This document shows, in pieces, positions 1-64,000 of a DNA stretch of 64,000 nucleotides. Location of the stretch: assembly GCA_035574235.1 (NCBI GenBank), contig DATLZA010000102.1, positions 27,219 through 91,218 of the forward strand, written 5' to 3'. How positions within the stretch are numbered: position 1 is the first letter of the stretch; each line of letters opens with the position of its first letter. The notes beneath the pieces are model-generated. The model did no database searches, was not told the origin of the DNA, and saw only the letters and a list, made by a program, of their open reading frames with translations. The stretch comes from Planctomycetota bacterium (GTDB taxonomy: Bacteria; Planctomycetota; MHYJ01; JACPRB01). The translations under genes and the position numbers were made by a program.

Positions 1-1471
1 TTCCCAGAAACACCCCGAGGGGGTACTCCGCGTCGAAAGGCCGCGGGAGGTTCCGCACGAGCGCCCGCCCGAAGCCCGCGCGGCCGCCGTCCTCCCGGAC
101 CACCTTGAGCCCGATGATCTTCTTGCCGATCGTCCAGCCGAACGCTCCTTCGAGGAGCGCGTGGTAGGCGACCCGGATTCCGAACCATACGCCCGCCAGC
201 GCCAGCGTCTTCGGATCCGAAAGTTCCAGCGCCGCCGTTTCCGGCACGGCGTTGAGCGCCTCGGCCACCACCCACACGATCGGGTAGAGCGCCATCTGAT
301 CGAGCACATGAGCCATCGCGCGCTGGAGGATCTCGCCGGGCACGGGACCCTCCCGCGCCGCGGGCCGCAGGCGTTCCAGGATGAAGCGGCTGCGTTCCCG
401 CAGGAGCGTGAACCCGAGGAAGATCAGCGAAAAGGAGAAAAAGAGCATCGTGATCGGCCAGAAGGCCGCCGCCATCCGGAGCCCGAGGGGCTCGGCTCCC
501 AGCGGGCGCAGCCGCGCCCCGGGCGGCGGCCGCAGCGTCGGGCGAGGAACGGAGGCCGCCTGCGCCGTCGTCGGCCGGGCGAGCACGAGAAGCACCTCTT
601 CGGGACCGGTCGCGGCGGCCAGGCCCGTCACGCGCTTGCCGAGAAGAAGAACCGAGTCGGTGAAGGCGATCCGTTCGGGCGGAGCCGGGCGGTCGCACCC
701 CGGACAGCAGGCCACCCGCAGGGCGACCTCCCGGAACGTCCGGTCTTCCCGGTGGTACGAGAACAGGAGCACCCGATCGCCGTCCAGCACCGCGTCCCAG
801 TGTTCCGCGTCGCCCACGACGAACTCCGAGCGGGGAACGAAGGACGCGCCGTCGAAAAGAAGCGTCTTGACGACCGACGATCCCCGTTCCCGGTAAGCCA
901 CCAGCGGCCCCCGGTCGCCGTCCACGGAGGCCGTCAGACGCTCCACCGGGCCGGATTCGGCCACGCGGATTTCGTCGGAAAAGCGTCCCAGGTGCCGGCG
1001 GCGGGCCACCACCGAGCGTTCCCACGCGCCGAAGATCCAGGCCTGCCCCCGCGCGGGATCCCGCACGGCGTCCAGGACCGGCCAGGTCTGGCCCAGGTCC
1101 GCGCCCCGCACGGTGTCTCCTCCGCGCAGGACCGAATAGCGCGTGCCGAAGAAGACGGTGACCTCGTCCCCTTCGGCCAGGACCCCCGTGGCCTCCCCGA
1201 GGAGGGCGAGCGTGCGCCGCAGCCGGAGGGACGGATCCAGAAGCATCAGCCGCGCCGCCGGACCGTCTCCCTCGGCGGGCCGCACGCGGTGGATGACCCC
1301 CCAGCCCTCCTCGAGGGCCGAGGCGCGCGGGGCGTCGTACGTCTCCAGGACGAAGCTCAGCTGGATCTGCGCCGCCAGAAGCGCCAGGCTCAAGCCGCCG
1401 AAGATGTACGCCAGTCGCCGCTTGCGGAGGTAAAACTCGGAAACGGCCGGGACGGGGGGCGCCGCGCCCAC
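1..1471 (-). CDS. RDD-family membrane protein (C-terminal RDD domain with long N-terminal extension); 3' end runs off window start
   Basis: Reverse-strand frame is open from ~1471 to 1 with no stop. The C-terminal translation ...LELSDPKTLALAGVWFGIRVAYHALLEGAFGWTIGKKIIGLKVVREDGGRAGFGRALVRNL matches the RDD-domain signature (GxxxGKrlxGLrVV). Internal TM segment ITMLFFSFSLIFLGFTLL. The start is uncertain (GTG at 1471 lies 6 nt after the dodecin stop; alternative TTG/ATG further in). Not in the ORF track because no in-window stop. Confidence 0.45.
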   Translation of the reverse strand, partial: MGAAPPVPAVSEFYLRKRRLAYIFGGLSLALLAAQIQLSFVLETYDAPRASALEEGWGVIHRVRPAEGDGPAARLMLLDPSLRLRRTLALLGEATGVLAEGDEVTVFFGTRYSVLRGGDTVRGADLGQTWPVLDAVRDPARGQAWIFGAWERSVVARRRHLGRFSDEIRVAESGPVERLTASVDGDRGPLVAYRERGSSVVKTLLFDGASFVPRSEFVVGDAEHWDAVLDGDRVLLFSYHREDRTFREVALRVACCPGCDRPAPPERIAFTDSVLLLGKRVTGLAAATGPEEVLLVLARPTTAQAASVPRPTLRPPPGARLRPLGAEPLGLRMAAAFWPITMLFFSFSLIFLGFTLLRERSRFILERLRPAAREGPVPGEILQRAMAHVLDQMALYPIVWVVAEALNAVPETAALELSDPKTLALAGVWFGIRVAYHALLEGAFGWTIGKKIIGLKVVREDGGRAGFGRALVRNLPRPFDAEYPLGVFLG

Positions 1472-1477
1472 GGCGCG

Positions 1478-1681
1478 TCACGCCTCCGGAAGGAAGGTGA
1501 CCCGGAGCGAAACGCGGTACTCGCGGATCTTGCCGTCGACCACCTTGGCCTTGATGGCTTCGACCTCGAGCCCGGTGATGCGGCGCAGGGTCCGGGAGGC
1601 GCGCCGGAGGCCCTCCTCGATGGCGGCCTCCACGCTGCGGGGCGAGGAGGCCGTGATCTCGGTGACGCGGGAGACGGCCAT
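1478..1681 (-). CDS. dodecin (small flavin-binding protein)
   Basis: 67 aa; VTEITASSPRSVEAAIEEGLRRASRTLRRITGLEVEAIKAKVVDGKIREYRVSLRVTF aligns with the dodecin consensus (VIEIVGTSPDGVDAAIQGGLARAAQTMRAL..EV..IRG.V.DG.V..FQVTMKVGF). Confidence 0.7.
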   Translation of the reverse strand: MAVSRVTEITASSPRSVEAAIEEGLRRASRTLRRITGLEVEAIKAKVVDGKIREYRVSLRVTFLPEA

Positions 1682-1786
1682 ACGGTAACGGCGACTCTAA
1701 TGAGCCCGGCGGCCGGGGTCAAGAAACATCGCCGCCGGATCTTTGTGGTGAAAATCCGCGGGGCGTGCGATAAAATCCCCGGCGCC

Positions 1787-3049
1787 ATGACCCCGTTCCG
1801 CGCTCCCGAGGGAACCCGCGACATCCTCCCCGACGAGGCCCGCCGCTGGCGGCGCCTCGAGGAGGCCGCGCGCGCCGCCTTCGACCGCTTCGGCTACGAG
1901 GAAGTGCGGCCTCCGGTCTTCGAGTACGCCGCGCTCTTCCAGAAGTCCAGCGGCGAAACCACCGACATCGTCGAGAAGGAGATGTTCGTCTTCGGCGACC
2001 CGGAGGATCCCGCGGGGGCGTACGCGCTGCGGCCGGAGCTCACCCCCGGCGCGGTGCGGGCCGTGCTTCAGGAGAATCTCTTCGCCCGCCGCGGACTCTG
2101 GAAGCTCTGGTACTTCGGCCCCGCCTTCCGGCGCGAGCGCCCCCAGAAAGGCCGCTACCGGCAGTTCACCCAGCTGGGCGTCGAAGTGCTCGGGACCTCC
2201 GATCCCCTGGCGGACGTGGAGACGATGATCCTTTTCGCCGAGATCCTCCGGGAGGCGGGCGTCGCCGCCTGGGAGCTGCGGATCAACTCCATCGGCTGCG
2301 CCGAGTGCCGTCCCGCGTATCGCGAGGTCCTCCGCCGGGCCATCGCCCCCGACCTTTCGCGGTACTGCGAGAATTGCCGGCGGCGCTTCGAGCGCAACGT
2401 CTTCCGGATCCTCGACTGCAAGACGCCCTCCTGCATGGAGCGGTCCTCGCGGCTGCCGGCCGCGATCGATTACACCTGCGAGCGGTGCCGCGCCCATCAG
2501 CGCGCCGTCGAGGCCGCCCTCCGCGACGCCGCGGTCCCCTTCCGCGCCGATCCGCGCATCGTTCGCGGGCTCGACTACTACACCCGGACCGTTTACGAGT
2601 TCAGCTCCTCGGCGCTCGGGGCGCAGAACGCGCTGGCCGGCGGCGGGCGCTACGACACGCTCGTGCGCGACATGGGGGGACCCGACGTGGGGGCCGTGGG
2701 GTTCGCCGCCGGCGCGGAGCGCGTGCTCCTGGCCATGGGTTCGGAGGCGGCGGCGCGGGTTCCCGACTTCTTCGGCGCGGCCGTCCAGGCGGACCAGCGG
2801 CCGGCTCTCTTCCGGCTCATGACGGAACTCCGGCGCGCGGGCTTTTCGGGCGATATGGATTACGAGGGGCGCAGCCTCAAGGCCCAGATGCGGGAGGCTC
2901 ATCGTTCCGGGGCGCGCTTCGCCCTGATTCTCGGGCCCGAGGAGGCCGCCCAGGGCCGCGTGAAGATCAAGGACATGAAGGACGGCTCGGAGCGGACCGT
3001 GGGGTTCGAAGAGGCGCGGGCCGTCCTGAAAGGAGGGAAGGGGACATGA
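1787..3049 (+). CDS. hisS: histidine--tRNA ligase
   Basis: ATG at 1787 inside the long 161..3049 frame; MTPFRAPEGTRDILPDE N-terminus, class II motifs (RPELTP, GRYRQFTQLGVE, GGGRYD), anticodon-binding C-terminus. The upstream part of the frame is antisense to the RDD gene and rejected. Confidence 0.92.
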   Translation: MTPFRAPEGTRDILPDEARRWRRLEEAARAAFDRFGYEEVRPPVFEYAALFQKSSGETTDIVEKEMFVFGDPEDPAGAYALRPELTPGAVRAVLQENLFARRGLWKLWYFGPAFRRERPQKGRYRQFTQLGVEVLGTSDPLADVETMILFAEILREAGVAAWELRINSIGCAECRPAYREVLRRAIAPDLSRYCENCRRRFERNVFRILDCKTPSCMERSSRLPAAIDYTCERCRAHQRAVEAALRDAAVPFRADPRIVRGLDYYTRTVYEFSSSALGAQNALAGGGRYDTLVRDMGGPDVGAVGFAAGAERVLLAMGSEAAARVPDFFGAAVQADQRPALFRLMTELRRAGFSGDMDYEGRSLKAQMREAHRSGARFALILGPEEAAQGRVKIKDMKDGSERTVGFEEARAVLKGGKGT

Positions 3050-3627
3050 GGAGAGCCGCATGGGCCGCCGCCCTCGCCGCCGCGGCGGGGGCGGCCGCCT
3101 GCGAGCCGTTCGATCCGGTCGAGGCGTCCCACGAGAGCGTTCGGCAGGAGGCCCTCCAGGCGTTCGACGAGTGGCGCCGCGCCGCCGCCGAAGGCCGCGC
3201 GGAGGAAACCTTCATGCGGATTTCCGACGGCCTGAAGTCCCAGTGGGTTTTCGCGCGGCTTCGGGAGGGCGACCCTCTCATTCGCGCCTGGCGCGGCGCG
3301 CTCGTCGGAGCGGCCCGCACGGATCTGGATCTCTGGTGGGAGCATTGCCGGAAGTATCCCCAGGAGCGCGTCGAGATTCTTCCGCAGACGGTGTTGCGGG
3401 AGCCTTCCCTGGCCAGGCTCTGGAAGGACTACTTCGCGCAGCAGGCCGCCGAGGTGAAGTTCCAGATGTCCCGGCTGGAGGTGGTGGACGCCTACGTCGA
3501 TCCCACGGGGGTGTCGATCCTGGTCCGCAACGCCTTCGGGCGGCAGGAAATGTACGAGCTGGTGCCCGAGGCCGGGATCTGGCGGATCAACCATCACCGG
3601 GTGGGGCCCGGCGTGACGGCGCGATAG
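3046..3627 (+). CDS. putative lipoprotein / secreted hypothetical protein
   Basis: ATG at 3046 overlaps the hisS stop (ATGA). Signal peptide MRRAAWAAALAAAAGAAAC with a Cys lipobox-like end; the rest has non-biased composition. Confidence 0.5.
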   Translation: MRRAAWAAALAAAAGAAACEPFDPVEASHESVRQEALQAFDEWRRAAAEGRAEETFMRISDGLKSQWVFARLREGDPLIRAWRGALVGAARTDLDLWWEHCRKYPQERVEILPQTVLREPSLARLWKDYFAQQAAEVKFQMSRLEVVDAYVDPTGVSILVRNAFGRQEMYELVPEAGIWRINHHRVGPGVTAR

Positions 3628-3630
3628 GTC

Positions 3631-4398
3631 CTACCGGCCGACTTCCAGGCGCTCCCCGAACCGCCGCGGGATGTGCTTGATGGCGAAAATCTTGTCCATC
3701 GTCTTGCGGTAGTCGTACTCCACGCGCCGGAATTCGACCACCTGAGTCTCGGGATCCCAGACGACGTAGCAGGCCCGCGTGTCGCGGTCCCGGGGCTGGC
3801 CCACGGAGCCGATGTTGACGTAGTAGCGGCGGTTGTCGGCGAGTTTCACCTTGTTGGCGAACGAGCGCGGCGGGTAAAACTTCATGTCCTCCGTGAAGAC
3901 GCCGGGTTCGTGGGTGTGGCCGCAGAAGCAGACATGCCGGATCATCGAGAAGATCTCTTCCATCTTCTCCCGGTCCTGCACGTCGTGCGGGCGCACGTAT
4001 TCCTTGGTGCGGTTGCGCGGCGAGGCGTGAAGGTAGGTGACCCCGTCCTCTTCCTTGATGTCGGGGAGGTCTCCCAGGTAGTTCCACATCCGGTGGTTCT
4101 CTTCCCGCGCCGCGGCGGCGTCGTTGAGCTGATTGCGCGTCCAGTCGATGGCCTGCGCGGCCTCGGGGTTGAAGTCCAGGGCCAGAAAAAGCAGCGCGTC
4201 CTCATGGTTTCCGCGCAGGGACCACGCCCAGTTGAAGGCGTGCTTGATCATCTCCCGCGGGTTCGGGCCGTAGCCGATGAGGTCCCCGAGGCAGTAGATC
4301 GTCTCGATCTTCTGGGCGTTGATGTCCTTGAGGACGGCTTCGAGCGCCTCGATGTTGGAATGCAGATCAGAGATCAGCGCGACCTTGTTTTTGCTCAT
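3631..4398 (-). CDS. metallophosphoesterase (calcineurin-like phosphoesterase)
   Basis: 255 aa; motifs ISDLHSN, CLGDLIGYGPNP, GNHE and GHTHEPGVF are typical of the MPP superfamily. Confidence 0.8.
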   Translation of the reverse strand: MSKNKVALISDLHSNIEALEAVLKDINAQKIETIYCLGDLIGYGPNPREMIKHAFNWAWSLRGNHEDALLFLALDFNPEAAQAIDWTRNQLNDAAAAREENHRMWNYLGDLPDIKEEDGVTYLHASPRNRTKEYVRPHDVQDREKMEEIFSMIRHVCFCGHTHEPGVFTEDMKFYPPRSFANKVKLADNRRYYVNIGSVGQPRDRDTRACYVVWDPETQVVEFRRVEYDYRKTMDKIFAIKHIPRRFGERLEVGR

Positions 4399-4453
4399 GC
4401 GCCCATAAAGTCTAACACGGACGGTGCATAAATCAAGCGGACCTCCCCGCGGG

Positions 4454-4981
4454 TCAGGGAGCGCCGAGGCCCGCGGGGGGCACCTGACGAAGGCCGAGGA
4501 TCAGTTCCACTTCGCCCTTCTCGAGGCCCGTGGCGCTGCAGATTTCGAGGAGGTCCTTGCCCGCGTCCCGAAGGGTGTATACCTGTTCGTGAAGCGGATT
4601 GGGCGCCCGGGCGGCGGAAGGGACCGCTTCGGTCCTGGCCGGCGCGGACGGGGACGTTCGTCCCAGGAGGGACTCGATCTCCTTCTGCTTGCGATCGCAC
4701 TCGGCCAGGAGCTGCGAGAGAAGCCGGATCTTCGCGTCCAGTCGGGCGATGTGTTCTCGGGAGAGATCCTGAATCTCCACGACCAGACGTTCGAGCTCCG
4801 CCCGGGCGAGCTCGCCGGCATCGGCGAAGGATCCGGGCCGGCCGCCCCGGGCGACTCCGCGCGGCCGGAAGCGAAGGAGTGCCACTCCGGCGAAGACCGC
4901 CGCGGCCAGGGCCACAAGCCAAATCGTCGGGGAGCCGCCCCCGCTCTCGGCCGCATCCGGAATCGACGTCCAGAAAGGCAT
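4454..4981 (-). CDS. hypothetical single-pass membrane protein with coiled-coil and C-terminal helix-turn-helix-like segment
   Basis: Start chosen at internal Met (MPFWTS...) preceded by TATAAT 9 nt upstream. TM helix IWLVALAAAVFAGVALL; coiled-coil region; C-terminal TLRDAGKDLLEICSATGLEKGEVELILGL. Longer alternative starts exist at 5071 and 5122. Confidence 0.4.
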   Translation of the reverse strand: MPFWTSIPDAAESGGGSPTIWLVALAAAVFAGVALLRFRPRGVARGGRPGSFADAGELARAELERLVVEIQDLSREHIARLDAKIRLLSQLLAECDRKQKEIESLLGRTSPSAPARTEAVPSAARAPNPLHEQVYTLRDAGKDLLEICSATGLEKGEVELILGLRQVPPAGLGAP

Positions 4982-4990
4982 GCCAAAGGG

Positions 4991-4996
4991 ATTATA
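4991..4996 (-). promoter_or_regulatory. -10 box TATAAT (minus strand) 9 nt upstream of ATG 4981; probable leaderless/short-leader promoter
   Basis: Minus-strand sequence cctactataatccctttggcATG. Confidence 0.3.
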
Positions 4997-5165
4997 GTAG
5001 GGAAGGACGGTCGGCGGCCACGGATTCTCCGGATGTTTCGCGGGCGTAACGGTGTCACCGTGGGGTAACATGGGGAGGGGGAGGTCTCCGAAGGGGAAGG
5101 GGGTGGTACGCGTTTTGCTCATTCGGGGAAGGGCGGCGGAAATGGCTTTTGCGGGGAGGGGTTCT

Positions 5166-5171
5166 TATAAT
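5166..5171 (+). promoter_or_regulatory. -10 box TATAAT for the pseudopilin operon
   Basis: gttcTTATAATcggagtttatcgggcggcgcgATG; divergent from the 4981 gene. Confidence 0.35.
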
Positions 5172-5192
5172 CGGAGTTTATCGGGCGGCGCG

Positions 5193-5810
5193 ATGAAGGG
5201 GGATCTTATGGGCTTGAAGCGCTCCGGGTTCACGCTGGTTGAGCTTCTCATCGTCATCGTCATCATCGGGATCATCGCGGGGCTCGTCCTGCCGGCGATC
5301 TTCAAGGCCATGTGCGCGGCCCGCGCGGGGAGCGCGGAAACTCTGATCAGCCAGCTCAGCCAGGCGATCAAGGCCTACGAGTTCGATAACGCCGTCTATC
5401 CTCCCGGCCGCGGCACGGGGAGCAAGGAGCTGGCCTACCATCTTCAGAAGAAGGGCGCCAAAGGCTCGGGCTATTTCGAGCTCAAGGGGCACCTCAACGA
5501 GGCGGGAGACATCATCAACCCCGTCTGGCCGGACGGAGAGCCGCCGAGCAATGTGCTGCACTACCGGAACAACGTGATGACTCCCGCGCAGGCGGCTCCT
5601 CCGACGCCCCAAGGGCCGGGAGCCAAGAAGGCCCCCGCCAAGCCCTCGCCTCAGCCGGCCGCGAAGCCCACCGCTCCGGGCGCACCTCCCGCGCCGCCGC
5701 CGGGGCAGCCCCCCATCTACCACAAGAATTCGTTCGACCTCTGGTGCGCCGGCTGCGACTTCTCGCCCGACAAGCCGGCCACGGTCTGGAGCATCAATAA
5801 CTGGGAATAG
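5193..5810 (+). CDS. prepilin-type N-terminal cleavage/methylation domain protein (GspG-like pseudopilin) with Pro/Ala-rich tail
   Basis: MKGDLMGLKRSG|FTLVELLIVIVIIGIIAGL prepilin leader plus hydrophobic helix with Glu at +5; C-terminal PAPKPSPQP low-complexity region. Confidence 0.75.
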   Translation: MKGDLMGLKRSGFTLVELLIVIVIIGIIAGLVLPAIFKAMCAARAGSAETLISQLSQAIKAYEFDNAVYPPGRGTGSKELAYHLQKKGAKGSGYFELKGHLNEAGDIINPVWPDGEPPSNVLHYRNNVMTPAQAAPPTPQGPGAKKAPAKPSPQPAAKPTAPGAPPAPPPGQPPIYHKNSFDLWCAGCDFSPDKPATVWSINNWE

Positions 5811-5850
5811 ATCCGTTCGCCGAGGGAAAGGACACGGAGGAGGAAGCCGG

Positions 5851-6384
5851 ATGGCCCGGTCGTCGCGGGGATTCACCCTCGTCGAGATGCTCGTGGTGAT
5901 TGCGATCATCGTTATCCTGGTCGCCTTTCTCGCCGTGTGGATCGTGGGCACCGCCGAGCGGGGCATGTACGTCAAGGCCCATGCGATCGTCAAGATGCTC
6001 GACCAGGGGTGCCGGACCTATAAGAAGGACTTCGGCGTCTATCCGCCCAACGACAAGGGGGATTCGCGGTGCCTGCACTTCTACCTGGGGCGGGAGCGGT
6101 GGATCGAAACCCACAAACCCGACCAGGGGCCGGCCATTCGCGTCAAGCGTCCCCCCATCCTGGAATTCCCCGCGGACATGCTGGCCCAGGAGACGGGCGT
6201 GCCCGATCCGAACAAGCCGTCCCCCGTTGTCGACCCGTGGAGGAACCCGATCCGGTACCTCAATCCCGGGCGGTACAATAAAACGTTCGTGGACCTCTGG
6301 TCCGCGGGAAAAAACGGCACGGACGAGCTTAATCCCGAATCCCCGGATTTCGACGACGTGACCAACTGGTCGAAGGACTTCTGA
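5851..6384 (+). CDS. type II secretion GspG-like pseudopilin
   Basis: MARSSRG|FTLVEMLVVIAII; DPWRNPIRY and LWSAGKNG resemble the GspG DPWGNPY / SLGADG motifs. Confidence 0.8.
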   Translation: MARSSRGFTLVEMLVVIAIIVILVAFLAVWIVGTAERGMYVKAHAIVKMLDQGCRTYKKDFGVYPPNDKGDSRCLHFYLGRERWIETHKPDQGPAIRVKRPPILEFPADMLAQETGVPDPNKPSPVVDPWRNPIRYLNPGRYNKTFVDLWSAGKNGTDELNPESPDFDDVTNWSKDF

Positions 6385-6974
6385 TGAGAAACGCCATGCG
6401 GCGGCGCGGGGGCTTCACGCTGTTCGAGATGCTCGTCGTCATCATCATCATCACGATCCTGGCGGGATCGTCGGTGATGCTGATGAACGTCTTTTTCCGC
6501 GGCCAGGGCATCCGTCAGGGGGCGGCGATCGTCAGCCAGGTCGTCGCCCAGGCCAAGCAGCAGGCCGCCCGGACCCATGGGGTGGTCTTTCTCGTCTTCT
6601 CGCCGCCCGGCGAGGACGCGTGGCTGGAGATCCATACGGACGCCAACGACGACGGCATCTACCAGGGAGATCAGAAACTGGGCACGCAAGATCCGGATCC
6701 GGTGGACGGCCCCCGCGTGGACCTGCCGAAAGCCGTCGTCTTCGAATACGCGCCCGTGTGGATCGGATTCGCTCCTTCCGGCTACATGACCTTCAGCGCC
6801 GGGTTTGCGGAGATCCAGGCGTCCATGTTCGACGCCGTCATGGCCGGATCCAATCCGCGTGCGGTCGGGGACGTCGTGCTTCGCCAGCAGAATCGGCGGA
6901 TGTACATGTGCCTGGACCTGGACCGGGCCAGCGGAAGGGTCCGGCGCTCCCACTTCCTCAACCAGGAGGAATAG
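6384..6974 (+). CDS. prepilin-type pseudopilin (minor pilin, GspH-like)
   Basis: MRNAMRRRGG|FTLFEMLVVIIIITILAG; start overlaps the previous stop (TGATG). Confidence 0.75.
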   Translation: MRNAMRRRGGFTLFEMLVVIIIITILAGSSVMLMNVFFRGQGIRQGAAIVSQVVAQAKQQAARTHGVVFLVFSPPGEDAWLEIHTDANDDGIYQGDQKLGTQDPDPVDGPRVDLPKAVVFEYAPVWIGFAPSGYMTFSAGFAEIQASMFDAVMAGSNPRAVGDVVLRQQNRRMYMCLDLDRASGRVRRSHFLNQEE

Positions 6975-6977
6975 CCC

Positions 6978-7697
6978 ATGATCGCCCGCCGCTCCCGACG
7001 TCGCGACGGCCTGACGCTCATCGAGATCCTGCTGGCCCTCATCGTGATGGTGCTCGGCTTCTGCGGGATCCTGGCGCTTTTCCCTCCGGCGCTCCAATCC
7101 TCGCGCGAATCGATGGAGGCCACCAACGCGGCCATCCTCGGGGAATCGATCGCGCACGCCCTGACGACGTCCCTGCAATTCGCGACATTCAACGCGTCCA
7201 GCCAGCAGTACGAGGCGATCCTGACGCACGACCTCAAGTCCGGCGCCGTCAGCAACCGGTACCGGTTCGCCCTTCCCAAACTGGCGCCCCCCGGCGACCC
7301 CATGGGGGGGTGGCGACACTACCCGAGCAAGGTGAACCCCCCGTCCCCCGACCTCGGCGCGCCGATGACGGCAAGCTGGGCCCCCGAGGAGGACGACCGC
7401 CTCTTCACCCTCGACGGCGACCCGTGGCTCAAGGAAACCGTCCGCCGCGTGCACGAGATCAACGACGCGACCGATCCCTACAGCCAGTTCGCCTTTTCGT
7501 TCCAGGCGCGCAAGTCGGACCATCTGGCCTATCTGCGCGTCCGCGTCAATCCGGACACGGGCCGCCCGTACACCAACGAGGAAATCGACAAGCAGAGCAT
7601 GCTGTACGAGTTCCGCATCCACATCTTCCGCGTGACGCCCGCGGGGGACGCCCGCAAGCTGATCGCCACGATCGCCCATAAGATCGCCCTCAAATAG
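6978..7697 (+). CDS. prepilin-type pseudopilin (minor pilin, GspI-like)
   Basis: MIARRSRRRDG|LTLIEILLALIVMVLG. Confidence 0.7.
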   Translation: MIARRSRRRDGLTLIEILLALIVMVLGFCGILALFPPALQSSRESMEATNAAILGESIAHALTTSLQFATFNASSQQYEAILTHDLKSGAVSNRYRFALPKLAPPGDPMGGWRHYPSKVNPPSPDLGAPMTASWAPEEDDRLFTLDGDPWLKETVRRVHEINDATDPYSQFAFSFQARKSDHLAYLRVRVNPDTGRPYTNEEIDKQSMLYEFRIHIFRVTPAGDARKLIATIAHKIALK

Positions 7698-7707
7698 GAG
7701 GCCGCCC

Positions 7708-8598
7708 ATGCGCCCGAAGGCCGCCCCAGGCTTCACCCTGATCGAGCTTCTCATCTCCGTGGCGCTCATGGTGCTGGTGCTCGCGTCGGTGACCCTGGTT
7801 TTCTCGGGGACGACCGAGACCGTGGCCGTCCAGGGGGCGCGCATGACCGTGTACACGAACGCGCGTTACGCCATGGACGTGCTCGAGAACGATCTTCTCG
7901 GGTGCCTTCCCTTCAACCCGCCGTCGGTGGGGCCGGCCCAGGCCGCCGGACCCGGCCAGCCGCTGCAGCTTATGTCCCTCCCGCACGTTCACCAGGCGTT
8001 CTGGATGGAAAACGGCGTCCTCCGCGAGCCGGGTCAGCCTCCCGCGTACAACGTGAGCGGCGGCCACACCCACGCGGCCGGCGACCGCCTCTCCTTCCGT
8101 TCCACGACCGCCGTGGGGGACACGCTGCAGACCTGCCAGGTGACGTACGAACTCATCCCGGGGAACATGACCCTGAACGAGCAGGGGCTCGCCGTCCCGG
8201 GGGACCCCAACCGCCTCAAGACCGCCCGCACGGGCCGGGGCCTCTACACGCTCGTGCGCCGCGTGCGGGTGGCCAAGCCCGAAAGCCCCAACACCTTCAG
8301 CGAATTCGCCGTGATCAAGGACCGCGTCTCCGGGCGCGCCGTCAAGGTCCTCGACCAGGACCTCTGCCAGTACGTCGTGAGCTTCAATCTCGAGTACTAC
8401 GCGAGCAACCAGCTCTTCTCGCAGCTCGATCCCACGCCCTTCCCGAGCAGCGATCCGCTGGGCGACGGCAAGGGGGTCAACGACACGACCACGCCTTTCC
8501 GCGTCCCTTCGATCCGGGCCACGCTCGTGATCGTCGAAGACGTGGGCGAGCGCCAGGAGCGCACGATTCAGCGCGTCTTCCGGATTCCACAGGGGTAG
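7708..8598 (+). CDS. prepilin-type pseudopilin (minor pilin, GspJ-like)
   Basis: MRPKAAPG|FTLIELLISVALMVLVL. Confidence 0.7.
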   Translation: MRPKAAPGFTLIELLISVALMVLVLASVTLVFSGTTETVAVQGARMTVYTNARYAMDVLENDLLGCLPFNPPSVGPAQAAGPGQPLQLMSLPHVHQAFWMENGVLREPGQPPAYNVSGGHTHAAGDRLSFRSTTAVGDTLQTCQVTYELIPGNMTLNEQGLAVPGDPNRLKTARTGRGLYTLVRRVRVAKPESPNTFSEFAVIKDRVSGRAVKVLDQDLCQYVVSFNLEYYASNQLFSQLDPTPFPSSDPLGDGKGVNDTTTPFRVPSIRATLVIVEDVGERQERTIQRVFRIPQG

Positions 8599-8623
8599 AC
8601 CCTTCCGCGCGGCGCGGTATACT
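8596..8623 (+). promoter_or_regulatory. sigma70-like promoter TAGACC-N16-TATACT ending 6 nt before the lpxH ATG (leaderless)
   Basis: ggggTAGACCcttccgcgcggcgcggTATACTgcccgcATG. Confidence 0.4.
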
Positions 8624-8629
8624 GCCCGC

Positions 8630-9343
8630 ATGGCGCGCACGCTCTTCGTGAGCGATGTTCACCTGCGTCCGGGAGACCCCGGCGCCAACGCTTCCTTTCT
8701 CCGGTTCCTGGCGCAGGAATGCGAGGCGCTGTACATCGTCGGGGACCTCTTCGACTATTGGATCGGGCCCAAGCATCTCGAATTTCCGGACTACCGCCCC
8801 GAGCTCGAGGCGCTGCGCCGCGCGGCGGGCCGGACGCGGGTGTGCCTCGTGCCGGGCAATCGGGATTTTCTGGTGGACGCGCGTTTCGAGCGGGCGACCG
8901 GGATCGAGGTCCTCGGGGAGGAGGTCCGCCTGGACCTGGGAGGCCGGCGCGTGGCTCTGGCGCATGGAGATGCGCTCTACAACACCAATCCCAAGTATTC
9001 CGCGTACCGCGCGCTCATGCGCTCGCGCCCGGTGGGGGACCTCTGGCGGGCGGTGCCGGGGATCGTGGCCCGAAGGCTGGCGCGCGGGTACCGGCGCGTT
9101 TCGCCCCTGACGACGCCGGCCAAGGCCTGGGGCCCCGAAGGCCTGCTCGAGCGCGCCCGGCCCGTCTTCCGCGGCGGCGCGGATGTGCTCATCTGCGGGC
9201 ACATCCATCAGCCGCGCCATCTGACCGCGGAGGTGGACGGCCGGCGGCGCGAGCTTTTTGTCCTGGGCGACTGGTGCGGGGGCACGCAGGACTACGTGGA
9301 GCACGACGGCGGCGAATTCCGGATGCGCCGCTGGGAGCGCTGA
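8630..9343 (+). CDS. lpxH: UDP-2,3-diacylglucosamine diphosphatase
   Basis: MARTLFVSDVHL...GDLFDYWIG...GNRD...GHIH metallophosphatase motifs and overall LpxH-like sequence. Confidence 0.8.
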   Translation: MARTLFVSDVHLRPGDPGANASFLRFLAQECEALYIVGDLFDYWIGPKHLEFPDYRPELEALRRAAGRTRVCLVPGNRDFLVDARFERATGIEVLGEEVRLDLGGRRVALAHGDALYNTNPKYSAYRALMRSRPVGDLWRAVPGIVARRLARGYRRVSPLTTPAKAWGPEGLLERARPVFRGGADVLICGHIHQPRHLTAEVDGRRRELFVLGDWCGGTQDYVEHDGGEFRMRRWER

Positions 9344-9346
9344 CGC

Positions 9347-9538
9347 TCAGGGCCGCTCGAATTCCAGGCCGCAGCGCCGGCACAGGTGCCGCGGCGGCCG
9401 CCCGCGCTCGGCCGGGGGACGCGCCGTGACGAAGCCCTGGAATCGGCACATGGGACAGCGTCCGGAGTCCGGCGCGGCCGGAGGCTCTGAAGGCCAGGGA
9501 AGAATGGTCCGGGCGGGGCGCACGCCGCGGCGCCTCAC
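9347..9538 (-). CDS. small Zn-ribbon protein (CxxC...CxxC)
   Basis: 63 aa with CPMCRF and CRRCG pairs; start overlaps the upstream gene stop by 4 nt (translational coupling). Confidence 0.35.
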   Translation of the reverse strand: MRRRGVRPARTILPWPSEPPAAPDSGRCPMCRFQGFVTARPPAERGRPPRHLCRRCGLEFERP

Positions 9539-10158
9539 CGCAGGAGCTCCGAAAGGATTTCGCGCACGCCGCCGGGATCCACCTGGACGGCCACGCGGCG
9601 CAGGCGTCGCGCGGGATCGGTTTCGACGGTCCGGACGTCTCCGGCCAGGAGGCGGCCGGCGACGCGCGCGCGGACGTGTCGGGGGGCTCCCTCGAAGTGC
9701 CGGTGAAACTCGTCGGATTCTCCCGCCAGGACGAGCGTCTCGGGCGAAAGCTCCGCGAGCCGGCAGGCGATCGTGAGGCCCTCGCCCGCCTCGAGCTCCA
9801 CGGGGAGCTTCCGCACGCGCTCCTGGCGGAGGCGCTCGAGCCGCCGGAACGTGTCGGCGAGCTTGAGCGGAGAAAGCGGCGCGGGCAGGACCGCCGCCAC
9901 CTGGCCCGCCGCGGGGACGGCCACGGGCACGCCGGCCAGGACCACGGGCACGCCGGGCATCTCCTGTTCGAGAAAGCGCGCCAGGGTCTCGGGCGCTCCG
10001 GCGGGTCCGAAGACGACCGCGTCAAAGAGCGCGGTGCGGAGTTTGAGCGCCGCGTCGTCGGCGTCGGCGGCCAGCGACACGCGGTGGCCGAGCGAGCGAA
10101 GCAGCGCGCGCACGAGATGCGCCACGGAGGCGGGCGCGTCGTAGACGAGAACGTTCAT
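9535..10158 (-). CDS. pseudo-receiver (REC-like lacking phospho-Asp) / PilZ-like domain protein
   Basis: Start MNVLVYD at 10158 with GGGAGG Shine-Dalgarno. The N-terminus is CheY-like but has G at the phosphoacceptor position (FDAVVFG). C-terminus carries RQERVR and ELSPETL motifs reminiscent of PilZ (RxxxR / DxSxxG); this is weak. Confidence 0.45.
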   Translation of the reverse strand: MNVLVYDAPASVAHLVRALLRSLGHRVSLAADADDAALKLRTALFDAVVFGPAGAPETLARFLEQEMPGVPVVLAGVPVAVPAAGQVAAVLPAPLSPLKLADTFRRLERLRQERVRKLPVELEAGEGLTIACRLAELSPETLVLAGESDEFHRHFEGAPRHVRARVAGRLLAGDVRTVETDPARRLRRVAVQVDPGGVREILSELLR

Positions 10159-10354
10159 GCGACCTCCCGGGAAGGGACGCGGCGTCCGCAGACTATATCG
10201 GCGCGGAGGGCGGCGGGCTTGAGCGCCGGCCGCATGAGTGTTAAGAATGCACAATCCATGGGGGCGTCCCGCCGGGAGCCCACAATCGGCGGGGGCCCCT
10301 GCGGGCCGCCCTGTCGCCGGCGTGCGGGACGCCGGAGGGGGCCTGCGTTTTCGC

Positions 10355-10382
10355 TTGACTGGCCCTTCGGGCGGGATAAACT
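10355..10382 (+). promoter_or_regulatory. sigma70-like promoter TTGACT-N16-TAAACT upstream of mraZ
   Basis: cTTGACTggcccttcgggcgggaTAAACTaattcg. Confidence 0.35.
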
Positions 10383-10390
10383 AATTCGTG

Positions 10391-10415
10391 ACGGCTGACG
10401 CGCTCAGCCGTTTTT
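10391..10415 (+). terminator. intrinsic-terminator-like hairpin in mraZ leader (8-bp stem ACGGCTGA/TCAGCCGT, loop CGCGC, then TTTTT)
   Basis: acggctgaCGCGCtcagccgtttttctctc; oriented to act on + strand transcripts. Confidence 0.4.
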
Positions 10416-10427
10416 CTCTCCGCCCCG

Positions 10428-10468
10428 GTGGGGAAAAGTGGGGGGAAAGTAGGGAGGAGTGGAAGGTA
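10428..10468 (+). promoter_or_regulatory. GTGGG direct-repeat array (4 repeats, 10-11 nt periodicity) abutting the mraZ start: candidate MraZ operator
   Basis: GTGGGGaaaaGTGGGGGGaaaGTAGGGaggaGTGGAAGG; MraZ is known to bind direct repeats of (G)TGGG upstream of mraZ. Confidence 0.4.
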
Positions 10469-10481
10469 ATCCCTGGGTCCT

Positions 10482-10946
10482 ATGTTCGCCGGCGAATTCC
10501 GACACGCGATCGACGAGAAGAATCGCCTCGTCATTCCGGCGAAATTCAGGGCCTTTCTGAACGATCCCGAGGATCGCAAGGGGTTTTTCGTGATGGCCAG
10601 CCCGGTGCCGGGGGAGCACTGCCTGCGGCTCTACACGATGAGCGGGTGGAAGAAGGTGGTCGACAATCTCCGCAAGCAGGCCGACCGGGCCAAGGATCCG
10701 GCCAAGTTTCTGAGGTTCTTCGCCTCGCGGGGGGAGTTTTCCACGCTGGACGGGCAGAGCCGGCTGGTGATTCCGCAGAAGCTGCTCGACTACGCGGGGC
10801 TTCAGAGGGACGTGATCCTGGTGGGCAACTACGACTGGATCGAAGTCTGGAACGTCGAGGAATATCAGGCGGCGACGGAAAGTCTGGACGAGGAGATCGC
10901 CGACCGCAGCCGGGCGCTGTGGCCGGGTCCGGGCGGTCCGGCCTGA
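10482..10946 (+). CDS. mraZ: division/cell wall cluster transcriptional regulator MraZ
   Basis: MFAGEFRHAIDEKNRLVIPAKFR... with two SpoVT/AbrB-like halves (second: DGQSRLVIPQKLLDYAGL). Confidence 0.9.
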   Translation: MFAGEFRHAIDEKNRLVIPAKFRAFLNDPEDRKGFFVMASPVPGEHCLRLYTMSGWKKVVDNLRKQADRAKDPAKFLRFFASRGEFSTLDGQSRLVIPQKLLDYAGLQRDVILVGNYDWIEVWNVEEYQAATESLDEEIADRSRALWPGPGGPA

Positions 10947-10986
10947 CGCCGGTCCGCGCGCCGCGGGCAGGAGAGAGGGGGAAGGC

Positions 10987-11244
10987 ATGGAGGCAGAGGA
11001 AGGGAAGGACTCGTTCGAGATCGTCCGCGACTTCCTTCTGAGCCTGGGCGAGCGCAAGCCCGGGAGGGACGAGGTGCAGGCGATCGCGCCGGCGCTGCGG
11101 GACATTTACGAGCGCCTGATGAGGGTGCGGGCCGTGGCGCCGTCGGTGGACCTGAGCGACCGGCTGTGGGAGCTCATGGAGATGGTGGGGCTCAAGGCGC
11201 GGCCGGCGCGACGGACGGCGTTCTTTCGGGCCGCGAGCCTGTAG
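10987..11244 (+). CDS. hypothetical small protein
   Basis: 85 aa, preceded by GAGAGGGGGAAGG Shine-Dalgarno-like motif; sits between mraZ and rsmH; non-biased composition. Confidence 0.35.
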   Translation: MEAEEGKDSFEIVRDFLLSLGERKPGRDEVQAIAPALRDIYERLMRVRAVAPSVDLSDRLWELMEMVGLKARPARRTAFFRAASL

Positions 11245-11343
11245 GCCGCGGACGCGGGGCGGCCCGGCGAGGCGAGGGAAAGTGGGTGAGGGCAGGAGGG
11301 ATGTATCGGAGAGAGGGAGGAGGAGCCCTTCGCGCATGGATCC

Positions 11344-12231
11344 TTGCCTCGCCGGGTCGCCGCCGTGCACGAACCTGTTCTTTCGGATGAGGTGATCGGG
11401 CTCCTGCGGATCCGCCCGGGCGGACTGTACGTGGACGCCACGCTCGGTCTGGGCGGACACGCGGAGCGGATCGTGGCGCTCGGGGGGCGCGTCCTCGGCA
11501 TCGAGTGGGATGACGAGGCCGCGGCGCGCGCGGCGGAGCGGCTGGGGCCGGCCGCCGAAGTCGTTCGCGACTCGTTCGCGAACCTCCCGTCGATCCTTGA
11601 AAGTCGGAACGTGAGCGTCGTCGACGGCATCCTGGCCGATCTGGGCGTGTCGTCGTTGCAGTTGGACACCGCTTCGAGGGGGTTCAGCTTCCTCCGGGAA
11701 GGTCCTCTGGACATGCGCATGTCGCCGCGGATCCGGAGGACGGCGGCGGACCTGCTCCGGGAGCTTGGAGAGAGGGACCTGGAGCGGATCCTGCGGGAGT
11801 ACGGCGAGGAGCCGCGCGCCCGCCGAATCGCGGCCGCCCTGGTGCAGGAGAGGGGGAAACCGGGGAGCGACATCCTGGCATCGACCCGGGCGCTGGGGGA
11901 GTTCGTGGCGCGCCTGACCCGCCGGCGCGGACGAATTCATCCGGCGACCCGGGTCTTCCAGGCCCTCCGGATCGCCGTCAACGACGAGCTGGAAAACCTC
12001 AAGAAGTTCCTGGCGGTTTTCGATAAGTATCTGGGAGCCGGGGCGCGGTGCTGCGTGATCGCGTTCCACTCCCTGGAGGACCGCCTGGTGAAGCGGGCCT
12101 TCCGCGAGAAGGAGAAGGAAGGGCTGCGGATCGTCACCCGCAAGCCCCTCCGGCCCTCGCGCGAGGAGGTCCGGCGCAACCCGCGCGCCCGGAGCGCGCG
12201 GCTGCGCGCGATCGAGCGGCCCGGAGCGTGA
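11344..12231 (+). CDS. rsmH: 16S rRNA (cytosine1402-N4)-methyltransferase
   Basis: HEPVLSDEVIGLL, DATLGLGGH, DLGVSSLQLD, RIAVNDEL motifs. The start is TTG 11344 or GTG 11365. Confidence 0.85.
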   Translation: MPRRVAAVHEPVLSDEVIGLLRIRPGGLYVDATLGLGGHAERIVALGGRVLGIEWDDEAAARAAERLGPAAEVVRDSFANLPSILESRNVSVVDGILADLGVSSLQLDTASRGFSFLREGPLDMRMSPRIRRTAADLLRELGERDLERILREYGEEPRARRIAAALVQERGKPGSDILASTRALGEFVARLTRRRGRIHPATRVFQALRIAVNDELENLKKFLAVFDKYLGAGARCCVIAFHSLEDRLVKRAFREKEKEGLRIVTRKPLRPSREEVRRNPRARSARLRAIERPGA

Positions 12232-12341
12232 GGCCGCCGCAACGAGGCGTCTCCTTGCGGCAGCCTCAGGCTTCGGCCCTGGAGAGAAGGGTCTAGGGTC
12301 CGCGGACCGCCGGAGGGCGGGTCCGGGGACGAGGGGGAAAC

Positions 12342-12611
12342 GTGAAGGTCGTCCGCGCGGCGCTGGCCGCCGTCATCGTGCTGAACCTGGCGCTCCTGGC
12401 CGCGTTCGCGCCCCTGCGCGCGACGCTTCTGCGCTACGAGACGGCCCGGCAACGGCGCGAACTGGCGTCCCTGGCCCTGGAGAACCGCGCCCTCCTGCAC
12501 CAGGCGGCTCTGGCCCGCCGGCCCGACCGGCTCGCCGCCCGCGCCGCCGCCCTGGGCGTGGAGCTGCGCGCCGCGGACCTCGAGGCCGTCGTCAAAGGGA
12601 GGCGGCGATGA
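12342..12611 (+). CDS. ftsL: cell division protein FtsL-like (single TM + coiled coil)
   Basis: GTG start after GAGGGGGAAAC; TM VVRAALAAVIVLNLALLAAF then a Leu-rich coiled coil; positioned between rsmH and ftsI. Confidence 0.6.
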   Translation: MKVVRAALAAVIVLNLALLAAFAPLRATLLRYETARQRRELASLALENRALLHQAALARRPDRLAARAAALGVELRAADLEAVVKGRRR

Positions 12612-14347
12612 GCGCCTCCCCCGGCCCTGGAGAGAGGAGGCCCGCCCCGGTCGACGCCGGCGCCCGCCGCCGCGCCGGCGCCGTCGCCGTCCTGGCCGCG
12701 GCGCTTTTCCTTTTCCTCCTCGGACGCCTCTTTTCCATCCAGGTCGTCGGCCACGAAACCTATCGGGGAAAGCGCGAAGCCCAGACCCGCGGCACCGTCG
12801 TCGTGGAAACCCCCGCCGGAACCCTCCGCGACGCCCGCGGGCAGATCCTGGCCGTTTCCGTCCCCGTCGAGTCGGTGTGGGCCGATCCCTCCGCCCTGGA
12901 CGACCGCCCCGCGGCCGCGCGACTCCTGGCGCAGGCGCTCGGAATGCGCCCCGAGACGGTCCTCGAACGCCTCTCGCGCGAAGAACGACGGTTCGTGTGG
13001 ATCAAGCGCAAGATCGCGCCCCAGGAGGCCGACCGCGTCCGCAAGCTCCTCAAGGAGCCGCCGTTTGCGTCCAGGGACCGCCGCGCGGCGCCGGCCCTGG
13101 GGCTGGCCACCGAGTTCGCCCGCCGCTACCCGCAGGGACCCGTCCTCTCCCATATCCTGGGTTTCCGCAGCGAGGACGAGGAGTCCCACGAAGGTCTCGA
13201 ACGCGCCCTGGCCCGCGTGCTCGAAGGCGGCCGGCGCGCCGCCTCCGTGGAGGTCGACGGCCTGCGGCGGCCTCTGGGCGGACCCTCCCTCGAAGCGCCC
13301 CCGGACGCCGTCCTCACGATCGACCTCCTCCTCCAGCGGATCGTCGAGGAGGAATTGGACGCGGCCTGCGCGGAACACCGTCCGGACTGGGCTTCAGTCG
13401 TGGCGATGGATCCCCGGACGGGCGCGATCCTCGCGCTGGCCAACCGGCCGGGGTTCGACCCCAACGATCCGGCCGCGGCGCCCGGCGCGGCGCGGCGCAA
13501 CCGGGCCGTGGTGGATCCCTACGAGCCCGGTTCCACCCTCAAGCCGTTCCTGGCGGCGTACGCGCTCGACCTGGGCCTGGTGACGCCCGAGACGACGTTC
13601 GACTGCGAAAACGGCCTGTGGAAGCACGGGCCGCGCCTCCTGCATGATCATCATCCGTACGGAAGGCTCACCCTCGCCGAGGTCATCAAGTACTCCTCCA
13701 ACATCGGCGCGGCCAAGCTCGGGGCGCTGACGTTGGGGCGCGCCCGCCTTCACGAGTGCATGGCCCGGTGGGGCTTCGGCTCCCGGACGGGCGTGGACCT
13801 TCCGGCCGAGGACCAGGGGCGTCTCTTCCCGCTTTCGCGCTGGAGCGTCTATTCGGACACCTCCGTCCCCATGGGACACGAGATCGCGGTGACTCCTCTT
13901 CAGCTCGTGACGGCCATGAGCGCCGTGGCCTCGGGAGGGACGCTGCACCGGCCGTTCGTCGTGCGCCGCGTCGTGGGGGCCGACGGCGCGGTCCTCCACG
14001 AGGGGCATCCCGTGGCGGCGCGGCGCGTGATCGGTTCCCGCGCGGCCGCTCAGATGGTGGAGATCCTGGCCGACACGGTCCGCGACGGCACCGGGAAAAA
14101 GGCCCAGGTGCCCGGCGTGACGGTCGCCGGAAAGACGGGAACCACCCAGAAGGTGGACCCGCAGACGAAGCGCTACACCCGCGAACGGTACATCAGCTCC
14201 TTCGTCGGATTCGCGCCGGCGGAGGAGCCGCGCATCTGCATCGCGGTCGTGATCGACGAGCCCAAGGGGGGTGCGTACTACGGCGGGGCGGTCGCCGCCC
14301 CCGTGGTGGGACGGATCCTCCAGCGGGGGCTCGTCCACGTGCCGTAA
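12608..14347 (+). CDS. ftsI: peptidoglycan D,D-transpeptidase FtsI (PBP3)
   Basis: N-terminal TM, PBP dimerisation domain, and transpeptidase motifs STLKP, SSN (KYSSNIG) and KTGT. Confidence 0.9.
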   Translation: MSASPGPGERRPAPVDAGARRRAGAVAVLAAALFLFLLGRLFSIQVVGHETYRGKREAQTRGTVVVETPAGTLRDARGQILAVSVPVESVWADPSALDDRPAAARLLAQALGMRPETVLERLSREERRFVWIKRKIAPQEADRVRKLLKEPPFASRDRRAAPALGLATEFARRYPQGPVLSHILGFRSEDEESHEGLERALARVLEGGRRAASVEVDGLRRPLGGPSLEAPPDAVLTIDLLLQRIVEEELDAACAEHRPDWASVVAMDPRTGAILALANRPGFDPNDPAAAPGAARRNRAVVDPYEPGSTLKPFLAAYALDLGLVTPETTFDCENGLWKHGPRLLHDHHPYGRLTLAEVIKYSSNIGAAKLGALTLGRARLHECMARWGFGSRTGVDLPAEDQGRLFPLSRWSVYSDTSVPMGHEIAVTPLQLVTAMSAVASGGTLHRPFVVRRVVGADGAVLHEGHPVAARRVIGSRAAAQMVEILADTVRDGTGKKAQVPGVTVAGKTGTTQKVDPQTKRYTRERYISSFVGFAPAEEPRICIAVVIDEPKGGAYYGGAVAAPVVGRILQRGLVHVP

Positions 14348-14511
14348 CGCGGGGCGCGCGCGGGAGCGTTCCCGGGGCCGGGGCCCCGGGCTTGAGGAGA
14401 GGGGAAGGCATGAGCGAAGAACCTCGGCGGTCGATTCCGGCGTGGCTGCGCCACATTTATCTCTATACCGCCCGGATCCAGTATCCGCGGCGCCGAGAGG
14501 GGGGAAGGAAA

Positions 14512-15981
14512 ATGGGCGTCCGGTTGAGCGCGCTTCTCGAGGGGCTGGCCGGCGAGTGCCTCCACTTCCGGGAGGCCGAAATCCACGACGTCACCTGCGA
14601 TTCGCGCCAGGTCCAGCCGGGAACTCTTTTTGTGGCCGTGCCCGGCACGCGGCAGGACGGAGCCGCTTTCGTGGACGAGGCGATCCGCCGCGGGGCGGTC
14701 GCCATCGTCGCCGAAAAGTCCGTCCCGAGCTGCCCCGTTCCCGTCCTCGTCGTTCCGGAGGCCCGCGCGGCCCTGGCCGATCTGGCGGCGCGGTTCCACG
14801 GACACCCCACGGCGCGCCTGAACGTCGTGGGCGTCACGGGCACCAACGGCAAGACCACGACGACCTTCCTGGTCCGTTCGATCCTCGAGGCCGCCGGCCA
14901 GAAGACGGGGCTCCTGGGGACGATCCAGCACGCGATCGGCTCGCGCGTCCTGCCGAGCGACAATACGACGCCGGGGGCGGACACGCTCCAGCGTCACTTC
15001 GCCGAGATGGTCCGGGCGGGCTGCGGCGCCGCGGCGATGGAGGTCTCCTCCCACGCGCTCGACCAGGGGCGCGTCCGCGGCGTGCGCTTCGCGGCCGCGA
15101 TCTTCACGAACCTCACCCGCGATCACCTGGACTACCATCCGACGTTCGAGCACTACCGCGACGCCAAGGGGAAGCTCTTCGAGATGCTCTCCCCGAAATC
15201 GATCGCGGCGCTCAACGCGGACGATCCGGTCTCCGAGCTTTACGCCGCGCGCACGCCGGCGCGCGTCCGGACCTACGCGCTCAAGCGTCCGGCGGACGTC
15301 ACGGCCGCCGTGGAGCTCGTCACGTTCCACGGGACGCGGCTCGTCCTGCGGGCCGGCGGGGAGGAAGTCCGCGTCCACACGCGGCTCATCGGAACCCACA
15401 ACGTCTACAACATCCTGGGCGCGGCGGCCGCCGCGTGGGGCATGGGCTACGACCTCGAGGTCATCAAGGCCGGGGTGGAGAACCTCGCCGCGGTTCCCGG
15501 CCGCCTGGAGCCCGTGGACGCCGGCCAGGACTTCGCCGTGCTCGTGGATTACGCGCACACGGACGACGCCCTCCGCAACGTTCTCGGGTGCCTGCGCCCG
15601 CTCGTCCGGGGCCGCCTGATCGTCGTCTTCGGCTGCGGCGGCGACCGGGACCGGGGCAAGCGGCCGAAGATGGGCCGCGTCGCCGCGGAACTGGCCGACC
15701 AGGTGATCCTGACGAGCGACAATCCGCGCTCGGAGAGTCCCACGGCGATCCTGTCGGACATCCTGGCGGGAGTGCCCGACCGGGAGCGCCGGAAGGTCCT
15801 CCTGGAGCCGGACCGCCGGGACGCCATCAAAATGGCCGTTTCCCTGGCGCGCAAGGACGACGCCGTGCTCATCGCCGGCAAGGGGCACGAAACGGTGCAG
15901 ATTTTCCGGGACCGGACGGCGGGCTTCGACGACCGCCTCGTGGCGCGCGAGGTGCTCGGCGAAGTCGTCGGAAGCCGGTAA
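14512..15981 (+). CDS. murE: UDP-N-acetylmuramoyl-L-alanyl-D-glutamate--2,6-diaminopimelate ligase
   Basis: MGVRLSALLEG..., GVTGTNGKTTT, DNPR motifs. An alternative start at 14410 would add 34 aa. Confidence 0.85.
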   Translation: MGVRLSALLEGLAGECLHFREAEIHDVTCDSRQVQPGTLFVAVPGTRQDGAAFVDEAIRRGAVAIVAEKSVPSCPVPVLVVPEARAALADLAARFHGHPTARLNVVGVTGTNGKTTTTFLVRSILEAAGQKTGLLGTIQHAIGSRVLPSDNTTPGADTLQRHFAEMVRAGCGAAAMEVSSHALDQGRVRGVRFAAAIFTNLTRDHLDYHPTFEHYRDAKGKLFEMLSPKSIAALNADDPVSELYAARTPARVRTYALKRPADVTAAVELVTFHGTRLVLRAGGEEVRVHTRLIGTHNVYNILGAAAAAWGMGYDLEVIKAGVENLAAVPGRLEPVDAGQDFAVLVDYAHTDDALRNVLGCLRPLVRGRLIVVFGCGGDRDRGKRPKMGRVAAELADQVILTSDNPRSESPTAILSDILAGVPDRERRKVLLEPDRRDAIKMAVSLARKDDAVLIAGKGHETVQIFRDRTAGFDDRLVAREVLGEVVGSR

Positions 15982-16194
15982 GCGGCGCCCCGGCGTCGCG
16001 CGAGAGAGGGGGAAGGATGCTGTCGGATCTCCATATCTACGGCGGGTTTCACCTCTCGCCCTACCTGGCCCTTCGGGTGTTCGAGGTGGTGGGCGAAATC
16101 GTCGAGCGCAACGTGGACCGGTCGTTGTCGCACCTGGACGACGACCGGTGCGAAGTGTGCCGCGCGGCGGCCGCGGCGGGAGAGGGGGCGGACG

Positions 16195-17556
16195 ATGAAT
16201 CTGGCGCGGATCGCGCGGGTCATCCGCGGGCGGCCTGACCGGCCTCTCGAGGAGCGGACGGTTTCCGGCGTTTCGACGGACACGCGGACGCTGCGGCCGG
16301 GGGACCTGTTCTTCGCGCTGCGCGGGGCGCGGTTCGACGCGCACGACTTCGTGGCCGAGGCGTTCCGCCGGGGGGCGGCCGCCGCGGTCGTGGAGCGCGA
16401 TCCGGGGGCCGCGCCCGGTCCCCTGGTCTTCGTCGCCGACGCGTGGAGGGCGCTCGGGGACCTGGCCGCCGCGTGGCGCATGGCGCTTCCGGCGCGGGTG
16501 ATCGCCGTGGCCGGCTCTAACGGCAAGACCACCACCAAGGACATGATCGCCCATGTCCTGGGGCGCGACCGGCGCGTGGTGAAGGCGCAGGGGAGCTTCA
16601 ACAATCTCGTCGGAGTGCCGCTGACGATCTTCCAGGCGGACGCGCGGACCGAGGCGGCGGTGCTCGAGATCGGCACCAACCGTCCGGGCGAGGTGGCCCG
16701 CCTCGGGGCGATCGCCCGGCCGGACGTGGCGGTGATCGTGAGCGTGGGCGCGGAGCACCTGGAAGGCCTGGGCTCGATCGACGGCGTGGCGGACGAGGAG
16801 ACGTCGCTTCTGGGATTTCTGCGCGCGGGCGGTTTCGCCGTGGTTCACGACGACCCGCGGATCCGGGCGCGGGTGCGGCTGCCGGCGGCGAAGACGGCGA
16901 CCTTCGGCTTCGGCCAGGACGCGGACTTCCGGCCGGAGCGCGTGGAGCGCGAGCCGGGGGGCATGAGGTTCCGGCTGCGGGGGGTGGAGTTCCGGCTGGG
17001 CCTTCTCGGGGAGTGGAACGTGCAGAACGCGCTGGCCGCGGCGGCGGTGGCGGCCCACGAGGGCGTGTCCCTCGAGGAGTGCGCGCGGCGGCTGGCGGAC
17101 TTCCGCGGGCCGAAGATGAGGATGGAGCGCCTAGAACTGGCGGGGGTGACGATTCTGAACGACGCGTACAACTCGAATCCCGAATCGGCCTCCCGGGCGG
17201 TGCGGGAGTTCGCGCGGCTGGAGACGGGCGGCCGGCGGATCGCGGTGATGGGGGACATGAAGGAGCTGGGCGCGGCTTCGGCGGAGTATCACCGGGCGCT
17301 GGGGCGGCTTCTGGCGGAAAGCGGCGTGGATGTCGTGATCGGCGTGGGCCCGGAGTGCCGCGCGCTTCTGGAGGCGGTCGGGGAAGCGGCGCAGACCCGC
17401 GGGTTCGCGCGCGTGGAGGAGCTGCGGGCGGCTCTCGGCGAGATCGTCCGCCCCGGGGACGCGGTGCTTCTGAAAGGCTCGCGGTCCGTGGGTCTGGAGC
17501 AGGTGGTCAAGTGGATCGGGGAGGGAGCGGCGGCGCCGGTGGGCTCCGGCCGGTGA
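16195..17556 (+). CDS. murF: UDP-N-acetylmuramoyl-tripeptide--D-alanyl-D-alanine ligase
   Basis: VSTDTRTLRPGDLFFAL, AVAGSNGKTTTKDM, Mur ligase C-terminal domain. Confidence 0.9.
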   Translation: MNLARIARVIRGRPDRPLEERTVSGVSTDTRTLRPGDLFFALRGARFDAHDFVAEAFRRGAAAAVVERDPGAAPGPLVFVADAWRALGDLAAAWRMALPARVIAVAGSNGKTTTKDMIAHVLGRDRRVVKAQGSFNNLVGVPLTIFQADARTEAAVLEIGTNRPGEVARLGAIARPDVAVIVSVGAEHLEGLGSIDGVADEETSLLGFLRAGGFAVVHDDPRIRARVRLPAAKTATFGFGQDADFRPERVEREPGGMRFRLRGVEFRLGLLGEWNVQNALAAAAVAAHEGVSLEECARRLADFRGPKMRMERLELAGVTILNDAYNSNPESASRAVREFARLETGGRRIAVMGDMKELGAASAEYHRALGRLLAESGVDVVIGVGPECRALLEAVGEAAQTRGFARVEELRAALGEIVRPGDAVLLKGSRSVGLEQVVKWIGEGAAAPVGSGR

Positions 17557-17578
17557 CCGCCGACGCGCGAGGACGGCG

Positions 17579-18652
17579 ATGCTGCTTTGGCTTTTGGGCG
17601 AGGACTTCCGGGAAGGGATCACCCTGCGGGCGGCGATGGCGGGGATCACCGCGTTCGCGGCCTGCCTGGCGCTCGGGCCGCGCGTGATCGCCTGGCTGCG
17701 GGCCCGCAAGGTCGGGGAGCGGGTCGAAAAGGACGACTCGCGGCGGCTCGACGAGCTCATGCGGCAGAAGAAGGGGACGCCCACGATGGGCGGGGTTTTC
17801 ATCGTGGCGGCGATCCTCCTGAGCGTGGTTCTCTTCGGCAACTTCGCGAATCCCGCGCTCTGGGTCCTGGCGCTGGTTCTTGTGGGCCTGGGGGCGGTGG
17901 GGGCGGCGGACGACTACCTGAAGCTTTCCGGCCGGTCGCGCACGGGAATGCGGATGCGGACGAAGCTTCTGCTGCAGGTGGCCGTGAGCCTGGCGGCGGG
18001 ACTCGGTCTGGCGGGCGCGCTGCGGGCGACGGATCCCCAGACGGCGACGAAGCTTTTCACGCCCTTCGGGATCTCGTGGGACCTCGGGGTCTTCTATCCG
18101 GCGTTCGTGGCGCTGGTGCTCGTGGCCACGACGAACGCCGTCAACATCACCGACGGGCTGGACGGCCTGGCGGGAGGGTGTCTGGGGATCTCCACCTTCG
18201 CGTACGCGGTGATCGCGTACATCGTGGGGCGCGTGGACTTCAGCGCGTACCTGGAGCTTCCGTACGTCAAGGCGAGCGCGGAGCTGCCGGTGTTCTGCAC
18301 TGCGATGCTCGGCGCGGTCCTGGGATTCCTCTGGTTCAACAGCCACCCCGCGCAGGTGTTCATGGGAGATTCGGGGTCCCTGCCTCTGGGGGGCGCGCTC
18401 GGGCTGGTGGCGTGCGCGACCAAGCAGGAGCTGCTGCTCTTCCTCGTGGGCGGGGTCTTCGTGATCGAAGCCTTCTCCTCGCTGCTTCAGATCCTGAGCT
18501 ACAAGGCGACCGGACGGCGGATTTTCCTCATCGCGCCGCTCCACCACCATTTCCAGTTCCGGGGCCTTCCGGAGACGAAGATCACGCTGCGCTTCTGGAT
18601 CGTGGCGGCGGTGATGGCGGTCTCCAGCCTGGCCCTTCTCAAGATCCGATGA
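17579..18652 (+). CDS. mraY: phospho-N-acetylmuramoyl-pentapeptide-transferase
   Basis: Ten-TM pattern, KKGTPTMGG, NAVNITDGLDGLA, PAQVFMGDSGS motifs. Confidence 0.92.
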   Translation: MLLWLLGEDFREGITLRAAMAGITAFAACLALGPRVIAWLRARKVGERVEKDDSRRLDELMRQKKGTPTMGGVFIVAAILLSVVLFGNFANPALWVLALVLVGLGAVGAADDYLKLSGRSRTGMRMRTKLLLQVAVSLAAGLGLAGALRATDPQTATKLFTPFGISWDLGVFYPAFVALVLVATTNAVNITDGLDGLAGGCLGISTFAYAVIAYIVGRVDFSAYLELPYVKASAELPVFCTAMLGAVLGFLWFNSHPAQVFMGDSGSLPLGGALGLVACATKQELLLFLVGGVFVIEAFSSLLQILSYKATGRRIFLIAPLHHHFQFRGLPETKITLRFWIVAAVMAVSSLALLKIR

Positions 18653-18784
18653 AACGCTGGGAGCTCGTCCTGGCCGTGGTCCTCCTGGGCCTGGCGGAGG
18701 CGCTGGGCCGGGCGCGCCGCCGGCTGATTCGGTTTCTGACCCCGCGCCGGCCGTAGGCGCGCCCCGGGCCCCCTCGCCAATTTC

Positions 18785-18812
18785 TTGACGCTTCGCCGGA
18801 GGAGCCTAGAAT
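18785..18812 (+). promoter_or_regulatory. sigma70-like promoter TTGACG-N16-TAGAAT for mdh
   Basis: ttcTTGACGcttcgccggaggagccTAGAATcggg; 30-nt leader with AAGGAGA Shine-Dalgarno. Confidence 0.4.
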
Positions 18813-18842
18813 CGGGCGCACCCTGCTCAAGGAGAACGCGCC

Positions 18843-19778
18843 ATGCCCCGTCCGATCGTCGGCGTCGTCGGCGCCGGAAACGTCGGCGCTTCCGCGGCCC
18901 TCATGATGCTCAAGAAGGATCTCTGCGACGTGATCCTGTGCGATATCCCCCAGGTGGAGGGCATGCCCCAGGGCAAAGCCCTCGACATGTCCGAATCGCG
19001 CCAGGTGGATTACCACGACGCCAAGGCGTGGGGCACCACGCGGGTCGAGGATCTCAAGGACTGCTCGATCGTCTGCATCACCGCGGGCGTTCCCCGCAAA
19101 CCCGGGATGACCCGCGAGCAGCTCCTCGAGGTCAACGCGAACATCATCCGGGACGTGACCGGAAAGCTCAAGGCGGCCGGCGCCCGCCCGATTCTCATCG
19201 TCGTGACGAACCCCCTCGACGTCATGACCTACGCCGCGATCCGCCTGACGGGGTTTCCGCGCGAGCGGGTCCTGGGCATGGCCGGCGTTCTGGATTCCAA
19301 CCGGTTCGCGCATTTCGTGGCCGAGGAGCTCAAGGTCTCCCCGAAGGACATCTCCGCGATGGTCCTGGGCTCCCACGGCGACACGATGGTGGCGATGCCG
19401 CGCTTCACGACGGTCGCCGGCATTCCCATCACGGAACTCCTTCCGAAGGAGCGGATCGACGCGCTGGCGCAGAGGACCCGCGACGGCGGGATCGAGATCG
19501 TGAACCTCCTCAAGACCGGGAGCGCCTACTACGCCCCGGGCAGCTCCATCGTCGCGATGGTCGAAGCGATCCTCCACGACTCCCATCGGGTGCTCCCGTG
19601 CTCGGTGCTCCTCAAGGGCGAGTACGGGCTGGACGACGTCGTGGTCGGGGTTCCATGCAAGATCGGGGAAGGCGGGCTGAAGCAGATCCTCGAGGTTCGC
19701 CTGACGCCCGAGGAGGACGCCGCCCTCAAGCGCTCCGCGGCCGTCGTCAAGGAAAACATCCGGGCGCTCAAGTTCTGA
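18843..19778 (+). CDS. mdh: malate dehydrogenase (LDH-like MDH)
   Basis: VGVVGAGNVGAS Rossmann, substrate-binding R and catalytic H region, overall LDH/MDH family. Confidence 0.9.
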   Translation: MPRPIVGVVGAGNVGASAALMMLKKDLCDVILCDIPQVEGMPQGKALDMSESRQVDYHDAKAWGTTRVEDLKDCSIVCITAGVPRKPGMTREQLLEVNANIIRDVTGKLKAAGARPILIVVTNPLDVMTYAAIRLTGFPRERVLGMAGVLDSNRFAHFVAEELKVSPKDISAMVLGSHGDTMVAMPRFTTVAGIPITELLPKERIDALAQRTRDGGIEIVNLLKTGSAYYAPGSSIVAMVEAILHDSHRVLPCSVLLKGEYGLDDVVVGVPCKIGEGGLKQILEVRLTPEEDAALKRSAAVVKENIRALKF

Positions 19779-19832
19779 GGGCGCTCCATAGTTCTTGACC
19801 GGCCGCCGGGCCCGGCTAGGATCGAAGGAACC

Positions 19833-21257
19833 TTGGCACCGGTCGCACGTATCACGACCGCCCGGGCGGTCCTCCTCGCTGGCGCGCTCCTGGCCGGATG
19901 TGCGCAGGCTCCCCCGTTCGACCCTCCCGCGCCGCCGGTCGAGGCGCCCCCGACGTGGGCTTCCGGCCCGACTCCGCCGGGCGCTCCCCGACCGGACTGG
20001 TGGAAGACCTTCGGCGATCCTCGTCTGGAGGCGCTGATCGAAGAGGGCGTCCGCCGGAGCTTCAGCCTGCGGGCCGCGGCGGCGCGCGTCGAGGCCGCGC
20101 TCGCTTTGGCCCGTATCGCCGGCGCGGACCGGCTCCCCCAGGCCTCCCTCGGCGCCCAGGCCGCGCGCCAGAAGCAGGTCTTCGTGGGCCTCGAGATTCC
20201 GGGCTTCGACGACGTCCTGGCCAGCCGCAGCTCGGTGTACGCGTTCTCGCTGGACCTCAGCTGGGAGATCGACCTCTGGGGCCGGGTCCGCAGCGCGCAG
20301 GCCGCCGCCCTGGCCGACGTCCAGGCCCAGGAGGCCGACTTCGAGGGGGCTCGGCTCTCCCTGGAAGGCCAGGTCGCGCGCGCCTACTTCGCGGCCGTCG
20401 AATCGCGCCTCCAGGCGGCGCTCGCCCGGCGCACGCTGGAGAGCTACCGGGCCACGACCGCGCGGATCGAGGAGCGCTTCCGCCTCGGCCTGCGGCCGGC
20501 GCTCGACGTGGCGCTCGCGCGGACCGCCGAAACGGGAGCCGAGTCGGCCCTCCGCCTGCGCGAAGAGGAACACGCCCTGGCGGCCCGGAGGCTCGAAGCC
20601 CTGGTCGCGCGTTATCCGCGCGGCGCCGTCGAAACCGCCGAGTCGCTTCCGCCCCTGCCGGATCCGCCCCCGGCGGGACTGCCCTCGGAACTTGTGACGC
20701 GCCGGCCGGACCTGGCCGCCGCGGAGCGGCGTCTGGCGGCGGCGGGCCTGCGCGTCGAGGAAGCCCGCGCCGCGCTCTACCCGCGGCTCAGCCTCACGGG
20801 ATCCGCCGGACAGACGAGCAGCGAGCTGCGGGATCTCCTCGACGGCGACTTCAGCGTCTGGAGGATCGGCGCCAATCTGCTCCAGCCCCTGTTCCAAGGA
20901 GGGCGTCTCCGTGCCGGCGTGGAGCTGGCCCGCTCCCGGACGGAGGAGGCGCTGGCCCTCTACGCCGCCCAGGCCCTGCGGGCCTTCGAGGAGGTGGAGT
21001 CCGCGCTCGCCGCCGAGCAGGCCCTGGCCCGGCGGGAAGAGGCGCTCCGAAAGGGTTTGGCGGACGCTCGAGCCGCCCTGGACCAGGCCGAACGCCGTTA
21101 TCTGGCGGGTTTGACGGATCTTCTCACGCTTCAGGAGTCCCAGCGGCGCCTTTACGACATCGAAAGCCAAATCCTCGCGGTCGTGCGCCGGCGCCTCGAC
21201 ACCCGGGTCCAGCTTCACCTCGCGCTCGGGGGAGGGTTCTCATGGCCGAGGGGATAA
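19833..21257 (+). CDS. efflux transporter outer membrane factor lipoprotein (NodT/CzcC-like)
   Basis: TTG start; lipoprotein signal ...LLAGALLAGC; TolC-like repeat architecture with a coiled-coil periplasmic domain. Confidence 0.8.
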   Translation: MAPVARITTARAVLLAGALLAGCAQAPPFDPPAPPVEAPPTWASGPTPPGAPRPDWWKTFGDPRLEALIEEGVRRSFSLRAAAARVEAALALARIAGADRLPQASLGAQAARQKQVFVGLEIPGFDDVLASRSSVYAFSLDLSWEIDLWGRVRSAQAAALADVQAQEADFEGARLSLEGQVARAYFAAVESRLQAALARRTLESYRATTARIEERFRLGLRPALDVALARTAETGAESALRLREEEHALAARRLEALVARYPRGAVETAESLPPLPDPPPAGLPSELVTRRPDLAAAERRLAAAGLRVEEARAALYPRLSLTGSAGQTSSELRDLLDGDFSVWRIGANLLQPLFQGGRLRAGVELARSRTEEALALYAAQALRAFEEVESALAAEQALARREEALRKGLADARAALDQAERRYLAGLTDLLTLQESQRRLYDIESQILAVVRRRLDTRVQLHLALGGGFSWPRG

Positions 21258-22411
21258 GCCTCCGCCGCCGCGCGGCGGGAGTTCTGATCGGACTGGCCCT
21301 TCTGGCCGCCGGCGCCGCGGCGTTCTTCGTCCTCGTCCGTACCGCGCCGCGTCCCGAGGCGCGCCCTTCGGAGCCGGCCCTGCCGCTCGTGCGCGTGGCG
21401 CCCCTGGAGCCCTCGGATCTCCGGGTCACGGTGACGTCCTACGGCACGGTGACCCCGCGCACGGAGACGCTTCTGGCCGCCGAGGTGGCCGGGCGGATCG
21501 TGGAGATCGCTCCCGCCCTGGCCGGCGGCGGCTCCTTCCGGGCGGGCGACGTCCTCGTGCGCCTGGAACGGCGGGACTATGAGCTGGCCCGCACGCGCGC
21601 CCGCGCGGCCCTCGCGCAGGCGCGCATGAAGCTGGCGCTGGAGCGCGCGGCGGCACGGGTCGCGGAGGAGGAATGGAAGCTCTACGGCAAGGGGGAGCCC
21701 GATCCCCTGGTGCTGCGCCGCCCGCAGGTGGCGGAGGCCGAGGCGGCCGTGGCCGGGGCCGAAGCGGCCCTGGAACAGGCCGAACGCGACCTGGCCCGAA
21801 CCGAGGTAACGGCCCCCTACGACGGGCGGGTGCGGGAAAAGCTCGCCGACGTGGGCCGGTACGTCCTGCCCGGAACGGCGCTGGCCCGCGTTTACGCCGA
21901 CGACGCCGCCGAGGTCCGGTTGTCGGTCTCGCTCGAGGAGGCCGGGCTCCTGGACCTGCCGGCCTCGTTCGGCGCGCCGGGGCCGGCGGTCGCGCTGCGT
22001 CACCGGCTGCGCGGCGAGCGGCGCGAGTGGGCGGGCCGGGTCGTCCGCGTCGAGGCGGAGGTGGACCCGCGGACGCGGACGATGCATCTGGTGGCGCGCG
22101 TGGACCGGCCCCGCGGAGCCGATGGAAACGGGCCGCCGCTGCTTCCGGGCCTCTTCGTGGAGGCGGAGATCGAGGGCAAGGTCGTGTCCCGCGCGTACGA
22201 AGTTCCCCGCTTCGCGCTGCGCGAGGGGAACCGTCTGATCGTCGTGGACCGCGATTCGCGCCTGCGGTTGCGGGCGGTCGAGGTCGTCCGGGCGGGCGTG
22301 CGCACGGCGATTCTGCGGGGGGGCCTGGAACGGGGCGACCGCGTGTGTCTCTCCCCCCTGGAAGCGCCCGTGGACGGAATGGCCGTGCGGACGGTCGAGG
22401 AGGAGCGGTGA
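21242..22411 (+). CDS. efflux RND transporter periplasmic adaptor subunit (MFP)
   Basis: MAEGISLRRR, TM anchor, HlyD-like coiled coil and beta-barrel; overlaps the OMF stop by 16 nt. Confidence 0.85.
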   Translation: MAEGISLRRRAAGVLIGLALLAAGAAAFFVLVRTAPRPEARPSEPALPLVRVAPLEPSDLRVTVTSYGTVTPRTETLLAAEVAGRIVEIAPALAGGGSFRAGDVLVRLERRDYELARTRARAALAQARMKLALERAAARVAEEEWKLYGKGEPDPLVLRRPQVAEAEAAVAGAEAALEQAERDLARTEVTAPYDGRVREKLADVGRYVLPGTALARVYADDAAEVRLSVSLEEAGLLDLPASFGAPGPAVALRHRLRGERREWAGRVVRVEAEVDPRTRTMHLVARVDRPRGADGNGPPLLPGLFVEAEIEGKVVSRAYEVPRFALREGNRLIVVDRDSRLRLRAVEVVRAGVRTAILRGGLERGDRVCLSPLEAPVDGMAVRTVEEER

Positions 22412-25400
22412 ACCGGTTCATCGCCTGGTGCGCCTCGAACCGGGTGGTGGCGACGCTCTTCTGGGTGGTCGTCTTCGCCGGCGGCTTCCTTTCGCTGTCC
22501 ACGATGCGCGTGGAGCTTTTTCCGGAGATCACCCCGCGCCTGATCACCGTGAGCGTGGCCTATCCGGGAGCTTCGCCCGAGGAGGTCGAGCAGGCGGTGT
22601 GCGTGCGCGTCGAGGAGGCGATTCACGAGGTTCAGGGCCTCCGGACGATCACGTCCTACGCCTCGGAGGGGCAGGGCGTGGTGATGGCGGAACTGGAGTC
22701 GGGCGCCTCCGTGCCCGACGTTCTGGACCGGATCAAGTCGCAGGTGGACGCCATCACGACTTTTCCGGAAGAGGCGGAGGAGCCCGTCGTCCGGGATGTG
22801 CCGCTGGAGCTTCACGTGGCCAGCGTCGCCGTCTCCGGACGGGTTCCCGAGGACGTCCTCAAACGGTTCGCGGAGCGGGTGCGGGACGAGCTTCAGGAGC
22901 TGCCCGGCGTGACCCGGGTGCGTCTGGCCGGGGCGCGTCCGTACGAGGTGGCGATCGAGGTTTCCGAAGAGGCGTTGCGGCGCCACGGTCTGACGTTCGA
23001 CGAGGTGGCGCAGGCGATCCGTCGCTCGTCGCTGGATCTTCCCGGGGGCGTTCTCAAGACGCCCGGCGGGGAGATCTTCGTGAGAGGCAAGGGCCAGGCG
23101 TACCGCGCCGCCGAGTTCGAGGCGATTCCCGTGGTCGCGCGGCCCGATGGGACGCGCCTGACGGTGGGCGACGTGGCCCGCGTCCGGGACGCCTTCGAGG
23201 ACGTGGATCTGTACGCGCGATTCGACGGGGAGCCGGCGCTTCTGCTTCAGGTCTTTCGGGTGGGGGAGCAAAGCGCCCTTCGGGTGGCCGATACGGTCAA
23301 GGCGTACGTGGAACGGGCCGCCCGCGAGGCGCCCGAGGGGCTGAAGGTCGCGCTGTGGGAAGACTGGGCCAAGGTCCTTCGCGACCGCATGGATCTTCTC
23401 CGGAGAAACGGTCTTCAGGGCCTGGCGCTGGTCTTCGTGACCCTGGCGCTTTTTCTCCGGCCGCGGTTCGCGTTCTGGGTGAGCTGGGGCATCTTCGTCT
23501 CGGTCCTGGGGACGTTCTGGGTGATGCCTCTCTTCGGCGTGTCGATCAACCTGCTTTCGCTTTTCGGATTCATCCTGGTCACGGGGATTCTGGTGGACGA
23601 CGGAATCGTCGTGGGGGAGAACGTCTATCGTCTCCGGCGGGAAGGGGTTCCGGCTCTGGAAGCGTCGGTTCGCGGCGCGCAGGAGATCTTTGTTCCGGTG
23701 CTTCTGGCCGTGGCGACGAACATTTTCGCGTTCATTCCCATGCTCAACCTCCCGGGTCCGAACGGCGATTTCGCGTATCCCATCCCGGTGGTCGTGATCC
23801 TGTGCCTGGTGTTTTCGCTCCTGGAGTGCTTCATTTCCCTGCCGGCGCACCTTTCGGGCCTCCGGGATCCGGCTCCCGCGGCGGGCTGGAGGGGATGGAT
23901 CCCGCGGGCGCAGGATGCGGTGGCGCGGGGCCTGGAGCGGTTCGTCGCGCGGGTCTATCGGCCGTCCCTGGAGGCGGCGGTGCGTCACCGCTACGTGACG
24001 CTGGCGGCGGGGGCGGCGGGGCTTCTCGTGACGGCCGGGCTCGTGGCGGGAGGGCGGGTGAAATTCGACTTCTTTCCGCCGATCGACGCCGACAACGTGG
24101 TGGCGGGGCTGACGCTGCCCGAGGGCGCCCCGGCGGAAGCGACGGCCCGCGCCGTGGAGCGGATGGAACGCGCCGCGGAGCGGCTGCGGCAGGAGCTGGA
24201 GCGCGAGCTCGGCCGGCCGGTGTTCCGCCACGTGCTCAGCGTTGTGGGCATTCAGCCCATGAGGATGGCGCAGGATCCCTCCTGGGGGGCGAACCCCGCG
24301 GCCTTTTCGGGCAGCCACGTGGGGGAAGTGAACCTGCAGCTCGTGCCCGCCGAGGAGCGCGGGGAGATCGGGGCGACCGAACTGGCGGCGCGGTGGCGGA
24401 AACTGGCGGGGGAGATCCCCGAGGTCGAACTGACGTTCATCACGTCCGCCACGCAGTCGGGAAAGCCGATTTACGTGGAGCTTCGCGGGACGGACCTGGG
24501 CCTGCTGGCGTCCGCGTCCGAGCGCCTCAAGGAGCGGGTGGCCCGGTTCCCGGGGGTCTATCAGGTCGCCGACAGCCATCAGGCGGGCAAGCGGGAGGTT
24601 CAGGTCGCGATCCGTCCCGCGGGCGAGGCTTTGGGGCTCACCCAGGCGGACCTGGCGCGGCAGGTGCGGCAGGCCTTCACCGGAGAGGAGGCGCAGCGGA
24701 TCCAGCGGGGCCGCGACGACGTGCGGGTCATGGTTCGATATCCCCCCGAGGAACGGCGGTCGCTCGGCAGCCTCATGGACCTGCGGATCCGGCTTCCCGG
24801 CGGCGTGGAGGCTCCGCTTCCCGAAGTGGCCGAGGTCGTCTCCGCGGCGGGGCCCGCGTCCATTCAGCGGCGGGATCGCCGGCGCGTGGTGACCGTGACG
24901 GCCGACGTCGACCGGGCGGCGGGCAATCCGAACGAGATCGTCCGGGAACTCGAACGGTCGGTGCTGCCGGAGCTGGTGTCCGAGTTCCCCGGCCTGGGAT
25001 ATTCGATGGAAGGAGAGCAGCGGGACCAGCGGGAGATGATCCAGGCGCTTCTGCGCGGGATGGTCGTGGTGCTCTTTCTGATCTATGCGGCGCTGGCGGT
25101 GAATTTCCGGTCGTACCTGCAGCCGTCGCTCATCATGCTGGCGATCCCTTTCGGGGTGGCGGGGGCGGTCCTGGCGCATTTCGTCCTGGGGATGCCGCTG
25201 ACGCTTCTTTCCATGATCGGGATCATGGCCCTGGTCGGAGTCGTCGTCAACGACGCGATCGTCATGGTCGACTTCATCAACGAGGCCCGGCGGAAGGGAG
25301 CCGCGCTCCGCGAGGCGATTCTGGAGGCGGGACCGCTCCGCTTTCGGCCGATTCTTCTGACGTCGGCCACGACGTTCGTCGGGCTCGTTCCGATCATGAG

Positions 25401-25560
25401 CGAAAGGAGCATTCAGGCGCAGTTTCTCATTCCGATGGCGGTATCTCTCGCGTACGGGGTGATCCTGGCGACGGCGGTGACGCTCTTCCTCGTGCCGGCG
25501 GCGTACTTGGTGGTGGAGGACGTGCGCCGTCTGGGCGGTGGGGTCAGAAAATCGCCTTGA
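22408..25560 (+). CDS. efflux RND transporter permease subunit (AcrB/CzcA family)
   Basis: GTG start overlapping the MFP stop (GTGA); 12-TM, two large periplasmic loops; conserved ITVSVAYPGASPEEVE and C-terminal VGLVPIM regions. Confidence 0.9.
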   Translation: MNRFIAWCASNRVVATLFWVVVFAGGFLSLSTMRVELFPEITPRLITVSVAYPGASPEEVEQAVCVRVEEAIHEVQGLRTITSYASEGQGVVMAELESGASVPDVLDRIKSQVDAITTFPEEAEEPVVRDVPLELHVASVAVSGRVPEDVLKRFAERVRDELQELPGVTRVRLAGARPYEVAIEVSEEALRRHGLTFDEVAQAIRRSSLDLPGGVLKTPGGEIFVRGKGQAYRAAEFEAIPVVARPDGTRLTVGDVARVRDAFEDVDLYARFDGEPALLLQVFRVGEQSALRVADTVKAYVERAAREAPEGLKVALWEDWAKVLRDRMDLLRRNGLQGLALVFVTLALFLRPRFAFWVSWGIFVSVLGTFWVMPLFGVSINLLSLFGFILVTGILVDDGIVVGENVYRLRREGVPALEASVRGAQEIFVPVLLAVATNIFAFIPMLNLPGPNGDFAYPIPVVVILCLVFSLLECFISLPAHLSGLRDPAPAAGWRGWIPRAQDAVARGLERFVARVYRPSLEAAVRHRYVTLAAGAAGLLVTAGLVAGGRVKFDFFPPIDADNVVAGLTLPEGAPAEATARAVERMERAAERLRQELERELGRPVFRHVLSVVGIQPMRMAQDPSWGANPAAFSGSHVGEVNLQLVPAEERGEIGATELAARWRKLAGEIPEVELTFITSATQSGKPIYVELRGTDLGLLASASERLKERVARFPGVYQVADSHQAGKREVQVAIRPAGEALGLTQADLARQVRQAFTGEEAQRIQRGRDDVRVMVRYPPEERRSLGSLMDLRIRLPGGVEAPLPEVAEVVSAAGPASIQRRDRRRVVTVTADVDRAAGNPNEIVRELERSVLPELVSEFPGLGYSMEGEQRDQREMIQALLRGMVVVLFLIYAALAVNFRSYLQPSLIMLAIPFGVAGAVLAHFVLGMPLTLLSMIGIMALVGVVVNDAIVMVDFINEARRKGAALREAILEAGPLRFRPILLTSATTFVGLVPIMSERSIQAQFLIPMAVSLAYGVILATAVTLFLVPAAYLVVEDVRRLGGGVRKSP

Positions 25561-25747
25561 CCAGAAGAAGAAGCCCCACGAGAAAAACCGGCAGGCCCAG
25601 CCACAGGAGGTGGAAGGGCTCCATGAGGAGGAGCCCCGCGCCCATCAGGACGAACCCGGCCGCGCCGATCGTCACGCGGCCGAGGATCCGCACGAGCGCT
25701 CCGGCCCAGCGGAAGGGGGACGCCAGGATCTCCTTCAAGTCGGCCAA
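25544..25747 (-). CDS. small two-TM membrane protein
   Basis: 67 aa, two hydrophobic helices; 3' end overlaps the RND stop. Confidence 0.35.
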   Translation of the reverse strand: MADLKEILASPFRWAGALVRILGRVTIGAAGFVLMGAGLLLMEPFHLLWLGLPVFLVGLLLLVKAIF

Positions 25748-25789
25748 GGCGCGCCTCCCGAAAAAGCCGTTTCTGCGGTTTCGGCCGTC

Positions 25790-26497
25790 TTACTCCGGGG
25801 TTCCCGCGCCCGGAGCCGAAGCCTCCTGGGCCTTCTTTTCGAGGGTGTCGTAGACTTTCATGAGCTCCAGCGCCTCCGGGGCGTCGGGGAAGTTCTTCAG
25901 AATCGCCAGCGCCTTCTGCCGCGCCAGCTCCCACATTTCCAGGTCCATGTAGGTCCGCACGTGCTGATACATCTGGGCGAGTCCTTTTTCGCGGAGCTCC
26001 CGCTGCTGATCTTCGCTCAGGGGCTCCGTCCGGGCCAGGAACTTGGGCTCCGCCTTCCAGCGGATCTCGTTGATGTTCCGGGCCACGAGTTCCGCCTCCC
26101 GCGTTCCGGGAAATTCCTTGAGGATGGCGTTGGCCTTCTCGAGCGCCAGCTCCCACATCTCGAGATCGACGTAGACCTTCATCTCGTGATAGAGGGACTC
26201 CAGGCGCCGCGGAGCGGGGGCACGGGATGGCTGGGGGGCCGGGGCCGCCGGAGGGGGGACGGCCTCGGGCGGACGGGCGGGCGCGGCCGGCCGGAGGGCG
26301 TCGAGGAAACCGGAAACGAGCGCGAAAAGCGCCGCGAAGAAGAATCCGAAGAGCGCGTGCCGGAGCGCCCCTTCGAGGCGGGGAAGGATTTCCGCGCGCG
26401 GGGCCGCCAGATGAAGCGCGGCCAGCGCTCCGGCTCCGACGACCGCGACCGTGCAGCCCAGCACGAGAGCGCCCTGAAAGAACGCGCGAAGGCTCAT
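25790..26497 (-). CDS. membrane-anchored protein with internal tandem ~40-aa repeat (TPR-like helices)
   Basis: N-terminal TMs; repeats YVDLEMWELALEKANAILKEFPGTREAEL / YMDLEMWELARQKALAILKNFPDAPEALEL. Confidence 0.5.
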   Translation of the reverse strand: MSLRAFFQGALVLGCTVAVVGAGALAALHLAAPRAEILPRLEGALRHALFGFFFAALFALVSGFLDALRPAAPARPPEAVPPPAAPAPQPSRAPAPRRLESLYHEMKVYVDLEMWELALEKANAILKEFPGTREAELVARNINEIRWKAEPKFLARTEPLSEDQQRELREKGLAQMYQHVRTYMDLEMWELARQKALAILKNFPDAPEALELMKVYDTLEKKAQEASAPGAGTPE

Positions 26498-26568
26498 GCC
26501 GCTAAGCTATCCGGAGGGAGCGGGGAAAGTCAAACAGCCCTTGGCTTTTCCCCGGCGGCGGGCGTAAG

Positions 26569-27723
26569 ATGGGCCCCCTCATGAAGCGCGGACGCCACAC
26601 GCTCGCCGTCCATTCCGCCCGCGAATTTCCGGGGCCCTCGACGCCGATCGCTCCTCCCCTGACGCTGGCTTCGGTCCACCGCTTCGGGGACCTCGAGAGC
26701 CTGACCGCGGCGTCGCGGGGCGAGGCGGCGCCGTGGGGATTCTATCGCCGCTACGGTCACGCGAACGGCCGCCAGCTCGAGGAGACGGTGGCGGCGCTCG
26801 AAGGGGCCGAGGACGCCCTGGCGTGCGCCTCGGGAATGTCGGCGGCGCTCGCGATCGTTTCGACCCTCGCGGGGAAGGGCGACCGGGTGGTGGCCGCGCG
26901 CGATCTCTACGGAGGGACACGGTCGTTCCTGGCGCGCGAGACGGCTCGACGGGGCGTTGGGGTGGAATTCCTCCCGCTGGAGGAGATCGAGCGGGGTGTC
27001 CCCGCGGGGACGCGGCTCGTCCTCGTGGAAACGATTTCCAACCCGCTGGTGCGGGTGGCGGATCTGGCGCGCGTCTCCAGGAACGCCCGCCGGGCGGGGG
27101 CGCTTCTCGTGGTGGACAACACCTTCGCCACCCCGTTTCTGTGCCGTCCGCTGGAATGGGGAGCCGACGTCGTCTACCACAGCGGGACGAAACTCCTCAA
27201 CGGCCACGGGGACGCCGTGAGCGGAATCGTGTGCGGGGCGGCGGGTCCGATCCGGCTCATGCGCAAGTTCGCGATTTCGGTGGGGGCGACGATTTCACCG
27301 ATGGACGCCTGGCTGACGCTGCGCGGGCTGAAGACGCTGGGCGTGCGGGTGGCGCGCGCGTGCGAAAACGCCGCCCGGATGGCGTCTTTTCTGGCTCGGC
27401 ATCCGAAGGTGATCCGGGTGCATTATCCCCGGCGCGGGCGCGTCCTGGGACGGCATCGGGGAACGATCCTTTCGTTCGAGCTTCGGGGAGGACTCCGGGC
27501 CGCTTCCCGCTTCTTTCGGGCCTGCCGCCTGATCGCGCTGGCACCGAGCCTGGGGGACGTGACGACGACGTCGTCCCATCCCGCGCGCAGTTCGCACGCT
27601 TACCTTTCGGAGGAGGAGCGGGCGGCGATGGGGGTGACGGACGGGCTGGTGCGCCTGTCGGCGGGCCTGGAGGACGCGGAGGATCTTCTCGAGGACCTGT
27701 CGCGCGCCCTTGCGAAAGCTTAA
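26569..27723 (+). CDS. Cys/Met metabolism PLP-dependent enzyme (cystathionine gamma-synthase/lyase family)
   Basis: YHSGTKLLNGHGD contains the PLP-lysine; overall trans-sulfuration family. Confidence 0.8.
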   Translation: MGPLMKRGRHTLAVHSAREFPGPSTPIAPPLTLASVHRFGDLESLTAASRGEAAPWGFYRRYGHANGRQLEETVAALEGAEDALACASGMSAALAIVSTLAGKGDRVVAARDLYGGTRSFLARETARRGVGVEFLPLEEIERGVPAGTRLVLVETISNPLVRVADLARVSRNARRAGALLVVDNTFATPFLCRPLEWGADVVYHSGTKLLNGHGDAVSGIVCGAAGPIRLMRKFAISVGATISPMDAWLTLRGLKTLGVRVARACENAARMASFLARHPKVIRVHYPRRGRVLGRHRGTILSFELRGGLRAASRFFRACRLIALAPSLGDVTTTSSHPARSSHAYLSEEERAAMGVTDGLVRLSAGLEDAEDLLEDLSRALAKA

Positions 27724-27735
27724 GGAGGACCGATC

Positions 27736-28104
27736 ATGGTGGAACCCGTTTCGCCCGCGCCCCCGCCGGCGGCCGCCGGGCCGATCGGCATCGAGGAATT
27801 CAAAAAGGTGGCCCTCCGCGTGGGCCGCGTGCTGGAGGCGGCGGAGCATCCCAACGCGCAGAAGCTCCTGGTCCTCAAGGTGGACCTGGGGGGCGGCGAC
27901 GTCCGGCAGATCGTCTCGGGGATCAAGCCCTGGTACGCGCCGGCGGACCTCGTGGGCAAGAACGTGATCGTGGTGGCCAACCTCCGGCCGGCCACGTTGC
28001 GGGGCGTGGAAAGCCAGGGGATGATTCTGGCGGCCACGTCGGGTTCCGAGGTCGTCGTCTGCACGACCGTCAAGGACGCGGCGCCCGGGAGCCCCGTGAG
28101 CTGA
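27736..28104 (+). CDS. tRNA-binding protein (CsaA/EMAP-like OB-fold, MetRS C-terminal-like)
   Basis: FKKVALRVGRVLEAAEHPNAQKLLVLKVDLGGGDVRQIVSGIKPWY matches the tRNA-binding domain consensus. Confidence 0.75.
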   Translation: MVEPVSPAPPPAAAGPIGIEEFKKVALRVGRVLEAAEHPNAQKLLVLKVDLGGGDVRQIVSGIKPWYAPADLVGKNVIVVANLRPATLRGVESQGMILAATSGSEVVVCTTVKDAAPGSPVS

Positions 28105-28117
28105 CGCCGGCCGCGGC

Positions 28118-29359
28118 TCAGGAGGGGCGCAGGCGGATCGTCGTCGTCCCGGTTCCGGTCGCGGTTCCCGGCTGGAAGAGTCCGGCGAGCGTCCGGAGGA
28201 TCGAGTCCCGGGTGAAGGGCTTCACGACGTAGGCGCGGGCGCCCTTGCGGACGGCGGCGAGGGCGGCTTCCTTGGAGGCGTCCCCGGAGAGGACGACCAC
28301 CGGGGAGGTCGTGTTCTCGCACAGCCAGGAGAGGAACTGGTGCTCGTCCGACGACGCCAGCCCCATGTCCAGGATCAGGGCGTCGACCTTCCGGTTTTCG
28401 CTGAGGAGCGCCATGGCCTGGGCGGCCTGTTCCTCGAGGACCTGGTAGCCGGCCTCGCGCAGAAGGGACGCGAGCGCCTGGCGGTACTTCAGCATGTCGC
28501 CCAGCAGGAGGATGGACCGCCGCTGTCCGGGAGGCACGGCGTAGGGAGAGCGGGGCGGGGCGCCCGGGCGCTGGGCGGGGAGTTTCGCGCTCGAATCGGC
28601 CTTGAGGTGAACGACGGTCGCGCCCTCGCGGTCCATGATCTTCACGTATCCCCGCGTGGCCAGGACGTACATGGCCCGGAGGGCCTCGAAGCGCGGGTAG
28701 AGCGACAGCCGCAGAACTTCCGAGACGCCGACGCGGCCGTTGATCTGGCTGTAGACGGCGCTCAGGAGGTCCGGATTCAGCCCGAGCTGATCGGGCGCGA
28801 ACGGCTTGGTGGTTCGGATGGGGATCATCGTCTCGTCGCGGATGACCTTGTGGATGACGGCGAGCTCGTCGGCCCTGCGGGCGGCCTCGAGCGCGACCGA
28901 GGTGGGGGAAGCGTCCACGGTGACGTCCGCGAGCGGAAAATCCTTGGGCTTGGGGGGCGGGGGGCCTTCCTTGAACTCGAAGCGGGCGGACGTCCAGGAG
29001 AAAAGATCGTAGATCTCCTCCTGCGCCTGCTCGCGGAGGGCGGCTTCGATGTCGGCCTTGGTGACGAGTCCCTGGCGGCTGACGAGCTCTCCGAGCCGGC
29101 GGCCCGTCTTCTGCTGTTCGAGGAGGAGCTGATCGAGCTGGGCGCGGGTGATCTTGCGGGTGCGGATGAGGATCTCGCCGAGGGAGCTCGTCTTCTTGCT
29201 GCTGGTGGAGATGAGCTGCATGCCGTCGGGGGAGATGTAGATCACCTTCTGGAGAGGGCCCTGGGTGAGGGTGAGGGTGCCGGAGATCTGGGCGTTGTAG
29301 AGGTGCTGGAGCAGATCGGCGAAGCTGAGGATCGAAACGCTGCCCTGGAGGTCGCCCAT
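28118..29359 (-). CDS. DUF4388 (PATAN-like) domain + CheY-like receiver response regulator (PatA-like architecture)
   Basis: N-terminus MGDLQGSVSILSFADLLQHLYNAQISGTLTL (DUF4388). C-terminal REC with phospho-Asp (ILDMGL), Ser (VVLSG) and Lys (VVKPF) present. Confidence 0.7.
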   Translation of the reverse strand: MGDLQGSVSILSFADLLQHLYNAQISGTLTLTQGPLQKVIYISPDGMQLISTSSKKTSSLGEILIRTRKITRAQLDQLLLEQQKTGRRLGELVSRQGLVTKADIEAALREQAQEEIYDLFSWTSARFEFKEGPPPPKPKDFPLADVTVDASPTSVALEAARRADELAVIHKVIRDETMIPIRTTKPFAPDQLGLNPDLLSAVYSQINGRVGVSEVLRLSLYPRFEALRAMYVLATRGYVKIMDREGATVVHLKADSSAKLPAQRPGAPPRSPYAVPPGQRRSILLLGDMLKYRQALASLLREAGYQVLEEQAAQAMALLSENRKVDALILDMGLASSDEHQFLSWLCENTTSPVVVLSGDASKEAALAAVRKGARAYVVKPFTRDSILRTLAGLFQPGTATGTGTTTIRLRPS

Positions 29360-29385
29360 GAGCGGTCCATTCTCCGGCAATCCGT

Positions 29386-30549
29386 TCAGTCCTTCAAGAC
29401 GTTTGCGATCCGCTCGACGAGAAGGTCCTCCCGGAAGGGCTTCACGAGCACATACCGCGCGCCGCACTGAAGGGCGTTGGCGATGGCCTGCTTGCTCGTG
29501 TTGCCCGACAGCACGATGAACGGCGTGTTCGTGCGTTCGCGCAGCCGGGCGCAGAGTTTCAGGCCGTCCTCGGTTTCCAGGGGGACGTCCAGAACCACGA
29601 CGTCCCCGGGGGACCGGTCGACGAGGTCGCCTTCCACGTCGGCGATGCGCCCTTCGATCGCGTCGTAGCCGGTGGAGCGCAGGCAGAGGGCCAGGGCCGA
29701 GCGGAAGGTCGGAAGGTCGCTGAGGATGAGCACCGTGCGTCCGCGGGCGGGCGCGCGCTCCTCGGCGGGCGTGGCGGGCCGGCGCAGGACGGTGTGGGGG
29801 GGCGTGAGGCCCTCGCCCCGGTCCCGGATCTTGATCACGCCGCGCTGGGCCAGGCCGTACAGGGTGCGCAGCACGGTGAACTTGGGGTAGAGCGACTCCT
29901 CGATGATGTGGGCCACCGTCCGCTCGCCGTCCACGAGCGGCAGGATGTCCTCGATGGCGTTGCGGTCGAGGCTGGGATCGTCCAGGGACGCCGGAAGCTC
30001 CAGGCGCTCGGCGATGAGGCGGGTGTCGGGAATCACGGACTGGATGCGGGCGAGCTCGTCCACGCGGCGGGCCGCCTCGATCATGATCGACATGACGTTG
30101 GCGTCCAGGAGGACGGACGCCAGCGGACCCTGGTCGGAGGGAGCCGCGCCGTCGCGGCTCTCCACGAACTGGAATCGCGCCTGCGTCCAGGTGAACAGAT
30201 CGTAGATCTCCTCGGCCACCTGCTCGCGGAGCGCCGAGTCGATGACGGCGCGGTCGAGGATCCCCCGGCGGGAGACGATCTCCCCGAGGGGCGTGCCCGT
30301 GCGGCGCTGCTCGGCCAGCAGCTCGTCGAGCTGGTCGCGGGTCAGCCGGCCGGCGCGAAGAAGGATTTCTCCCAGGGGGTTGGTGCGCCGGGCTCCGCTG
30401 ACCAGCCGGATGCCGTGATCGAGGAACTGGATGACCTTCTTCTGGTCCTCCTGCTCCAGGGTCAGGTAGCCCCGGCAATGGTTCATCGAGAGCATCTGGA
30501 GGAGGTTGGAGATGCCGAGGACGTCAACGTCTCCGCGGATTTCTCCCAT
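29386..30549 (-). CDS. DUF4388 (PATAN-like) + receiver response regulator, paralog 2
   Basis: MGEIRGDVDVLGISNLLQMLSMNHCRGYLTL plus C-terminal REC (VVLDVPLE, IVLSG, VLVKPF). 26-nt spacer to paralog 1. Confidence 0.7.
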   Translation of the reverse strand: MGEIRGDVDVLGISNLLQMLSMNHCRGYLTLEQEDQKKVIQFLDHGIRLVSGARRTNPLGEILLRAGRLTRDQLDELLAEQRRTGTPLGEIVSRRGILDRAVIDSALREQVAEEIYDLFTWTQARFQFVESRDGAAPSDQGPLASVLLDANVMSIMIEAARRVDELARIQSVIPDTRLIAERLELPASLDDPSLDRNAIEDILPLVDGERTVAHIIEESLYPKFTVLRTLYGLAQRGVIKIRDRGEGLTPPHTVLRRPATPAEERAPARGRTVLILSDLPTFRSALALCLRSTGYDAIEGRIADVEGDLVDRSPGDVVVLDVPLETEDGLKLCARLRERTNTPFIVLSGNTSKQAIANALQCGARYVLVKPFREDLLVERIANVLKD

Positions 30550-30554
30550 GGCGT

Positions 30555-31334
30555 TTACCCCGCCCGCTCGGAGGCGCCGGCGACGAGGATCGCCGCGCCC
30601 TTGCGGTCGCGGGCCTTGAGCTGGCCCAGGGCCAGGAGCCTGTAGATCGCGCGCATCGTGGCGAATCTCGGGTAGGGCGAGATCTGCGCCACCTCGCGCA
30701 GGGTCCGTTTTCCGTCCACCAGGGGAAACAGCCCCCGGGCGGCCTCGAGGTCTTCGCCCAGCGCCGAGACCGGGATGGACGTGGCGGCCCGCTGGAGGAC
30801 CATGTCCTCGTCGTGCAGGATCGAACGGATGCGCATGAGCTCGTCGTGCCGGCGGGCCGCTTCCATGAGAAGGGAGGTGACGTTCACGTCGAACGAGAGC
30901 CCGGCCAGCGGATCGGTGGCTTCCGCCCGCGCGGAGGGTCCCTCCTGGAACTCGAACGCCGCCCCTTCCCACATGAACATGTCGAAAATTTCTTCCTCGA
31001 TCTGCTCGCGGAGCGCCTCTTCTACGTCTTTCCGGGTGGCCTTGCCGGCGCGGATCGCGAGCTGGCCGAGCTTGAGGCCCTCGAGTTTCTGGCGGCGAAG
31101 GAGCGCCTCCAGATCCGCGCGGCTGATCCGGCGTTTGCGCAGGAGAATCCGTCCCACCCGGTTGATTCGCTTCATGGTCGAGGAAAGCAGGCGGATCCCG
31201 CGGGGACCGAAATGAATCGCCTTGCGCTCCATCTCCTTGTAGAGCGTGAGCGTGCCCTCCCTCCGGTTGAAGGACAGAAGCTGAAGGAGGTTCCCCAGGC
31301 CCAGGATGTCCACGTCGCCCTTGAGGATGCCCAT
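30555..31334 (-). CDS. DUF4388 (PATAN-like) domain protein, paralog 3 (no receiver)
   Basis: MGILKGDVDILGLGNLLQLLSFNRREGTLTL; 5-nt gap to paralog 2 and 3-nt gap after purN. Confidence 0.65.
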   Translation of the reverse strand: MGILKGDVDILGLGNLLQLLSFNRREGTLTLYKEMERKAIHFGPRGIRLLSSTMKRINRVGRILLRKRRISRADLEALLRRQKLEGLKLGQLAIRAGKATRKDVEEALREQIEEEIFDMFMWEGAAFEFQEGPSARAEATDPLAGLSFDVNVTSLLMEAARRHDELMRIRSILHDEDMVLQRAATSIPVSALGEDLEAARGLFPLVDGKRTLREVAQISPYPRFATMRAIYRLLALGQLKARDRKGAAILVAGASERAG

Positions 31335-31337
31335 CGC

Positions 31338-31955
31338 TCAGGCCCCTCCTCCGGGCGCGGCGGGGACTCCGAGGCGGGCCGCCACCCGGCGGATGGCCTC
31401 GGGATACGCTTCGCATTCGGCCTGGAACACCCGTTCGGCGAGGCTCTCCGGCGTGTCCCCGGGAAGCACCGGCACCTTCTTCTGCAGGATGATCGGTCCG
31501 TGGTCGTAGTGCTCGTCGGCGAAATGCACGGTGCAACCGGACTCGCGGGCTCCGGAGCGCAGGACCGCCTCGTGCACCCGGCGGCCGTAGAACCCTTTGC
31601 CGCCGAACCGGGGCAGGAGCGCGGGATGAATGTTCAGAACCCTTCCGGCCCACTTCGGGGGAAAAAGATAAAGGTGCACGAAGCCCGCCAGGAGGACGAG
31701 GTCGATCGGGTAGCGCTCCAGCACCTCGGTCACCGCGCGGCTGAAGCTTTGCGCGTCCGGATAGCGGCGGCGGGGGACGACCTCGGCGGGCAGGCCGTGG
31801 CGCCGCGCCCGCTCCAGACCCGGCGCCGCCGGGTCGCTCGACACCACGACCTCGATCCGGGCGGGAAGCGATCCGTCTCCGATGCGGTCGATCAGGTTCT
31901 GGAGCGTCCGACCGCCGCCGGAGATGAGGACTCCCAACCGAACCGGGGGACTCAT
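31338..31955 (-). CDS. purN: phosphoribosylglycinamide formyltransferase
   Basis: LGVLISGGGRTLQNL, NIHPALLP, HFADEHYDHGPII motifs; start taken at MSPPVRLGVL. Confidence 0.85.
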   Translation of the reverse strand: MSPPVRLGVLISGGGRTLQNLIDRIGDGSLPARIEVVVSSDPAAPGLERARRHGLPAEVVPRRRYPDAQSFSRAVTEVLERYPIDLVLLAGFVHLYLFPPKWAGRVLNIHPALLPRFGGKGFYGRRVHEAVLRSGARESGCTVHFADEHYDHGPIILQKKVPVLPGDTPESLAERVFQAECEAYPEAIRRVAARLGVPAAPGGGA

Positions 31956-32046
31956 GGGTCGAGCGTCGTTCTCACCGAGGGTCCGTTGTTCAGTATATAC
32001 CATAAGAAGGCGGTCGGGGGAACGCTCCGGACGCGCGGCCCGGCCC

Positions 32047-34785
32047 TCAGCTTCCCGCGATCACCGCCACGCAGCGGCCGCACAGCGTGGGATGGCGCGC
32101 GTCCCGCCCCACGTCCGCCCGGAGGTTCCAGCAGCGTTCACACTTGGGGTGGGGCGAGCGCTCCGCGTGGATGAAGAGGCCCTTGAGTTCCTCCGCCTCG
32201 CGGCCCGCGGGGGCGTCGGCGACGATCGCCTCCGAGACGATCAGGACCTCCTGAAGATCCACCGCCCGCAACGTCCGCGCCAGCGCGAGGTCGGCCGCGT
32301 GGAGCGTCACGCGGGCCTCCAGCGATTTGCCGATCGCGCCGGCGCGGCGGAGCCGCTCCAGCTCCCGGTAGACTTCCGCGCGGACCGCCCACACGCGCTC
32401 CCATTCGGGATCGGGCTCCCAGGGCCCCGGCTCGGGCCACCGCGCCAGGTGGACGCTCTCTTCGACGCGGCCGGGCATATAGCCCCACACCTCCTCCATC
32501 GTATGGGACAGGATCGGGGCGAACATCCGCGTCAACGCGTCGAGGATCTGGTAGAGCGCCGTCTGGGCCGAGCGGCGCTCGCGCGAGGTCCGGCCGGAGG
32601 TGTACAGCCGGTCCTTGAGGATGTCGAAGTAGAGCGCGCTCAGGGTGACGGCGCAGAACTGAAAGAGCTCGTGGTAGGCGCGGAAGAACTCGTAGCGCTC
32701 GAAGTGCTGGGTGACGCGGCGGACGAGCGCGGAAAGCTCTCCGAGCGCCCAGCGGTCCACGGGCAGGAGGTCCGCGACGCGGTCGCGGCCGGGGTCGAAG
32801 TCGTAGAGGCTCGCCAGCAGATAGCGGAAGGTGTTGCGGATCTTCTTGTACGGTTCGGCGCGCTCCCGAAGGATTTCCCAGGACATGGGAAGGTCGTCGG
32901 TGAAATCGATCGAGGCGATCCAGAGCCGCAGAAGTTCCGCGCCGATCTTGGACACCACCTCCTCGACGGGGATGAGGAAGCCGGATTTCGAAAGCTTGTC
33001 GCCGGTCCGGGCGTCCACGAGAAATCCGTGGGTGACGACCTCCCGGAAGGGGGCCTGGCCGTTGGAGAGGAGGCTGGCCAGGAGCGAGACCTGGAACCAC
33101 CCGCGGTGCTGGTCGGTGCCCTCGAGGTAGAGCTCCGCCGGGAAGTGAAGTTCCGGGTGTTTCATCGAGACGGCGCGGTGGCTGGCCGCCGACTCGAACC
33201 ACACGTCGAAGATGTCCTCCTCCTTGACGAAATCCTCCGATCCGCAGGCGCAGCGGGTTCCCGGGGGAAGGATGTCGCGGGGGGCGGTGGTGAACCACGC
33301 GTCGGCGCCGCCGCGGGCCACGAGCTTCTTGGCGGCGTCGAAGGTGACGTCGTTGAAGAGAAGCGCGCGGCAGCGGGCGCAGTAGAAGGCGGGGATCGGC
33401 ACGCCCCAGGAGCGCTGCCGGGACACGCACCAGTCGGGCCGGTCCTGGAGCATGCCGGAGATGCGGGTTTCCCCCCAGGAGGGGACCCAGCGGGTGCGTC
33501 GCACCGCTTCGAGCGCCGCCCGGCGGCCGTCGTTGTGATCGATGAGGACGAACCACTGCTCGGTGGCGCGGAAGATGACGGGCTGCTTGCAGCGCCAGCA
33601 GCAGGGATAGTCGTGGGTGAATTCTTCGTGATGGAGGAGGACGCCGCTCCGGCGCAGGTCCTCCACGATCCGCGCGTTGGCCTGGAAGACGTGCTGTCCG
33701 GTGTACCCGGGCGCTTCGGCCGTGAAGATGCCCGACTCGTCCACGGGGGAGAGGATCGGGAGGTTGTATTTGAGGCCCGTCTCGTAGTCTTCCGCGCCGT
33801 GGCCGGGGGCCGTATGGACGAGGCCGGTTCCGTCGGAGACGGTGACGTAGTCGGCCAGGACGACGGGGCATTCGTGCCCGTAGAGAGGGTGCCGGTACTT
33901 TTGCCCTTCGAGGTCCCGGCCGCGCACGGACCCGACCGTTTCCCCGAGCGGGATTCGCTTGCGCAGCTCTTCGAGCCGCTGGGGGGCGGCCACGGCGAGG
34001 CGGTCGCGGAATCGGACGATCGCGTATTCGAGGTCGGGGTGGACCGCCACGGCGACGTCGGCCGGGAGGGTCCAGGGCGTGGTGGTCCAGACGAGGAGAT
34101 CCGTTCCCGGGCGGGAGGTCATCTCGAAGGCCAGGTAGATCGAGGGAGAAGGGAGGTTTTTGTATTCGAGTTCGGCCTCGGCCAGCGCGGTGCGGTCCTG
34201 GAGGCACCAGTGGATCGGCCGGCGCCTCCGGGCCACGTGGCCTTTCTTCCAGAGAAGCTCGAAAACCTCGAGGATCGAGAGCTCGTACTGAGGGTCGATC
34301 GTGAGGTAGGGACGTTCCCAGTCCCCCAGGACGCCGAGGGACTTGAATTCGCGCCGCTGGACGTCGATGTAGGTGCGGGCGAATTCGAGGCAAAGGCGGC
34401 GGATTTCGGACTTGGGAAGGGAGGCGGCCTTGGGGCCCAGGTCCTTGACGACGCGATGCTCGATGGGCAGGCCGTGGCAGTCCCATCCGGGGACGAAGGG
34501 GGAATGGTAGCCCTGCATGGTCCGGAACTTGACCACGATGTCCTTGAGGACCTTGTTCTGTCCCGTGCCCACGTGCACGTGCCCGTTGGCGTAAGGGGGG
34601 CCGTCGTGGAGGATCCATTTCGGGCGGCCGCGGCGGGCGGCCTGGATTTTCGCGTACAGGTTTTCGCGTTCCCATCGCTCCCGGATCCGAGGCTCCATCT
34701 GCGTGAGGTTGGCGGCCATGGGAAAATCGGTCCGCGGGAGGTTGAGCGTGTCCTTGTACGGAGTGGAGCCCATGAGGGGAGACAT
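32047..34785 (-). CDS. ileS: isoleucine--tRNA ligase
   Basis: PPYANGHVHVGTG (HIGH-type motif), KMSKS-like region, C-terminal Zn finger (CERCW...CGRC). The ORF's N-terminal 280-aa extension was rejected. Confidence 0.92.
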   Translation of the reverse strand: MSPLMGSTPYKDTLNLPRTDFPMAANLTQMEPRIRERWERENLYAKIQAARRGRPKWILHDGPPYANGHVHVGTGQNKVLKDIVVKFRTMQGYHSPFVPGWDCHGLPIEHRVVKDLGPKAASLPKSEIRRLCLEFARTYIDVQRREFKSLGVLGDWERPYLTIDPQYELSILEVFELLWKKGHVARRRRPIHWCLQDRTALAEAELEYKNLPSPSIYLAFEMTSRPGTDLLVWTTTPWTLPADVAVAVHPDLEYAIVRFRDRLAVAAPQRLEELRKRIPLGETVGSVRGRDLEGQKYRHPLYGHECPVVLADYVTVSDGTGLVHTAPGHGAEDYETGLKYNLPILSPVDESGIFTAEAPGYTGQHVFQANARIVEDLRRSGVLLHHEEFTHDYPCCWRCKQPVIFRATEQWFVLIDHNDGRRAALEAVRRTRWVPSWGETRISGMLQDRPDWCVSRQRSWGVPIPAFYCARCRALLFNDVTFDAAKKLVARGGADAWFTTAPRDILPPGTRCACGSEDFVKEEDIFDVWFESAASHRAVSMKHPELHFPAELYLEGTDQHRGWFQVSLLASLLSNGQAPFREVVTHGFLVDARTGDKLSKSGFLIPVEEVVSKIGAELLRLWIASIDFTDDLPMSWEILRERAEPYKKIRNTFRYLLASLYDFDPGRDRVADLLPVDRWALGELSALVRRVTQHFERYEFFRAYHELFQFCAVTLSALYFDILKDRLYTSGRTSRERRSAQTALYQILDALTRMFAPILSHTMEEVWGYMPGRVEESVHLARWPEPGPWEPDPEWERVWAVRAEVYRELERLRRAGAIGKSLEARVTLHAADLALARTLRAVDLQEVLIVSEAIVADAPAGREAEELKGLFIHAERSPHPKCERCWNLRADVGRDARHPTLCGRCVAVIAGS

Positions 34786-34869
34786 CTTAATGAATGGTCC
34801 GGGGGGCGTCAACGCCGCCTCCGGCCGCAATCCTTTGCCGGGCGCCGGCGGCCGCGGTAAAATCCGCCC

Positions 34870-35661
34870 ATGGGCGCGGTCCCTCCCAAGGTGTACGCCC
34901 TGGCCGATTCCGTGGTGTACGGCCCGATGGCGTCGCGCCGCCTGGGCCGGTCTCTGGGGGTCAACATCCTTCCCTTCGGCGTCAAGGTATGCTCGTTCAA
35001 CTGCAACTACTGTCAATGCGGGTGGACGACGGATCTGGTGGACGCGGCGTCGCTCGCCCGGTATCGGTTCCCGAGCGCCCGCGAGGTGGGAGAAGCCCTG
35101 CGCCGCCGGCTGCCGGAGCTGAGGGCGTCCGGCGTGCGGGTGGACTGCATGACGATCGCCGGCAACGGAGAGCCGACGCTTCATCCGGACTTTCTCGACG
35201 TCGTCCGCGCCCTTCTGGCCGCGCGGGACGAATGCTGGCCCGGGCTCCGCACGGACATCCTTTCCAACGCGGCGCACCTGGACCGGCCGGACGTGGTCGA
35301 GGGGCTCAATCTTCTGGATGAGCGGTACATGAAGCTCGACGCGGGGACGGAGGAGCAGTTCCTGAACATGAACGCCCCGGTGATCGAGGCGGGGATCTGG
35401 GACGTGGTCCGGCATCTTCCGAGGCTGCGGGATTTCGTGGTGCAGGCGATGTTCACGCACGGCCGGCGGGACAACACGGACACGCGTTCGGTGGTGGCGT
35501 GGATCCAGCTTCTGGGGCGCCTGAAGCCCAAGGCGGTTCATGTGTACAGCGTGGATCGCGTCCCGGCGGACCCGAAGATCCGCCCCGTGGAGCGCGAGCT
35601 TCTGGAGGAGATCGCGCGGGCGCTGACGGCACAAACGGGGATCCCCGCGGAAGTGTTCTGA
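34870..35661 (+). CDS. radical SAM protein
   Basis: CSFNCNYC (Cx3Cx2C) cluster motif plus glycine-rich SAM motif. Confidence 0.7.
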   Translation: MGAVPPKVYALADSVVYGPMASRRLGRSLGVNILPFGVKVCSFNCNYCQCGWTTDLVDAASLARYRFPSAREVGEALRRRLPELRASGVRVDCMTIAGNGEPTLHPDFLDVVRALLAARDECWPGLRTDILSNAAHLDRPDVVEGLNLLDERYMKLDAGTEEQFLNMNAPVIEAGIWDVVRHLPRLRDFVVQAMFTHGRRDNTDTRSVVAWIQLLGRLKPKAVHVYSVDRVPADPKIRPVERELLEEIARALTAQTGIPAEVF

Positions 35662-35723
35662 CGGCCGGAGTCGGAGCGGGTCGGGAAAAAGAGAAGTGGA
35701 GGGTTCCCGGAAGCGCGGTCCTC

Positions 35724-35752
35724 TTGAAAGACCGCCTCGTGGGCCCTATACT
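35724..35752 (+). promoter_or_regulatory. sigma70-like promoter TTGAAA-N17-TATACT driving the korAB leader
   Basis: ctcTTGAAAgaccgcctcgtgggcccTATACTtacc. Confidence 0.45.
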
Positions 35753-35826
35753 TACCACAGCCGCCGCCGGTTCGGGCGGCTCGGCGACGGGCGGGGAGGG
35801 GTAGGTCCTCACGCCCCGGGAGAACG

Positions 35827-35895
35827 ATGAGCATTCGGTCACGATCGGCGCCCCGTTCGAACGGGGCTTTTTTTGTAGCTGAGGAAGAACGATGA
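35827..35895 (+). CDS. candidate leader peptide uORF (22 codons) overlapping the korA start (ATGA) and spanning the terminator hairpin
   Basis: GGGAGA Shine-Dalgarno 5 nt upstream; encodes MSIRSRSAPRSNGAFFVAEEER. Confidence 0.3.
   Translation: MSIRSRSAPRSNGAFFVAEEER
35850..35874 (+). terminator. intrinsic terminator/attenuator hairpin (GCCCCGT-tcga-ACGGGGC) followed by T7, 18 nt upstream of korA
   Basis: ggcGCCCCGTTCGAACGGGGCtttttttgtag. Confidence 0.55.
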
Positions 35896-37769
35896 CGCCC
35901 CCCACTGCTGCGGACGTATCGGCCCCGCCCCGGCGGCAGGTCCTCGAAAAGGTCACCATTCGCTTCGCCGGCGACTCCGGCGACGGCATGCAGCTCATCG
36001 GCGGCCACTTCACCAACACGACGGCCGTTCTGGGCAACGACCTGGCGACCTTCCCGGACTTCCCGGCCGAGATTCGGGCCCCGGCGGGATCGCTCCCGGG
36101 CGTTTCCGGCTTCCAGATCCAGTTCGCCGCCAGCGACATTCATACCCCGGGAGACCGGCCGGACGTCCTGGTGGCGTTCAACCCCGCCGCCCTCAAGGTG
36201 AACCTCCCCGACATGGCCCCCAATTCGGTCATCATCGTCAATACCGACGCCTTCACGGAGGTCGAGCTCAAGAAGGCGGGCTACAAGACCAATCCTCTCG
36301 AGGACGGATCGCTCTCCAAATACCAGGTCTTCAAGGTTCCCATCACGGATCTCACGATCAAGGCGCTCAACTCCATCAAGTTCGCCGAGAAGGATCACCA
36401 GAAGAAGGAGCGCAACAAGAACTTCTTCGCGCTCGGGATGCTGTACTGGCTTTATAACCGCCCTCTCGAGACGACCTTCAAGGCCATCGAGCGCGAGCTG
36501 GCCAAGAAGGCGGAAGGGGCGCAGCTCGTCGCCGCCGCGCAGACGGCGCTGAAGGCCGGGCACGCCTACGCGGAGGCCACGGAGCTCTTCCGTTCCCAGT
36601 ACGTCGTCCCTCCGGCCCGCTACCAGCCCGGCACGTACCGCAACATCAACGGCAATACCGCTCTGGCGATCGGACTGGTGACGGCGTCGCGGCTGGCGGG
36701 GATTCCCCTCTTCTACGGGAGCTATCCGATCACGCCGGCCAGCTCGGTCCTCGAGGAGCTGTCGCGCCACAAGAATTTCGGGGTGCGGACGTTCCAGGCG
36801 GAGGACGAGATCGCGGCGGTGACCGCGGCGATCGGGGCCTCCTACGCCGGAGCCCTCGGCGTGACCGGCACCAGCGGCCCCGGGGTGGCCCTCAAGAGCG
36901 AGGCGATCAACCTGGCCGTGATGGTGGAGCTTCCGCTGATCATCTGCGACATTCAGCGCGGCGGGCCGTCCACGGGATTGCCGACGAAAACCGAGCAGGC
37001 GGATCTCCTGCAGGCTCTCTTCGGGCGGAACTCGGAATCGCCCGTGGCGGTCGTGGCCCCGGCGACGCCCGCGGAATGCTTCGACCTGGCGATCTTCGCC
37101 GCCCGCATCGCCATCAAGTACATGTGCCCCGTGTTCGTGCTCTCGGACGGCTACCTCGCCAACGGCGCCGAGCCCTGGAGGATCCCCGATCCCGAGCAGC
37201 TCCCCAGGATCGAGGTCCGCTTCCGGAAGGACCCCGACGGCTTCGCCCCGTACCTCCGGGACGAGGTGACGCTCGCCCGCGAGTGGGCCATTCCGGGCAC
37301 CCCCGGCCTGGAGCATCGGATCGGCGGCATCGAGAAGAGTCACATCTGGGGCAACGTCAATTACGATCCCGAAAACCACGATTTCATGTGCCGGGTGCGC
37401 GCGGCGAAAATCCAGCGCATCGTCCAGGATGTTCCCGACGTGAAGGTCCACGGACCCGAGGACGCGACCACGCTTGTCATCGGCTGGGGGTCCACGTACG
37501 GGGCCATCCGCGCGGCGGTGGAGGAGTGCCAGCAGCGGGGGCTCAAGGTGGCGCGCGCCCACCTGAGGCACCTGAATCCGTTCCCGGCCAATCTGGGCAA
37601 GGTGCTTTCCCGCTTCCGCAAGATTCTGGTGCCCGAGATGAACCTCGGCCAGCTTCTGTTCCTCCTGCGCGCGAAGTTCCTGGTGGACGCCAAGGGCATC
37701 AACAAGGTGCAGGGAAAGCCCTTCCGCGTCGCCGAGCTGATCGAGGTGATCGAAAAGGAATGCCGATAG
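35892..37769 (+). CDS. korA: 2-oxoglutarate:ferredoxin oxidoreductase subunit alpha (fused gamma/alpha, KorA)
   Basis: 625 aa; pyruvate/2-oxoacid:ferredoxin oxidoreductase domains III and I (GDSGDGMQ..., GSYPITPASS, TGTSGPGVALK). Confidence 0.85.
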   Translation: MTPPTAADVSAPPRRQVLEKVTIRFAGDSGDGMQLIGGHFTNTTAVLGNDLATFPDFPAEIRAPAGSLPGVSGFQIQFAASDIHTPGDRPDVLVAFNPAALKVNLPDMAPNSVIIVNTDAFTEVELKKAGYKTNPLEDGSLSKYQVFKVPITDLTIKALNSIKFAEKDHQKKERNKNFFALGMLYWLYNRPLETTFKAIERELAKKAEGAQLVAAAQTALKAGHAYAEATELFRSQYVVPPARYQPGTYRNINGNTALAIGLVTASRLAGIPLFYGSYPITPASSVLEELSRHKNFGVRTFQAEDEIAAVTAAIGASYAGALGVTGTSGPGVALKSEAINLAVMVELPLIICDIQRGGPSTGLPTKTEQADLLQALFGRNSESPVAVVAPATPAECFDLAIFAARIAIKYMCPVFVLSDGYLANGAEPWRIPDPEQLPRIEVRFRKDPDGFAPYLRDEVTLAREWAIPGTPGLEHRIGGIEKSHIWGNVNYDPENHDFMCRVRAAKIQRIVQDVPDVKVHGPEDATTLVIGWGSTYGAIRAAVEECQQRGLKVARAHLRHLNPFPANLGKVLSRFRKILVPEMNLGQLLFLLRAKFLVDAKGINKVQGKPFRVAELIEVIEKECR

Positions 37770-37796
37770 ATTCCCGACCCGGGAGGTGAATGAACC

Positions 37797-38834
37797 ATGG
37801 TCGCCCCCACGCAGCCCCAGACCGCGCCCCAGGCGCCCAAGTACACCAAGAAGGACTTCCAGACCGATCAGGAGGTGCGCTGGTGTCCCGGGTGCGGGGA
37901 CTACGCCATTCTCAACGCCGCCCAGCAGGTCTTCGCCCAGCTGGGACTGCCCCGCCACAACCTGGTGATGGTTTCGGGGATCGGCTGCTCCAGCCGCTTC
38001 CCGTACTACGTGAACACCTACGGATTCCATACCATCCACGGGCGCGCCCCCGCCGTGGCCACGGGCATCAAGCTGGCCAACCCCAACCTCCAGGTCTGGG
38101 TGATCACCGGCGACGGGGACGGCCTTTCGATCGGCGGCAACCACCTCATCCACGCCCTGCGCCGCAACGTCGACCTCAAGATCCTGCTCTTCAACAACCG
38201 CATCTACGGGTTGACCAAGGGGCAGTACTCCCCCACGAGCGAGCTGGGCAAGCTCAATAAGTCCGCCCCCTACGGGACCGTGGATCAGCCGATCAATCCG
38301 ATCTCGCTCGCCCTGGCCGCCGAGGCCACCTTCGTCGCGCGCTCGGTGGACGTGTACGCCAAGCACCTGATGGAAATGATCCGGCGGATGGCCGAGCACA
38401 GGGGATCGGCCTTCCTGGAGATCTACCAGAATTGCAATGTCTTCAACGACCGCGCCTTCGAGAAGTTCACCGAGAGGGACGTCCGGGACGACTGGAACGT
38501 GGTCCTGGAGCACGGCAAACCCCTTATTTTCGGAAAGAACCGCGACCGGGGGATCCGCCTCAACGGTTTGAAGCTGGAGGTCGTCAAGCTCGGCGAGAAC
38601 GGAGTCACCGAAAAGGACCTCATCGTCCACGACGAGCACAATCCGCCGCTGGCGTACCTTTTGTCCCGCATGAACTTCCCGCAGTTCCCGGAGCCCGTCG
38701 GCGTCTTCCGCAGCGACCGCCTGCCGACGCTCGAGGAGCGCGTCGAGAACCAGATCGCGGAGGTGAAGAAGAAGCAGGGCGAAGGGGACCTGCGGAAGCT
38801 GCTTTTCTCCGGCGACCTGTGGGAAGTGAAGTAG
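37797..38834 (+). CDS. korB: 2-oxoglutarate:ferredoxin oxidoreductase subunit beta (TPP-binding, KorB)
   Basis: WCPGCGDY, GIGCSSRFP and the TPP-binding GDGDG...N motif. Confidence 0.85.
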   Translation: MVAPTQPQTAPQAPKYTKKDFQTDQEVRWCPGCGDYAILNAAQQVFAQLGLPRHNLVMVSGIGCSSRFPYYVNTYGFHTIHGRAPAVATGIKLANPNLQVWVITGDGDGLSIGGNHLIHALRRNVDLKILLFNNRIYGLTKGQYSPTSELGKLNKSAPYGTVDQPINPISLALAAEATFVARSVDVYAKHLMEMIRRMAEHRGSAFLEIYQNCNVFNDRAFEKFTERDVRDDWNVVLEHGKPLIFGKNRDRGIRLNGLKLEVVKLGENGVTEKDLIVHDEHNPPLAYLLSRMNFPQFPEPVGVFRSDRLPTLEERVENQIAEVKKKQGEGDLRKLLFSGDLWEVK

Positions 38835-38847
38835 CCGGCGGCCCGGA

Positions 38848-38875
38848 TTGACAGCGCGCGCCGGGCCCCTATAAT
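38848..38875 (+). promoter_or_regulatory. perfect consensus sigma70 promoter TTGACA-N16-TATAAT; folE ATG 8 nt downstream of the -10 (leaderless)
   Basis: gaTTGACAgcgcgcgccgggccccTATAATcagggcgcATG. Confidence 0.55.
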
Positions 38876-38883
38876 CAGGGCGC

Positions 38884-39474
38884 ATGTCCGACAAGGCCGC
38901 CTTGGTCCGCCCCGAGCTCCGGGAACACGTGGCGGAGATCCTCCGCCTGCTCGGAGAGGATCCTTCCCGCGAGGGACTGGTTCGGACTCCGCTCCGGGTG
39001 GAAAAAGCGCTGCGCTACCTCACCCGCGGGTACGGCCAGGATCCCACCGAGACGCTCCGCGGAGCGGTCTTCGAGGCCAGCGACTACGACGAGATGGTGA
39101 TCGTCAAGGACATCGACGTCTTCTCGCTGTGCGAACACCATCTGCTGCCTTTCTTCGGGAAGTGCCACGTGGCGTACCTGCCGGAGCGCAAGATCGTGGG
39201 ACTTTCGAAGATCCCCCGCGTCGTGGAGGTCTACGCCCGTCGGCTTCAGATTCAGGAGCGCCTCACCACGGAGATCGCCCGCGTCATCGAGGACGCCCTG
39301 CAGCCCAAGGGGGTCGGCGTCGTCATCGAAGCGTTCCACCTGTGCGTGATGATGCGCGGCGTGGAAAAGCAGAACGCCCACATGATCACCAGCTCCATGC
39401 GCGGCCGCTTCCGCACGGACCCCAAGACCCGCGAGGAATTTCTGGATCTGATCCGTCGGTCCAAACCGCTATAA
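38884..39474 (+). CDS. folE: GTP cyclohydrolase I
   Basis: [30 protein letters not shown] motifs. Confidence 0.9.
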
Positions 39475-39485
39475 AGGAGGGTTTC

Positions 39486-40067
39486 ATGGCGACGCTCGTC
39501 GGCAAGAAGGCCCCGGCCTTCAAGACCCAGGCGTTCGTGCGCGGCGAGATCAAGGAGATCTCGCTCGACGATGCCAAGGGAAAGTGGACGGTCCTGTTCT
39601 TCTACCCGCTGGACTTCACCTTCGTCTGACCCACGGAAATCATGGCGTTCTCCGACAGGTTGTCGGAATTCCAGCAGCGCGGCGCCGAAGTGATCGCCGT
39701 GTCCACCGATTCCGTGTACTCCCACAAGGCGTGGGCCGAGGTGCCCCGCACCAAGGGCGGCATCCAGGGCGTTCAGATCCCCATCGCCGCGGATCTCACC
39801 AAGATGATTTCGCGGGACTACGGAGTTCTCGACGAGGCCAAGGGCATCGCCCTCCGGGGGACGTTCATCATCAACCCCGAGGGGACCGTGGTTTCCGAGA
39901 CCGTCAACTTCTTCCCCGTGGGACGCAACGTGGACGAGTGCCTGCGCACCATCGACGCGTTCCAGGAGGCCGCCAAGGGCGTCGTCTGCCCGGTGGGCTG
40001 GACCAAAGGGAAGGAGGCCATCAACCCGAAGGAAGCCTCCAAGTACTTCGAAAAGCTCAAGACGTAG
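39486..40067 (+). CDS. typical 2-Cys peroxiredoxin (AhpC/Prx1) with in-frame TGA at the peroxidatic position: candidate selenocysteine peroxiredoxin
   Basis: Single frame 39486..40067. ...[15 protein letters not shown]-[TGA 39627-39629][14 protein letters not shown] matches [19 protein letters not shown]. The resolving Cys is retained (VCPVGW). The ORF track splits this into 39129..39629 and 39642..40067. Confidence 0.65.
39651..39667 (+). promoter_or_regulatory. candidate bacterial SECIS hairpin (7-bp stem TCCGACA/TGTCGGA, GGU apical loop) 22 nt downstream of the in-frame UGA
   Basis: tgaCCCACGGAAATCATGGCGTTCtccgacaGGTtgtcgga. Confidence 0.35.
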
Positions 40068-40146
40068 CGGTCCTGCGACCGCCCCGGGTCTCCGCCGCCC
40101 GCGATCGCGTCGGAGCGGCGCGGGGCCCGGGGCCCGGGAGCGGCCG

Positions 40147-40971
40147 GTGAAGATCGATCTGCATACCCATACGACCCGCTCGGACGGCAATACGCCGCCG
40201 CGCGAACTGGTGCGGCTGGCGCGCGAGGCGGGAATCGGCGTCCTGGCCGTGACCGACCATGATACGGCGGAGGCGATCGAGGAATGCCTGGACGAGGGCG
40301 CCCGCCGCGGCGTCCGCGTCCTTCCCGGGATCGAGCTGTCCAGCCGGTTCGAAGGAAAGGACGTCCATGTGCTCGGCTACGGGTTCGACCCGGCGGCGCC
40401 GGCTCTGCGGGAGCGGCTGGAGGATCTTCACCGCCGACGCCGGGAACGGGTGACCCGGATCTGCGCGCGGCTGGCCGAGCTGGGGGTGGCTCTGGAGCCT
40501 CAGGAGGTTCTCCGCGAAGCGGGCGGAAAATCGGTGGGCCGCCGCCACGTGGCCCGCGCGCTGGTCCGCAAAGGCGCGGTGGGTTCCCTGGAGGAGGCGT
40601 TCGGGCGCTACCTCGGAGCCGATTCCCCGGCTTACGTTCCCGCCCACGAAATGACCCCCCGGGAGGCGCGCGACCTCGTCCACGCCCACGGGGGGCTGGC
40701 CGTCCTGGCCCACCCCGGGTTCCTCGAGGACGACGCCCTGGTCGAGCGCCTCCTGGACGAGGCGCGGTTCGACGGGATCGAGGTCTTTCATCGCTATGAT
40801 TCCGCCACGCGGCACCGGACCTACCTGGAGATGGCCCATCGGCGCAATCTTCTGGTGACCGGCGGCTCCGACTTCCACGGGGACCGGCATCCGCGCAACG
40901 CCGCGCTGGGGGAGATGACCTGTCCCCGCGAGCACTGGAAAGCCTTTGAAAAGCGGCTCCGGGCGCAGTAG
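40147..40971 (+). CDS. PHP-domain metal-dependent phosphoesterase (TrpH/YciV-like)
   Basis: GTG start; IDLHTHTTRSDG, AVTDHD, SDFHG motifs. Confidence 0.75.
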   Translation: MKIDLHTHTTRSDGNTPPRELVRLAREAGIGVLAVTDHDTAEAIEECLDEGARRGVRVLPGIELSSRFEGKDVHVLGYGFDPAAPALRERLEDLHRRRRERVTRICARLAELGVALEPQEVLREAGGKSVGRRHVARALVRKGAVGSLEEAFGRYLGADSPAYVPAHEMTPREARDLVHAHGGLAVLAHPGFLEDDALVERLLDEARFDGIEVFHRYDSATRHRTYLEMAHRRNLLVTGGSDFHGDRHPRNAALGEMTCPREHWKAFEKRLRAQ

Positions 40972-40989
40972 ACTTCTTCGGACACGCCC

Positions 40990-42795
40990 ATGACCCTCGA
41001 CCAGGACAACGACCCACTTGTCGGGAGCAAGATCGGATCGTTCCGCGTGGAGAAACGCCTGGCCGCCGGCGGCATGGGCGTCGTTTATCGGGCCCGGCAC
41101 GTCTCCCAGGATCAGGAAGTGGCCATCAAGCTTCTGGCCCCTTCGCTCGCCCAGGATCAAGAGTACGTCACCCGCTTCTTTCGGGAGGCCGGCGCCGCCG
41201 GCCAGATCGACCATCCCAACGTCGTGCGCGTCATCGACGTGGGGCGCCACGAGGACAAATACTACCTCGTCATGGAGTACGTCGAGGGGGAGACCCTCGA
41301 TCGGATCCTGGACCGGGAGCGCCGCCTGTCCCTCGAACGCGCGACCCGGCTCATCCGGGATGTGGCCGCGGGCCTGGCCGCGGCCCATCGGGCCGGAATC
41401 ATCCACCGGGACGTCAAGCCCGGCAACATCATCGTCTCCCGGGACGGGAAACCCCATCTCACCGACTTCGGCCTGGCCCGCCATACGGAGACGCGCAAGG
41501 GGCTGACGATCGAGGGGACGTTCCTGGGCACGCCGGAATACGCTTCTCCCGAGCAGGTCGAGGGTCGCCGCCTGGACCACCGGACGGACCTCTACTCCCT
41601 GGGCGTGACCTACTTCCAGCTTCTCTCCGGCACGCTCCCCTTCCTGGGGGAATCCCCCATGGAGATCGCCATCAAGCGCACCAAGGAGGAGCCGCGGCCC
41701 CTGGAGCACGCCTTCCCGGCGGCCGACCCGCGCGCCTGCGCGATCGTGCGCAAGCTTCTCCAGATGGAACCGTCCCAGCGGTACGCGAGCGCCACGGACC
41801 TCATCCGCGACCTCGACGCGATTCTCTTCGGCCAGAAACCCGAAGTCGCCCAGAAACCCGCGACCACGCGCGCCACGAAAACCCCTTCGATCACCGTGGC
41901 CGCCAAGCGCCGTCTCCGCGCCCTGACCCATTGGGGGCTCCTGTCCCTGGGAATCCTGTCGGCCTTCCTTTCCGGCGGCCTGGCCGCGCGGGGCGGCACG
42001 TTCCTGGAAACCTGGCCGGCCCGGGACGGCGACCTCGGACTGCGCATCCTTCTTCTCGTCTGCGCCCTCCTGGCCGGAGGCGGCGCGGCGTTCATCTACC
42101 GGCGCGAGTTCGCTTCGACGGGACGCATGGCCTCGCTGGCTTCGCTGGTCGCCCTGATGCTCCTGGGATCCCTGGCCGCCGGGACCCTGATCGACCGCGA
42201 TTCGGGGCAGGGCGCCGTGGCGACGCTCGGCCACACGCTGGCCGCTCTCGGAACGTCGATCGGGGCGCCCGCCAACCGCCTCGCCTTCGGGCTGCTTTTC
42301 CTTTTCGCCGCCGCCGTCGTCTCGTTCGAGCACCTGCCGGGAGCGTCCCGCGTGCTGCTCTCCCGGGTGCTCATGGTCGTGGGATACCTCCTCATCTACT
42401 CCTTCGGGACGCCCCAAGGACTGGACGGCCCCTTCCGCCAGTTCATGATCCACGCGGAATTGTCGGTGCCCCTGGCCACGGCCACGGCGCTGGCCTGCGT
42501 TTTCGGGACGTGGCTCCTGACGGGCTGGAATTTCGAGGGCGGATGGAAGGTCTTCGGCGCCGCCCTGGCCCTGGCCGGGGCGGCGGGACTTTTCGCCTTC
42601 GGAGCGCTGGTGGCCCAGCCGCTGCGTCCGGAAGGATGGCTCGCCCTCCTCGGGGAACGGTTCGATGACTTCGGGCGCGCTTTCGCCAAGCAGGGGACGG
42701 CGCTCGCCGTCGTCCTGGCCGTGGGTGTGATCGAACAATCCGTCGTGGGCGCCGGAATGCGCCGCATGGACCGGTTCTACCGCAAGAAGTTCTGA
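40990..42795 (+). CDS. serine/threonine protein kinase with C-terminal polytopic membrane domain
   Basis: GGMGVVY...AIK, HRDVKPGNI, DFGLAR, TPEYASPE Hanks-type motifs; about 300 aa of C-terminal TM helices. Confidence 0.85.
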   Translation: MTLDQDNDPLVGSKIGSFRVEKRLAAGGMGVVYRARHVSQDQEVAIKLLAPSLAQDQEYVTRFFREAGAAGQIDHPNVVRVIDVGRHEDKYYLVMEYVEGETLDRILDRERRLSLERATRLIRDVAAGLAAAHRAGIIHRDVKPGNIIVSRDGKPHLTDFGLARHTETRKGLTIEGTFLGTPEYASPEQVEGRRLDHRTDLYSLGVTYFQLLSGTLPFLGESPMEIAIKRTKEEPRPLEHAFPAADPRACAIVRKLLQMEPSQRYASATDLIRDLDAILFGQKPEVAQKPATTRATKTPSITVAAKRRLRALTHWGLLSLGILSAFLSGGLAARGGTFLETWPARDGDLGLRILLLVCALLAGGGAAFIYRREFASTGRMASLASLVALMLLGSLAAGTLIDRDSGQGAVATLGHTLAALGTSIGAPANRLAFGLLFLFAAAVVSFEHLPGASRVLLSRVLMVVGYLLIYSFGTPQGLDGPFRQFMIHAELSVPLATATALACVFGTWLLTGWNFEGGWKVFGAALALAGAAGLFAFGALVAQPLRPEGWLALLGERFDDFGRAFAKQGTALAVVLAVGVIEQSVVGAGMRRMDRFYRKKF

Positions 42796-42802
42796 TCGCC
42801 GT

Positions 42803-45598
42803 ATGCCTGCCGCTTCGGGCCTGGAACGCGACCTGCGCCGCATCGTCCGCGGGGACGTCCTCTGCGACGAGATTTCCCGCGCCCTCTACTCGACCGCCGC
42901 CTGCATCTTTCAGATCGTTCCCCAGGCGGTCGTCGTTCCCCGCGACCGACGGGATGTGGCGGCCGTCGTGAAGTACGCCGCGGAGCGGGAACTCCCGATC
43001 ACGCCGCGCGGCGCCGGCAGCGGCCTGGCCGGGCAGACCCTCGGACCCGGCATCATCCTGGACTTCTCGAAGTACATGAACCGGATCCTGGAGACGGATC
43101 AGGTCCGCTCCACCGTCCGTGTCGAGCCCGGTGTGGTCCTCGGGGATCTCAACCGGCACCTGCGGCAGTTCGGGCTCTGGTTTCCCCCGGACCCCTCCAG
43201 CGGCGATGTGGCCACCCTCGGCGGCATGATCGCCAACAACGCCGCGGGGGCCCACTCCGTCAAGTACGGCGTCACCCGGGACTACGTGGCCGGACTCGAG
43301 TGCGTCCTGGACGACGGTTCCCTCACCGGCCAGGACCGCTGGAAGGAACTGGTTCAGAAGATGGCGTCGCTCACGGCCGCCAACCGGCCCCTCATCGAGC
43401 GGTGGAAGCCGAACGTCCTGAAGAACTCGAGCGGGTACCACCTCTACGACGATCCGTTCGACATGAACCGGCTGATCGTCGGCAGCGAGGGGACGCTGGC
43501 CGTCGTCACGGAAGCGCGCCTGCGGATCGCGCGCCGGCCGACCGAACGCATCCTGCTTCGGATCACCTTCGACGACCTCGAGCCCATGGGGCGGGCCGTC
43601 CAGGCGCTTCGCCCGCTGGGCCCCAGCGCCCTCGAGGTGATCGACAAGACGATGATCGATCTCGTGCGCGGATCGCTCCTCGAATACGGCGAAGCGATGC
43701 CCGAGAACCTCCGGGCGATCCTCCTGTGCGAGTTCGACGGAGACCGCCGCGACGCCGTCGAAAAGCTGGCGGAAAAGGCCCGGACGCTCCTGGGGGAGGC
43801 GCTCGAGGTCACCGTGGCCTCCGGCGGGGATTACGAAAAGCTCTGGAAGGTCCGCAAGGCCGCATCCCCGATCCTCGACCGCCTGCAGGGGCCGCTTCGC
43901 TCGACGCGCATCATCGAGGACGCCTGCGTGCACCCGGACCGGCTGGTCGACTACATCCGGGGGCTCAAAGGGATCTTCGCCCGGCACGGCGTGGACGGCA
44001 TCGTGTTCGGTCACGCCGGCAGCGGACACGTCCACGTGAACGTCCTCATGGATCCGCGCTCGGGGGAGCATCATGCGAAGATCCGGCCCCTCTGCGAGGA
44101 CGTGGCCGATCTCGTGGCGTCCCTGCGGGGGACGCTGTCCGGGGAGCACGGGGACGGGATCCTCCGGGCGGCGTACCTGCGCAAGATCTTCGGGAAACTC
44201 TACCCGCTCTTCGAGGAAGTCAAGCAGGCGTTCGATCCCCGGAACATCCTCAATCCGGGCAAGAAGCTGGCGCCGCCGGACTTCGATTTCACGCCCTTCC
44301 TGAGGGCGTCCCGGAGGCCGGACGCGACCTATCGGCACGACTCGCCGTTCCTCGCCTGGGCGGGCGAGATCGAGCGCTGCAACGGGTGCGGCCACTGCCG
44401 GACCTACTGTCCCGTGTTCAAGGAGATTCCCGACGAGGCGGCGACGCCGCGGGGCAAGGCGGTGGCGCTCGGGGCGGCGCTCGAGGGGAAGGTGGCGGAG
44501 GATCCGGCGGCGCTGCGGCGGGTGGCGGATCTGTGCATCAACTGCAAGCTGTGCCTCGTCCTTTGTCCGTCCCGGGTGGACATTCCGGGAATGTGCCTGG
44601 AGGCCAAGGCGTTCGACGTTTCCCGCCGGGGGCTTTCCCGCCGGGACGCGCTCTTCGTGCGGGTGCGGGAGAATTCGGAGCGCGCCGCCCGCTGGGCGCC
44701 CTTTTCGAATTGGCTGGCGCCCGTGGCGGGGCCGATCCTCGGGCTCAAGCGCGCGCCGCGCTTCGTGCGGGCGGAGGTGCGTCCCACGCGCGTGTCCGAC
44801 CGCAAGGTGGTTTATTTCGCCGGCTGCTTCGCCGATTTCAACGATCCTCTGGGCGAGAAAAAGTCCACGATCGAAGTCCTCGAACGGAACGGCTTCGAGG
44901 TCGTGATTCCGGACTACCGCTGCTGCGGGCTGGCGGCGCTTTCGCTGGGCGCGCGCGAGGAGGCCGTCCGGGACGCGCGCGAGAACGTGGCGATTCTGGC
45001 GGCCACGGGGGATCTTCCGATCGTCGCCAGCGCCCCGTCCTGCGGGCTCATGCTCAAGATGGAACTCCCGCGGCTGGTTCCGGGGGACGACGCCCGCCGG
45101 GTGGCCTCCCGGGTGACGGACGTTCACGAGTTCCTCTGGAGCCTGCACCGCCGGGGGGCGCTGGACGTGAATTTCAAGCGCATCCAGTCCACGCTCCTGG
45201 TGCATCCCACGTGCCACCTGCGGGCGCTGGGGGCGGACAAGGCGGCCCGGCAGGTGCTCGGCCTGATTCCGGGGATCGAGCTCGTGGAGATTCCGGAACG
45301 CTGCTGCGGGATGGCGGGGTCGCTCGGAATGAAGGCCGCCACGTACGATCTGGCTCAGGCGATCGGGCGGCACGTGTTCGCGGACATCCGGGCGAAAAAT
45401 CCCACCCTCCTGGCGGCCTCGAACGGCACCTGCCGGTTCCATATCGGGGAGGGGGTCGGCCGCGAGGTGCTTCACACGATGACCCTTCTGCACCGCGCCT
45501 ACGGGCTTTCGCCTCTGGACGGCTTCCACAAGGTGCACGAAGGGGTGGCCATCGCCTCGCTTCGGAACCACATGGCCGCCTCCGAGCCGGACGAATAA
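42803..45598 (+). CDS. FAD-binding oxidase (GlcD-like) fused to Fe-S/CCG-domain subunit (GlcF/YdiJ-like)
   Basis: FAD-binding PCMH domain (RGAGSGLAGQ), then CNGCGHCRTYCP and CINCKLCLVLCP ferredoxin-type clusters, plus Cys-rich CCG repeats. Confidence 0.75.
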   Translation: MPAASGLERDLRRIVRGDVLCDEISRALYSTAACIFQIVPQAVVVPRDRRDVAAVVKYAAERELPITPRGAGSGLAGQTLGPGIILDFSKYMNRILETDQVRSTVRVEPGVVLGDLNRHLRQFGLWFPPDPSSGDVATLGGMIANNAAGAHSVKYGVTRDYVAGLECVLDDGSLTGQDRWKELVQKMASLTAANRPLIERWKPNVLKNSSGYHLYDDPFDMNRLIVGSEGTLAVVTEARLRIARRPTERILLRITFDDLEPMGRAVQALRPLGPSALEVIDKTMIDLVRGSLLEYGEAMPENLRAILLCEFDGDRRDAVEKLAEKARTLLGEALEVTVASGGDYEKLWKVRKAASPILDRLQGPLRSTRIIEDACVHPDRLVDYIRGLKGIFARHGVDGIVFGHAGSGHVHVNVLMDPRSGEHHAKIRPLCEDVADLVASLRGTLSGEHGDGILRAAYLRKIFGKLYPLFEEVKQAFDPRNILNPGKKLAPPDFDFTPFLRASRRPDATYRHDSPFLAWAGEIERCNGCGHCRTYCPVFKEIPDEAATPRGKAVALGAALEGKVAEDPAALRRVADLCINCKLCLVLCPSRVDIPGMCLEAKAFDVSRRGLSRRDALFVRVRENSERAARWAPFSNWLAPVAGPILGLKRAPRFVRAEVRPTRVSDRKVVYFAGCFADFNDPLGEKKSTIEVLERNGFEVVIPDYRCCGLAALSLGAREEAVRDARENVAILAATGDLPIVASAPSCGLMLKMELPRLVPGDDARRVASRVTDVHEFLWSLHRRGALDVNFKRIQSTLLVHPTCHLRALGADKAARQVLGLIPGIELVEIPERCCGMAGSLGMKAATYDLAQAIGRHVFADIRAKNPTLLAASNGTCRFHIGEGVGREVLHTMTLLHRAYGLSPLDGFHKVHEGVAIASLRNHMAASEPDE

Positions 45599-45650
45599 GG
45601 CGCGTGCGGGCGCTTGCGGCTCCGGGCCGGGCCGGGTAGAATCCGGGCCC

Positions 45651-46748
45651 ATGACCGGCGACACGCTGCGGGATCTCGAAGACAAGGTGCGCGCGGGGGA
45701 GCGTCTGTCGTTCGAGGACGGAGTGCGCCTTTTCAAGGCGCGCGATCTCTTCGCGGTCGGCCGCCTGGCCAACCTCGTCCGCGAGCGCAAGAACGGCAAC
45801 CGGGCCTACTACGTCCGGAACATGCACCTCAACTACACGAACGTGTGCGTGTTCGACTGCCATTTCTGCAGCTTCTACCGCAAGGAAGGGCAGGAAGGGG
45901 CCTGGGAAATGGATCTCGAGGCGGTCTTCGCCTATGCGGCCAAGGCGCGCTTCGAGCGCCTGAACGAGCTGCACATCGTGGGCGGGGTGCATCCGCGGCT
46001 TCCGTTCGGCTACTACCTCGAGATGCTCCGCGGGCTCAAGGAGCGTTACCCCGAGCTGCACCTGAAGGCGTTCACGGCGACCGAGATCGACCACCTGACG
46101 AAGATTTCGAAAAAGCCGGCGGAGCAGGTGCTTCTGGAGCTCCGGGAGGCGGGACTGGACTCGCTTCCGGGAGGAGGGGCGGAGATTTTCGCCCCGCGGG
46201 TGTGGAACCAGATCTGCAGCGGCAAGGCGAAGCCCGAGCGATGGCTGGAGATTCACCGCGCGTGGCACCGCCTGGGAGGGCGCTCCACGGCCACGATGCT
46301 GTACGGCCATCTCGAGACCGACGAGGAACGCGTGGATCACATGCTGCGCGTGCGGGCGCTTCAGGACGAGACGGGCGGATTCACGGCGTTCATCCCGCTG
46401 GCCTTCCAGGTGGAGAACAACCGTCTCTCGCACCTGCCGCGGCCCACGGCCCAGACGGACCTCCGGGTGCACGCCGTGGCGCGGCTCCTTCTGGACAATT
46501 TCGACCACATCAAGGCGTACTGGGTGATGACCGGGCTCAAGATGGCCCAGATTCTTCTCTCCTGGGGCGCGGACGACATCGACGGGACGATCGTCGAGGA
46601 ACGGATCGTGCACATGGCGGGGGCGGAATCGCCCCTGGGGGTGACGGAGGAGGAGCTCCGGGCGCTCATCCGCGAGGCCGGCCGGGAGCCCGTGCGCCGC
46701 GACACGCTGTACCGGCCGCTGGAGCCCGTCGAGTCCGGGCGGGCGTAG
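45651..46748 (+). CDS. MqnC/MqnE-family radical SAM enzyme (futalosine pathway of menaquinone biosynthesis)
   Basis: NYTNVCVFDCHFCSF cluster motif; CofH/MqnE-like architecture. MqnC cannot be told from MqnE without alignment. Confidence 0.65.
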   Translation: MTGDTLRDLEDKVRAGERLSFEDGVRLFKARDLFAVGRLANLVRERKNGNRAYYVRNMHLNYTNVCVFDCHFCSFYRKEGQEGAWEMDLEAVFAYAAKARFERLNELHIVGGVHPRLPFGYYLEMLRGLKERYPELHLKAFTATEIDHLTKISKKPAEQVLLELREAGLDSLPGGGAEIFAPRVWNQICSGKAKPERWLEIHRAWHRLGGRSTATMLYGHLETDEERVDHMLRVRALQDETGGFTAFIPLAFQVENNRLSHLPRPTAQTDLRVHAVARLLLDNFDHIKAYWVMTGLKMAQILLSWGADDIDGTIVEERIVHMAGAESPLGVTEEELRALIREAGREPVRRDTLYRPLEPVESGRA

Positions 46749-46844
46749 GGGCGCGGCGCCCGCGAGCCAGGGGATTTTTTTCGCTTTACCCGGCGGCGGG
46801 GGAGGCGTAGACTTTCGGGAAATCGCCGCTTCCCGGAGGTCGGC

Positions 46845-47636
46845 ATGCGCATCTTCGAACCGCACGCCCACATGTACGCGCGCACCACCAACGACTACGA
46901 AGCCATGGCCAAGGCGGGCGTCGAGGTGCTGGTCGAGCCCGCCTTCTGGCTGGGCGAAACCCGCAAGTACGCCGGCAGCTTCTTCGACTACTTCGACCAT
47001 CTGATCCACTACGAACACTCGCGGGCGGCCCGCTACGGAATCCGGCAGTACGTCACGATCGCCATGAATCCCAAGGAGTCCAACAACTACGAGCTGGCGC
47101 AGGAGGTCGTCGAGGAACTTCCGCGGTTCCTCGAGCATCCGCGCGTGGTGGCGGTCGGCGAGATCGGCTTCGACGCGATGACCCCCACGGAGGAGGAATT
47201 CTTCGTCCGGCAGGCGGAGCTGGCGCGCGAGTTCGGCCTGCCTCTTCTGATTCACTCGCCGCACCTCAACAAGTACGAGGGCATCCGGAGGCTCCTCGAA
47301 GTTCTCAAGGGAATGGACTACGACATGGACCGCGTCCTCATGGACCACAACGTCGAGGACACGACGCCCATGTCCCTCAAGGCGGGCTGCTGGGCGGGGC
47401 ACACGGTCTATCCGATCACGAAGCTCTCGCCCGAGCGGATGGCCAACATCGTCGAAGACAACGGCTACGAGCGCATGATGATCAACTCCGCCGCCGACTG
47501 GGGGCCCAGCGATCCGCTCATGGTCAAGTACACGGTGGAGGAGCTGCGCGGCCGCGGAGCCTCCGAGCGGGATCTCGAGCGCCTGGTCTGGGACAATCCA
47601 TGGAATTTCTTTTCGAAATCGGGACGTCTGCGCTGA
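46845..47636 (+). CDS. TatD-related metal-dependent hydrolase (amidohydrolase fold)
   Basis: FEPHAHM, GEIGFD, LIHSPH motifs. Confidence 0.6.
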   Translation: MRIFEPHAHMYARTTNDYEAMAKAGVEVLVEPAFWLGETRKYAGSFFDYFDHLIHYEHSRAARYGIRQYVTIAMNPKESNNYELAQEVVEELPRFLEHPRVVAVGEIGFDAMTPTEEEFFVRQAELAREFGLPLLIHSPHLNKYEGIRRLLEVLKGMDYDMDRVLMDHNVEDTTPMSLKAGCWAGHTVYPITKLSPERMANIVEDNGYERMMINSAADWGPSDPLMVKYTVEELRGRGASERDLERLVWDNPWNFFSKSGRLR

Positions 47637-47715
47637 GAATTTGGTAATGTATTGACGGCCCGGCCGTCTAAAAATCCTGACCGGACGGATCGGACTTATT
47701 GCAGGGAGGGAAGAG

Positions 47716-49074
47716 ATGCTTCGAGCCATGGGCGCGGCCGCGCTCTGGGTGGTCCTGACGGCGTGTGGAACCTCGACCAGCGAAACGTATTCGAAGGACT
47801 CCATTCCGGACATCGGCAACTATCCTCCGCCTCCGCCCGGGTACACGAAGGTGCGCGCGGCGGTCATGAAGCTGCAGGACAAGACCAACAACCAGTCGTG
47901 GCATTCGCGCCCGGTCGGCGAGCAGGCGGCCGAGCAGCTCGAGACGCTCCTGGTGAACTCCGGGAGATTCAACATGATCGAGCGGCTCCAGCTCGAGAAC
48001 GTGCTCAAGGAGCAGGGGCTCGCCAATGTGGTGGATCCCAACGAGCTGGCGCGTCCGGGACGGGTGCGGGGCGTGGATTATCTGTTCCTCGGATCCATTA
48101 CCGAGTTCAGCATCAAGGTCATGCGGACGCGGACCGGCGGCGGCATTTTCGACCGCATCCTTCCCGGCATCGCCCCTCTGGACATCGATACGAGCAAGAC
48201 GGAGATCGAGACGCGCGTGGCGGTGGACATCAAGCTCGTCAATACGACGACCGGGGAGATCGTCGCCAAGGACGCCGAACCCGTCAAGCGGGTCGATACC
48301 GCCAGCGCGTGGGGCGTCCGCGTCCTCGGCATCGGCGGGGACGCGAGCAAGGACATCAAGGTGGACGCCGAAAGCCAGGGCCGCATCATGCGGTACGCTC
48401 TGGACCAGTCTTTGAAGCGCATGCTTCCGGCCATCGACGCCAAGTTCTCGCGGCCCCAGCCGTCGTACTGCCCGCACTGCAAGACGGAGCTGGCCGCGGG
48501 GCAGAACTTCTGCACCAAGTGCGGCAAGTCCGCCGCCAAGCCCAAGTGCAAGTGCGGCGCGGAGCTGGAGTCGGGGGCGAAGTTCTGCGGCGCCTGCGGA
48601 AGCAAGGTGGAAGGGGCGGAGCCCGCGCCGTCGTCGCCCCAGGGGCGCGCGCCGTCGCCCGCGCCCGCCTCGGGGGATTATTTGCCCGAACACGCCGTCC
48701 TGGCGCGCGCCCCGAGCGGGAAATGGTATGCGTGCATCGTGAAGACGCCCGCCGAGGGCGAGAAGAAGGAAGTCGAATTTCAGATGCTGACCAAGAACGA
48801 AACCTTCAAGAGCGAGCGCTATCACAAGACCCGCCCGGCGAAGGCCGAGGACATCAAAATCGGCGCGACGGTCTTTGTGCCGAATGTTTTCGCGTATGGA
48901 CGGGATCTGAACCGTCCGGGGGCGGTCGTCGAAACGTGGAAGGAGAGCTTTTCGGAGTGGCAGGAAACGACCGTCACCGGCGTAAAGGGCGGCGAGCAGG
49001 GTCTTTTCCAGGCGCCCGTCTACGGGGAAAAGGACATTCATTTCTCCAACGTTCGCGTGGCCGTGAAGGAGTGA
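47716..49074 (+). CDS. CsgG-like lipoprotein fused to tandem Zn-ribbons and a C-terminal uncharacterised domain
   Basis: Lipobox LTAC; CsgG family motifs (VAVMKLQDKT, LVNSGRFNMIERLQLENVLKEQ); CPHCKTELAAGQNFCTKCG and CKCGAELESGAKFCGACG. Confidence 0.65.
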   Translation: MLRAMGAAALWVVLTACGTSTSETYSKDSIPDIGNYPPPPPGYTKVRAAVMKLQDKTNNQSWHSRPVGEQAAEQLETLLVNSGRFNMIERLQLENVLKEQGLANVVDPNELARPGRVRGVDYLFLGSITEFSIKVMRTRTGGGIFDRILPGIAPLDIDTSKTEIETRVAVDIKLVNTTTGEIVAKDAEPVKRVDTASAWGVRVLGIGGDASKDIKVDAESQGRIMRYALDQSLKRMLPAIDAKFSRPQPSYCPHCKTELAAGQNFCTKCGKSAAKPKCKCGAELESGAKFCGACGSKVEGAEPAPSSPQGRAPSPAPASGDYLPEHAVLARAPSGKWYACIVKTPAEGEKKEVEFQMLTKNETFKSERYHKTRPAKAEDIKIGATVFVPNVFAYGRDLNRPGAVVETWKESFSEWQETTVTGVKGGEQGLFQAPVYGEKDIHFSNVRVAVKE

Positions 49075-49715
49075 GCGGGCCGGGCACGTTCTCTCGAGAG
49101 ACGTTTTCGGGGAAGGTGCCGCTCTTTCCCTTGCCGGACGTGGTCCTTTTCCCGGGATCCCTCCTTCCGCTTCACGTCTTCGAGCCGCGCTATCGGCAGA
49201 TGACGCGGGACGCTCTGGACGGGGAACGGCTGATCGCCATGGCCCTGCTCAAACCGGGCTGGGAAAAGGATTACTACGGCAATCCTGCCGTCCACGACGT
49301 GGTGGGGATCGGCCGCATCGCGGAGGACAAAGTGCTTCCGGACGGCCGTTTTCTCCTGCTTCTCGAGGGCGTCGCGCGGGCCCGGCTTCTGGACATCGTC
49401 CGGGATCGGCCGTACCGGGTCGCCCGGGTGATTCTTCTGGAAGACCGGATCCCTGAGGGAGCGGAGGAGACGTTCCGGCCCGCGCTGGAGGATCTTTGCT
49501 CCCGGCGGATCGCGGCGGCGCCCGCGGCCCCTCCGGGAACGCTCTCCTTGGGCTGCCTGTGCGATCGGGTCGCGGCGGCCCTCGTGCGGGATCCGGCGGC
49601 CCGGCAGGAACTGCTGGCGGAGGAGGACGTGGGGGTTCGGTGCCGGCGCCTCCTGGCCGCGATTCCCCCCGGAACGGGCGTTCGGGGCGACCCCGGCCGG
49701 CCTTCTCCCAATTGA
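49071..49715 (+). CDS. LON N-terminal substrate-binding domain protein
   Basis: GTG start overlapping the CsgG-like stop (GTGA); PLFPLPDVVLFPGSLLPLHVFEPRYR is the Lon N-domain signature. Confidence 0.6.
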   Translation: MSGPGTFSRETFSGKVPLFPLPDVVLFPGSLLPLHVFEPRYRQMTRDALDGERLIAMALLKPGWEKDYYGNPAVHDVVGIGRIAEDKVLPDGRFLLLLEGVARARLLDIVRDRPYRVARVILLEDRIPEGAEETFRPALEDLCSRRIAAAPAAPPGTLSLGCLCDRVAAALVRDPAARQELLAEEDVGVRCRRLLAAIPPGTGVRGDPGRPSPN

Positions 49716-49717
49716 AG

Positions 49718-49744
49718 GCCGCAAGGTTGATTTAGACTTGCGGC
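49718..49744 (+). terminator. hairpin (GCCGCAAG / CTTGCGGC, 11-nt loop) after the LON-N stop; weak terminator
   Basis: gccgcaagGTTGATTTAGActtgcggc followed by GGATTTCC (poor U-tract). Confidence 0.25.
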
Positions 49745-49761
49745 GGATTTCCGATTATAGT
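49733..49761 (+). promoter_or_regulatory. sigma70-like promoter TAGACT-N17-TATAGT for ispH
   Basis: TAGACTtgcggcggatttccgatTATAGTaagaggag; 28-nt leader with AAGAGGAG Shine-Dalgarno. Confidence 0.35.
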
Positions 49762-49789
49762 AAGAGGAGTCCGATTCGCCCGGGACGGC

Positions 49790-50635
49790 ATGGAAATCAG
49801 AATCGCCAAGGAAATCGGGTATTGCTACGGCGTCCGGGACGCCGTGGACATGGCCATCGACGAGGCCGACAAGGCCGGAGGGGCCAAGGTCTATACCTTC
49901 GGGCCGATCATTCACAATCACCATACGATCGACATGCTCCGGGACGCGCACAACGTCCATACCGTGCAGTCGATGGAGGAGATCGGCGAGAAGGGCGCCA
50001 CGGTCGTCATCCGCACGCACGGAACCACGCCGGCGCGGATGAAGGAACTCGTCGAAGCGGGATTCAACGTCAAGGACGCGACGTGCCCCTTCGTCCTCAA
50101 GACCCAGCGCAAGGCGCGCGAGTTCGCCGCGGAGGGGTACCACATCGTGATCCTCGGCCATCGCAACCATCCCGAGGTCGTGGGGATCGCCGGCCAGGTG
50201 CCGGATCGTCACACGATCGTGGATACACGGGAGGATCTCGAGAAGGTCGGCCGCCACCTCAAGATCGCCGCGCTCTTTCAGTCCACCGTGACCTTCGAGG
50301 ACTACGCGTGGGCGATTCCGCTCCTGGCGGCCAAGTGCTACGAATTCAAGCTCCTTCAGACGATCTGCGGCGTCACGATCACGCGGCAGAAGCGCACCGC
50401 CGAAGTGGCGCGGGACGTGGATCTCATGATCATCATCGGGGGGAAGAACTCCTCCAACACGAAGAAGCTCGTGGACGTCAGCCGGCCGTATTGCCGCACC
50501 GTGCACATCGAGGAGCCCGAGGAGATCGACGGCGTGGATCTCTCCGGCGTGCGCCGGGTCGGCATCAGCACGGGAACCTCGACGCCCGAATTCCTGGTGG
50601 ATGCGCTCGTCGAGCGGCTCAGGGCGAGGGCGTGA
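49790..50635 (+). CDS. ispH: 4-hydroxy-3-methylbut-2-enyl diphosphate reductase
   Basis: GYCYGVRDAV, three conserved Cys regions (CPFV, ICGVT), HNHH and SSNTKKL motifs. Confidence 0.9.
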   Translation: MEIRIAKEIGYCYGVRDAVDMAIDEADKAGGAKVYTFGPIIHNHHTIDMLRDAHNVHTVQSMEEIGEKGATVVIRTHGTTPARMKELVEAGFNVKDATCPFVLKTQRKAREFAAEGYHIVILGHRNHPEVVGIAGQVPDRHTIVDTREDLEKVGRHLKIAALFQSTVTFEDYAWAIPLLAAKCYEFKLLQTICGVTITRQKRTAEVARDVDLMIIIGGKNSSNTKKLVDVSRPYCRTVHIEEPEEIDGVDLSGVRRVGISTGTSTPEFLVDALVERLRARA

Positions 50636-50682
50636 CCGGAGCCCCCGCCTTCGCGGGCCCGCCTCCGATCGCGGACAACGAC

Positions 50683-52452
50683 ATGACCACCGTCTGGGAC
50701 AGGCTGGAACGGCATCTGCTCCATGTGCAGAGCCCCGCCCAGTACATCGGCGGGGAGTGGAACACAATCCGCAAGACGGACGCCGAGGTCAAGGTGGCCG
50801 TGGCCTTCCACGACTGCTACAAGATCGGCATGGCCCACCTGGGCCTTCAGATTCTCTACGGACTTCTCAACTCCCGGGAAGACACCCTGTGCGAGCGCGT
50901 CTTCGCCCCCTGGCCGGACCTCGAGGACCGCATGCGGGCGGAGGGCCTCCCCCTGTTCTCGGTGGACAGCCACCGGCCGGTGCGCGAGTTCGACATCCTG
51001 GGCTTCTCGCTGCAGAGCGAGCTCGGGTACACGAACGTTCTCAACATGCTGGAGCTGGCGGGCCTGCCGCTCCGGGCCCGGGAGCGCGGCCCCGAATTTC
51101 CGCTCGTCGTCGGGGGAGGCGTCAACGCGAGCTATCCGGAGCCGCTGGCCGACTTTTTCGACGTCTTCATCCTGGGAGACGGCGAGGAGGCGATGCCCGC
51201 GCTCGTGGACGTCTACAAGGACCTGCGCCGGGACCGGGACGCGCTCCTCAGGACGGTCGCCGAACGGGTTCCGGGAGCGTACGTTCCGTCTCTCTACGAA
51301 TGGACCTACGCGCCCGATGGGACGATCTCCTCGTTCACGGGCCGGGTCGTCAAGAAGGCCCAGGTGGCGGATCTCGACGGGGCTTATTATCCGCTCAAGC
51401 CCGTCGTGCCGTTCGCGGAGGTGGTCCACGACCGGATCAACCTGGAGATCATGCGGGGCTGCCCGCACCGCTGCCGCTTCTGCCACGCCGTGAGCTTCAA
51501 GAACAAGCTCCGCTTCCGCTCGGTGGAGAAGCTCCTGGCGCAGGCGGAGGAGGTGTACAAGAACACCGGGTACGACGAGATCGCCCTGACGTCCCTGTCG
51601 AGCGGAGACTACCCGCAGATCCACGAGCTCATGACGCGGCTTCACGCCCGCTTCCGCCAGCGGCGGGTTTCGGTGTCGCTGCCGTCCCTGCGCGTGGACG
51701 AGAAGCTTTCGGAGCTTCCGGCGCTGATGACCTCGGTGCGCAAGGGAGGCTTCACGATCGCTCCCGAGGGAGGCTCCGAGGAATTCCGCAGGATCATCCG
51801 CAAGCCGATCCGGGACGAGGACCTTGATGCGACCGTCCGGGCGGCCTTCCAGCACGGCTGGAATCACGTGAAGATGTATTTCATGGTGGGATTCCCGATG
51901 GAGACCGCGGCGGACGTCGAGGCCATTCTCGAAACCGCCAAGCGGGCCAGCCGGATCGGCAAGGAAGTCCGGGGGAAGTGGGGCGACGTCAATATCACCC
52001 TCTCCCCCCTCATTCCGAAGCCTCATACCCCGTTCCAGTTCTGCGCGCAGCGGGAGCTGGAGTACGTGCTGGAGGTGGAGCGGCGCCTGGCGTCCCTGGC
52101 GCGCGGCACGCGGGTCCACCTGCGCGCGCACGATCCGCGGAAGTCCTACATCGAGGCGGTTCTGGCGCGGGGGGACCGGAGGGTGGGCGCCGCCCTCGTG
52201 GAAGCGCGCCGGCTGGGCGCCCGTTTCGACGAATGGTCGGAGTTTTTCGATTTCCCGCGCTGGATGCGCGCCTTTCAGAACGCGGGCATCGATCCCGATT
52301 TCTACGCCCGCCGGGAACGCTCCGTCTCGGAGGTGCTCCCGTGGGAGCCGCTGGACGTGGGACGGCCCAAGCAGGCCCTCTGGAACGACTACCAGGCGGC
52401 GCTGCAGGCGGCCCGCGAGCGGGAGGCCAGGAATGCTGAAAAAGCTAGCTGA
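50683..52452 (+). CDS. B12-binding domain radical SAM protein (TIGR03960-like)
   Basis: N-terminal B12-binding-like region; CPHRCRFC Cx3Cx2C-type cluster; about 590 aa. Confidence 0.7.
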   Translation: MTTVWDRLERHLLHVQSPAQYIGGEWNTIRKTDAEVKVAVAFHDCYKIGMAHLGLQILYGLLNSREDTLCERVFAPWPDLEDRMRAEGLPLFSVDSHRPVREFDILGFSLQSELGYTNVLNMLELAGLPLRARERGPEFPLVVGGGVNASYPEPLADFFDVFILGDGEEAMPALVDVYKDLRRDRDALLRTVAERVPGAYVPSLYEWTYAPDGTISSFTGRVVKKAQVADLDGAYYPLKPVVPFAEVVHDRINLEIMRGCPHRCRFCHAVSFKNKLRFRSVEKLLAQAEEVYKNTGYDEIALTSLSSGDYPQIHELMTRLHARFRQRRVSVSLPSLRVDEKLSELPALMTSVRKGGFTIAPEGGSEEFRRIIRKPIRDEDLDATVRAAFQHGWNHVKMYFMVGFPMETAADVEAILETAKRASRIGKEVRGKWGDVNITLSPLIPKPHTPFQFCAQRELEYVLEVERRLASLARGTRVHLRAHDPRKSYIEAVLARGDRRVGAALVEARRLGARFDEWSEFFDFPRWMRAFQNAGIDPDFYARRERSVSEVLPWEPLDVGRPKQALWNDYQAALQAAREREARNAEKAS

Positions 52453-52660
52453 GTTCCTCGAACGCGAAGTCGAGATCTGGACCACGGAGAACACGGAGCC
52501 GTGGATGGGGATCCTCAAGCAGGTGACGCCCGACTACGTGGCGCTCCTCATCGACGAACTGGAAACGTTCCTGGTGGCCAACAAGATCGTGGCGTTCCGG
52601 CTCTCCGAAGGGGAGCAGGGCGCCGCCGCCGGGGAACGGGGCGAGGAAGAGGAGGCGTAG
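52433..52660 (+). CDS. small Sm-like (LSm fold) protein
   Basis: 75 aa; VEIWTTENTEPWMGILKQVTPDYVALLIDE...FLVANKIVAFRL pattern; overlaps the upstream stop by 20 nt; acidic tail. Confidence 0.4.
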   Translation: MLKKLAEFLEREVEIWTTENTEPWMGILKQVTPDYVALLIDELETFLVANKIVAFRLSEGEQGAAAGERGEEEEA

Positions 52661-52670
52661 GACGCCGCCC

Positions 52671-54194
52671 ATGGCCGGCAAGCCGCGAACGGTCGACGAG
52701 CTGCGCGCCTCCGGGGCCCGCGTGGTCCCGGTGAAGGAGGAGATGCGGCGCAATCTCATCCGCAAGCTCCGCGCCGACGAACGGCTCTTCCCGGGCATCG
52801 TCGGCTACGACCGGACCGTCCTGCCCGCCCTCCAGAACGCCATTCTCGCCCGCCACGACTTCATCCTTCTCGGCCTCCGGGGGCAGGGCAAGTCCCGGCT
52901 CCTGAGGGCCCTCGTGGACCTTCTCGACGAAGAGGTCCCCGTGGTCCCCGGATGCGAGATCAACGACCATCCGCTGGCGCCCCTCTGCCGCCGCTGCCGC
53001 CGCACCGTCACGGGTTCCACGGAGATCGGGTGGCTCCGGCGCGCGGACCGTTACCGCGAGAAGCTCGCCACGCCGGACGTCACCATGGCCGACCTCATCG
53101 GCGATCTCGACCCCATCAAGGCGGCCAACGAGCGGCGGTCGCTCGCGGACGAGGAGATCATTCACTTCGGCATTCTCCCGCGCACCCACCGGGGAATCTT
53201 CGCGATCAACGAGCTTCCGGACCTCCAGACCCGCATCCAGGTGGGGCTTCTGAACGTCATGGAGGAGCGCGACGTCCAGATCCGCGGCTTTCCCGTGCGG
53301 TTCCCCCTGGACGTCTGCATCGTGTATACCGCGAACCCGGAGGATTACACGAACCGCGGGACCATCATTACGCCGCTCAAGGACCGCATCGACTCCCAGA
53401 TCATGACGCACTATCCGCGGACCCTCGAGGAGGCCGTCGCGATCACGGCGCAGGAAGCCTGGGTCCGGCGCGAAGACGTCTGCGACGTTCACGTGCCGGC
53501 CCTGATCCGCGAGATCGTGGAGGAGATCGCCTTTCAGGCCCGAAAGAGCGAATTCGTCGATCAGGGAAGCGGGGTTTCGGCGCGGCTGTCGATTTCGGCG
53601 CTCGAGAACGTGGTTTCGAATTGCGAGCGAAGGGCGCTCCGGACCGGGGAGCGCCGGGCGGTGCCGCGCATCTGCGATCTCTACGCCGCCGTGCCCGCCG
53701 TGGCGGGGAAGATCGAGCTCGTCTACGAAGGCGAACGGGAGGGCGTGGCGGTCGTGGCGCGCCGGCTGATCGGGCAGGCGATCGAGGCCGCGTTCCGGAG
53801 GCGCCTGCCGGACGCGTACGCCGCGCGGCCCGCCGCCCCCAAGGCCGGCCCGAAGGGACGCCCGGGGCCGGGCACGAAGGACGCCCCCGTCGAAGACACG
53901 GTCTACAAGCCCGTTCTGGAATGGTTCGCGCGCGGAAACCGCGTGGAGGTGAGCGACTCGATGGGCCCGGAGGAGTACGCCCGGGCGCTCGATCAGGTGG
54001 CCGGCCTGCGGGCCCTCGTCCAGGAGCATCTGCGGCCGCCCGCCGAGGAGACGTTTCTGGCCATGGAATTCGTGCTCGAGGGGATGCACCAGAGCTCTCT
54101 GATCGCCCGCGAGGATCTCGAAAACGGCGCCTCGTACAAGGACATGCTCAAGACCATGTTCGAAAGCCTCGGGAGCGGCCGTGGCCCGGAATAG
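52671..54194 (+). CDS. ChlI/BchI-like AAA+ ATPase (Mg-chelatase-like)
   Basis: Walker A GLRGQGKS, Walker B IFAINELPDL, arginine finger region; 507 aa. Confidence 0.65.
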   Translation: MAGKPRTVDELRASGARVVPVKEEMRRNLIRKLRADERLFPGIVGYDRTVLPALQNAILARHDFILLGLRGQGKSRLLRALVDLLDEEVPVVPGCEINDHPLAPLCRRCRRTVTGSTEIGWLRRADRYREKLATPDVTMADLIGDLDPIKAANERRSLADEEIIHFGILPRTHRGIFAINELPDLQTRIQVGLLNVMEERDVQIRGFPVRFPLDVCIVYTANPEDYTNRGTIITPLKDRIDSQIMTHYPRTLEEAVAITAQEAWVRREDVCDVHVPALIREIVEEIAFQARKSEFVDQGSGVSARLSISALENVVSNCERRALRTGERRAVPRICDLYAAVPAVAGKIELVYEGEREGVAVVARRLIGQAIEAAFRRRLPDAYAARPAAPKAGPKGRPGPGTKDAPVEDTVYKPVLEWFARGNRVEVSDSMGPEEYARALDQVAGLRALVQEHLRPPAEETFLAMEFVLEGMHQSSLIAREDLENGASYKDMLKTMFESLGSGRGPE

Positions 54195-54621
54195 CGCGGC
54201 GCTTCTCCTGGCGGCGCTGGCGGCGTCCTGCGCCGAGGTCTACTACCTCGACCTGCCGGACATCAACCTCGACCCGCCGGCCGATCTGGCCGAGCGCCTC
54301 GCCCGCTACCGGTCGGGCGAGGAGAGATGGCACGGCGACCCGCGGGCCGTGGCGGACGTGACCCTCCGGCAGCACCTCGACGTTCCGTGGAAGGCGGAGC
54401 CCTTCCGGCCTTCCGTGTACGAATTCAAGGAGTCCCCCGAATGGGGTCCCTACGTCGTCCGGGGTTACACGTACCCGAGCGGCCACGTCATGCGCTACCG
54501 CGTCAAGCTCCGCCGTTATGAGGAGATCTGGTATCCCGTCCAGGTGAGCCGCTACAAGATCCAGGAGGTTCCCGACGAGGATCCGGCGCACGGTCCCCCG
54601 AGCGGCCGACCGAAGCATTAG
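54181..54621 (+). CDS. putative lipoprotein, hypothetical
   Basis: GTG start overlapping the upstream stop; signal LLLAALAASC. Confidence 0.4.
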   Translation: MARNSAALLLAALAASCAEVYYLDLPDINLDPPADLAERLARYRSGEERWHGDPRAVADVTLRQHLDVPWKAEPFRPSVYEFKESPEWGPYVVRGYTYPSGHVMRYRVKLRRYEEIWYPVQVSRYKIQEVPDEDPAHGPPSGRPKH

Positions 54622-55940
54622 GGCAGTTCGACGCCCTCCAGCGCGAACGGCATCTCCTTGACGTACGTGTCCGTGACGAAACGGAAGCGGATCTCCCGGA
54701 CCGCTCGGGGCCCCAGAGCCGGGAAAGCGGCCTGGTAGACGGCCCGGACGGGATCCGCCGGAACCTTCCGGGCGTTCCGTACGGCGACGACGGCGGCGGC
54801 CTCCGGGGTGCGCACGAACGTCCCTTTGTGTTCGGCTCCCTGGTCGTCCACCGCCACGAGCGACTCCTCGTCCAGCCGCTCGGCGACCGTCTCGAGGAAA
54901 GACTCGTCCGGTGTTCCGTCCGCCGGCGCGAAGGTCAGCATCCACAGGCGGCCCGCCGTGGCGCGCTCCACGCGGATGCGGACCTGTCCCGCCTCCGCCT
55001 GGGCTCCCGCCTCGGGCTTCAGGCGGATCTCGCCGCTCTCCAGCGGAAATAGAGCGCGCACCGTCCCTTGAAGAGAAATTTTTCCGGCTCCGAGCGCCAG
55101 GCCGGACAGAGCGAAGGCCCGCCGCTCCGGGGACGCTCCGAGCCCGCGGGCGGCCGGGCGCACGAGCACGCGCACGGCGGCCAGGGGGGATTCCACGTCC
55201 TCGACGCCTTCGCGCACCTCCAGGGCGGATCCCCGGTCATCCCGGGCTTCGCGGAGCGTGACGGAAGGAAATCCAAGCGGTTTGAGCGACCTCTCGTAGT
55301 CCGTCTCGAGCTGAAGGCGCACGCGGGCGGTCCGCTCCTTGAAGTCGGTCCGGCGTTCCAGCCGCAGCTCCACCACGCGCACGGCGAACGGGCCGGGATA
55401 GGCGGCCGGATAGGGCGGCAAGGGTTCCGGGAGAAGGCGGATGGTCCGGTCGTCCTTCCACTGGTATGAGATGCCGGCGCGGCGGCTGAGGTCGTCCAGG
55501 ACGGCCAGGAGCGGGCGACCGTCCGCGGCCAGCGTGATGCGGGCCGCGACGTCCCGCGGCGGATCCTCGAAGCGCACTCCCGCCTGGCGCTCGATTTCCG
55601 CGAGGGCGGCTCGAAGATCGGCGTCCCGCACGTCCAGGCGCAGCGGCGCGGGGTCGCGGTAGGCGGCCCGGATCTTGGCGGCCCGTTCGATTCTCCGGAG
55701 AACCGCCGTCGCCCGGAGCGTCAGCTCGTTCTGGGTCCCTTGCGAGTTCTCCAGGAGCCGGCGCAGGGCGGGCGCGGCCGCCTCCCCCGCGGCCTCCAGG
55801 TCCCGCTCCGCCCGTTCCCGCACCGCCACGTCGTCGTGTTCGAGATCCCGGATCAGGCGGCGAAGGGAGTCGTTTTCGGGTCCGTCCTGAACCGCACCCG
55901 CCCAGAAGAGAAAGGACGCGAAGAAAGCCGTCATGGTCAT
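54618..55940 (-). CDS. secreted hypothetical protein (HEAT-like N-terminal repeats)
   Basis: Signal MTMTAFFASFLFWAGAV; non-biased 440 aa. Confidence 0.5.
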   Translation of the reverse strand: MTMTAFFASFLFWAGAVQDGPENDSLRRLIRDLEHDDVAVRERAERDLEAAGEAAAPALRRLLENSQGTQNELTLRATAVLRRIERAAKIRAAYRDPAPLRLDVRDADLRAALAEIERQAGVRFEDPPRDVAARITLAADGRPLLAVLDDLSRRAGISYQWKDDRTIRLLPEPLPPYPAAYPGPFAVRVVELRLERRTDFKERTARVRLQLETDYERSLKPLGFPSVTLREARDDRGSALEVREGVEDVESPLAAVRVLVRPAARGLGASPERRAFALSGLALGAGKISLQGTVRALFPLESGEIRLKPEAGAQAEAGQVRIRVERATAGRLWMLTFAPADGTPDESFLETVAERLDEESLVAVDDQGAEHKGTFVRTPEAAAVVAVRNARKVPADPVRAVYQAAFPALGPRAVREIRFRFVTDTYVKEMPFALEGVELP

Positions 55941-56003
55941 CTCCCGCGATCGTTGAAGTCTATACGGCCGTGCGCCCTTTCCGATGAAGGAGGCGAGGTC
56001 GGG

Positions 56004-56549
56004 CTACGCGAAGATTTCGCCGACCGGAAGCTCCAGGCCCGCAAGGACCGACGACGTCAGCGTATCCGGCTCCTGGAAGTACCCGAGCGGCGAGAAGGCG
56101 CTTCCGGAGAGCCCGAGGATCTCGACCGAGCGCTCTTCCGGATCCACGATCCAGTACTCGCGGACCGCGTTCTGCTCGTAGAGCCGGCGCTTGACGAGCC
56201 GGTCGCGCTCGGGATTCTCGGGCGAAAGGACCTCCACGATGAGGTCGGGCACCCCGCGGATCCAGTCCTCGCGTCGCGCCGGATTATTCGAGGCCAGGAA
56301 GAGGACGTCCGGCTGCACGATGTCCCCGGAAGGCAGATGGACGTCCATCGGCGCCGCCAGGACGAGGCCAAGACCGCGACTGCGGGAATGCTCCCGAAGG
56401 ATCGCCGCGAGGTTAAGAACCGCTTTCTGGTGTCGAAATCGCGGCGAAGGCGACGTCAGAATTTCCCCCTCGAGGAGTTCCGCGAGCGCACCCTCGGGAA
56501 GTCGCAGGTAGTCGTCCACGGTCTTTCGGGGCTTGGTCTTAAGCGCCAT
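56004..56549 (-). CDS. Uma2-family (DUF820) putative endonuclease
   Basis: Start at MALKTKPRKTVDDYLRLPEG; PD-(D/E)xK-like core (DVHLPSGDIVQPDVLF..EVLSP); TACAAT 6 nt upstream of the ATG. Confidence 0.7.
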   Translation of the reverse strand: MALKTKPRKTVDDYLRLPEGALAELLEGEILTSPSPRFRHQKAVLNLAAILREHSRSRGLGLVLAAPMDVHLPSGDIVQPDVLFLASNNPARREDWIRGVPDLIVEVLSPENPERDRLVKRRLYEQNAVREYWIVDPEERSVEILGLSGSAFSPLGYFQEPDTLTSSVLAGLELPVGEIFA

Positions 56550-56586
56550 AATCTCATTGTACCGGTCGCGCGAACGCCGGGGCAAG

Positions 56587-58056
56587 TCAAGGCCACCGCG
56601 CGAGGCGCCGCACCGGATACGCCCCCCCCGGGCGCAGGACGGCGTCGAAGAAGTTCCAGCGGACCAGGCCGTCGTCGCTCTCCGGCTCCAGAAGGTAGAC
56701 GGCCAGCGTGCCGAGCGGCTGGTCCGCGGGCACGAGGATATCCCCCGGGACGCCCCGAACGGGTCCCGATTCCGCGCGGCAGACGGCCACGGTCTCCAGG
56801 CGCTTCATGTCTCCGACGTCGGGGCTGTCCACCGACGAGAGCCCCTCCACGCGGTACGTCTCGCCGGGCACTTCGAAGGGGCTTTCCACGGGAACCAGGC
56901 GCAGGTTGTGTTCCCGCAGCTTCTCGAGCACCGTCCCCAGGGCGCCCGGCACGAGGTACGCGGCCGGACGCCGCACGGCCTTCGAGAGCTCGAAGCGGGC
57001 GAAATGGGGCACCCGGTAGAGACGCTTCTCGCGGCCCGGAATGCGCCTTGCGAGCTGCGATTCCATGTCCCACGCCAGGATCTCGCAGTCTCCGATTTTC
57101 TGCGGAGGTCCGTAGGCGATGCCCACGGGATCGGGCCGGCGGGTTTCCTCCTCCGCGCACCGCCGCACGATCTCCGGCCCGCGTTCGATCGCCAGATCGA
57201 AGATCTCCTTCAGGATTTCGACCGTCACGCGCACCCGGTCCCGGAAGGGGATGTAGCTGTAGGCTTCCAAAAGAATGTCCATCCGTCCGGTCAGCCCGCG
57301 GTAATGCGACCCGTAGCGCGGAAAATGAGGGTACGTCATCCACCCTTTGGAGAGATCCTTCTCGTCGATGAAATTGCCGTAGAAGAACGTCTTGAGTCCC
57401 GTCCGGCGGTCCAGGCGGCGGGTGATTTCGGGAAGGAATTCGGTCCGGATCCATTCGCAGGGCGGCGTGGGAATGTGGGAGGTGTCGTACGTGAGGTCGA
57501 AGCCGTGGATCGAGCCGTCCGTCGTGTGGCAGTCGATCGTGAGGTGCGGTCGCCACGCGCCGTACAGGCGCGAGAGGTTCCGGGACTCCGGAGCCTCGAG
57601 CTTCATATAGTCGCGGTTGAGGTTGATGCCTTGGCCGGTCGTGCGCGTTCCCACGCCCCCTTCGGGACCTATCTGGCCTTCGAGTTTCTCGAGGTCGAGC
57701 GCACGGTGGCGCGGATCGATCCGGTCGTTTCCGTCGGGGTTGTAGTTGGGGACCAGAAGGAGCGTCAGCCCCTCGAGGACCCGGTCCGGCAGGTCCCGGG
57801 CGAGCATGAGGACCGCCTCCTTGCCTTCCACCTCCCCCGCGTGGATGTTGGCCAGGACAAGCACCGTGGGGCGATCCGGCCGGCGGTCCCCCGAGACAAG
57901 GACGGGCATCTCCTGGCCGAAGGCGCTGCGCCCCATCGACTCCACGCGGAAGCGAGGGCGGCGGGCCTGAAGCGCGTCGATGAACCGCAGGACGTCCGTG
58001 TGGCGCGACGTTTCGCGGTAGTTCGTCCGTTCGGCGACGGTCAGGGGTTCGGGCAT
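56587..58056 (-). CDS. M14-family zinc carboxypeptidase
   Basis: ANIHAGEVEG (HxxE zinc motif), NYNPDGN, downstream His ligand region. Confidence 0.75.
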   Translation of the reverse strand: MPEPLTVAERTNYRETSRHTDVLRFIDALQARRPRFRVESMGRSAFGQEMPVLVSGDRRPDRPTVLVLANIHAGEVEGKEAVLMLARDLPDRVLEGLTLLLVPNYNPDGNDRIDPRHRALDLEKLEGQIGPEGGVGTRTTGQGINLNRDYMKLEAPESRNLSRLYGAWRPHLTIDCHTTDGSIHGFDLTYDTSHIPTPPCEWIRTEFLPEITRRLDRRTGLKTFFYGNFIDEKDLSKGWMTYPHFPRYGSHYRGLTGRMDILLEAYSYIPFRDRVRVTVEILKEIFDLAIERGPEIVRRCAEEETRRPDPVGIAYGPPQKIGDCEILAWDMESQLARRIPGREKRLYRVPHFARFELSKAVRRPAAYLVPGALGTVLEKLREHNLRLVPVESPFEVPGETYRVEGLSSVDSPDVGDMKRLETVAVCRAESGPVRGVPGDILVPADQPLGTLAVYLLEPESDDGLVRWNFFDAVLRPGGAYPVRRLARWP

Positions 58057-58065
58057 CGGAGGCTC

Positions 58066-59073
58066 TCAGGACGGTCGGACCAGCTCGATACGGCGGGCGC
58101 CCGCGGGAATCCGCAGGAGTCCTCCCGAGGGGGCCGCGGGCCGGCCGTCGATTCGCGCCGAGAGCTCGGCGGGCGCCTCGAGAAGGAAGCCTTCCGGCGG
58201 GCGGCAGTCGCCCCGCAGCTCGAGCGCCCGGGCGTTGAACGCGCCCTCGTACTGCACGGTCAGCGCGCCGAAGGGGGTGGGAATTCCCTCGGCCTCGATC
58301 GTCTGGTAGAGCCAGGTCTCGGGAACATCGGGGAAGAGGCGGATCGCGCCGCCTTCCGGACGCGCCAGCCGGCCGAGCAGACGGTCGAGCACGGCGGCGC
58401 GCTCGCTCAGCCCCATGCGGATCCCCGCCAGGGCCGCATAGTACTCCGTGACCGCGTCGGCATCCGGAACGCGCAGGCGGCGTCCTTCGAAGGCGCGCTC
58501 CCAGGCGGCCGCCGCCCGTTCGAGATCCTCCGCTTGGACCCGTCCGGCGAGATCGGCCGTGGTGAGGTGGACGAAGGCGCTCGTTCCCGGCTCCACGCGG
58601 AGCGGGAACGACCAGCCGGAAGGGGTCCGGCTCGCGCCGGTTCCCGAAGGAACGAGCGCTCCCGAGGCGACGACGAGCCGGCACGAACGCGGCCCGTCTC
58701 CGTGGTTCATGACGTGGTAGCGCGCCACGACCCCCGAGGAGCCGGCGGGGTACAGGAGCTGGGTCACCTGGAACCCGCCCCCGGCGTCCCACGTCACCTG
58801 CGGGAAGGGAAGCGTGCCGCGGAAAAGCGACAGTCGCGGCGATCCGGCCGAAGGATGCGCGGGTTCGTCTCCGCCTTCGGGTTCGATGCGGTGTTCCACC
58901 CGGTGGCCGCCGGCGCTCCAGCGGCCCGAAGCGTCGCAGAAGGTCCTGGGCGCCTCGCCGGGAAGGCCCACGGGGATGCCGGCGGGCGCCGGGCCGGGAG
59001 GGGCGGACGGCGGCTGCGGAGGGGGCGACGAACAGGCCGACAGAAAGATCAACCCCAGCAGCGCGCGTTTCAT
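58066..59073 (-). CDS. putative lipoprotein, hypothetical
   Basis: Start MKRALLGLIFLSACSS (lipobox). The longer ORF begins at 59103. Confidence 0.45.
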   Translation of the reverse strand: MKRALLGLIFLSACSSPPPQPPSAPPGPAPAGIPVGLPGEAPRTFCDASGRWSAGGHRVEHRIEPEGGDEPAHPSAGSPRLSLFRGTLPFPQVTWDAGGGFQVTQLLYPAGSSGVVARYHVMNHGDGPRSCRLVVASGALVPSGTGASRTPSGWSFPLRVEPGTSAFVHLTTADLAGRVQAEDLERAAAAWERAFEGRRLRVPDADAVTEYYAALAGIRMGLSERAAVLDRLLGRLARPEGGAIRLFPDVPETWLYQTIEAEGIPTPFGALTVQYEGAFNARALELRGDCRPPEGFLLEAPAELSARIDGRPAAPSGGLLRIPAGARRIELVRPS

Positions 59074-59099
59074 GGCCGTCATCGTAACAGCCGCGCGGA

Positions 59100-61271
59100 T
59101 CATTTCAAAAGTTTCTCCACGCAGCCTTCCCGGCCGGTGATGAGGGCCGGCACGGGAAGAGCCTCCACCACGCGGGGCGAATAGTATCCCTCGGGGGCGC
59201 TGACGACGACCGTTTCGGCCCCGACGCGCCGCACGAATTCCTCATGCCGCTCGAAGTACTTCCCGTGGTGGGGCAGGACGAGCAGCCGCGCGCGAAGGTC
59301 GGGGAGCGTGAGAAGTTCCTCGACGCCGCGGTCCTGGATGTCGCCCGGGAAGAGGACGCCTCCCGCGCGAAGGACGATGGAGCTTTCGTTCGGGGGGACC
59401 GGGCGGCCGAACTTTTCCCACGCGGGCGGGCCCAGGATTTCCATCCGGTCGAGCCGCACCGGTTCGTGAAGGCGCTCGACGACGACGACCTCGACCCCCG
59501 CGGGCCACGTGAACCCCTCGAAGGCGCGGGTGACGATCAGACGGCGGACCCGCACAAGCTCCAGGAGCGAGCGCGCGCCGTTGACGTGGTCGGCGTCGGG
59601 GTGGGTCAGGACGAGGGTGTCGAGGCGCCGGACCCCGCGCTCCCAGAGGTAGGGAGCGGCGATGGAGGCGCCGGGATCCCGGACGTCGAGGCTGCCGCAG
59701 TCCACCATGAGGTTTCGTCCGTCGGGCCATTCGAGGTAAGCGCAGCTTCCGCGGCCCACGTCGAGCGCCGCGAAGAAGACGCCGTCGGGGGCGCGGTAGC
59801 GCAGCGGGCCCGCCAGTCCCAGGGGCAAAACGAGCGCCACGGCCCCGAGCGCCTTCCAGGGGCGGGGAGCGGCGCGGCACCAGAGCGTCCAGGCGCCGAG
59901 CGCGGCGTAGTAGGCCGCCAGAAGCGCCGGGCCGGGCGAAGGGCCGTAGGCGTGGGAGAAAGGGAGGGACCCCAGGAATCCGGAAGCGGCGCTCAGGAGG
60001 TCGAACGCCGCGCCGGCCGCCGCGCCCGTGAGGCTTCCAAGGCCGATCGGCGCGAGGAGCAGGTGGGCCAGGCCCAGGCCGAATTCGAGCGTCATGAGGG
60101 GGACGATGAGGAGGTTCGCCGCGACGATCACGGGCGTCAGAAGGTTGAAGGCTTCGAGGATGATCGGAGCGGTGGCGAGCCACGCCGCCAGGGAGGCGGC
60201 CAGGGCATGCCGCAGGCGCTCCCAGGCCCAGCCGCCGGGGGCCGGGAGGGCGTGGAAGATCGGGGCCACGAGGGAAAGTCCCAGGACGGCCGCGAAGGAG
60301 AGCTGAAATCCCAGGTCCGCCACCTGGGCGGGATCGACGGCCGAAAGAAGGAGCGCCGCGGCCGCCAGCGCCGAGATCGCGTCGCGCCGCCGCCAGGCCA
60401 GGTCGGCCCCGAAGAAGGCGGCGATCATGAGGAAGGAGCGCACGACGGAGATTTCCAGTCCGGTCAGAAGGACGTACGTGCCCAGGATTCCGAGAAGGGC
60501 GAGCGCCTGGGGCCGTCCCGTGACGCCCAGGAGGGTCAGGAGCGTCCAGAACGCCCCCAGGACGATGACGAGGTTCTGGCCGGACAGGGCCAGGACGTGC
60601 GCGGTGCCGGTGCGCTGGAAGTTCCGCACGAGGTCGTCCGGAAGCGGTTCGCGGCGGCCCAGGACGATGGCGGCGCAGAAGGAGCCGACTTCCGGGCGCA
60701 TACCGCGGTCGAAAAGGGAGCGGACCCACGCGCGGGCGCGGCTCCAGGCCGGCGGTCCTTCCAGGATCTCGAGCGTTTCGAGGGTCATCACGGCGTCGAT
60801 GCCCTGGCGCTGGAGCCAGGCGCCGTAATCGAACTGGCCGGGGTTCGTGGCGCGTCTGGGGCGCTTCATGGGGCCGCGGACGCGGACGCGCTCGCCGCCG
60901 ATGAGCGGCACCTCGCGGCCGAAGGCGCGGACCTGAACGCGGTCCACGACGAAGGAGGCTCGGGCCGGGGGTGCGCCTTCGGGTTCGTCCAGGGAGCGGT
61001 AGAAGCGGGGAGGGCCGGCCACGGTGCCCTCGACCTGATCCGTCAGGGGGATCGGGTCGCGAAGCTCGGCGGCTTCCTGCCGGATCGCGCCGAGGGCGGT
61101 TCCCCAAAGCGCCAGAAGGAAGGGCGCGCGGCGGCGGCACAGGGCGAGCACGGCGCCGAGCGCCAAGGCCGCGGCGACGGGAAGGAGCCACGGCGGATCC
61201 GCTTCGCGCGCGCCGGCGATGCCGGCCAGGAATCCCGCCGCCAGCGGGACCAGGGGGCGCGCCCGGAGCAT
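59100..61271 (-). CDS. comEC: DNA internalisation-related competence protein ComEC/Rec2
   Basis: Start MLRARPLVPL; competence domain (AHVLALSGQNL, GLSFAAV); C-terminal metallo-beta-lactamase (HPDADHVNG, VLPHHG). Confidence 0.8.
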   Translation of the reverse strand: MLRARPLVPLAAGFLAGIAGAREADPPWLLPVAAALALGAVLALCRRRAPFLLALWGTALGAIRQEAAELRDPIPLTDQVEGTVAGPPRFYRSLDEPEGAPPARASFVVDRVQVRAFGREVPLIGGERVRVRGPMKRPRRATNPGQFDYGAWLQRQGIDAVMTLETLEILEGPPAWSRARAWVRSLFDRGMRPEVGSFCAAIVLGRREPLPDDLVRNFQRTGTAHVLALSGQNLVIVLGAFWTLLTLLGVTGRPQALALLGILGTYVLLTGLEISVVRSFLMIAAFFGADLAWRRRDAISALAAAALLLSAVDPAQVADLGFQLSFAAVLGLSLVAPIFHALPAPGGWAWERLRHALAASLAAWLATAPIILEAFNLLTPVIVAANLLIVPLMTLEFGLGLAHLLLAPIGLGSLTGAAAGAAFDLLSAASGFLGSLPFSHAYGPSPGPALLAAYYAALGAWTLWCRAAPRPWKALGAVALVLPLGLAGPLRYRAPDGVFFAALDVGRGSCAYLEWPDGRNLMVDCGSLDVRDPGASIAAPYLWERGVRRLDTLVLTHPDADHVNGARSLLELVRVRRLIVTRAFEGFTWPAGVEVVVVERLHEPVRLDRMEILGPPAWEKFGRPVPPNESSIVLRAGGVLFPGDIQDRGVEELLTLPDLRARLLVLPHHGKYFERHEEFVRRVGAETVVVSAPEGYYSPRVVEALPVPALITGREGCVEKLLK

Positions 61272-61400
61272 CGCGGGATTATATCGGCGCGTGGAACCTC
61301 TGCGAAGGAAGCGCGAGAACCTGCGGATAAAGGTTATACTCGTGTCTGGAAGCTTCACCCACGTCCAGGCGCTCAACTTTTTACATAGGAGGGATGTCCC

Positions 61401-61686
61401 ATGAAACGCCTCTTGATGGCTTCGGGATCGGGGGGGATCGCGGCCCTTTTTTTTTCTGCTCGGATTCGTTGCGGCCGACTGGACTCCGTCGGCTCAGGCG
61501 TCTCCGGCCATGACCTTTTCGGAAAGCTCGGAGGGCGCCTTCAGCGGTCAGGACGGCGTTCTGGTCGTTCGTGTCGGTCAGGGCGGAAATCCCATGATCT
61601 TCGTCTTTCGGGGGAACCGGATCTGGAAACTGGATCCTTCGCAAACGCAATCGCTGAACACGAAACCTTGGGGCGTTCTCGAATAG
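61401..61686 (+). CDS. small secreted protein gene interrupted by a frameshift at a T9 homopolymer (61447-61455)
   Basis: With 8 T the ATG at 61401 reads MKRLLMASGSGGIAALFFLLGFVAADWTPSAQA|SPAMTFSESSEG...KPWGVLE* (95 aa, signal peptide, TAG at 61684). As sequenced, frame 1 runs into Arg-rich nonsense to 61748. Confidence 0.4.
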
Positions 61687-61744
61687 GTTCGGTCGCGCCG
61701 ATCGTGGACCGCGCCGGCGGGGTCTGTTACAATAGCCGTTCGTC

Positions 61745-62431
61745 ATGAGCCTTCCGTGGAAGGTCGGGGACAAGCTTCCGGACGCGCGGCTGGGGACGAT
61801 GGGGGGGACGTCCTGCGCGCTGCGCGATTTCCGGGGCCGGAAGGCGCTCGTCTACGTGTGGGCCTCCTGGTCCGACAGCCGGGAGGCGCTTCCGCTCCTC
61901 GAGGAATTCCACGGCAAGCACCCGGAAACGGCCGCGATTTCCATCGCCTGCGACGTGACCGGACCGGAGTATCCGATGCGGTACCTGCGCCGGGCACGCG
62001 CGACCTTCGAAATGTGGATCGACGCCACGTGCACGATCTCGCGGCGCTGGGGCGTCAAGGAGGTTCCGGTAACGGTCCTCCTCGACGAGGAAGGCTGCAT
62101 TCTGCTCCTGGGGACCGCGCTGGACCGGCCGCTTCTGGCCCGCGTGGAGGAGCTTCTGGCCCGACCCGCGGCGCGGCGCGGAGTTCCCGAGCCCAGGGTG
62201 GATACGAAGAACACCCGCATCGAAATCCTCATGCAGTCCTGCACGAACTTTCTGAGCCGGAAGCGGACGGCGGATGCGGCCGCTTCGCTTCGGAAAGCGC
62301 TCGCGGTCGATCCCGAGAACAAACTCATCGCCCCGCAGGTGTTGGTGCTCACGAACCCCGAGAAGTTCTACGAGGGGGCGATCGATCATGCCTGGCTGGC
62401 CGCTCAGCCGCCGGTGACGCCGCTCGCGTAG
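61745..62431 (+). CDS. thioredoxin-fold (TlpA/redoxin-like) protein lacking the CxxC motif
   Basis: ALVYVWASWSDSREALP aligns with redoxin WA(S/T)WCxPC, but the Cys are replaced; helical C-terminal region. Confidence 0.5.
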   Translation: MSLPWKVGDKLPDARLGTMGGTSCALRDFRGRKALVYVWASWSDSREALPLLEEFHGKHPETAAISIACDVTGPEYPMRYLRRARATFEMWIDATCTISRRWGVKEVPVTVLLDEEGCILLLGTALDRPLLARVEELLARPAARRGVPEPRVDTKNTRIEILMQSCTNFLSRKRTADAAASLRKALAVDPENKLIAPQVLVLTNPEKFYEGAIDHAWLAAQPPVTPLA

Positions 62432-62451
62432 GGCCCGGGCCGGCGGGGAGG

Positions 62452-62748
62452 CTATCGGGCGGGTTCCGGAGGGCGCCGGCGGGATCGCGCGAAGAATCCC
62501 AGCACCGCCACAAAAAGGGCCGCCCCGAGGATCGACCACAGGATGGGGAACGGCTCGTTTCCGATGCGCACGACGAGAACGGCCGGAAGTCCCAGAAGCC
62601 CCGCCATCCACGACCCCAGGAGCGCCCCGATGAAGCCCAGGGCGATCGAGACCAGGCAGCCTCCTCGCGAGTATCCGGCCAGCACCTGACCGAGAGCGCC
62701 GGCCACGCCGGCCACCAGCAGCAGAAGCAGAAATTCCAGAAGGTTCAT
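62452..62748 (-). CDS. GlsB/YeaQ/YmgE-family stress-response membrane protein
   Basis: 98 aa; Gly-rich TM helices VAGVAGALGQVL, IGALLGSWMAGLLG. Confidence 0.7.
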   Translation of the reverse strand: MNLLEFLLLLLVAGVAGALGQVLAGYSRGGCLVSIALGFIGALLGSWMAGLLGLPAVLVVRIGNEPFPILWSILGAALFVAVLGFFARSRRRPPEPAR

Positions 62749-62911
62749 TCCGAGTCTCCCTGCAAAAGGGTCACGGGTACCTACACATACGATGCTTCGG
62801 CGCGCGGGTTACTACGCGGGTAACGGCTCAGGACCTCGAAGAGCGGATCACGAAGGACGCGGCGCGTCCCGCGATTCCGCGATCGGATCCTTCATGACGG
62901 CGGCCCAAAGG

Positions 62912-63751
62912 CTATTCCGAAGGCGAGCGATCGAGGACGCGCGTGAGAATTTCCGGCCAGCTTCGAGCGACGCGGCCCGGCGCCGCCACGGGCCGGCCCC
63001 GGGGCGCGAAAAGGATGCCTTCGATGCCGTGCGCGGCGTACGCTTCGAGGTCGCCCCGCACGTCGCCCACCCCCCAGCGCAGGTGCGGAAAGCGCGCCCG
63101 GAGCTCCGCGAGGCGCGCGATCTTGTGGTCCCGCGGCGAGGTGTCCCAGAACCGGGTGCCCTTTCGGAGATAGAGCGGGCCTTCCGGAAAGCCTCGCCGC
63201 TTCAGCCAGTCCCGGGTCTTGGCCGCGAAGACATGGTCGCGGGCCGTCAGATACACCACCTGAAACCGCCGGGCGATTTCACGCAGCGCCTCGGGCGCCC
63301 CCGCCACCGGCCGCACCCGCTCGTTGCCGAGCAGGATGAACCCGAGCGGCGAGATGTCGGCGATCGTGCGGTCGATGTCCGTGACGAAGACGGGGGTTTC
63401 CCTCGGGACGGCGCACACGAGCGCCTCCGCCGGCGGCGCCTCCCACCCGGTCGAGCGGAGCCGCACCCGATAGCGGTACGTGCCGGGCTCCAGCGGGCCC
63501 AGCGGGAGTCCGGCCCGGCCCCGGGCATCGGTCGTGGCGCTCCCCAGGCCCTCGACTTCGACCTCGGCCCCTTCCAGCGGAGGGTCCCAGAAAGCGCAGC
63601 GAAGGCGCTCGGCTTCGACTTCCAGGGTCGCGCGTTCGCCGGCGACCGCCAGAACGTCCCAGGCCGTTACGAGGGCGGACGCGGCCAAGGAACCCTCGCG
63701 GACGTTGCATCCATGGGTAGAAGTATCCGCCGGGATCCCCCCGGGATTCAA
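62912..63751 (-). CDS. HAD-like phosphatase domain protein (App1/DUF2183-like) with N-terminal beta-sandwich domain
   Basis: TTG start; [12 protein letters not shown] (DxDxT-like motif), YLTARD, downstream GD..GDL motif. Confidence 0.4.
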
Positions 63752-63989
63752 GCCCGCGGCGGATCGGCCACCGGCGCCGGCGGAGCGGGTTCGAGCAGGA
63801 CGGGGACGGCGAGGGGTTCGGGCGGCTGGGGGACGATCGGAACGATGCCGGCCACCTCGCGGGCCAGAGCCAGGTAGTCTTCCGCCCCGTAAGACTCGGG
63901 GGCGTAGTCGAAGATGGATTTCCCGTGGCTGGGCGCCTCGGCGAGCCGGACGTTGGTGCGGATGCGGGACCGGAAGACCTTGTCCTTGA
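63748..63989 (-). CDS. parA: ParA/Soj-family partition ATPase, C-terminal part (5' end beyond window)
   Basis: Reverse-strand translation ...[49 protein letters not shown] matches the ParA C-terminus; stop TGA at 63750-63748. Confidence 0.6.
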
Positions 63990-64000
63990 AGTAATTTTCG

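Follow-up and report, generated by a model that had tools for sequence, protein, structure and literature searches.

One extra T splits a recently inserted gene for a small predicted exported protein in an environmental Planctomycetota strain

A small gene for a predicted exported protein is split by one extra T in the window, the whole stretch of Planctomycetota DNA analysed here (64,000 nt). Comparison with other assemblies showed that the gene is genuine, that a run of eight T (T8) is its intact state and that a T8/T9 allele difference exists. We favour, with a probability of about 0.55, the reading that a slippage mutation knocked out a recently acquired, dispensable gene, perhaps leaving an allele that is leaky at the transcript level. 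Homopolymer frameshift alleles are of a well-known kind, and the present case is a new instance; the data at hand favour an ordinary hot-spot frameshift.

The gene starts at ATG 61401 on the plus strand, as read from the sequence, with a Shine-Dalgarno-like AGGAGGG (61389–61395, plus strand) 5–6 nt ahead of it that is the same in the T8 strains. Codons 1–15 (MKRLLMASGSGGIAA) are followed by CTT TTT TTT T, the T9 run (61447–61455, plus strand) encoding Leu16 (CTT), Phe17 and Phe18. The 5′ coding part in frame 0 (61401–61455, plus strand) comprises codons 1–18 (MKRLLMASGSGGIAALFF) and one extra T, while the 3′ part (61456–61686, plus strand) lies in the +1 frame and holds codons 19–94 and the stop TAG at 61684–61686. 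With one T removed, the two parts give a 94-aa protein, MKRLLMASGSGGIAALFFLLGFVAADWTPSAQA followed by SPAMTF...WGVLE, in which the signal peptide ends at A31-Q-A33 (61492–61500, plus strand); W27, a derived residue, and M37 are encoded at 61480–61482 and 61510–61512, both on the plus strand. Read with nine T, the frame from 61401 instead gives a 115-aa Arg-rich product that enters the next gene and ends at 61748. GC content at codon positions 1, 2 and 3 is coding-like in the repaired frame (0.59, 0.50 and 0.68) and not coding-like in the T9 frame (0.63, 0.60 and 0.56). The start, the tract and the T8 frame to TAG 61684, all put forward in an earlier note on this DNA, were thus confirmed in the sequence, as was its description of the T9 frame as Arg-rich nonsense.

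No in-frame start that would serve the T9 allele was found upstream of the tract. A TGA precedes the opening of the +1 frame at 61417, and none of ATG, GTG and TTG occurs in it before 61510, so the T9 allele lacks a signal-peptide-bearing product unless it is recoded. Accordingly, all that is callable in the window and in L001, a Logan contig carrying the same sequence, is a 58-aa tail (P0001). The tract itself is unusual in its surroundings: the window has a GC content of 68.7%, and T9 is the sole A/T run longer than 7 in its 64 kb, the next longest being two T7 runs (35868 and 46775). Under independent, identically distributed bases at 15.5% T, 0.003 runs of at least nine T would be expected in 64 kb. 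A G7 run lies within the same gene 10 nt 5′ of the tract (61430–61436, codons Gly11–Gly12). It and the G7 run at 61801–61807, in the downstream tlpA-like gene, have equal length in the T8 strain, revealing no variation in the available data.

Related loci were retrieved by exact protein matches, either to the small protein or to versions of its tlpA-like neighbour. When the repaired protein was used in a word-indexed search, the 58-aa tail was the only match; its 90% cluster contains just two sequences, P0001 and P0002. The latter is 94 aa long and, W27R and M37V aside, matches the T8 reconstruction. Gene calls for it exist on 5 contigs from 4 other metagenome assemblies (ENA ERZ23499828, ERZ23499679 and ERZ27277014; JGI 3300039489), with DNA that is ~99% identical to the window. 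The tract is T8 at all four of the P0002 places shown (contigs L002–L005). These findings establish that the reconstruction in the earlier note was right and that a real gene has been split by one extra T, as both the unbroken T8 orthologues and the more distant members of its family bear out. They also answer the objection, raised in the same note, that orthologues might lack the downstream frame: it is present in them. Compared with these orthologues, which are intact and as long as the repaired gene (P0002, 94 aa, L002–L005), the window thus has a broken reading frame.

Aligned with L002 and L003, the window shows 79 mismatches and one gap in 7,600 bases, and the gap is the tract. All T9 sequence carried W27/M37 and all T8 sequence R27/V37 (one T9 contig versus five T8 contigs); these haplotype SNPs, 61480 T/C and 61510 A/G, lie 25 and 55 nt downstream of the tract. 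P0001 is recorded from one contig only, and no T8 form of the window haplotype (W27/M37) occurs in the 90% cluster; a T9 version of the R27/V37 haplotype would most likely be called as a P0001-like 58-aa protein from a GTG start. A P0002-based search of metagenome contigs and genome contigs gave 600 pattern matches in each and none that was confirmed, and a degenerate DNA pattern for GGNPMIFVFRGN had no matches in either set. Within the small gene, the two haplotypes differ by 0 synonymous and 2 non-synonymous changes, compared with 44:25 in neighbouring genes, a difference that is not significant. Past the end of the window, a neutral-ceramidase-like gene is called as 379 aa in the JGI contig (L003 8119–9258) and 410 aa in the ENA contig (L002 8119–9351), and as 385 aa in L019 and 409 aa in L020; start-site or frameshift variation may occur there too.

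When 1.84 billion representative sequences were scanned exhaustively with HMMER, the protein fell into a small family of 85–93 aa with no annotation, whose members include P0009 (51% identity, E = 1e-15), P0010–P0013 and P0015–P0017. Their alignment has a basic N-terminus, a conserved hydrophobic segment (AFFxLGFxxADR), an A-x-A site with an invariant Ala at −3, a variable linker and a conserved C-terminal domain (FSG..G..V......RG.KIW.LDP....PWG.L.). In the repaired protein, the signal peptide is laid out as an MKR n-region, then IAALFFLLGFVAA, then A31-Q-A33, with S next after the cleavage point. A31 is invariant and small residues are conserved at −1 in 9 of 9 family members. The invariant −3 Ala supports cleavage between AQA and SP, and the signal peptide and mature domain of ~60 aa claimed in the earlier note agree with the family alignment. 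The T8 form encodes, on this sequence evidence, a predicted Sec-exported protein with ~61 mature residues. The AlphaFold2 model, built on this alignment, has a helix at residues 6–26, then a disordered linker, and lastly a sheet of four strands with pLDDT values of 84–87. The homologues P0009 and P0010 carry GGAGG/GAGGA at the same spacing before their starts and encode the conserved Phe-Phe as TTC TTC, with no T tract.

Searches for a known domain or fold were negative. Pfam and NCBIfam gave nothing over threshold for the repaired protein or its homologues, a sequence profile search of the PDB had a best E of 0.09 and a Foldseek search of the AlphaFold2 model against the PDB a best E of 0.97. 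The closest likeness is to Hemopexin blade repeats (PF00045): the motif VfRGnKiWklDP of the small protein gives sub-threshold matches (E = 0.02–0.07), with the repaired protein at 13.6 bits and P0009 at 15.2 bits against a gathering threshold of 21.3 bits. However, the small protein is a single unit and would form no propeller without oligomerization. An 800-aa protein, P0014, scores 24.4 bits against Hemopexin (cut-off 21.3), although no single stretch passes. It has a large N-terminal domain followed by more than 10 tandem repeats of ~47 aa (residues ~270–800), and the repeat, …AAMT.L.G.LY.VQN.KLWE.DPSTG.YKQLG.G.AW…, resembles the RGnKiWklDP hairpin of the small family. P0014 may, judging from these sequence features, be a multi-blade relative of the single-unit family.

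The small gene and its upstream region make up a lineage-specific insertion of 369 bp (61318–61686, plus strand), with edges ambiguous by 2 nt owing to an AG microhomology and with the stop codon of the gene as its right edge. On its left, it adjoins the divergent comEC (59100–61271, minus strand; 723 aa; Pfam Competence, DUF4131 and Lactamase_B), as the earlier note had stated. On its right, 58 bp downstream of the small gene, lies a gene for a TlpA/AhpC-TSA-family thiol-disulfide oxidoreductase (61745–62431, plus strand; 228 aa; HXG61522.1), preceded by an extended −10 promoter-like site (61705–61733). The gene is absent from four samples of a sister lineage (L006, L007, L009 and L010; ~92–94% nucleotide identity), in which 61317 is joined to 61687. 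In an outgroup represented by a 921-kb contig (L019) and L020, with 87% TlpA identity, just 101 bp separate the comEC and tlpA starts. A more distant outgroup (L021–L023, 63% TlpA identity) has an ECF-sigma cassette at the position of the small gene. Its absence from the sister lineage and from both outgroups examined shows that the segment is a derived insertion and the gene accessory.

The insert has a GC content of 57%, compared with ~70% in its flanks, and holds the ribosome-binding site and 83 bp of upstream sequence at 51% GC. Four of its 7 Phe codons are TTT, versus 2 of 34 in comEC and tlpA. This low GC content and TTT-rich Phe usage point to a putative foreign origin; the nearest homologue sits on a 60%-GC contig. 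A blastn search of the insert against phage genomes gave no match. We rejected a MITE or IS origin, as neither terminal inverted repeats nor a target-site duplication was found at the insert ends, which showed only imperfect matches of 7–12 nt at chance level. Also rejected was a 94-aa ORF between comEC and the ECF sigma gene of L022 as a homologue, its translation being unrelated and off-frame in appearance; a tblastn search of the family against all loci had no match there.

Several features of the region were recorded alongside. In L021–L023, the equivalent of window 61272–61744 (L021 ~2136–3875) is a three-gene cassette of an ECF sigma factor and two unknown genes, and small insertions seem to have landed repeatedly in the intergenic space of comEC and tlpA. 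A second lineage-specific indel, of 479 bp, lies downstream of the tlpA-like gene (62432–62910) and contains a gene on the minus strand (62452–62748) for a 98-aa membrane protein matching Pfam Transgly_assoc below the cut-off (E = 7e-5). The 479-bp segment is found in the window and the T8 strain, is replaced by ~80 bp in L006, L007 and L010, and is absent from L019 and L020. L005, a short contig, begins at window 61320, 2 bp past the left edge of the 369-bp insertion; L004 and L005 end near 61957 where L011 starts at 61960, a break seen in two samples. Such contig breaks may be assembly-graph branch points, in which case those samples may contain a mixture of strains that differ in having the insert or in their tlpA allele. 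Upstream of the small gene, no sigma-70-type promoter passed our scan. The only −10-like hexamer in that part of the insert (61334–61339) reads TATACT with T9 and TACACT with T8 (L002 4934–4939), and this element accounts for 2 of the 5 substitutions found in the 369-bp insert.

We considered whether the extra T could be an error, the organism being truly T8 and a miscall having been carried into both assemblies of one run. Homopolymers are the most error-prone context, and T9 is known from one sample only. Over 10.7 kb that take in the T9 tract, the window and the Logan contig (L001, SRR7882662) show 100% identity, but L001 and the window's metagenome-assembled genome were probably built from the same sample and reads, so their agreement excludes an assembler quirk and not a read-level artefact. 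Nevertheless, two different assemblers give T9, and the other runs of at least 7 inside genes of the window stay in frame (C8 at 56622, G7 at 7304, 22317 and 61801, and T7 at 46775). The 7.6-kb comparison with the T8 strain includes the C8 and two G7 runs, none of which is gapped, leaving the tract as the sole indel. The same allele also carries R27W, as expected of a gene truly freed from selection. We therefore regard the assembly error allowed for in the earlier note as unlikely, rate a sequencing or consensus miscall as rather improbable, and infer that T9 is a biological mutation.

Taking the mutation as real, the favoured course of events would run as follows. A low-GC insertion of 369 bp would recently have brought the gene to its place between two divergent promoters, those of comEC and the tlpA-like gene; with it would have come a T8 run, formed by the codons for Leu-Phe-Phe (CTT TTT TTT). 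A single replication-slippage event would later have added a T in the sequenced strain. Translation from ATG 61401 would then leave the frame after Phe18 and yield 115 aa with neither signal peptide nor mature domain. A minority of transcripts may regain the frame, given that bacterial RNA polymerases slip on 9 T/A. Because Phe-Phe is written TTC TTC in the homologues, the tract is no conserved device but a chance product of the codon usage of this copy, and we infer a one-off inactivation at a mutational hot spot, not an evolved switch. R27 is invariant across the family, and its replacement by Trp hints that the T9 copy is drifting; the 0:2 count points the same way, but not significantly.

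The main competitor is a phase-variable contingency gene, in which the tract would switch reversibly and often by replication slippage and turn export on or off within populations. The layout is the classic one, a tract at codons 16–18 of an exported-protein gene whose length sets the reading frame (T8 intact, T9 frameshifted), and it is a one-unit length difference that forms the sole indel between 99%-identical strains. TTT, moreover, is very rare in the host genes yet forms the tract. Against this, TTT richness is general to the low-GC insert and not specific to the tract, tract length has changed in only one inferable event and is fully tied to haplotype, and decay of the T9 allele is suggested by its R27W change at an invariant position. 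We also found no sign that the tract is kept by selection: homologues have TTC TTC, and the lack of any other A/T run longer than 7 means that there is no tract family in the window, although 64 kb is a small genome sample. Tracts of eight or nine T are at the short end for efficient phase switching. With two haplotypes, however, a single mutation and a slow contingency tract look alike. The phase-variable frameshift suggested in the earlier note is thus compatible with the T8/T9 difference between strains, while the single haplotype-linked event, the unconserved tract and R27W speak against it; we consider reversible switching unlikely. A more elaborate version, in which T8/T9 is a working switch toggling export of a predicted ~60-aa single-blade-like beta-protein, with a T9 ‘off’ state made leaky and graded by hairpin-assisted slippage, appears quite improbable.

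Two further explanations hinge on an imperfect RNA hairpin of −12.2 kcal/mol (61418–61445, plus strand) that ends one base before the U run, a geometry that resembles a terminator or a slippage stimulator. Runs of nine A or T are highly efficient slippage sites in vivo, and slippage can be stimulated by a stem-loop immediately 5′ of them (PMC5009743). Known cases on A9/T9 include Thermus thermophilus dnaX and Shigella mxiE, alongside poly(A) frameshift rescue in Buchnera and Blochmannia and hairpin-stimulated slippage in a Roseiflexus IS630 element (PMC5009743). Leaky rescue of T9 by RNA-polymerase slippage is plausible by analogy, and any such rescue, through the loss of one U or the gain of two, would be incidental leakiness rather than a programmed event. 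Programmed recoding would go further, T9 being functional through obligatory transcriptional slippage (−1/+2 nt) or +1 ribosomal frameshifting on UUU-U. The efficient slippage site and the hairpin directly 5′ of it, as in the Roseiflexus element, fit this idea, but a programmed site should be conserved. Here, the slippery out-of-frame site is not conserved across orthologues, the closest relatives being T8 and in frame and the distant homologues having no tract. The hairpin is, moreover, no more stable than shuffled sequence (z = 0.47), and the 0-frame product is Arg-rich nonsense without conservation. We hold programmed recoding to be very unlikely.

The other explanation is non-coding: a short leader peptide would be followed by an intrinsic terminator or attenuator made of the hairpin and U9, and the ORF beyond it would be incidental. 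A consensus scan does call a terminator-like site at 61430–61450, followed by the T run, and folding gives the hairpin described above. However, the scan found 2 sites where shuffled sequences predict 1.0 ± 1.1, the z score of the hairpin tells against it here too, and Rfam at a permissive threshold returned only a chance-level viral pseudoknot match (E = 0.067) for 61100–61900. Above all, the downstream frame is conserved as protein across the family down to ~30% identity, which largely refutes the terminator reading; we give it hardly any credence.

The hot-spot knock-out, if correct, offers a small, clean case, in environmental Planctomycetota, of a gene gained and then lost: an accessory gene of very recent arrival, brought in as a 369-bp single-gene insertion between divergent promoters, would already have been lost by homopolymer slippage in one strain. 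The by-eye frameshift repair in the earlier note recovered a real gene, from an unannotated family of tiny predicted exported proteins, where automatic gene callers leave a meaningless 58-aa fragment. We know of no description of phase variation in Planctomycetota, and if reads showed mixed tract lengths, the gene would become a candidate phase-variable locus in this phylum.

Homopolymer contingency loci rely on poly-G/C tracts in Campylobacter, Neisseria and Haemophilus and on poly-A/T tracts in Helicobacter and Mycoplasma. The present gene shares with them a coding homopolymer near the 5′ end of an exported-protein gene, where a change of ±1 toggles between an intact ORF and truncated nonsense, and both lengths are seen in nature. 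It differs in that a single, haplotype-linked toggle is known from consensus contigs only, in a tract that is short (8/9), unconserved and the lone A/T run of at least 8 in 64 kb, and in that the host is an environmental member of the Planctomycetota. With the A9/T9 slippage systems it has in common a sense-strand T9 with a nascent-RNA hairpin directly before it and a frame that is restored by −1 U or +2; in contrast to them, its out-of-frame state is unconserved (the relatives are in frame), its hairpin is weak and it is known from DNA alone. As in the endosymbiont poly(A) cases, rescue here would be incidental, not programmed. Recent frameshift pseudogenes are alike in having an ORF broken relative to intact orthologues, an extra substitution at an invariant residue and a gene that is dispensable, being absent here from the sister lineage and the two outgroups examined. 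Unlike them, the T9 allele has its lesion at an easily reverting site with the remainder intact, and could be recovered.
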